This document shows, piece by piece, positions 1-42,807 of a DNA stretch of 42,807 nucleotides. The DNA comes from Octopus bimaculoides (lineage: Eukaryota). The notes under the pieces were generated by a model. It made no database searches, was not told where the DNA came from, and was given only the letters and a program-made list of their open reading frames with translations. Position numbers and translations under genes: made by a program. How positions within the stretch are numbered: the first letter of the stretch is position 1; each line of letters begins with the position of its first letter. The stretch is taken from NCBI RefSeq assembly GCF_001194135.2, contig NC_068991.1:292338-335144 (forward strand). The letters are read 5' to 3'.

Positions 1-423
1 CTCCCCCTCCCCCCTAATTTGTACAGCTCCGTTGTTGTGACCTCTCTTCCCTTCACACCAAACTCACCACCTTTTTTATAAAGTTTCGTTCTTTGTACTT
101 CCCTACTCTTCCTTTTTACTCCACATAGGAATCTTGGCAATCAGTGTGGGAAGAGGTTCTTCCCTGTTAGTTTCAGTTCCAGCTGACAGGTTCATTTTGT
201 CAGTCTTCGTATAAATCGTCCAAAAGAACTTGGAAAGTCTGCTATATCACCAATAAAACATAACAAAACTTCAAGGATGCCACTGTTAAGTTATTTTTTT
301 TTTCTCTTTGTCATTTAAAAAAAAATCTATTTTCTGTTTAGCAGGGTGCTGCATCTCAGCTCAGTGTAGAGCTGCACTCAATGAAATAGGAGCATGTTTG
401 TGTGTGTATCTATATATATAAGG

Positions 424-915
424 GACCAGGAAACTATGCTGGTTCTATGGAGAACATTTGCTCTCAACTATGGCCATCCCACAGAGTTAGTGTAATGGCA
501 GGAATCAAGGCAGTTCAGCAGTGTTACGCCAAGAAGATTGCATCAATGAAACACTTGAGCTACTGGGAGAGAGTGAAAGAATTGCGACTCTAGTTTCTAG
601 AGAAAAGGTAAAATAGATGTGTGGTGATATGGTAGACCCTTGAGAGGCTGGCACCAAACTGAAATCAAGAGTTATACCATCTGCTGAACAGGATGCCACT
701 GGCATTGTTGCAAATGTCTCACTCATCCTGTCTAGAATGAGGACCAGTTGCTGCAATATCTTGGGATTCAAAGGCCTATGGATATTTACTATTATGTCAA
801 AGCTTAATCTGCTCTCCAAGATCCCTGATGAACCTACATCATGGCAAGAAACTCAAATGAGGGTAGCAATATTGCTCTCCCTCATTTACCAAAAACCAAC
901 CAGACAGGAATGGCC
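424..915 (+). mobile_element. CR1/L2-like LINE, decayed 3' fragment
   Basis: Interrupted frames ..ICSQLWPSHRV..IKAVQQCYAKKIASMKHLSYWERVKELRL.. and ..LGFKG..SKLNLLSKIPDEPT.., typical of the region downstream of the RT domain in CR1/L2 ORF2; followed by (CA)n. Confidence 0.7.
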
Positions 916-926
916 ACTGAAACAGA

Positions 927-966
<40 letters not shown>

Positions 967-2179
967 CTGCATACATATATCATAGCAATACTGTTATGAA
1001 TGAAAAGCAGGTAACAATTCTGTCTGTAACTGGTGGGGGTGGAGGTGATCCTGGGGAATGCTAAGCTAGCAGTACTAACTGTGATTATGAATAAAGGAAT
1101 GCAAGAAATGTTGAAAATTAAAATAGTAATAATAGATTTATATATATGCATAGAACAAAAAATTAAATAAAAATTAAATGGTGATATCAAAATTAAATTC
1201 GTTAATAATAATGTCATACAGATAATTGTAACAATAAAGGGGACTTGTTACACTGTCATGGTGTAATGGTAACATAAATACTAATAATAAATATGGTAGT
1301 AACATGAGTGGTGAAAATAACAACCATTTTAATCATCTTTTCTATTACTACTAACAGTAGTTGAAGGAAATTATAAAAATGGTCATTATTTATATCACTC
1401 ACATGCAATTGTAGAAATAAAGCTGCATCTCCTAGGAAATGAATGTCTCAATAAAAACATTGTATCTAGACACAATCAAAAGAATGTACATGTATAAGTG
1501 CAATGTCTGATTTGTTTCTGTTTCAAAATATCAGTGGCATGCTCGTTGTGTCATTCAAAAGTAAAGTCAACAGGCATAATACATCTGTAGCCAATATGGA
1601 GTCTGATAGAAAAGAAGGTACAACACAGCATCTCTTGGGTTCATGATAAAAACCTGCAGACTCCAGATTATGCAATGTGAGTATTGACATTATTATTATT
1701 ACATTTAACCGTAACCATAAATTTGAAAAGAATTTCAGGAAATACAGGAAAAAAAAAAAAAATTTGGAGAATGATTGTTTTAGTAATATATAATATCCAT
1801 CTCTGAAAATTTGGAAATGGGATTTGAGAAAAAATAAGGATCTGAAAAATAATAAATAATGGGTTTTGAAAAACGTAGACCTTAATACACTTTTGACTTT
1901 AATAAATGTAAATATAAATGCTTCTGTACAACTTTACCTTTGTACTTTTGTCTAGAAATATGCAGATGTGTATAAGTGAATATCTTTTATGAGAATGCCT
2001 GTGTGTGTGATAGACAAAACAAAAACGGGGAAAACAAAAGTCAAAAGGACATACACAGATTGATGCCCAAAGAAAGTTTAAGATGGAAAAAGGGTGTGTG
2101 ACATTTCAAGCATGGCTCATTGTTGGAAAGAGGAAAAAATCAGGAGACAAGGAACAGAATAGTCTTAGAAAAATACGCA

Positions 2180-2360
2180 TGTGTGCCAAAGGCACGTAAA
2201 AAGCACCCATTACACTCTTGGAGTGGTTGATGTTAGGAAGGGCTTCCAGCCATAGAAACCCTGCCAAATCAAATTGGAACCTGGTGCAGTTCTTCAGCTT
2301 GCCAGTTTCTGTCAAACCATCCAACCCATACCAGCATGGAAAGCAGATGCTGAAAGATTA
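2180..2360 (+). mobile_element. SINE / RTE-type 3'-tail repeat, copy a
   Basis: Core ggcacgtaaaaagcaccc..gttaggaagggcatccagc..ccaacccatgccagcatggaaagc, shared with about 10 other copies in the window. Confidence 0.75.
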
Positions 2361-2377
2361 CGATATATCATCATGAG

Positions 2378-2700
2378 CATCATTTAATGTCTGTTGTCCA
2401 TGCTGGGATGGGTTGGACAGTTTGACCAGAGCTGGTAAGCTGATGGGTTGCACCAGACTCTAGTCTGATTTGACATGGTTTCTACAGCTGGATGCCAACC
2501 ACTCCGAGAGTGTAATGGGTGCTTTCTATATGCCAGTTGCATGACACGACTGATTTCATTTGTCTTGATGGGTCTTCCTCTCAAACATGGCATATTGCCA
2601 AAGGTCTTGGTCATTTGTCATTGCGTCCATGAGGCCCAACGCTTGAAAGGTGCCTCGTATGTGTCATCAGCATGCTTGCTAGTTAACAACACTGGCACCA
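2378..2700 (-). mobile_element. Same repeat family, inverted copy b
   Basis: Reverse complement of the family core, with tail catcatttaatgtc at the left end. Confidence 0.75.
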
Positions 2701-2784
2701 GACACATTGCCTCAGAAGGTCCTGCTTATGTGCCAGTTGTATGCTATTGGCACTAGCCATAACTATGATTTCACTTGGCTTGAC

Positions 2785-2867
<83 letters not shown>

Positions 2868-2869
<2 letters not shown>

Positions 2870-3085
2870 CGTGCCAGTGGCATGTAAAAAGCACTATCCG
2901 AATGACTGGCTCCCATGCCGGTGGCACGTAAAAAGCACCCACTACACCCTGAGTGGTTGGCGTTAGGAAGGGCATCCAGCTGTAGAAACATTGCCAGATC
3001 AGATTGGAGCCTGGTTTTCCAGACCTCGGACAAACTGTCCAACTTGTGCCAGTATGGAAAACAGACGTCAAACGATGATGATAAT
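2868..3085 (+). mobile_element. Same repeat family, copy c
   Basis: gtgccggtggcacgtaaaaagcaccc..ggcgttaggaagggcatccagctgtagaaac..gacgtcaaacgatgatgat; follows (CT)n(AT)n at 2787-2867. Confidence 0.8.
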
Positions 3086-3614
3086 AAAAATTAATATAAA
3101 CAGCTAAGTGTTTATAACAGAAAAATTCATTCGACACTAAGGGTGTCAACACACGTAAATTGTTAGGAATAAGAGTTTAAATATTTTTAATGCTGTGTCT
3201 CTTCCATAGATCTCTTCAGTGAGGACTGCTTGAACAGCACCTACAGACACACACATATATATAAGAGAGAGATGAATGTCTTTCCCTTAGCAGTTCTGTA
3301 AGGGTGTATGTTTAAATACTAATTTAATTGATATGTGATATTTTTAGTTGCTATTTGTTTTAATACTATATACATGTAGTGTGGCTTGAAAATTGGTTTA
3401 GGATTCCTTAAATATTCTCCATAATTTCAATTATTGTTTTCATTTATTAATTTGTTACTTAGTAAGGAAATAACTGTCTAGAAAAATGTGTGTCCATAAG
3501 AGTGGGAGAGCATGATAAATATTTTTACAAGCAGTTTGCTATTAAATCAGTTGTGGATGAAAAACTTATGACATTGAACTCAAAATAACTCACAGCAGCC
3601 TCAAATTATGTAGT

Positions 3615-4100
3615 TTGAGGTGGTATCAAAAGGTCCCTGGACTAGCTATGTTAAGAAAAAAAAAAGAACTTGTTTACCTAAGTTTTAAACATTATTTCCT
3701 TTGAAATAGTCACCTTGCACAGCAATACACCTGTGCCAGTACTCCTGTCTCTTTTGGAATCCAGCCTGGAAGTCATTTTCTGTGAGTGAGTTGAGGACCT
3801 TCTGTAATTCACTCTGAATCATGACAACAGTATTAAAATGGTGACCTTTGAGCTGCATTATCATCTTGGGCAAGAGATGGAAAATTGCAGGAGCAAAATC
3901 TGGCGAATAATGTGGGTGTGGAAGTGATATGATGTTGTTTTTGGTGAGAAACTCATGAAAGGAGAGAGTTTGGTGAAGAAACCAATTCTTTGTGTGCCAT
4001 GCTTCAAAACATCGCAGTAGAACTCTGAATTGATGGCCTGGCCCTGGGGGATGAATTCTCAATGCACAAAACCATATTTCCAGGGGAGGTAATGCTTGTG
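3615..4100 (-). mobile_element. Mariner transposon, decayed 3' fragment with one terminal repeat
   Basis: ORF contains ..LPHPHYSPDFAPAIFHLLPKMIMQLKGHHF..GDYFKG (YSPDLAP motif); TIR-like ttgaggtggtatcaaaaggtccctggac at 3615-3642. Confidence 0.85.
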
Positions 4101-4139
4101 GCAAATCTTGCAGATTGCTCATCATTCTTCCAGGGATGT

Positions 4140-4510
4140 TCTTCTGGTTTTGAAGCGTCTGTGTCACTCAAAACATTGTGTAGGTCCCAGGTCTTCCTGG
4201 ATCTCCCTCCACTTGAGTGACTGGCACTTCTTTATGCAACTCTCCTCATCCATCTGTGTCACATGACCAAACCAGCAAGGTCCCCTTTGAGGCACACTCC
4301 ATCTGATTCCTCTTATACTGACTTCTCTGTTGCACATGCACCCTGACATCCCCACATCAAGTGGAGCATCCCAGCTTCATTCCTCTCCAGCCTTCACGTC
4401 TTCTGCATTCAGGGCCCACATCTTGCTACCATGCAACACCACAGTTTGTGCACATGCACCATATAATCTTCCCTTCTCTTGGAGAAAGAGATCTTAGGTT
4501 GCCAACAGAA
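4140..4510 (-). mobile_element. RTE-like LINE ORF 3' fragment
   Basis: ..WFGHVTQMDEESCIKKCQSLK.. matches the RTE C-terminal LRWFGHV.RM motif; related to 12390-13200. Confidence 0.65.
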
Positions 4511-4529
4511 GTATATCTCTATCTCTATT

Positions 4530-4847
4530 TATACATTTATATATTTTTACAACTGAATGCATATATATTTTAGCATATGTAATTACACATGTAAAAATAT
4601 ATGCATTTCCTAATTGTGGGAACCAGCGAAATGGAACCTAGTATTTTAAGTGTGTGTGTTTGTTTATATATATATCATCATCATCATCGTTTAATGATGA
4701 TGATGATATATATATAAACAAACACACACACTTAAAATACTAGGTTCCATTTCGCTGGTTCCCACAATTAGGAAATGCATATATTTTTACATGTGTAATT
4801 ACATATGCTAAAATATATATGCATTCAGTTGTAAAAATATATAAATG

Positions 4848-4851
<4 letters not shown>
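4530..4851. repeat. Perfect inverted repeat, 158-bp arms with 6-nt loop
   Basis: 4530-4687 is the exact reverse complement of 4694-4851 (checked by eye); loop cgttta. Confidence 0.95.
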
Positions 4852-4909
<58 letters not shown>

Positions 4910-4911
<2 letters not shown>

Positions 4912-6145
4912 GGGTTGGCAAGCAAGTAATTTGTTTTTTTTGCAAATAGATAAAGTTACGATTTTGTTCCTTTTGACATTTGATAGCCATTACCTTTAGC
5001 TTACTTTAGAAGCAAATTGTGTGTAAATTTGTTTGCAGCTGTTAGTTCAGTGTCAATTTTAACATGGAGTGCAAAAAGGAACATTTTTGCCATATTTTGC
5101 TTTTTTCTTTCCCATAAAGGCAAGAAAGCTGCTGACGTTCACAAAGAGATATGTGGAGTTTATGGTGTTGATTGCTTGACAGAATACACATGTCAGAAAT
5201 GGTTTGAAAAATTCTGTTCTGGAGATTGTTTGCTCAAAGATGACCAACATTCTGGTTGACCTATTGAAGATGATGATGATGACTGAATTAAAGCCATAAT
5301 TGAATTTGATTGTCATATAACTGTGCGAGAGATTGCAGAGAGGTTCAATGTATCACACACAACAATTGAAAATCACTTAAAATGTCTTGGACTCATTAAG
5401 AAGCTCGATATTTGGATTCCACAGGAATTGAAAGAGATTCACTTAACACAACGAATCAATATTTGCAATATACATCAAATGCAATGAAATTGACCTTTTT
5501 TTTTAAACGAATCATCACTGGTGATGAAAAATGGATTGTCTACAATAACACAAACGAAAATGATGATGGTCCAAGCGTAATGAACGAGCACAAACCACGT
5601 CAAAAGCTGAATTGCATCAATAAAAGGTCATGCTGTCAATTTGGTGGGATTGAAAAGGTTTTTGTGTATTTTGAGCTGCTTCCAAGGAACAAAACCATTC
5701 AGATATTTATTGTCAATAACTCCTGAAACTGGAGGAAGCAATAAAAAACCATCGGCAAGAATTGTTCCACCATCACAACACTAAGACCACATATGTCTTT
5801 GCTAACTCGTGGAGAATTACTGGAGCTTGGTTGAGAAGTGATGTCATCCACCGTATAGAACTGATCTTGCACCATCAGATTACCATTTATTTCAAAGTTT
5901 GCAAAGTTCTTTGGATGGTAAAATATTTCAATAATGATGATGACTGGAAATCGAACTTGTTTCAGTTTTTGGCTGAAAAGGACCAGAAGTTCTCTGAGCA
6001 GAGAAGCATGAAGTTGCGAGAAAGATGGCAAAAGATCATTGAAAACAATGGAAAATATGTAATTGATTAAAGTTCATTCCTTCTTTGAAAAAAAAAAAAA
6101 ATGATTTCACACTAAAAATCCGAAATTACTTTCTTGCCAACCTTA
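4910..6145 (+). mobile_element. Full-length inactivated mariner (Hsmar1/cecropia-like TIRs), about 1.24 kb
   Basis: TIRs ttgggttggcaagcaagtaatttg / cgaaattactttcttgccaacctta; broken transposase with HTH region (KEICGVYG..TCQKWFEKFCSGD), LDIWIPQEL (WVPHEL motif) and RIITGDEKWIVY; many stops and frameshifts. Confidence 0.92.
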
Positions 6146-6837
6146 TATATATTTGTGTGTGTGTGTGTGTATATATATCTTTAGGCACCGGCATGGCTGT
6201 GCAGAAGGAAGCTTGCTTCCCAACCACATTTCCTGTGAACTCTCACAGTTCACAGGAGATTGTCGATAAGTGATGCTGTTTATTTTACTAATATTAACGT
6301 TTGAATTTATTTATTTAATAACATTATCTTTTTCTATGGATTTCTGTTCACAAAGATCTTTTAGTCCACAGATATTATTTTAGATGAATCATAACTTTAA
6401 CTTGAATGATTAGTATTAAGCGTTTACATTTCATTTCTTGTACTAACGAGAGCTTTCTCCTACAAATACTGATATAAGATACGTTATTTAAATTCTTATT
6501 TTTTCCAGAGACTTGATGAGTGACCGTATTTTGAGTAGAATATAATCTGGATCAATTTATTGTGAATTGTACTGGATCTTTCTGCCATAATGTGGCCAGG
6601 AAACGCACAAAGTCAACACTTTACCTTCTATTTTATCAATTTACTAAGTTGAATTAAATTTTAGTCTTAATATTTTATAGATTTTTATGGATTTTATACT
6701 TTTCTTTTAGATTTCATAGATTTTTAATTAGTATTTTGAAGGTTTTTCTTGATGGGGGTTTCCTTCCTTCGTTGTTTGAATTGTCTGTTGGTGGTTCTTC
6801 TCTAAACTCTATTTATATGCATCTATGTAATATTTGT

Positions 6838-7364
6838 NNNNNNNNNNNNNNNNNNNNNNNNNNNNNNNNNNNNNNNNNNNNNNNNNNNNNNNNNNNNNNN
6901 NNNNNNNNNNNNNNNNNNNNNNNNNNNNNNNNNNNNNNNNNNNNNNNNNNNNNNNNNNNNNNNNNNNNNNNNNNNNNNNNNNNNNNNNNNNNNNNNNNNN
7001 NNNNNNNNNNNNNNNNNNNNNNNNNNNNNNNNNNNNNNNNNNNNNNNNNNNNNNNNNNNNNNNNNNNNNNNNNNNNNNNNNNNNNNNNNNNNNNNNNNNN
7101 NNNNNNNNNNNNNNNNNNNNNNNNNNNNNNNNNNNNNNNNNNNNNNNNNNNNNNNNNNNNNNNNNNNNNNNNNNNNNNNNNNNNNNNNNNNNNNNNNNNN
7201 NNNNNNNNNNNNNNNNNNNNNNNNNNNNNNNNNNNNNNNNNNNNNNNNNNNNNNNNNNNNNNNNNNNNNNNNNNNNNNNNNNNNNNNNNNNNNNNNNNNN
7301 NNNNNNNNNNNNNNNNNNNNNNNNNNNNNNNNNNNNNNNNNNNNNNNNNNNNNNNNNNNNNNNN
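6838..7364. other. Assembly gap (527 N)
   Basis: Run of N flanked on the right by TA/CA microsatellite. Confidence 1.
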
Positions 7365-7437
7365 ACACATATATATATATATATACACACATATATATAT
7401 ATATATACACATATATATATATACACACATATATATA

Positions 7438-8306
7438 ATGTAATGCTCCAGCCTGCACCAGGAAATCCATATATGGAACCAGCTATCTTGGTTGAAGGAA
7501 CAATTCTGAAGGTAGTAGACAAGTTTGTCTACCTGGGCAGCACACTCAGCCGTTCTTGCTCCTTGGATGAGGAAATATCTTTCAGGTTGCAGAGAGCAAC
7601 TGATTCCTTCCGGTCTCTTCAGTCTCGTCTCTGGTCCCAGCATGGCATCGCAATGCAAACAAAAGTTGCTGTGTACCATGCATGTGTGCTGACATCGCTC
7701 CTCTACTCATGTGAGACATGGACTCTGTACAAACGTCAGGTAAGGGTCCTTGAATGCTTTCATCAGAGATGTCTCAGGCACATTCTCAATGTTGACTGGA
7801 CCTCAAGGATTCCAAACACACAGGTCCTGAGGACAGCTGATATCTTGAGTATTGAGGCAATGGTGCACAAGCACCGGTTACATTGGACTGGACACCTTAT
7901 TAGAATGAACGATAGCAGGATTCCTAAGGAGGTGCTCTATGGAGAACTTGTGAATGGAAGGAGACGCCGTCAGAAACCAAGGCCTGTGATATGCAGGACA
8001 CTGACTGGGAGAACAATGCCTTTCATCGCCACAGATGGAGGAAGCAGGTTAAGGAGGAGATCGACACTTTTGAGAGAGCGCGTATCCAGCATGAAGAATT
8101 TAAGCGAGCTGCATGAATGCGCACGGCTCGTGTAGTGAATGGGGAAAGCTTGGTCTGCAATGTTTGCAGTTGTGTATGCTTGTCAAGAGCAGGGCTCATT
8201 AGCCACCAACGGAGCCGCAAAGGCAAAATATAAGTTAGTCCTAGAGCTCACAATGTTCCTGAAGGTTGGCAATGGTCTTCCTCAGTCACGAGTGGACGGC
8301 CATCAA
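7438..8306 (+). mobile_element. RTE-clade LINE, 5'-truncated 3' end
   Basis: About 180 uninterrupted codons (VDKFVYLGSTLS..LLYSCETWTLY..RLHWTGHLIRM..RIPKEVLYGEL), then an internal deletion/frameshift and a C-terminal CNVCSCVCLSRAGLISHQR zinc-finger-like motif; 3' UTR runs into a TA/CAT repeat. Confidence 0.9.
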
Positions 8307-8368
8307 ATATATACATACGTATGTATATATATATCATCATCATCATCATCATCGTTTAACGTCCGCTT

Positions 8369-8468
8369 NNNNNNNNNNNNNNNNNNNNNNNNNNNNNNNN
8401 NNNNNNNNNNNNNNNNNNNNNNNNNNNNNNNNNNNNNNNNNNNNNNNNNNNNNNNNNNNNNNNNNNNN
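8369..8468. other. Assembly gap (100 N)
   Basis: Preceded by a SINE tail (cat)n cgtttaacgtccgc and followed by (TACG)n. Confidence 1.
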
Positions 8469-8642
8469 TACGTACGTACGTACGTACGTACGTAAGTATA
8501 CATTCCTAAAAAAAATGTTTGTCTTTAAATAAATTATATGCACTTACAGTAGATTACACACAACCTCTAAATTATTAGAATCCTTTGCAATGTCTTGTAA
8601 TTTATATTAGAAACAAACAAAATCGTGTTTATCGAAATTCTC

Positions 8643-8648
8643 TTTATT
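8643..8648 (-). terminator. Candidate polyadenylation signal AATAAA for LOXHD1
   Basis: tttatt on + strand, about 60 nt downstream of the stop codon; such hexamers are common in AT-rich DNA. Confidence 0.4.
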
Positions 8649-8705
8649 GAGGAAAGCAAAAACTACAAGTAAAAGGTCTCGTGGCCAGCTTGTTTCGTAG
8701 GATTT

Positions 8706-8899
8706 TTACCTGACAATTTTCCACTTGATCTTTGGTTGTAAAAATATTGATGTGGTTCCCTTTTTCTTGTCTAGCCAAGTTTTACAGGGGAATATTGATT
8801 TCTCCCGTGTGGTTTTATTGATTATTTCAATGCGATCCAAGAACCAACCGGAACCAAAACCAGAACTATCATGTTCAATGAAAAGACTTCGCAACTTCC
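8706..8899 (-). CDS. LOXHD1: LOXHD1 exon 23, probable terminal coding exon
   Basis: ttttgcag|GG...TAA; [63 protein letters not shown]. Confidence 0.9.
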
Positions 8900-11800
8900 C
8901 TGCAAAATGGAAATTTAGTTTTGTTTTAAAGACATGGAGATAGAAAATATAAAGTAGTTATCTTAATTACAACATCCTTTATTAATTCCAATAAAGATGA
9001 AGTCTAAACCTTTCATTCCCCCCTACCTCCTCCTTTTCATGTTACAGCCATCAAAGACCTTTAAAAAGACAGACTTTGCATGGGTTTCTTTTAGTAGACG
9101 CAACGGATGACAGTCTTTAGTTGTCTCTTTATGCTGGATTGTAAAATAACTGACAAACTTGGAGGACCAACAGGAGATGTGGAAGATGTGAAAGAAGACC
9201 ATATTCCCGTGAAGCAATGGTTGGTTTAGGTGGTGATATGAAAGCCTGACAGACAGGAAGAGTAGTGAGGTCTTATGGGATTGAAGAGTAAGTGAAGGTT
9301 TACCATTGGAGGGTGTCTGTTTACAGAAGATGAGTGTTTAATGGCAGATAATAAAGGATAGATGGAGAGGAAAAGATGACCAGACGGGAAATATTGGAGG
9401 AGCTGAAGGTGAGTCAAAACATGGGGAAGTGGTCATGTGCAGTGTTTGTGTACCTAGATTTTTGTCATCAGAGACAAAAGATTCAATACTTTTAGACACC
9501 CATCCGCACACATAAATCTGTCTCCAGTTTATTTCTCCAAAGGGAATTAAGATGGCATTGCTTTCAGGACTGACCAGTTTCTGTTCTACACACACACACA
9601 CACACACACATTTGTAATCACCTACACGTTTGCACATACCACTAAATTGAAGGAAATAATGTATTCCTCCTTCACTGACATCAGATTTTATGATGACTTA
9701 GAGACATCAGATCTTTGACTATGATGAAAACAATCTGTTGTCTCTAACGTGTCAAAATTTGATAAAACTGTCCAGAGGAGGGATGGAAAGAATTTTTTTT
9801 TTTAATAGCTCATTCTTGAATTGCCCCCTTTCTCTTGGTATACTAAACGTTGTGTAAACAAGGTATAAATTCAACACAACCCTATGCATGCCCCACACGT
9901 TGGGAATCCTGGACCTAAGTTATAAAACATCATTTCCTTTGAAATAGTCACCGGTCCCAGCATTGCTGCCACTTTTGCAATCAGGCCTGGAATTGTTTTG
10001 TGTGAGTTGAGGATGTTCCGCAATTTGCTCAGAATCTCGACAATGGCAACCTGTGAGCTGCATTTTCGTCTTTGGGAAGAGATGGAAGTCTGCAGGTGCA
10101 GAAGTGATAATACCATGCTGTTTTTGGCAAGGAACTGCCGAGTGAGGAGGAGAGCTTGGATGACAGGGTGCAATTGTCATTGTAAAGAATTTAGTTCTTC
10201 ATGGTGCACACACATCTTGTCACTTTGCCAAATGTCCTCCTTTAAATGCCTCAAAACATTGCAGTAAAGCTCTCAATTGATGGTCTGGTTANNNNNNNNN
10301 NNNNNNNNNNNNNNNNNNNNNNNNNNNNNNNNNNNNNNNNNNNNNNNNNNNNNNNNNNNNNNNNNNNNNNNNNNNCGAGCATGCTCTTGATGGAGCTGCG
10401 GCTCTGTCATGCTTTCTTTGGGTCATGAAGATGAAAGCCTCCTCTTCCATTTTTGATGACTGCTGTTTTGTCTCAGGGCCATGCATACAGACCCCCAACT
10501 CTTGCCACCAGTAATGGTCCTTGGCATGAAGGATGGGTCATCGACATGGTGGTCAGCAGGCAGGGGACAAACTTGGCAGAGACCTGTCTCTGTAGCAGAC
10601 TTCCCAGATTTTACGTTGGCTCCTTATTCCAACTTCCTGTCCATGACAAAATCGCATCCAGTGATGGATGTTAAGATGAGGTTGCTGGGCCATACATTGA
10701 GGAAATATGGAAGCAGAAAGAAATTGGAGATGCTGGAGGAGGTAGTGAGGACAAGATCTGTAAGGGTGGGGGTGATAGAGACGCTAAGACAACGGTGAAG
10801 ACTTATGGGACACCGCTTTAGCACAGAGAATGGTCTTAAATTAACATGGTATCTCTTGGAGAAGTAAGGAAATATTTAAGGAACACTCAGAAAAGAATGC
10901 CAAATAAATATGGTTGCATTTACAAACTTTATATTTCAGAGAAAAAGAAATTAATGAATTTGCTACTCAAATAAATTGATAAGATTAATTCTTTTTAATG
11001 TTCCTTCTCCTGGTTCTTAAAAATGACAGATTTTTCATGGTAATGTTCACATTTAAATGAGCACTAATTTGGTGTTTGGAATATGATAATTGTTTCACTA
11101 AATCACTCCAAATTCATAAGTATGAAAATAATTTAAAATACATAAGGCTGTGTATTTGATTAGAAATATACAAATTCATATATTGGTTGGCTTCCTGGTA
11201 AAATCCATAGCATTTGCATGAAATGTGTTAATGAAAATAATATTTAACACAATTATAAAAAAAACTAGGAATAGACTTGATATGGTTCATGGTAAGATAT
11301 TGTAGCGTGGACGTTTTGTTTTAGCTGTGAGCCTCTCAGAAAATATATTTCTGAAAATTTACCTAATTAATGTAAATATGAGCCCCATTCATCAATTTCT
11401 CATTAAAAATATTTAATAGAAGATAAATTGTTATTTTGGAGATAATATTTGTTAAAATATTTGTCATGGTTTTGTTGTTTATAAAATAGAAATATTTTTA
11501 AACTAAGAAAGAAATGAATAAAATCAATGGCATTGAAAATATTTCTCTATTTCTAGAGGAATTGGTATGAAGAGATAAAGGTGAGGTGTTTAGAAAATTC
11601 GAATCCAGTCCTGACAATTGTACTCACCCAATTCAAGACATTTGATAAGAAACGTGTCTTTCTGATTTCTCTCAAATAAATCTCGAAATCTTTGTTTCAA
11701 TGCTTGCCTGCCTGTTTCTCCATCTTCTCCAAATATATTGATGTAGACATTGGCATCTGTTCCTGCATGTTTTACATCTCCAGTGTATACTTGTATTTCA

Positions 11801-14800
11801 TATGTGACCATCCTTCCTGAAATATTGGCAAATAAACTATTAGCTGTCATTACTGGCAGACACAGTTGACCTTGTCAACATCTTGCTGAATCCATGCCCC
11901 AGTCCACCTAGCTGTAAATAGGCACCGGTGACTTAAATGTAAATGTGCAATTGACTCTTGCGTTCCTCTGGGGACATGTATCCCTTAACTACATCAGGTG
12001 ACATCATCACATGTATCATATTTATAGAGAGATAGATTTAGATACACATGCATCCTCCATGTTATAGTTTCTCAGGTTACAGGATTTTATGGTCTGAAAT
12101 TTTGCCCTTTATTGAAAGTTGAGTAAACTTTAATAATTTATTAAAAATGACACATTTTTCATTGCCAAAAGGCCACTTCCTCAAAGACTCCTTAATTAGA
12201 AAAACTATAATCACAATATATACATTGTATGTGTTTGTCCTTTCCCTCGTCTATATATAAATACTTGTAATTAGAGGTGCACTTAGCAGCATTCAATGAA
12301 ATCTAATTATGTATAGTTGTATCTCCTATGCTTATGATGTATATTCAGCTACAGAAACACAACACACTTCACAAATTGAATTCTCCTTATTGTAGACACT
12401 ATGGATGCAAAGACACAAACTGGCCAGGAATTGTCTGCTGCAGGATGTATGTCTCTGCTACATAGAATGAGTTGGTTATAGCGACTAAGCATTGGTTGCT
12501 GAATAAATTAGAGGTAAGACGCTTATGGACCAGTGACCATAATTCCTGGCTTAGTGGTGGATTTCTTAAGACAATTTGTGCAGCATGTCTTTCCATTTGC
12601 ATGCCAGAAATTGCCATCTGCTGATGGCTAAAAACATGTAGACTTTTATGCTGCTGGTGACAAAATATTTTGGGAGAGAAAAAGGAAGAGTTATCTCCCA
12701 TCGATTGGTGAAGTGAGGCTGTGTGTGTGCAGAGCATTGCTCTCTGGACATGACCTTGTTGCCAAAATGAATGTGAGAGTAGCATCCCAAAATTTTCTCA
12801 GATGCCCAGGGTTTGTCTATTGGTAGGAGATAGTTTCTGTTACCTAGGCAACCTAATTAGCAGTGGAGAGGGATGTTCTGAGATTATAATTGCTAGAGTA
12901 AGAATAGGACGGTGAAAGTCAAGGAGTTATTACGTCTGGGTCACAAAAAGGCAGATTATATGATGCTGGTACATATAAACAGTAAACTTGCATGGTAACG
13001 AGACCTGGACGCTCAATGCAGAGGGAAAGACTAGAAAAGAACGAAGCTGACAAGTTCTGATGGATATGCAACAGAGAGTATGGTCATGTGGTGTGTATGG
13101 CTGAGTATAGCTGCATAAACAAGGTCCCAATAGTTTAAGGTGAATGGAATTTGTAGAAGAAGGAGAGAAAGTATAGAGAGGGCTAAGGACTGAGATGGTT
13201 AGTATTTTGCTGCACTCAATTTTTAAAGATGCTTAAACATTAGCATGGCTTATATTAAAAACAAAACAAGAACACTGTGTTATGCAATACATCTTACCAT
13301 ACGCTCTATGAAAATAACTTGTGATGTGGCTGCTATTTCTTGTTGTTCAACCAAGAACTATGTACTTTAGTAAAACACTTACTTCTTTTCTTCTTTGTTA
13401 GTTGTTTGTCTTGCATTGTCTCCACCAAACAGAGTCTCACTGAATCATTTTTGGATATCTTTTCAGTTACTTTCACCCAATCATTACATTGAAATATAAA
13501 TCTGATGGGCAGCAAACAGAAAAAATATTGAATGTTAAACAAGTTTAGAAATTCTTTTTGTTCTTGATAAACGAAGTGTTTAAACCCTTCCGCATAAAGT
13601 TTAGTGAGATTTCTGCATCAGACTGAATTAATTTTATCACACACACACACACATACACATATATATATATATACACGTATATATATACAATCTTATATAT
13701 GCAGAGGCAACAGATGAGGTTGAGAGAACCTCAGTATAGAACCTACACTTAGTAACATCGATCAAATGATTTGAACTTGCACTCTGATATTCTTACCAAG
13801 GACCAAGTCATCAAGGTTAAAGAGTGGCCATAGGGGTGGTAAGGGGACCAGCTAGTTAGTGTTGCAGATCATTCGGTCATTTTGGGAACAAACTCTATGG
13901 AACCAGCAGCACACCATGAAACCCATCCGAATGACAACGTTTCCATTGAAGTTGCCAAACATGAAGAATAAGGCTGCTGCCATTTGTAACTGAGGCAGTT
14001 GACAAAAAGGCTTTTGTAAATTTGATAATTTTGTTTGGCAGTTTCAGTTGAGGAGCATAAGCAGACATAATAGACGCTGTACTACTTTACAAAACTAGTC
14101 TCAGCATCCCATTGCACCTTCTGGCGATCTGGATCACTTTATCCAAACATTTATCAGCTAAAAGTATGCCCACATCAGCTATCCAATCCCCATTGCCTTC
14201 TCAGAAGATTTTATACGTATGTTCTTTGCCTGTGAGGAACTTGGTTGAGGCTCCCCTCCAACTCACTTCTTGAAGACAAGGCACATTTACACACCTTCTG
14301 GCTTCTACTAATCTCACCAGATGTCTGTAAAGGTTCGCATGGATCAGCATGGAAAGCAGATGTTAAACGACGCCGATGATGTTTGTTAGTAGGCATATCA
14401 TGTCAGTTTGTTCTAAAATTTAATTTACCATTATGTAATCGTTTCACTCTTGTTGCCTCGACCAGAAAAGGGTGCGATAAGCAACTTCTGTTTATACAAA
14501 GATAAATAATAACTGATGAATTAATTATCTGACTGGTAAGTATCCTTAACTCACATTTCTGATATGGGTGGTGTTTACAATATAAAAGGCATAGCTAACA
14601 CCCTTTGCATTTTCAGGGCAGAGACAGGGTATTGATGAAGGGGGAAGAAATAAAGAATATGATCTGGTTCACATTAAAGAAGCAGCAGACAAGACTCCAT
14701 TTGAATTCCATTAAAGATGATGCAAGTTGTGAAAGCTAAATATTACACCATCTTTAATGGAATTCAAATTAATTGAAAACAAAATCAATATTTGACATTA

Positions 14801-17800
14801 ATTAATGAAGTGTTGTATAGAATATTGAAACAATATTGTGTACATGTTGGCTGTAGCTTCATCAATCACTGTAATTTGATCGCACAGCCAGAAGTTAGAG
14901 ACAGAAGGTCTATGTGCTGATGATGATGATGACGTTCCAGTATGGAATATAGCTCCTAAGTAACAGCTCTTTATCTCACCAACAGGTGGACAAGTGAAAG
15001 TAAATCCATCGGTCTTTCCTCTGAAATAATAATAATAATAATAACAATAATAATAATAATAATAATAATGGTTTCAAATTTTAGCCAGCAATTTCAGGGA
15101 AGGGATAAATTGATATTACTCACCCCAGATGAAAGTAAAGTTGACCTTGCTGGAATTTGAACTCAGAACATAATTTATCGACCCCCAAAAGATGAAAAGC
15201 AAAGCCAACGTTGGCAGAATTGGAACTCAGAATGTAAAATAAGAAGAAATACTGCTAAGCATTTTGCCGAATGTGTTAACGATTCTTCCAGCTCACCACC
15301 TTACCAATAATAATAATAATCTTTTCTACTAAAGGCACAAGGCCTGAAATTTGGGGTAGGGGTGTATTCGATGACACTGACCCCAGAAGGATGCAAGGCA
15401 AAGTTGACCTTGGCAGAATTTGAACTCAGAACGTAAAGATGAAATGCTGCTAAGCATTTTGCCTGGCGTGCTAACGATTCTGCCAGCTCATCACCTTAAT
15501 AATAATAATCCTTTTTACAAAAGGCACAAGGCTTGAAATTTTGGGGAAGGGGACTGGTCAATAACACTGACCGCAGTGTTTCACTGGTACTTAATTTATT
15601 GACCCCCAAAAGGATGAAAGGCATAGTCCACCTTGGCAGAATTTGAATTCAGAATGTAAAGACGGATGAAATGCCATGAAGCATTTTGCTTGGTGTGTTA
15701 ATGGTTTCAGCCAGCTCATTACCGCAATAATAATAATGACAATAATAGAGAGGTTGTATAGTGTGGTCAGTAACAGCTTGCATGATTTGTGGGAGATATT
15801 GATACTATTTTTGTAGGTCAAGCTACCACATAGAAGCTTGACTTAGTGGTTCAATGTCAAAAATACTTTCTGCAAATATCAACAACCAAATTATTTGTTG
15901 CAATGAAACTTGGATAAAATCTTACTTTTGGAAAAATTTTCCCTCAGAATTTTTGATTTTCTCAATGATATAAGTTGTTTGTTTGTCTCCTTCCAAAATA
16001 AACCAAACATCATCAGAAATACTGGCATCTTTCTGGTCTGATGTTGTGATGAGAATTCGGTAATCTGGAAGATAAAACAAGAAGATCTGATGTAATGCAT
16101 TTGTTGGCCTCAATATTTGACTGTTAATATGAGGGAACAATTGCTTGGTTGATGTTAGGAAGAGTGTCCAGTCATAGAAACCATGCCAAAACAGACATGG
16201 AACCCAGGCAGCACTCCAGCTGGTCACCTCCTGCCAAACTGTCCAACCCATGCCAGCATGGAAAATGTTTTCCCTCCACACATCAAACACACCAGTCTAA
16301 AATCCTATTCAAATGCTATGGGCACTGACTATCTTCCATGGATTAAACAATAACCCCTAATTTTGATCCAGGCCATAAACTTAATGTCTGTCGTAATGCT
16401 ACATGGCCATATATTTTGGTGCCAGGCTTGAGTAAATTACATTCCTCACCAACCCCAGTATTTCACTGATGTTATTTTATCAACACTTGAAGCCAGGTTA
16501 TAAAGCTGTAATATGTCCATATTTATGTGTGTCTTTAATCAGATCCAATTTTCCTTATCATTGTATAGTTGCTAAGACAACAAAATCTATGAAGTATACA
16601 TACCTTGTTTCTTTTTATAGCTATGGTTTGCTGTAGCATGGTCTGTATCATATCCAATAGGGATACACTTCTGTTGGAAATTGAGCAATTCTTGGTGTGT
16701 ATACTTCCTGTAGCTCCTGGCTTCTCCAATGAAAATATACGATATTACAGCACAGATATCAAATCAAGACATTTAATGGAGTGAATGTAGCTACATATGA
16801 CAGGAATTGAACCAGTGATTTGTGGCTCGCAACATCAGCAATGAATGATGTTATGGATGAAGACTTAGAGAGAAGTAAAGATAAACAGAACTGTTGTTGT
16901 TTTGCTAACCATTTTGTAGAGTATACTGAGGGCTTTTTATGTGGCACCAACACCTGTGAGGTAATCAAGTAACTCACTGGACAAGACCCTTTAAATGAAG
17001 AGGGGGGGGGCTCACTGAGTGTGGCCAATCATGACTATCGGTTGAAAGGAAAGATGGAGGAAGTAGGATTGGGTCGGGGAGGAGGTAAGAGGTTAGGGTG
17101 TTCAAGGGATGATGTCAGGTTTGTAAGGGGTAAATAGTGGGAGACAAATGGGAGAAGGCTTCATTGACAAAATGAAGTGGGGTACCAAGGAAAAAGGGTA
17201 GTGAAGAGGGAGTTTTGGGGGAAAATAAGGGGTGGGACTGAAAATGTATGAGGCAAAGGAAGTGAGGAGGAGGAATGGAATGCAGTTCTGTTCTCTGAAT
17301 GAATGGTGTCGTAGTTAGAAGAGTGAGGATGGAGAGTGTGTTAGGAGGAGATTCATGAGGAACAGATTGAATGTAGAAGCATAGGTGGAATGCTTTTAGG
17401 GCCTCATTTTTACTTATTTATACTCAGAACCACATTAATAGCTTAGGAGTGAAATTTAGGATTTCTTGGTTTTCTGTGAATCTATTTTGATAAAACTTTT
17501 CCCACCTGATTTCCATGTTATGGCAACACCGTTGTTGTGTTTCCATTATTCTGTGAAACGTCCTTTCTTTTTCATTTCAGATTCTTCAGTTTTTGGGTGA
17601 ACCACACTAATGGCATCTCTCTGCTCTAAGAACAATGGGACATGGAAAAGGCCCTTAACGATGAAGAAAGGTTTTCTGTTAAACATATACTCAATGTATG
17701 CTTCATATATATATCATTACCCTTCATTTCCTGAAAAAAAAATGTCTCGATGGGTTATCTTCATTCAAAAGCTATTAGTGCAGTTCACCCCAGAAGAATC

Positions 17801-20800
17801 TGAAATAAAAAAAAACGAAAGGACATTACACATAAGAATGGTGTTGCCATAGTGTGCAAAGAAGCTGGGAAAAGTTTTATCAAAATCGATTCACAGAAAA
17901 CTGAGAAATCCTAAATTTCACTCCTAAGCTATTAAATGTGGTTGTGGGTGTATATTCATAACCACATATGTATTTATCCCATTCTACATGTAACTGTATA
18001 CATGATTGAAGTTATATACACTTCCGTCTAAATTGCTGACCTTGTGCCAAAATTTGAAGCCAATATCCTAAACTCTTTACAGGCAAACACTTACGTAACT
18101 TGTGTAAAAGTTGGTCTGTTGTAGAATCTTCTTTGTGGTTTCTGTGCTGAGTCTCTGCTGTTGATTCTTGAATGATTGATGTCTCGACAAGCAGCATCCT
18201 TTCTGTTAATTGGTCATCTTCGTCCTCTGCCAACCATTGGTTGCATGGAAATACAAAAGTCTTGGAACTCTACAGCACAATAAAACAATGGATATAGCAA
18301 AGTACAATAAATATGTTTTGATGGGAATAAAATAAATGTTTTTTTTTACCTTTCCAGAAGAAATTAACTTTCGAACTTCAACTTTAGCAAGATACCAGCC
18401 AGCTCCAAAACCAGAGCCATCATGACCAATGCGAATTTTTTCAACATCATCTCCAATATTTTCCATCTTATAAAATAAGAAAAGATAATTTCATGGTTGA
18501 ACACTAAAAACCATTTACATTTCTCATATCAAATATATAAACCCCAACATTTATTCAAAATGATATGTTTGAAAAAAAAGAACAGAGATTTATAAGATGC
18601 ACGGCAACTGAGAGTTTGTGCAAGACTAGTTGCTAGGAGAAGGTGCAGTCAGACGGGAGGTGATGGAGTGAATGAGAGGAGGAGGAGGAGGAGATGAATA
18701 GGTTGAAGAGAAGTTAGACAGGAGGTGTATTTAATGAAAAGAAGTGCAAAATAACAGGTTTGTTAATGTATGATGTGAGGATGAGAGGAGAGATTTCAGT
18801 GAGAATCAAAACGTTTAGTGGGGGTAGGGGGTGGAGGTGGAAAGTTTGGATTCTGAGCTTCACTGAACCTGGTTGTGCCTTCAAGTTAGATGCAAGTGTA
18901 TAGAAGAGAAGTAGTATGGAGAATTGGATAGAATGAGTGGATTTTATATTCATCCGGAAAACAAGACAGACAGAAGCTTGTTAATGCTAATGTCCCTGCA
19001 AAGAATGTATTATTTGGTTGACACACAGGGCAACAAAGAACCATAACATAAATGACAAGTGGGAATAGTGACTTGTCCAGTCAGCCAAGCAGAGAAGAGA
19101 GAGAGATGTGCAATAGCTATAACCATGAACTACTGCAAGGGCAAAGGAGATGTTCTAGAAAGAAGCAACTGTAAATTGACCAGGTTATGAAAAGAGCAGA
19201 GTTTTAGCACAACTGACTGGGAAGAAAATCACTTTCAATGCCATGCACTTTGCTTTATGCCAAAACGGAATACCAATGGTTTCCGCTTTCAAATGAGATA
19301 GCTACACAAGAAATCTCTAGACTACATCTCATATTTGTTGAAATGGAGAAGTTTGTAACAAGGTATCATGATGTGATCGAGTGGTGAGTAAGAAACTAGG
19401 TGATGCGAGTCATGCACAGAGATGCTGTCAGAAAGGTGAAGGATTTAGTGTGCAGGTAAGAGTTTATTGAAATTTGCTTCACCACTCTCTCCAGTTCATT
19501 ATAATTCTTCAGGCCTTAACAAAAGAGATTAACACTGTGATAATCCACGGGAACTCCTGTATATCAACAGCTTAATTCTCACTCCTGAATCTGTAACAAA
19601 AAAAAAAAAACTGAAAGAAATTCCAAGCATGGCCTCAAAAGGCCTCACTGCAAACCCAGCAGTAAACAGAAAAGAAGACCGAACTCTTGTGTCTCTTCAA
19701 TAACTGGAACAAAAGTTGGTGTGTGTCGGTGATTCTGCACTTCTTGGAAAACAAGATTGATAAGTAAATATAAGTTTGAGTTAATCCAGAATTTTGGATT
19801 ATCTGGCCCTAAGAGGTTGATATTAACCAGTACTAGAATATATTGGTGTCTTGGAGATATTGTATGTTAAGATGAGATAAATGGAAATAGAAAATTTGGT
19901 ATCTCTACAGACACTTACCTCTAAAATAAATTTATCTACAGCATTTCTTCTGAATTTCTGTTTTCTCTCATTTTTCGTGAGACACAGAGGCTTTTGTTGT
20001 GTTCTCTTGTCTTTACTGTAGAGGGCAATGTAGACATTGGCATCTGTGGAAGCCTGAGCAACATCTCCAGTGTATGTGGTTATTTCATATGGGATATCTG
20101 ATGAGGGACAGTAAAGACAGGGGAAAGAATCAGAATTATTTCAACATTTCTGAATGAAATTAGCAGGAATCGTGTCACGAATAAAAAACAGTGAAACCGG
20201 GGGAAATAAAAAAGATTTCTCTTTTTTAAATATTCGCACCTGTCGATACATTTGTAGGTGTGGTATAGAAACAAATACAGGTGTTGTATAGGTGCAAGGA
20301 TGGCTATGTGGTTAAGAAGTTTGATTCCCAGCCACATGGTTTTGGGTTCAGTCCTGCTGCCTAGCACCTTGGGCAAGTGACTTCTATGTCCTCAGGCTGA
20401 CCAAAGCTTCATGAATAGAGTTGGTTGATTGAAACTGAAAGTCTGTCACACACACACACACACACACACACAGGTATAGCCCAGCCTTCCTACACAACAC
20501 ATAGACTCTAACTAAATTTACTCTATGACTTGAGTGATCTCAATCATTGAAGTGAACCTAGCTAAGAGTTGAATTCAGACAATCAAGAAATCTAACTAAA
20601 GACCACAAAGGTAATTTGCATTACGCTCCACAGGTTCTAATCTTCCACAACCAATGACGAAAGAGCCTCTATGTGGTTACTTCACCTGCTAGAAATAGTA
20701 TCAAATGTCTCTCAAATCACACTCAACATCTTAAATAAGGAAAAAAATTCATTAGTTAATGTAGTCCAAGACAGTCCTGAAAAAGTGGAGAGGTCAAAAC

Positions 20801-22372
20801 TGGAATGTCTTTGATCAAATCCTGATTGAGCAGAGGCTAAACAAGAACAACCACAATATTTAATGGATAAACAAATCTCCAGATGCGTTCTTATTTCTTG
20901 GCCAGTTGTACTTACACGGAATATAGTCCGAAGACAATGGCTGAGGATAAAGTTCCCTCTCCAACAGACCATCATCTTCACCTTTTGCCAACCAACGACC
21001 ACAGGGGAAGTTCCAAGTCTTTCCAAGAGAAGGACAGTCAAAGATAACTTTATCAAGACACCATGCACTTCCCAGTCCAGTGTCATCATGGCCGATTCTG
21101 TGGAGAGAGAGAGAGAGAGAGGAAGATAGATAGATATAGTTTGTTACACAAATTCTACATTGTTAGACACACTGCTGCTGTTTATCATAGAGTTCATTAG
21201 AAACAGATGTGTGTATTGACAATGCTATGTAATCCCTGTTATAATACAGCTGTTGTATATAATATATTTGTGTCTAATCATGACTGTTTGCTGTAATATC
21301 TTTTGTGATGTTTGTTGTACAGAGACCAAGAAATATTTTACATATTTTTATTTTAAATACATTATTTATCTGTAGCAGTTTATTAAAAAAGCTCAATATT
21401 TTATATATAGCAAATTGTTACAACACACCTGGATGGTGGTAATAACTACTGCTGAAGTATAGGTTATAGTACCAACAAATTATAGTATAGATTATTGTAT
21501 CAACACACTATACCACTGGTACATGTAGGGCTGTAGTTGCCTGTAATGTGGTAACCTAGCAACACCTGTTGAGATATTTGTGGTCGACCTTTATCTCATG
21601 GCTGTTAAATCCTTCATTTCAAAAGGTCATAACTACATAAACAGAAGGTTGGAAGTTAAATTAGCAGACGATATTGCCAGGAATGAGTTACTAACCAATC
21701 CAAAGGCATAGTCTTCAGTGATATGAGAGTTATTATAAGAGTAAAATTTGATATGGAACTTACTTGATTTTCTGAAGTTCTCCAGTATCAATGACTTCAA
21801 TAATGAATTCATCAATTTGGTTTCGTTCAAACTTGTTGCTGTTTGTAATTGAAGATTTTAACAATATTTTTCCTGGAAACACAACCAGAAGCAGACAAAA
21901 CCTCAAACATCATCCACTGTTCTTAACAGCAAGTAATCACACAACAGCCTTAGCAGCACACTACAGCTGTAACAATCACTGATCACAGGAAGAATCGATC
22001 CAAGGATAACAAGTCTGACAACCTCTATTTACTCTTCCCACCTTGAAATTCTGTGAGAAATTTCTTGGATCAAAGGACAACATAGAATTATGGATTCGTT
22101 TTTAAAATTTTATTTGGTGACCCCAGTCAAGACACAGAGAACTCCTCTTATGATCCTACATCATCACACTGGGCTCCGAATCAAACATCACAGCTTTACT
22201 CTCAGAGATCTGAACCCTGGGGCAAATTATCACAAAGTTTACCGTTTCAAAACTAACCAATATCAACCTGTGTGTGTGCCATGTGTATGGCGTTGTCTGC
22301 TGAGCACTCTATTCCTCAGTATCCCAGTCAGGTAGAGGAAGCATTGGTAGCTTGACATCAACTGAGATTGAC

Positions 22373-22413
<41 letters not shown>

Positions 22414-25400
22414 ATCATTCATGTACCATTTCAATGGGCTGAACACACACACATGCATGAATGCAAACACACACACACACACACGTGTATGTGCAAACAT
22501 TCAACATACGTACTTACAAGCAGACAAACCCACAGTGAAATATTAAGACACAAAAAAAAGAAAAAAAACTCAATGTTATTGACCTGTGTTGGCAGAGCTG
22601 AGGATTTGATTGCTTACCAGAGTTATCCAGGTGTCCATACAGAATCACATAGACGTTTGCATCAGTCCCAGCTCCCCATCTATCAGCAGTGTGCACCTTC
22701 ACATGGTAGGTGGTGGTCAGAGCTGTAACACATTCAAAGAGACTCACAGCAATTTATGAAGATTAATATGAGAATTTCTGTAGATTTGGAATGTATGGAG
22801 GGTAGGCATGAAAGGGAGAGGGAGGAATGATGAGTTTAGGGTAGAATGGTTACCGAGAAATAGTATGGTAGACATGTACTATAGTAGCTACTCAGAAATA
22901 TAGTACAGCTGTTGGTACTGAAGGGTATAATTTGAAAACTGTAGTAAGTAATTGCATTGTAGCTACTGCAAGCTATAGAGATCACAACGGGGCTTGTGAT
23001 GGCAAACTGGATAAAACAACCAAGCAACCAGATTCGATCTCTTTCCACTGCAAACGCTCGCACAGCACACTTCACTGGCTGGGCCTCTAGGCTAATCCGC
23101 TTGTTGTATCTCTTGAGGCAATGGCCCACGTAACGGAAAACGACAAATTCACACTGCTTGAGATGGCTACAGAGAGCAACACACTTTCACCCTTGTGCAC
23201 AGAATAAATAAAACCGTTTGAGAACCTGCGTTTTGCTTGATACTTCTTTACTCGACTGCTGGAACCTTAAGCAACATGAAGAACAAGAAATTAATGGGAG
23301 AAGGTGATATTCAGCCGATATTGAGAACTTTGCCTCCCATTATATAGTTAGGACTGTTTGCTATATATTTATACCATTCAACAAACATTAACCTAGAAAT
23401 ACCGGAAAGATTAAATTATTTTCATGTTAAACCTTTTACTTCCAGACCAAGTTGTGTTTTTAAAGATTCTGGCTCATTCTTCAATAATTTCTTCTTCAGA
23501 GATGCCTTCACTGGAACCAGTTCCCTCACAATTTGTCCGTCACCTTCATTGGTTGCTAACCACCATTGACAAGGGAAAAATGTTCTGCAAAAAAAAAAAC
23601 CAAAAAAAAAATCCAGTAAACAAAGCAACCCCAAAAACTAAAAATTTTGGAAACTTTGACAAAAATCTCTGAGCCAAGAATAACAGAAATAATATATACA
23701 GTAAAACTGTGTGTCAGGGTGCATGTGTGTGTGAGTGTATATATGTACTTGTCTACTGTGTGGATGTAAAGGTATGTATGCATATATANNNNNNNNNNNN
23801 NNNNNNNNNNNNNNNNNNNNNNNNNNNNNNNNNNNNNNNNNNNNNNNNNNNNNNNNNNNNNNNNNNNNNNNNNNNNNNNNNNNNNNNNNNNNNNNNNNNN
23901 NNNNNNNNNNNNNNNNNNNNNNNNNNNNNNNNNNNNNNNNNNNNNNNNNNNNNNNNNNNNNNNNNNNNNNNNNNNNNNNNNNNNNNNNNNNNNNNNNNNN
24001 NNNNNNNNNNNNNNNNNNNNNNNNNNNNNNNNNNNNNNNNNNNNNNNNNNNNNNNNNNNNNNNNNNNNNNNNNNNNNNNNNNNNNNNNNNNNNNNNNNNN
24101 NNNNNNNNNNNNNNNNNNNNNNNNNNNNNNNNNNNNNNNNNNNNNNNNNNNNNNNNNNNNNNNNNNNNNNNNNNNNNNNNNNNNNNNNNNNNNNNNNNNN
24201 NNNNNNNNNNNNNNNNNNNNNNNNNNNNNNNNNNNNNNNNNNNNNNNNNNNNNNNNNNNNNNNNNNNNNNNNNNNNNNNNNNNNNNNNNNNNNNNNNNNN
24301 NNNNNNNNNNNNNNNNNNNNNNNNNNNNNNNNNNNNNNNNNNNNNNNNNNNNNNNNNNNNNNNNNNNNNNNNNNNNNNNNNNNNNNNNNNNNNNNNNNNN
24401 NNNNNNNNNNNNNNNNNNNNNNNNNNNNNNNNNNNNNNNNNNNNNNNNNNNNNNNNNNNNNNNNNNNNNNNNNNNNNNNNNNNNNNNNNNNNNNNNNNNN
24501 NNNNNNNNNNNNNNNNNNNNNNNNNNNNNNNNNNNNNNNNNNNNNNNNNNNNNNNNNNNNNNNNNNNNNNNNNNNNNNNNNNNNNNNNNNNNNNNNNNNN
24601 NNNNNNNNNNNNNNNNNNNNNNNNNNNNNNATAAAAGACACCATTTCAAGTGTGGCCGTTTTCGTGCGGGTGACACGTAAAAGCACCCACTACACACTCT
24701 GAGTGGTTGGCGTTAGGAAGGGCATCCAGCTGTAGAAACTCTGCCAAATTAGACTGGAGCCTGGTGTTGCCATCCGGTTTCACCAGTCCTCAGTCAAATC
24801 GTCCAACCCATGCTAGCATGGAAAGCGGACGTTAAACGATGATGATGATGATGATGATGTATGTACTTGAGTTTGTGTGTATGTATGTATGTATGCATGT
24901 GCATAAGTATGTTATTTCAGTATGTCTGTGCATGCATGTATATGAATGTATATGTGTATTTATGTATGTATCTGTATACATTTTGTCACTTCATCTGTTG
25001 CTCACCGCACACTCTTGCAAACTTCTGTCCCCACCCCTTCCCTTCTAGCCCCTTTTATGTTGAGATTATGTCCCAACAACTCATCATCACCAGCTTCTTC
25101 TCTCCTTTTCCAATTGCAGTAGACAAGTATCTCCGCTACAGCAAGACACCTCTTCCTATCCCTTCATCATACCCTAACCTCTTGTCAAAGTCCCCTCCCC
25201 TCGATCAAAGTGTCCTGTCTTGCAAGCCACTTGCGAACCTCACTCGTGCTGGTGACTTGGACAAGCAACCATCATGTGTTGTAAAGTGGTTGTCATTAGG
25301 AAGGGCATCCAACACTTGAAACCATGCCAAAGCAGCTGTCTGACTTGCTGGATCCTGTGAAACTGTCCAAACCATGCCAGCATAGATGCTAACTGATGAT

Positions 25401-28400
25401 GATGATGATGATATACACACACACACACATCCAGTCTTCAGTGGTACTTACTGTTGGTTGTCATTGTCTCTGACTTCTACATAATCCAAGAACCAGGCTG
25501 CATTGCTGCCACTGTTGTCATGCCAGATTTTGATTTTCTTCAACTTTCCCAGATCGATTGCGTTTAATGTAAAGACGTCTTCCTGCCAACAATTCAACAA
25601 CACTTCCATTTGTGATAACATTTAGAAATTACTAGTAGGAGCCACATGTGATTCCTTACCCTGCTAGAAATAGCAACTAAATCTCCTCCAAATCACACAC
25701 TGCTGCCTTAGATAAGGAAAAGTAACATTGAATAATATAGTCCTAGATACACTATGTCTGAATAGCACAATGGTCTCCAGGTGTTCTTGCAGGATGTCAG
25801 AAAAGTTGTGCAGTAGCAGATTTTTCTCATTCAGGTGTTTTGGTGCTTTAAAACCATTAGTGACAGCCTGGAAGAATGTCTAGAGTCCACCTTGCTGGAA
25901 AATTTGGATGTAGAGACAGTATGGCGCACACTTCATGACTGTGTACAACAACACAGCCACAGAGTTCTTTGAGTCTTCTGTCAGGAAGCATAAAGACTGG
26001 TTTGATGAGAACTGCACCAAACAGTTGCTGGAAGAGAAAGTTCACTTCAAGAAGCCAAAGTCTTTAGCAAAAAAAGTTGCACTGAGGAATCTTCACAACA
26101 CCACCCAGCTGAAGTTGTGCCAGACACAGGAAGTATAGCTAAGCAATAGAGCAGCTGATTAGATGAAGGGACCACCGGCAGGAATTAAATGAAAACTTTC
26201 TATAACAGCCTGAAAGAAGTCTGTTAGAATCATGGGGAAAGGCTGTCTTCTACTGCTACTATTACTCAGAAAACAATCTTACTATTTAAAACTCTCTTTC
26301 TCTCTCTCTCTTGCACATAGATATACACATACAAACACACAAATTATATGAGTTTGTCTTTGTGTGTCTGTGTGTGGGGGTTCTCTTCTGATTCTAATTA
26401 TTTGAAGTCTTCCAGTAAGGAAGGAATTGGTTTCTAACAAAGATACAAAGCTCCACTGTTGGAATAACAAAAAAACAAATTTACATTTTGAACTTGAGAA
26501 AAACCTTGTATATTTTTAATGTTCTGCTTATAGATTAGATTTGCAATGTGTGTTTGCTGGTACCCCTAGCTTTTCCATGGTTATCCCTAACATTTACTCA
26601 CAAAACCAAGTGGACCGATTATCATTGGTTTAAAAGTTAATTTATGATCTGGGTTACATAGAACGTTTCAAAGCAGTTGTCGTACTTACGTTGTCTGAAA
26701 CAACTTACAGGTGTCATAGCTTGCCTTGGTATCAATATTGGTGTTGTTACCAATATTAGTCATGATCGTACAAGTAAGATTCCATCTGGTATAAGATATA
26801 TTTTGTAATCCAGTTTGAAAAATGCTCAGCTGGTAACTAAAAGGTACTTCTCTTATTTATAACAGAAGAAATAAACCGGCTGCTAACTTCGACTGGAAGA
26901 ATCAGCATCATTGCAGAAGAAAATCTTCAAAACAGTATTTTTAAATGATCTTCTACACCTGCACATCTGATGTTGTGCATGTATGCATGGCTATCTGCAC
27001 TTATTATGTATCAAATTTCATTTAAGGACAAACCTTTAAGCTCTGATATTCAAATTAGCTTCGCTTACCTGATTTCTCTCAAATTTATTCATCTTCTGAG
27101 ACTTTGAAAGGCTTCTCTCTGATGTGTCACCATGCTCTCCATAAATGGTGAGGAAGACATTCGCGTCAGTGCCAGCACCAAACACATCACCTGTCACCAC
27201 TTTCACAGTGTATTCCACTTCTGGACATACAATATAAATATACAGAAACACTGTGAATGAGACACACACATACACACATGTTATAGTAAAGCAGCAAGTG
27301 TTTGTGGAATACACAGCCACATACACACTATGGTTCAATCAGTAATTTGTTATGTGTGTGGGTGTTTGTGTGCATGAATAAGTATAAATAAACTTTATTT
27401 GTAGGTTAACAAGGCTACCAATGGTTTCATGTGAAGAGATATTCACAACTGTTGAGTGTGTACAGATGGATGATGGGAAATTTGCTCACACAGGGATTCA
27501 AAAAGGAGAAGAAGGAAAAAAAGAACACAAAGAGGGATGTAGCAAACAGAGAATATTGTGAAACAAACCATCAAAATAATCTGTCAGTGGTTTCCCATTC
27601 AGATCTGTTGGCACCAGTTCTTTGGTGAGAGAGTTAGCATCTTTATCAAACCATTGGTCTACAATAAACCAGTGCTGTTCAACATTACTGGCATTACCAT
27701 GTTGTGTGCCGGAAGCTGTTACAAACTTTGGTCGTTTCTTACTGCCAGTCCTCCGCTGCTCAATCTTATCCGTCCCAGATTTCCAATTGGTATCAACTCT
27801 ATGGCGTCTTATCAGAATCTATTAATGGTAAAAAGAAATGAAATAAGATTTTGAATTTCAAACAGTAAATATTAATTCATTTATTTGTTTTAATATGAAA
27901 TCGATGTGAGTGCAATCAGTTTAATTGATGTCTGCCAGTATGTAACGAGTATCTTATTAACAGCAAGGATCACTGAACAAACGAGAGCCCCTCCTCATGT
28001 CACTTGATTTGTTAGAAATAACAGTTAAATCTCCCTAAAATAATACTCTACTGTATTAAAAGACAAAAAAAAAAAAAACATTGCAAAACACAGTTTTAAT
28101 ATTATATTTCTAAACAAAAGGTGTAATGGTCATGGCTGGAAAGACTTTCGTTATAGAAATCCGGGACCCAGATCAGGAGAACACATTCTCATGTAATGCA
28201 TTCCTAGAGACACCTGAACAGAATATAGTCACGACTGAAACATCTTTGATCAGTTGGGTCAATGCCTACCTAGGGTTAAACAACAGAAAGTCAAGAAATT
28301 ATTTAGATATAAATACCTGGAAAATATAAAGATTTGCTGATCAAAATCGAAAGGATGTGGCATCTCAGGACGGTTACAATACCAGTGATTGTAGTATCAC

Positions 28401-31018
28401 TTGGAATGACCAAAAAAAGTCAATGAAAATTATTTGAGACTGATTCCTGGATTACCATCCACGCAGGAAGTGCAAAGGATTGTCTTAACTGGTCACACGT
28501 ATTGAGAAGAGAGCATTATCAATGTGACTTTTCTTTTCTTTTCCTTCTTTTTTTTCTCTCTGTCTTTCTTCCTCATTTTTTTTTCTAACACACAACTTTG
28601 TAAATGAACAAACTGGTGTTTCTTTTAATGGCATACCAATGTATATAGAGAGTTTCTCTGCCATAAGTGTCAGGAAGACACTTGGCAAGAAATGGAAACA
28701 GAATTGAAAGAAGATAATAATAATAATAATAATAATAATATGCTGTTGTATAACAAGAAGAAGAACAAGTATACAAAGTTCACTGACCTTATGTAAGAAC
28801 CAGCCAGCAAACAGACCCTTACCATCACAATGAACTAAAATCTTCTGTAAATTTCCAATATTGGGTATTTCTATCTAAAAAAAAAAAAAAAAAATGGAAG
28901 TTTCCTTCAGCATTCTAGTAAAAAACATTTTATATTTTTTTTGTGTATTGACATCAGAAGTGGGTCCAGGCAAAATTGTATGGGTAAAAGAAGCTTGCTT
29001 TGCAACCACAAGGTACCAGGTTCAAGCTTGCCGTATGTTGCCTTGGGTGTCTTGTGTTGATTAACTTCTTGTGCATGGAATTAGGTTGATGGGAAATAGT
29101 ATGGGAAACTCTTGGAAGGCCATTCCTGTTTTTGGGGGTATTAGGCTTAATCTGATGCTTGGTTTAACACCTAGTCCTGGGTATGTTCAGCAGAGTCTAC
29201 TCTGTTTTCATCTGGTCCCTGGGTACCTTCAGTGGTGTCCACTCTATTGTAATGATACATTTATGATTAGGGTATCACAGAACACACAGTTAAGGTCCCA
29301 CAGGTTATACATTTATAATTAGGGTATCACAAAAGTAACAAATTTGTAACCGCAAGGCGGCTCAGATTGACAACTGAGGTAATTTAAAATCAGATGACCG
29401 ATTCTGTCACAAATTCAGTTTGATATGATTTTATGATAAGAAGTTTCATAACATATGTCATATATGACTTGGTGGTGCCCTATATTAATCTTGGAATGTC
29501 ATTTATATACAAAGATAAATGAGGTACCTGATGGTTGGGCTCATCCAACACTTTGTTTTCAAGTTTTGAATTTCCCTGGAAATTATTTCATGTTGTTACT
29601 CTAAGATAATGACACATCTAATTGTTATATACTGCTCATATTGCTAACAGAGACGAACAAACTACACCTCTCCATGGTACCCATTTTATATCATAGTCTA
29701 TGAGCCAGTATGTCTGTTAGGCACAAATCCCAGGCTGTTGACCTTTCAATAGGTAAGCCCTAATTGTCCCAATGAGGTATGACTTGGGGCAAAATAGAAT
29801 TTTGTCTTTTAAAGAATTGGTAGGGAACAGGCAGCAATAGCAGCTGCCTCCCTTGGTAGTGGTACTCCTTCTTACCTTAAATGTATCCACAGAGCCTTGC
29901 TCAAAGTTGTCACTTCTGTTATTTAGAGTATATTCTTCTGATTTACCTTTGTTTCCATACAATTTGATGTAAATATTGGCATTGGTTCCAGCATTTGGAA
30001 CATTTCCTGTCCAGAATGTCACTTGACATGGCTCAGCTGTAAAGTGGACAGATGTGAAACTGGTTGAATTTAAGGATAGTGACACTTATATAGCTGTCTG
30101 TCAATCTATCTATCTACATGTTTTTCTGTCTGTCTGTCTGTCTGTCTACATATTTCTTAATTCTTAATCTGTCAATCTATCTATCTACATATCTATATAT
30201 AGCAGATAGTCTACCAAACTTTGATAGTATGTCTAGTTTGAAATGATCAACTAGCTGAGATGCTCTAATAACTATCTTAGTTGAACTAATTAGCTAAGAT
30301 GATAAAACTAATCAAGAGGGTCTAATCTCAATTGTACCTTCCATCATAACAATACTTATCTAAAAAAAAAAAACACTGCCACCACCACCACCACCACCAC
30401 TACCACCACCACCACCACCACTACCACCACCACCACTGCAGAATTCTGATAAGTGAGGAGGGGCTGAGAACCAAGCCTTGGTAAACTCCAACCTGCACTC
30501 TAAATTCATTGCTATACCCTTACCTAATTCTCACCTTACTGGCAGTACCCCTGTAGATAGCTTTGTTCACTCTCACCAGCCATTTGTTTACCTACAGCTT
30601 CCATAGTAACCACCAGATGGAGGAATGAGAAACCCTGTCAAAGGCTCGAATATATGTATGTGTGTGTATGTGCACGCATGCATGCGTGTGTATGTCTATG
30701 TGTGTATTTACATATATATGTCTATACAAAGGTACATGTGTATGCGTTTATCTATATCTATAAAACAGAGGTTGTCTGTGTGTCTGTCTGTCCAGCTTCA
30801 GTTGATGTAGAACCCAGAGGGAACCTTTTGCTCAAAGAATCTGTTTATAAAGCTTGTTTCACACAGCTTCTTTCAGCCAAATTTTACTGGTGGCGGTGAA
30901 TGTACAAGACCACCAAGGAATTGTCCTGCACTTCAGAAATATATAAAAAATATTATTATATATTGTTAGCCATCACTTCATCCTTCACAGGACTCTGCTC
31001 TCCAACTTCAACCACTCA

Positions 31019-31057
<39 letters not shown>

Positions 31058-32668
31058 CGTGCGTGTGTGTGTGCGTGTGCGTGCGTGTGTGCATGTGTAA
31101 AGTGGTTGGTATTTAGAAGGGCATCCAGTGATAAAAACCACGACACAACAGACATTGGAGAAATCCTGACAAACTCTCCACTTTGTGCCAGCATCGAATC
31201 TGGGCATTACATGATGATGATGTTATACTATTGCATATCATACTGTATTATACAACACCATACAACACTATTTATTATTACTATGTATGCAATATTATTT
31301 TATGCCGTTCAATTTATTTATGTTGCACTATATACCACACTATAGACTATAGTATCCTATACACTAGTCACTATACTATTCTTATACTATACAACATTAT
31401 GTATTATACTACACTATGTTATACAAGACTATCCAATATCTTGCAATATTTCAAAAGTAATTCACTGAGAACTTTGTGATGTTAAAACCAAACAGCATCT
31501 CAGCCGAGAACACTATTATTACTGTGTGGTTTGAGAGACAATCTGTTAATTATTACTGTGTGGTTTGAGAGACAATCTGTTAATTATTATTACGATGATT
31601 ATTATTATTATTATTACTATTTACTGCTAACAGTATAATGCTGATATCAACCTATCAAATCAGTTGTTTTCCTTTTAAAGAATTTATGTCTTCAAAGCCT
31701 CGTTATAGTCTGAACCTAATTAGATTAATTACATAAAGAATATTTATTGTTAGTTTATGGCCAGCAGTGTTGTCTGAAGGTTGACCCTTTCACCAAAGTG
31801 TTGCCTTTTTTTCAAAAGAAAGTCCATTGAGGTAGGTTGTTAACAATTATTAGTTTTACCTTTATCTCTGTTCTCCAACACTGACGGCTCCAGAACCACT
31901 TCAGTCTGACCATCTTCTTCATCTACAGCCAACCAGCGGAAGCAATCAAACATATAATGTTTCCCTTCTGATGGAACTTTAATAAAAACACTGTCTAAGA
32001 ACCAACCAGCACTTAATTGACTGTTGTCGTGGCTGATTTTGATCTTTTTTATCTGTTAAAAGAAACAGATTTACACATACATGCAAACACACACACACAC
32101 ACACACATATATATGTGCATTTATGCATACATATACATGCATGAAAACATAAATATATATCTCACCCTTTCTATGAATATAATACATACACAGACACACA
32201 CACAAACACATGTGTGTGTGTGTATATATATATATACACAAATGTACATACATATGAAAAATTAAGCACAAATTATATTTCAGTACAGCAGGAATATGAA
32301 ACTATATAGAAAAAAGCTACAAAAAAAAAAAAATAATAATGCACTGATGAATATTGAACCACACGCCTCATGGTTAGAAGACAAAGATACATGGTTCAAT
32401 TTCAGCTCTGATTTGGATGAGCTATTAGCCATGAGCTGGTTGATTGTATTTTTTTTTGTAATCAATTATAAATCATTATTTAGAATGACTAATGACTAAT
32501 TAGTAACTGGGTCATTAAGAAAGTCATTAACGACTTACATTAAGTGTCGTTGTACAATCCCATGCTTCTGGATTTGATCTCACTACTTCTGGGGCCACAG
32601 CCTTTGTTTAACTAATCACTTAACAGTGAAATTTTCTAAAAACAAACTGTGAACAAGTCTGTCATATA

Positions 32669-32756
<88 letters not shown>

Positions 32757-35700
32757 TGATGCAAATAGACAAATAAAACTGTTTGGGCTCTATATAGAAT
32801 TTACATACATGCAAACATGTAAATAGAGAGAAAGTAAAGACTGAACGTGTTCTGTTGATGAAGAAACATGTATAAATCTAGAGAGATGTTTATATATTAA
32901 CAGAAGAGATACAGAAAACTAAGGGGAGAAGGTTTGGTGTTACAGTCCTGACAGCTGTTTCTGGGGGTTCAGAATTACTTCATAATGTCAGCAGATGTGG
33001 TTCACAAAAAGTCAAAGATATGCAACCATTGGTGGATGCAGATCAACATTAGATTCTTCACGGTGGAGAGATACCTGTCTTTCCACCCTGAATATGGAGG
33101 CCAGATTTACCTGATGTTCCACTACTGGAACGTCAGGTAAATCTTTATGTGTGTGTGTATGTATCATCATTCAATGTCCGTGTTCCATACTGGCACAGAC
33201 TGGATAGTTTGAAAGGATCTGATGGGTCCAAGGACTACTTTGGCATGGTTTCTATGTTTCTATGTGTGGATGCCCTTCCTAACACCAGCCACTTTACAGT
33301 GTGTACTGGGTGGCTTTTCATGTGGCACCAGCACTAGTGAGGTTGTCATGCAGGTTGGAAGCCTATAAAACCCAAAAGGTGGGACTTTGTGCTAGCAGAT
33401 GAGAGTTAAGGACTGAGAGAAATGGAATGAGGCAGAGCTGGTTCTTGTAGGGAAGTCCCATGGCTTTTTCCCATTTAGAAGAGAGAAATGAGTCAGTGAT
33501 GATGATGGATGATGTGTGACCAGGTGGCACCTCAAATAACAAGGGGAGGAGGAGGAGAAGTGAGAGGGGACAGGGGGAGATAGGGGAAATGGAGTGAGGG
33601 GGGAAGTAATGTCTGTAATGATTGGGAGGGGTCAAAGGATGGATGCAGGCGTTGAGATTGTGAATGGTTATTGAATTGGAGAGAATTGATGGAAGAAGAG
33701 AACAGTAAGAGGAGACTAATGACAGCACATCTGACATGAGAAGGGCAAGAGACAGACGACTTTCTTTTTAAACCAGAATCAGCAGAAATAAATTTGGTTT
33801 TCATTGTTATTTATACCCAGGTCAGTTTCAAGCAAATATAAGTACACCAGCCACAAAATCACAACTTTTATTTTCAAGGCATGTTACCAAATTATTAAAT
33901 GTTTTTCATAATGGTTTGGTGTAATTTGAAGGGCATTTGGGTACTGTTTCTAGCAGGCTAAATAAGCACATGTGAACAATATTTTGAAAATGTAGAAAGT
34001 CAGAAATTCTTTGCCAAAATGATTAAAGAATTGCTTACTTGACCAATATTAGGAAATTCTGTCTTGAAAATATCAATTCTGTCTCGTTCAAATAGGTTCC
34101 TTACGTTTTCAGAAGAAACCAATGGAATTTTGTCTGTGTTATTCTTTGAACCAAACATTTGAAGGAAAACATTAGCATCAGTTCCTGCTCCTCTCACATT
34201 TCCTGTTTTCACATGGATTTCGTAATTGGTGGCTGGCAGAGGGAAAACAACAATTATTTAGTGTGTGTGTGTGTTCATGCACGGGCACACACCCCACAAC
34301 TGCATATCCCTGGTCAGTTTGGTCAGTTATCTTTCCATCCTTCAAGTCCAGTAAACTAAAATATTTCCTCACCAATTATTTCCATGTCTTCCCTGGGCTG
34401 CCCTTATCACAGAAACCCCTCCACAATGAGGTGCCATCAACACTTTCTATGTGAAGACACTTAACTCTCAACTTCTCAATGAGTAAATAGGTACCAGAGG
34501 GAGGTACATTTTCATCACTAAGCAATATTAGCACTGTGGAATTAGTGAGTGTGTCTTACCATGTTTACTTGATATGTTAAAAATAGCAGCTAAATCTCTC
34601 TCCAATCACAGTGAAAAGAAGCATTGGACAATGTAGTCCGAGATACACAATGTTTGAATAAAAGATGAGATGGCTACGACTGGAATGTCTTTTATCATAG
34701 GTCTTCTGGATCAGGTCTGACTTGGGGTTAAATAACACCACTCTGACCTACACTGAACCTCACCCATGCTTCTCTATCTTACACTCCTAACTTCCTCTCT
34801 TTCTCTCTTTCTCATAAAACAACACACACACACACACACACACACACTCAGATTTAACTAAACATCACTCCAAGACCACCACTTCCATCCAACCTTCCTC
34901 TCTGTTTCAAATATTCAGCTATGAAACATATTGGAGTCCATTATCTGAAGCAAACCAAGCTTGTCTTTTCTAAATGATGAATCTTGTAGTTGCCAGATTA
35001 TTTTCATCAGCCCAGACTTGATGGCGTCTTTTGGTAAATCCAAGAATCTCTGTTGCAGTTTTCACCAATGATTTTTCTTGGTTGATTCAATGGATTCTTG
35101 TGAGGGCGGGGATGGGTGTTCTGTAGAGGTGTGGTCCTTGAATTCAGCATGAGGACTAAGTTAAGCATTGACCTTCTTTCATTGATTAGGAGTTCTAATC
35201 CAAGGATTGTCCACTTTCATGTTGAGTTTTCAGATGATCAGTCATTCATTTGTCCGACGGTCAGTGGTTCTTCTCCTAGCTCTAGTCATACAAACGTCTC
35301 ATCTATCTGTGGCTCTGGTGACAAAAGTCAATGAGATGCCAATGTTTTGAGGGCTGACCAGCAGTTTTCATGCTGCTGGTGTAGCTCTCAGTATCATTGA
35401 AGAACACACAAGGCACCATACTGCCACAAGGGCTAGACTGTATGATGGACATTTAGGATGAAATCATCAGATGTCGTCATCTGACCAAGTTGGTGTTAGA
35501 GAAAAGTTAATGTTAACTTTTTCTAAGCTGCTCTTTGAAGTGAGTGGTGCTGGACCAAAATGGTCCAGTGTTGCTAGGCTCCACTTGGTCATGATGGTAG
35601 CACCTAAGTTCCAATATTGTCTGAATTCATTGAAATGACAGCCATCTCTCCTTTCCTGCCATCAATGTAGGAACAATCGTCAAGCATTCGTTACATCTTT

Positions 35701-37180
35701 CCTCTATTGGACTCCTCTTCTTCCTCCTCTCACCCCTGGATCTAGGTTTGAGAAACTGAAGTTGGTGGATGCCATCTGTGGGATTGGGGGAATTGGCTGT
35801 GGCCTCCAAACACTAGAACTTAATTGATTCTGACTCAGTTCCATGGCACAGAGATATCATCAACAACTGTGGGTTACTGAGCACTCAGCTTTTCAAATGT
35901 CATCTTGTTACCAGTCCACTTGGGTTGGCCATATTTGAAGGCCCTTCCACTATCTGCCACCCAAGGACATACCCTTTCCCCAGTCATCTTTGATTTCCAT
36001 AGACACACCCATAGGAGGGTGAAACAAAATAGATTTCTATATTTTGAAAATATGAAATTATATTTCCATAGCACACACACACACACATATCCGCACTCAG
36101 TCACATACATACATTGACCCAGCAAAACCTGAAATTAATGGTATTGACAGAGTTGTTTCCCTTCAACAATCTCTGCTGAGAACTGATTTCTAACTCGACA
36201 GGAAATTGCAGCCAAATTTCCTTTAAAACATATCCAAGGATGGATATATTGAGTAATGGAATCAAGCATAATACTAGAAATAAAAACAGAGGCAAAGATG
36301 AACACAACTGGAATTGTTCTAAGGTCATAAGTTGAATCAAGGCTAAACAACAACAACAACAGGTTTATTATTGTAAAAGAAGTGAGGAGTTCCTCAATCA
36401 ACGACTCTGGGTCCATCTCAGTTAAAGTTATTGCATTTCACATTTACAACTTGGTCAATACATCAATGTCCAGTCACGCCTTGAGGACACGCAAACTTGC
36501 AGTGGAATATTTTTGCTAGGTGCAGATATCTTCAGAGCACATCCCCAAAAAAGAGATGACTGTTTGATAAAATGCTAATGCACAGTCCCTGTGTTGTCTC
36601 CTCACTCTGCTTCAGCTACTGCTACTATGAAGGCTTCTGTTCATCACAACTAAACAGTTGTAGACCAGCTCCTCCCATCACAGCATCCAATTATTAAACA
36701 GTCATAATTGGAATGAATAAATAAAATAGAATATTAAGTATTTATGGAATTTTGCTTTACTGTTGAGTGACTTTTGGCCAACCTTATGTGTGTGTGTGTG
36801 GAGGTGCAATGGCCCAGTGGTTTGGGCAGCAGACTTGCGGTCATAGGATCGTGGTTTCGATTCCCAGACCGGGCATTGTGAGTATTTATAGAGCGAAAAC
36901 ACCTAAAGCTCCACAAGGCTCCGGCAGGGAGTAGTGGGGTGGGAGCTGGCAAACCCTGCTGTACTCTTTCACCACAACTTTCTCTCACTCTTTCTTCCTG
37001 TTTCTGTTGTACCTGTATTTCAAAGGGGCCAGCCTTGTCACACTGAACCTCCCCCGAGAACTACGTTAAGGGTACACGTGTGTGTGGAGTGCTCAGCCAC
37101 TTGCACATTAATTTCTCGAGCGGGCTGCTCCATTGATCGGATCAACTGGAACCCTCGTCATCGTAACTGACAGAGTGCCA

Positions 37181-37237
<57 letters not shown>

Positions 37238-37595
37238 CACACATTTATACATATGTGTGTTTGTATATACACATATATATATATATGTATATATACATAC
37301 ACATATATATTCATAAACACACACATATACATGATGAGCTTCTTTCAGTTTCCATCTTCCAAATCCTCTCACTAGCCTATGGTTGGCCCAGGTCTAGAGC
37401 AGAAGACATTTGCCCAAGGTGCCGTGCAATGGAACTGAACCCAAGGCCACATGTCTGGGAAGCAAGCTTCTTAACCACACACCTCTCTTCCCTTTTACTC
37501 TCTAAGATCTTTAGAATTCTGTCTTGCCTTCAAGAGAGGAAGATATCTGCTTTGTAGGGCAGGATTTCTGGATGAGAAGTTTTAACACTCTTATT

Positions 37596-37627
<32 letters not shown>

Positions 37628-40312
37628 TAGAGAGAGAGAGAGAGAATTCAGTATGTTTTATGGGGCTGTGGTGACATCAAAGTTACCTTAATTTTAAACA
37701 TGTTTCATCAATGTTTATCACAAAAGACAAACAAATACAAGAGAAACTATCAGGAAGTTGTTGGAATTCAGCAGGAACAGGATGCCCTCTTTCCATGCCC
37801 TTCCCCTCTTGCCCAGTCTTGACACAGAAATAATTATTTTAACAGAAATATAATCAGACACATTGCAATGTTAGGATGTCTGAGTTTCTCAGCTTCTCTG
37901 CACCTAGCACACACACACACACACACACAACACATATGTATGCACATACACACATACACACGTACTCATTCCAGTTGAAATTTACAATCATCGTGGCATT
38001 CTGCTCCATCTCAAATTGCAAATGTTTTGCAACTATATTGCCAAGAATAATCAGTTCCACAAGAGGAATGGAGATTGTATGATCTGTGATGATCACTGGG
38101 ATATCTCTTTGATTGTAATTGTTGAGAAAATTATTGCCAAGCCATTCCTGAAGAGACTTCTAGACATATTTCTCAACCCAGAAGGTTAGTGTAGCTTTTA
38201 TGTCAAAAGCAGAACAACTGACTGGTTTTGAAACTCAACTTTGACCAGAGAACAAGCCCGTGATATCTTTGTGGTTTTCATTGATTTTACTAAGGCATTC
38301 AACAATGTCAGGAAGACCCGTAAAAAGTTCTGAAAACTGTTGTCCTCTTCGTTTTGTCAACATTGTCACATCCTTTATGATGGAATGATGATTGAACCTT
38401 TGACAGTGACAGATGGTGTCAAGCAAGGTTATGTCCTTGTTCCAATGTCATTATTCATCTACTTCTCGTCTCATCTACACTTGATACAACTTAAAAAAAA
38501 AAAAACACCAGTTGGTTATAAGTTGTAATTTTGGACTGGTGGCAATATTTTAAACCTTTGCTAACTGTACTGAAACAAAAATAGAAATGGTTGTGTGAGC
38601 TGCTCTTTGTAGATGTCAGGTGTGTAAAAGTGAAAGGAAGAGTTTGCCAATGTCTTACAATGTGAGGAGGATAAGGGATGAGAGATGCTCTGGATTGCTA
38701 GATATCAGAGAGAGAATGAAGATGTGGGAGAGAAGTTTGTATGGATGGATTAATGGTAAGCTTGCACTTAGCGATTCTGAAAGGAAACAGGCATAGTAGT
38801 GCTGCTGTTAAATTCAATGAACCACAGACTGTTTCTCAGCTGCTTCAAAAATAATTTTGGTCTCACAATCAGCATGAAAAAATCTGGCACCATGCACTCA
38901 CCCAAAACTAGATTCTTGCTGAGTAATTCAGAAATGTGGTAGAAAAGTGGTAGAGGATTTTATCTTCTTGGGCAGTTGTAGGCTGACTTAATAGATCAGT
39001 AATAGACAAACGAGCTTAATATAAATCAGTGGTTGAGCCACATTCATAAGACACAGAATTATCATATCTCTTGGATTAACATTAAATAAAACACATGTTT
39101 TAATAATACAAAACTTACTGTTTAGAAGTTTACTGTCTCCTCTGGGAAGTTCTCTCACAATAGTACCATCATCTTTATCAAGGGCCAGCCAGCTATAGAA
39201 AATATACAAGCAAATCAGAAGAAAGCTCCCTTTACCCATAAAATTAAATTTTTATAAAATCCTAATTTGTTAGATTGTATTTGTATCATGTCTATGAACC
39301 TATATGAATGTTTTACTGTTTAAAAGGAATAATTATTATTTATTGGTATAAATATATTTTGGACCAGTTCTATATTCTGTTCAAAACTAATTCATATACT
39401 GTGTGTGGTCGATTATATAATTTCTCTCAAACATTTATTGTCAAGTCTCTAATATCTGCTGATTTATTTCTGATATTATTACATGATATTTATTTCTGAT
39501 ATTATTATATGATATTTATTTCTGATATTATTACATGTGTAAACAGTTTGTCTAAAGAAGTATATCATTACAATTTTCACTTGAAATCTACATCAAGTGA
39601 TGTCTTATTTTTGATATTAAATGTATAAACACTTTCTTTAAGAAAGTAAGAAAGTATATAAAGTAATGGTTGTACCAAAATTAAATGTGACTCAGCTGTA
39701 CTCAAATACAGTAACCCCTTGACTATCGCGGGTGTTACATTCCAAAAACCCCTGTGATAGGTGAAAATCCGCAAAGTAGAAACAGTACTGTTTTTTTTTT
39801 CATTATGTTTCAAACAAAATACAATTTCAAGAAGAATTATGGAGTTCAAGGGTTTCTATAAATGACCAAACATCTACACTTTATGAAATAATTCAGAAGT
39901 TTCCACAGGCATTGTGAGACAAAAGTTAAACTAAATACAAACCATGAACACAAAAAGACAATATTAATTGGACATACCTATTACAGTGGAACAAATAAAG
40001 TTGACTGGGATCATTCTTCACTCTAATTTCAACTTTCTCCAAGAACCATCCACTTCCAGGATTACTGGCATCATGTCCAATATGTATTTTCGTTAATTCC
40101 TTCAAGTCAACAGCTTCAATTAAGAATTCATCCACCTGAAATTACCTTCATAAATTATTGTTTCAGAAACAAATTTTCTTTATTTAAAATATTTATTGTG
40201 CGTGCGTGCGTTGACAACCGGAAACAAGAGTATTGAATATGATAGTAGAGATTGCTAATATTTTTATTTTGGTCAAGCCAGTGTGTTGCCAGCCTGGAAA
40301 CTGACTTGATTT

Positions 40313-40355
<43 letters not shown>

Positions 40356-40479
40356 GTATATTCTACTGTACTGTTCCATGATGGTAAGATCAACAGAAAA
40401 AGTATTCCATCTGGTGAGAGATAAATATTATATATCATCATCACCATCATATAACATCCATTGTTGGCATGGGTCCGAC

Positions 40480-40528
<49 letters not shown>

Positions 40529-40899
40529 GCCATTTAAAAAGCACCCACACTGGTGCTGTTTTAATGCGCCCATGCGATAGATGTGTCCATGCAGGTAGCA
40601 CATAAAAATCACTCAGCACATTCTGTTAAGTAGTTGGCACTAGGTAGGGCGTCCAACCGGAACCTGGACAGCTCTCCAGCCTGGCCAGCTCCTTGTCAAA
40701 CCGTCCAACCCATGCCAGCATGGAAAGTGAATGTTAAACTACGAGGAGAATGATGATGATGATATATATACACAAACACACTTGTAAAAAGCATCCAGTC
40801 ATAGACACCCTGGCAAAGTAGACAATTGGAGCTTAGCCCTGCTCTCTGGCTTCCCACTTCCTGTCAGACCATCCAACTCATGCCAGCATAGAAAAGGAA

Positions 40900-40989
<90 letters not shown>

Positions 40990-42044
40990 CTTTTAATTAC
41001 AGCACACATCTTTTAATTACAGACAAAAGGAAGATTATTTAACATATGAGGTAGAGTTATAATGAAATAACCAATAATAACCAACGAATATTTGATACAT
41101 CACAAACATCATACGCAAAGCAGATATACCTGTCCTCTTTCGAATTTCGTTTGCTTGTTCCTAGATTCTTCCAAGTATCGTTGTCCAGTGTCTCCAAGTT
41201 TGCCAAAGATGTTCACAAATACATTGGCATCTGTTCCAGCTTCCGCTACATCACCTGTATACACCACTACTATGTAGTGAACAACTGAAATATAGAGATG
41301 ATGTTTGGAGAATGAGAAAGAGGTAGGGAGAAAGGTAGTATTGTTAATTCAGTCTGCCTTAGTGTATGACTGGTACCTTCTGCTGTAGAGTATGGATGCT
41401 TTATATATATATATATCCTCATCATCAATTAACGTTTGACTAAGATTTGAATCTATCAAACCCATCTTTGTTATCATTTTACATTTATTTGTTTTCTATG
41501 CTGGCATCAGTTTGGATGTCAGCCCCTTACCATTTGTTTCAGTTCTTTGTCATCATTTCAAACACACAATAACATTAGAAACCATCGGCTTTTGTTCCAA
41601 GCCACATCATGTGTTTTTTGGAATGTTTTCCATGGCCCAACTCCCAACCATCTTGCAGGATATTGCCCTCATAGATGGGAAGGGGAAGAACCATGCCTTG
41701 CTTATATTTGGCATAGTTTCTTTGTTGGATATCTTATATTTCATAACATAATAAGTTATAATTTTTATTTCTATTCAAATAGATACAATTTTATTATGAA
41801 ATGTTATTAGCAAACATTGTTATATGTAAGTTTTGATGGGAAGCTGATGATTATTAAAGGTTTAAGAGGGAAAAAAAAGAAATAAACAAAAGAGGGGGTA
41901 ATAACCTGATAAAGGGTTGTTACTTTCAGGTCCAGAGGCAGGTAACTCTTGCACAATTTGTCTCCTTCCTTCATCCCGTGTTGACCAACAGCAACTAGCC
42001 AGAAATTCATAATGTTTTGAGGTCTTACTATTTTCCATTTCAAC
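8706..42044 (-). CDS. LOXHD1: Lipoxygenase homology domain-containing protein 1 (multi-PLAT/LH2 repeat protein), 5'-partial, 23 exons in window
   Basis: Hand-spliced exons with GT-AG ends and matching phases give one open frame of 3531 nt. Repeated PLAT motifs: Y.v.v.TGD..gAGTDANV, kFER, iGHD.sG.g.gWfL, FPC..WLa.dedDGqi.REL. Collinearity with human LOXHD1 is from memory. Confidence 0.9.
9030..9470 (-). mobile_element. Highly decayed retroelement fragment, possibly Penelope-like endonuclease region
   Basis: Purine-rich + strand; minus translation ..[26 protein letters not shown] loosely resembles the region around a GIY-YIG domain; weak. Confidence 0.3.
9890..10505 (-). mobile_element. Second decayed mariner fragment, same family as 3615-4100; split by an 84-N gap at 10292-10375
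   Basis: ..GPETKQQSS.. (YDPETKQQS motif) and ..[22 protein letters not shown]; its end shares catt(a)tttcctttgaaatagtcacc with the first copy. Confidence 0.8.
10510..10830 (-). mobile_element. Possible Penelope-like RT remnant
   Basis: Minus-strand pieces TDLVLTT, VMDRKL and HVDD occur in the order expected for ELVLT / AMG / YIDD; very degenerate. Confidence 0.3.
11628..11816 (-). CDS. LOXHD1: LOXHD1 exon 22 (last PLAT, first half)
   Basis: atttcag|GA...G|gtgagt; 189 nt; [62 protein letters not shown]. Confidence 0.95.
12390..13200 (+). mobile_element. RTE-like LINE fragment (RT C-terminal half), antisense in a LOXHD1 intron
   Basis: gtaagaataggacggtgaaagtcaaggagttattacgtctgggtcacaaaaaggc resembles VRIGW.KFRELLPLLVTKG; downstream WYGHV-like region; many stops. 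Confidence 0.6.
13383..13501 (-). CDS. LOXHD1: LOXHD1 exon 21
   Basis: cccatcag|A...A|gtaagt; 119 nt; [39 protein letters not shown]. Confidence 0.85.
14844..15020 (-). CDS. LOXHD1: LOXHD1 exon 20
   Basis: (att)n ttcag|A...AT|gtacac (weak donor, phase fits); 177 nt; [58 protein letters not shown]. Confidence 0.8.
15026..15732 (-). mobile_element. Three head-to-tail tRNA-derived SINE copies separated by (ATT)n tails
   Basis: Units at about 15070-15305, 15322-15500 and 15511-15725; each has on the minus strand a gagctggcagaatcgttagcac head, a gagttcaaattc B-box-like motif and a ctttgcctttcatcc core. Confidence 0.85.
15926..16064 (-). CDS. LOXHD1: LOXHD1 exon 19 (divergent penultimate PLAT, start)
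   Basis: tcttccag|AT...AA|gtaaga; 139 nt; [45 protein letters not shown]. Confidence 0.88.
16140..16266 (+). mobile_element. SINE / RTE-tail repeat copy
   Basis: gttaggaagagtgtccagtcatagaaacc..ccaacccatgccagcatggaaa. Confidence 0.75.
16604..16723 (-). CDS. Candidate extra/cassette linker exon of LOXHD1 (not counted in the 23)
   Basis: Strong donor CAAG|gtatgt; weak acceptor ttttcattggag|; 120 nt, phase 1-1, open: [39 protein letters not shown]; no PLAT motif. Confidence 0.35.
17419..17954. mobile_element. Foldback/MITE-like element with about 185-bp imperfect inverted arms
   Basis: 17419-17612 is the reverse complement of 17772-17954, including a 30-bp exact block aatagcttaggagtgaaatttaggatttct; TA at both ends. 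Confidence 0.8.
18095..18269 (-). CDS. LOXHD1: LOXHD1 exon 18
   Basis: gctgtag|AGT...C|gtaagt; 175 nt; [58 protein letters not shown]. Confidence 0.9.
18350..18466 (-). CDS. LOXHD1: LOXHD1 exon 17
   Basis: ttataag|ATG...AAG|gtaaaa; 117 nt; [39 protein letters not shown]; followed by an 80-nt intron. Confidence 0.95.
19919..20097 (-). CDS. LOXHD1: LOXHD1 exon 16
   Basis: ctcatcag|AT...GAG|gtaagt; 179 nt; [59 protein letters not shown]. Confidence 0.95.
20290..20441 (+). mobile_element. tRNA-derived SINE head (second family)
   Basis: tggctatgtggttaag A-box-like, gggttcagtcc B-box-like, then caccttgggcaagtg; related copies at about 6185-6230 (+), 28965-29050 (+) and 37335-37485 (-). Confidence 0.75.
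20670..20850 (+). repeat. Unclassified interspersed repeat; other copies at about 25645-25775, 27990-28270 and 34555-34740
   Basis: Shared core cctgctagaaatagcagctaaatctc..aaatcacac..aatgtagtcctagatac..ctggaatgtctttgatca. Confidence 0.7.
20916..21097 (-). CDS. LOXHD1: LOXHD1 exon 15
   Basis: ctccacag|A...T|gtaagt; 182 nt; [60 protein letters not shown]. Confidence 0.95.
21764..21872 (-). CDS. LOXHD1: LOXHD1 exon 14
   Basis: tttccag|GA...AA|gtaagt; 109 nt; [36 protein letters not shown]. Confidence 0.95.
22618..22722 (-). CDS. LOXHD1: LOXHD1 exon 13
   Basis: gttacag|CT...G|gtaagc; 105 nt; [34 protein letters not shown]. Confidence 0.95.
22847..23276 (+). mobile_element. Candidate solo LTR (about 430 bp)
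   Basis: Starts tggttac and ends gcaaca (TG..CA); AATAAA about 65 nt before the 3' end; CpG-richer than flanks; flanks agaa/tgaa are only an imperfect TSD. Confidence 0.45.
23433..23584 (-). CDS. LOXHD1: LOXHD1 exon 12
   Basis: ttttgcag|A...G|gtttaa; 152 nt; [50 protein letters not shown]. Confidence 0.92.
23789..24630. other. Assembly gap (842 N) within LOXHD1 intron 11
   Basis: The flanking exons join in phase without needing sequence from the gap. Confidence 1.
24631..24858 (+). mobile_element. Well-preserved SINE / RTE-tail copy with (GAT)n tail
   Basis: gtgacacgtaaaagcaccc..ggcgttaggaagggcatccagctgtagaaac..catggaaagcggacgttaaacgatgatgatg. Confidence 0.85.
25270..25412 (+). mobile_element. 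SINE / RTE-tail copy
   Basis: ttaggaagggcatccaacac..ccatgccagcatagatgc..(gat)n; ends 40 nt from the exon 11 donor. Confidence 0.7.
25452..25582 (-). CDS. LOXHD1: LOXHD1 exon 11
   Basis: ttggcag|GAA...CA|gtaagt; 131 nt; [43 protein letters not shown]. Confidence 0.95.
25850..26260 (+). mobile_element. RTE LINE fragment (endonuclease-RT linker)
   Basis: [30 protein letters not shown] matches the RTE KHQDWFDEND..FY..LK.VYGP region. Confidence 0.75.
27069..27220 (-). CDS. LOXHD1: LOXHD1 exon 10
   Basis: tgtccag|AA...CAG|gtaagc; 152 nt; [50 protein letters not shown]. Confidence 0.95.
27569..27818 (-). CDS. LOXHD1: LOXHD1 exon 9 (PLAT second half with loop insertion)
   Basis: attaatag|ATT...G|gtttgt; 250 nt; [83 protein letters not shown]. 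Confidence 0.85.
28788..28874 (-). CDS. LOXHD1: LOXHD1 exon 8 (not in ORF track)
   Basis: poly-T tag|ATA...AAG|gtcagt; 87 nt; [29 protein letters not shown]. Confidence 0.92.
29876..30036 (-). CDS. LOXHD1: LOXHD1 exon 7
   Basis: tttacag|CT...AAG|gtaaga; 161 nt; [53 protein letters not shown]. Confidence 0.95.
31090..31222 (+). mobile_element. Decayed SINE / RTE-tail copy after a (TG)n/(TGCG)n tract
   Basis: agtggttggtatttagaagggcatccag..gtgccagcat..atgatgatg. Confidence 0.6.
31517..31584. repeat. Exact 34-bp tandem duplication
   Basis: tattactgtgtggtttgagagacaatctgttaat twice. Confidence 0.95.
31860..32052 (-). CDS. LOXHD1: LOXHD1 exon 6
   Basis: tttaacag|ATA...G|gtaaaa; 193 nt; [64 protein letters not shown]. 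Confidence 0.95.
33160..33345 (-). mobile_element. SINE / RTE-tail copy, sense to LOXHD1
   Basis: catcattcaatgtccgtgttccatactggc..ggatgcccttcctaacaccagccact. Confidence 0.75.
34039..34232 (-). CDS. LOXHD1: LOXHD1 exon 5
   Basis: ctgccag|CC...CAA|gtaagc; 194 nt; [64 protein letters not shown]. Confidence 0.95.
35090..35870 (-). mobile_element. Highly decayed LINE RT C-terminal fragment
   Basis: Higher-GC block with only weak similarity to the non-LTR post-RT region; many stops. Confidence 0.3.
36800..37183 (+). mobile_element. Near-complete tRNA-derived SINE (third family)
   Basis: A box TGGCCCAGTGG at 36810-36820, B box GGTTTCGATTCCC at 36853-36865, about 300-bp non-tRNA body, ends in (AT)n. 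Confidence 0.85.
38095..38900 (+). mobile_element. RTE LINE reverse-transcriptase fragment, decayed
   Basis: [37 protein letters not shown] and FGLTISMKK motifs in order, interrupted. Confidence 0.8.
39119..39192 (-). CDS. LOXHD1: LOXHD1 exon 4
   Basis: ttctatag|C...A|gtaagt; 74 nt; [24 protein letters not shown]. Confidence 0.93.
39460..39537. repeat. About 26-bp AT-rich tandem repeat, 3 copies
   Basis: tgatatttatttctgatattatta(c/t)a units. Confidence 0.85.
39707..39790 (+). mobile_element. Tigger/pogo-like transposon terminus
   Basis: TA + CAGTAACCCCTTGACTATCGCGGGTGTTACATTCCAAAAACCCC resembles Tigger-type ends; no partner end found. Confidence 0.5.
39978..40135 (-). CDS. LOXHD1: LOXHD1 exon 3
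   Basis: tttcag|GTG...AG|gtatgt; 158 nt; [52 protein letters not shown]. Confidence 0.95.
40530..40895 (+). mobile_element. Two adjacent SINE / RTE-tail copies
   Basis: 40530-40760 and 40785-40895 each end in ccaac(c/t)catgccagcat(g/a)gaaa. Confidence 0.7.
41130..41284 (-). CDS. LOXHD1: LOXHD1 exon 2
   Basis: tttcag|TT...CAG|gtatat; 155 nt; [51 protein letters not shown]. Confidence 0.95.
41906..42044 (-). CDS. LOXHD1: LOXHD1 exon 1 in window (end of a PLAT repeat)
   Basis: ttcctttag|GTT...TCAG|gttatt; 139 nt, phase 0 to 1; [46 protein letters not shown]. Confidence 0.75.
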
Positions 42045-42669
42045 CTAAAGGAAAACAAAAGTTTTGTATATACTATAAATGAATGTGTGTGTGTGTGTGT
42101 CAGTGTAATTATGTATAGATGTGTGCATGTAATTATGTGTGTGTGTGTGTGTGTGTGCGCACATGTGCATATAAGTCTGAATTTATAAACAAGAAAAGCA
42201 AGTACTTAATACCAATGGTGATGGTGGTGGAGGACATCATTATTTATTGTACGGCTGAGATTATTTGCTGTTGTTTCTCAGAGATTGTTTTCTGATTTTT
42301 CACTGAATTTGCAAGTAAAGACTGTTTTGGAAGAGGGAGAAGGCATAATAAATGTTACATAGTCTTCAAAGTGAGAACAGGGTGAAACTATTTGGCCGGG
42401 TAGTACAAGATACAATTGGCCGTAAACTAGTCCTTCAATATATTTAGGAAGAGGAAAGACAAAGGTTGCCCTCTAAAACACCAGTGATGTTGATTCGGAA
42501 CTCATGATCATATTTATGGAACAATGTGGGTAGGTGGTTAGTGATACAATGCCAAAGTTGTGTTCTGTAGTGAGTGCTGAGAAGAAAGTCTTAAGAATAA
42601 TAAACCAGGGCTGAAAACACAGCTGCTACATGTGGTAATAAAAACATTCTAGTATTTGCTGCGAAAAAA

Positions 42670-42807
42670 GGCTTGAAAGGAGAGAAGTAGCAATGGAGCA
42701 TGGATAATACTTTGGCTTGAAAGGAGAGAAGTAGCAATGGAGCATGGATAATACTTTGGCATGAAAGGAGAGAAGTAGCAATGGAGCATGGATAATACTT
42801 TGGCATA
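42670..42807. repeat. 44-bp minisatellite, at least 3 copies, runs off the window
   Basis: ggc(t/a)tgaaaggagagaagtagcaatggagcatggataatacttt at 42670, 42714 and 42758; a fourth starts at 42802. Confidence 0.95.

Follow-up and report, generated by a model that had tools for sequence, protein, structure and literature searches.

Octopods have probably lost a contiguous block of four PLAT repeats, equivalent to PLAT10–13 of the mouse protein, from their LOXHD1 gene; this likelihood is meant jointly for the loss and for the explanation of it set out below. LOXHD1 is the DFNB77 deafness gene, and its protein is made up only of tandem PLAT domains, which are beta-sandwiches that bind lipids or proteins. 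The observation comes from a window of 42,807 nucleotides of the Octopus bimaculoides genome (contig NC_068991.1, positions 292,338 to 335,144), in which all coordinates below are counted. In octopods the PLAT9 orthologue leads into a native linker of about 29 residues and a 39-residue linker exon, after which come the orthologues of PLAT14 and PLAT15. Public models of the gene exist already; we found no paper treating LOXHD1 together with cephalopods.

The repeats are named here by class HMMs, one per repeat (r-numbers), built without cephalopod sequences. The HMMs count 16 repeats in the 2270-aa mammalian protein as against 15 in the mouse cochlear cDNA. The two numberings were tied together using primers published for the mouse (PMC8051682). 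KSENRTNK and WCADWYV, encoded by the primer for PLAT10 and the one for samba genotyping, fall within r11, and GWLVEKV, encoded by the primer for PLAT15, aligns with the GWLV[DE][KR]V motif of r16. In this numbering, r11 is mouse PLAT10 and r16 is mouse PLAT15.

LOXHD1 lies on the minus strand of the window, which covers the 3' two-thirds of the gene. One LOXHD1 gene is annotated in O. bimaculoides. The spliced product of the window, linker exon included, is 100% identical to XP_052827371.1 (isoform X1 of the RefSeq gene) from residue 112 on; when the linker exon is left out, the resulting 23-exon model comes to 1176 aa, exactly the figure of the preliminary description. By PLAT HMM, the window encodes eight complete PLAT units (w1–w8) and one partial one in a tandem PLAT/LH2-only architecture. 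Exons 1–15 (20916–42044) have AG/GT at every boundary and are identical to XP_052827371.1. They contain the last exon of the r04 orthologue (mouse PLAT4) and then the complete units w1–w5, corresponding to r05–r09; a charged linker follows w3. Unit w6, or r10 (mouse PLAT9), occupies exon 16 (19919–20097, with TQQKPLC; 78 bits against the r10 profile), exon 17 (18350–18466; 62 bits) and exon 18 (18095–18269), which also encodes an r10/r11-type linker and ends in phase 1. Unit w7, or r15 (mouse PLAT14), begins in exon 19 (15926–16064) and continues through exon 20 (14844–15020), which is skipped in the X2 isoforms of O. bimaculoides and Argonauta, and exon 21 (13383–13501). The donor at 14844 and exon 21 were taken from the RefSeq model of O. 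sinensis. An alternative in which w7 ended at a conserved TAA read through from exon 20 was dropped, as the O. sinensis model splices to exon 21. A suspected LINE fragment at 13898–14362 had no Pfam match and is not claimed. Unit w8, or r16 (mouse PLAT15), is encoded by exon 22 (11628–11816, its acceptor at 11816 being settled after neighbouring AG sites were tried) and the last coding exon, 23 (8706–8899), which carries EHDSSG...WLDKKKG...KIKWKIVR and the stop codon TAA.

The eight units correspond to mouse PLAT4–9, 14 and 15, with one extra repeat that is missing from the mouse cochlear cDNA. Units w1, w2, w4 and w5 score best on r05, r06, r08 and r09. The three units around the missing block are assigned with clear differences in score: w6 to r10 (180 bits, next best 119), w7 to r15 (92 against 56) and w8 to r16 (162 against 136). 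Only w3 is ambiguous by score (r02, 110; r07, 101), and its position before the charged linker matches r07. No repeat of the window has any of r11–r14 as its best class. All three of the units near the block are recognized by Pfam PF01477 (63.9, 53.8 and 79.6 bits for w6, w7 and w8, with a gathering cut-off of 23). The divergent unit w7 matches profile positions 1–109 of 117, and its r15 counterpart in Aplysia scores 43.7 bits. These assignments bear out what the preliminary description had proposed by comparison with the human protein, namely that exons 16–18, 19–21 and 22–23 are a repeat before the block, the penultimate repeat and the last one. The motifs it had named (TQQKYLC..EKIRIGH..RRL, VWLILEG and LKQKMRNLFER..EHDSSG..WLDKKRG) are present in LOXHD1 of deer and of another mammal, which were consulted in place of the human entry, and in both the first motif is separated from the second by exactly four repeats.

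The interval between exons 18 and 19, 16065–18094, contains no runs of N; those of the window are at 6838–7364, 8369–8468, 10292–10375 and 23789–24630. It starts with a GT donor at 18094–18093, next to the end of exon 18 at 18095, and finishes with an AG acceptor at 16066–16065, next to the start of exon 19 at 16064. Both edges are in phase 1, and a direct junction of the two exons is in frame. Neither tblastn with 120 LOXHD1 homologues (E<=10) nor hmmsearch --max of all six-frame fragments with eight PLAT profiles (seven repeat-specific and one general) found a PLAT homologue in it. The earlier statement that the interval holds no N-gap and no PLAT motif therefore stands, but a coding exon that partly fills the gap had been missed. 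Rather than being a simple intron, the interval encloses a cassette exon of 117 nt (16720–16604), supported by AG/GT boundaries and frame, which is in phase 1 on both sides and encodes 39 residues. The intron between exon 18 and this exon (16721–18094) has no PLAT-coding potential and harbors, at 17416–17955, an element of about 540 bp with inverted arms of 106 nt; a second intron (16065–16603) leads to exon 19. The 39-residue product has no Pfam match and is not a PLAT domain. Every RefSeq isoform examined, three from O. bimaculoides and two from O. sinensis, contains the exon. It is present in the models of O. vulgaris, O. sinensis, O. bimaculoides and Argonauta, and its product is octopod-specific. 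Junctions from 18095 to 16064 or to 16723 had been suggested earlier; the models do go by way of the linker exon, with an acceptor 3 nt off 16723.

It might be asked whether the four repeats persist in the intron but are too decayed to be recognized, or enter only rare transcripts, given that the interval is transcribed and includes a short coding exon. This is most improbable. The interval measures 2.0 kb, to be compared with about 1.6–1.7 kb of coding sequence alone for four repeats and about 12 kb for the corresponding region in Aplysia, and no fragment of it scores on any PLAT profile even with all filters off. The linker exon was also considered as a relic of the deleted block and rejected, since shuffled sequence scores just as well against the region from r10 to r15 in Aplysia, Batillaria, Mya, sea urchin and mammal. 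No extra PLAT exon appears between exons 18 and 19 in the RefSeq transcript models, in which only the linker exon connects r10 to r15, or in four octopod assemblies.

Those assemblies also bear on whether four repeats were collapsed or dropped in assembling O. bimaculoides. There are four N gaps elsewhere in the window, and similar tandem repeats are a setting prone to collapse. However, the interval itself is gap-free, and the same r10–r15 junction recurs without gaps in O. vulgaris, O. sinensis and Argonauta hians, the last from a different octopod family, with no N runs across these three loci. In addition, r10 and r15 are only distantly alike, which makes a collapse between them implausible. 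An artefact of assembly is thus very unlikely. No PLAT remnant is found between the r10 and r15 exons at any of the four loci, and r11–r14 (mouse PLAT10–13), without which the repeat complement is not the full one, are absent from the gene in all four assemblies. The transcript models of O. bimaculoides, O. sinensis (XP_036363166.1) and Argonauta (GAB1599835.1) all proceed from r10 to the linker exon to r15, and the latter two have the same r10-linker-r15-r16 architecture as the product of the window. The Argonauta annotation may be a projection of the Octopus models; its transcript model therefore does not count as independent evidence, but its genome sequence does. The repeat-by-repeat orthology and the three further assemblies uphold the absence of a four-repeat block first noticed in the O. 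bimaculoides sequence.

The direction of the change is given by the outgroups. Repeats r10–r16 are in the same order in Aplysia, Batillaria, Mya, Strongylocentrotus, Seison, rotifers, flatworms and mammals. Ciona carries r11–r14 in that order too, with repeats that are partly assignable. Among partial models, a Littorina fragment spans r13–r16, and the cnidarian Paramuricea carries the block up to r13, where the fragment ends. Ten short high-identity matches taken up as squid or cuttlefish candidates proved to be from birds, a snake, a sponge and unnamed metagenome proteins. Since the sampled outgroups keep PLAT10–13, the change is a loss in octopods and not a gain elsewhere. The preliminary description had allowed for either; lineage-specific loss is right and expansion elsewhere is refuted. 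The converse, that the octopus array is ancestral and that four repeats were added in vertebrates by internal duplication, could draw on the growth of PLAT arrays by tandem duplication in many lineages, and many unrelated multi-PLAT proteins do appear among our matches. It is hardly credible given that r11–r14 are not only ordered but individually assignable in the gastropods, the bivalve, the sea urchin, Seison, rotifers, flatworms and mammals, quite apart from the Ciona and cnidarian models.

The closest molluscan model here with a complete r10–r16 is Aplysia californica XP_012940880.1. It is 50% identical to the octopus protein over r05–r09, as compared with about 42% for the mammalian protein. 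Its r10, r15 and r16 are clear orthologues of the octopus repeats, and its intron positions and phases are the same at the end of r10 and within r15. It differs in keeping r11–r14, in roughly 12 kb of gene flanked by the two introns that octopus has fused. Over the same r05–r09 region, Sepia is 53% identical to Octopus and 56% identical to Aplysia. These values could mean that octopods evolve faster or that an old paralogy is involved, and so they lend something to the idea that the gene in the window is a truncated duplicate, with a full-length LOXHD1 carrying PLAT10–13 elsewhere in octopod genomes. The protein searches covered octopus proteins of up to 1923 aa, as representatives merged at 50% identity, and a longer or merged copy would escape them. 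Still, we consider a second copy unlikely. The cephalopod clusters in three word-index searches, in which listed matches reach about 1.75 times the query length (a limit judged from the three result lists), are only this gene, from three Octopus species and from Argonauta and Sepia. A listing of all matches of up to 695 aa held no cephalopod fragment, with the O. bimaculoides EukProt proteome in the collection. RefSeq now calls the O. bimaculoides gene LOXHD1, with the qualifier '-like' dropped, and collinear orthologous repeats under purifying selection flank the gap on both sides.

For the loss of the block from this gene, a simple course of events can be proposed. The exon 18 donor matches the last r10 exon of Aplysia in position and phase, and the exon 19 acceptor does so for the first r15 exon; the Aplysia introns after r10 and before r15 are both in phase 1, positioned as in octopus and about 12 kb apart. 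Because of this conservation, we suppose that one genomic deletion, running from intron to intron, would have taken place in an octopod ancestor earlier than the split of Octopus and Argonauta. One breakpoint would have fallen in the phase-1 intron that follows the last exon of PLAT9, and the other in the phase-1 intron that precedes the first exon of PLAT14. The PLAT units of 387, 387, 498, 435, 396, 471 and 435 nt each have a first exon beginning in phase 1. They are thus whole codons between phase-1 introns, and the removal of whole units therefore keeps the frame. The remaining gene is under purifying selection, judging from dN/dS against O. sinensis, which is 0.04–0.28 for every unit; that of the linker exon is 0.20, a value resting on one amino-acid difference. 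With such selection acting on every unit that remains and on the linker exon, the shortened protein would still be functional.

Compared with mammalian LOXHD1 (mouse cDNA FJ750876, 15 PLAT repeats), the octopus protein is likewise PLAT-only and collinear for PLAT4–9, 14 and 15, with the charged linker after the seventh repeat (r count) and the divergent penultimate repeat VW.ILEG in common. It differs in having the linker exon, which has no mammalian counterpart, and in being without PLAT10–13, which include the repeat of the samba mutation I1342N and the PLAT11/12 antibody epitopes. The samba mutation, which lies in PLAT10, deafens mice. PLAT10 is the only repeat with repeat-level genetics, and mouse hair cells need it after the first postnatal week (PMC8051682), mature transduction depending on it. 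A mouse Loxhd1 T1308X transcript without exons 28–32 loses PLAT10 in frame and shares the modular exon phases (PMC8051682). That, however, is an induced splicing product affecting one repeat, in mice that have a mechanotransduction defect, whereas the octopod loss is genomic, fixed and of four repeats. The whole LOXHD1 protein holds TMC1 channels at the tips of stereocilia (PMC11387651). Expression of LOXHD1 is known in mouse hair cells, planarian mechanosensory neurons and hair cells of the jellyfish statocyst.

It is conceivable, if somewhat doubtful, that the mechanosensory cells of octopods run a natural 'mini-LOXHD1' in which a flexible linker some 70 residues long takes the place of PLAT10–13. 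If so, either the PLAT10–13 block serves a partner or a geometry that octopods dropped, or its role can be bypassed, and the octopod protein would be a template for shortened LOXHD1 constructs. A shorter array, as the preliminary description suggested, could change the reach of the protein. Individual PLAT repeats are without assigned roles, and a fixed in-frame loss of PLAT10–13 in one lineage would amount to a natural deletion experiment. All sampled animal groups otherwise share the order of the repeats; the octopod case would show which part of the array can go in at least one of them, with exact breakpoints available for making the same deletion in mouse or zebrafish.

The LOXHD1 gene occupies AT-rich animal DNA as a chain of PLAT-domain exons on the minus strand, running from about 42044 down to 8706. 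The exon model was derived from homologue alignments and splice sites, and AG/GT is found at every exon boundary. With the linker exon discussed below, the model is O. bimaculoides RefSeq LOXHD1 isoform X1 (XP_052827371.1, 1326 aa), identical from residue 112 on; the 1176 aa of the preliminary description is correctly the product of the 23-exon model without that exon. The gene extends upstream of the window, and O. vulgaris has an r04 exon just past the equivalent of the window's edge. There are four N gaps, none near the interval between exons 18 and 19. The largest (23789-24630, 842 nt) falls in the exon 11-exon 12 intron of the fourth PLAT unit, which is complete to either side of the gap, so no coding sequence appears to be lacking there. 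Downstream of LOXHD1, at 4987-5484 on the plus strand, is a stop-interrupted remnant of a mariner/Mos1-type transposase (Pfam HTH_48, 52.5 bits).

The mammalian repeats were numbered r01 to r16 by chaining overlapping mammalian sequences, and 16 are also present in the full-length 2270-aa mammalian protein. The published count is 15, from mouse cochlear cDNA. Primer sequences (PMC8051682) put mouse PLAT10 in r11 and PLAT15 in r16; therefore, r10 is PLAT9, and r11-r14 are PLAT10-13. By residue arithmetic, we infer that r07 is the repeat left out of the literature count. Class HMMs made from non-cephalopod repeats were used to classify the eight complete PLAT units in the window (w1-w8). The best class is r05 for w1 (score 163, next best 147), r06 for w2 (163, 150), r08 for w4 (182, 155), r09 for w5 (181, 140), r10 for w6 (180, 119), r15 for w7 (92, 56) and r16 for w8 (162, 136); w3 is ambiguous between r02 and r07 (110 and 101). 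No unit of the eight has r11, r12, r13 or r14 as its best class in this comparison. The last three units, w6, w7 and w8, each pass the Pfam PLAT threshold individually, and every motif named in the preliminary description was found in the matching mammalian repeat.

Exon 18, the last of r10, ends at 18095, and exon 19, the first of r15, begins at 16064; each boundary is phase 1. Searching 16065-18094 by tblastn with 120 LOXHD1 homologues (E<=10) gave no PLAT homologue, the sole match being that of the O. vulgaris model to the linker exon, and an unfiltered HMM search of PLAT profiles against all six-frame fragments of the interval gave no match. With no N gap between the two exons either, the claim that repeats are absent here holds. 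The interval is not plain intron: a coding exon of 117 nt sits inside it at 16720-16604, so it comprises two introns and a small exon. This phase-1/phase-1 exon, positioned inside the fused intron, encodes a 39-residue non-PLAT linker. All O. bimaculoides and O. sinensis RefSeq isoforms examined include it, as do the models for O. vulgaris and Argonauta, and both of its ends are conserved between the two genera; comparison with the lost r11-r14 block showed no similarity. The intron that separates exon 18 from the linker exon also holds an element of ~540 bp (17416-17955), whose 106-nt inverted arms are 88% complementary and 289 nt apart. It resembles a MITE or foldback element, and O. vulgaris carries part of it at the orthologous site.

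The O. vulgaris, O. sinensis and Argonauta hians loci have zero N runs. In these, the exons that close r10 and open r15 are 2.7-6.6 kb apart, with no PLAT remnant between them. The window and the O. vulgaris locus are collinear, insertions accounting for the size difference. The short array is common to Octopus and Argonauta and is therefore older than their split. The order r10 through r16 is found in Aplysia, Batillaria and Mya, and likewise in Strongylocentrotus, Seison, rotifers, several flatworms and mammals. Ciona has the run, its middle repeats not being individually assignable; a Littorina fragment carries r13-r16, and the model from the cnidarian Paramuricea extends to r13 and then ends. 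Since the outgroups retain the order, the short octopod array is derived, which bears out the lineage-specific loss proposed in the preliminary description. The Sepia pharaonis model terminates within r10, and protein searches found no further decapodiform LOXHD1.

The PLAT units are whole numbers of codons (387, 387, 498, 435, 396, 471 and 435 nt), and the first exon of each unit in the window starts in phase 1. Two Aplysia introns, one following the final exon of r10 and the other preceding the initial exon of r15, are each phase 1; their positions coincide with those of the octopus donor of exon 18 and acceptor of exon 19, and ~12 kb of gene separates them. A single deletion with one breakpoint in each of these introns would yield exactly the present in-frame junction. 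We infer such an intron-to-intron deletion, which the sequence comparison constrains well.

Long LOXHD1-like PLAT arrays occur in the choanoflagellate Hartaetosiga gracilis (P0332) and the sponge Oscarella pearsei (P0458). The last repeats of the former score best on r13, r14 and r15, in that order, a hint that the arrangement is in part older than animals. Many non-mammalian sequences have an extra PLAT repeat before r01 (sea urchin P0193, lamprey P0201/P0330 and several invertebrate fragments), so mammals themselves may have lost one N-terminal repeat.

Between the window and O. sinensis, dN/dS is 0.04-0.28 across all units, with r15 at 0.21, r16 at 0.28 and the linker exon at 0.20, all from small counts. 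Over r05-r09, Octopus is 50% identical to Aplysia and 48% to sea urchin, and Sepia 56% and 50%. The somewhat greater distance of Octopus suggests that the octopod lineage evolves faster; an old paralogy would give the same pattern. The r04-orthologous octopus repeat (residues 31-110 of the octopod model P0453), upstream of the window's equivalent in O. vulgaris (9027-9299 of that locus), has lost the usual G-x-x-AGT[DN]A motif (WFLWVSTSETTRARPDSTISVVVYG); Sepia r04 retains it (WFVFVYTGSKKNAGTNANVS). This again points to an octopod protein whose constraint has relaxed or changed.

Both O. bimaculoides isoform X2 and the X2 model of Argonauta skip exon 20 (14844-15020, 177 nt) in frame, and this skip would take out the middle of the PLAT14-like domain. 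If the weak donor of exon 20 at 14844 is unused, the frame continues 15 codons to a TAA at 14798-14800, a stop conserved in O. vulgaris. The exon also has a Ser-rich tract, in which species differ by an in-frame 12-nt indel. At the other end, the octopod models (P0340, P0341, P0453) all begin MWLA[AT]DE, partway through a PLAT domain. In the Argonauta locus (2635-3126), the open frame runs on upstream through a whole PLAT domain; thus, the true N-terminus is probably not at the annotated starts, and the N-terminal octopod repeats would remain unannotated or placed in another gene.

In mouse, PLAT10 mutations cause loss of most transduction current after P7 with bundle structure undisturbed (PMC8051682), and when LOXHD1 is lost entirely, TMC1 is delocalised from the tips of the stereocilia (PMC11387651). 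Invertebrate expression of LOXHD1 is reported in mechanosensory neurons of planarians and in the statocyst hair cells of jellyfish. Our literature search found no paper pairing LOXHD1 with cephalopods; the O. bimaculoides sequence itself is already public in RefSeq. The sequence evidence supports lineage-specific loss of r11-r14, and the short octopod LOXHD1 is apparently a new, previously undescribed variant of a known protein.
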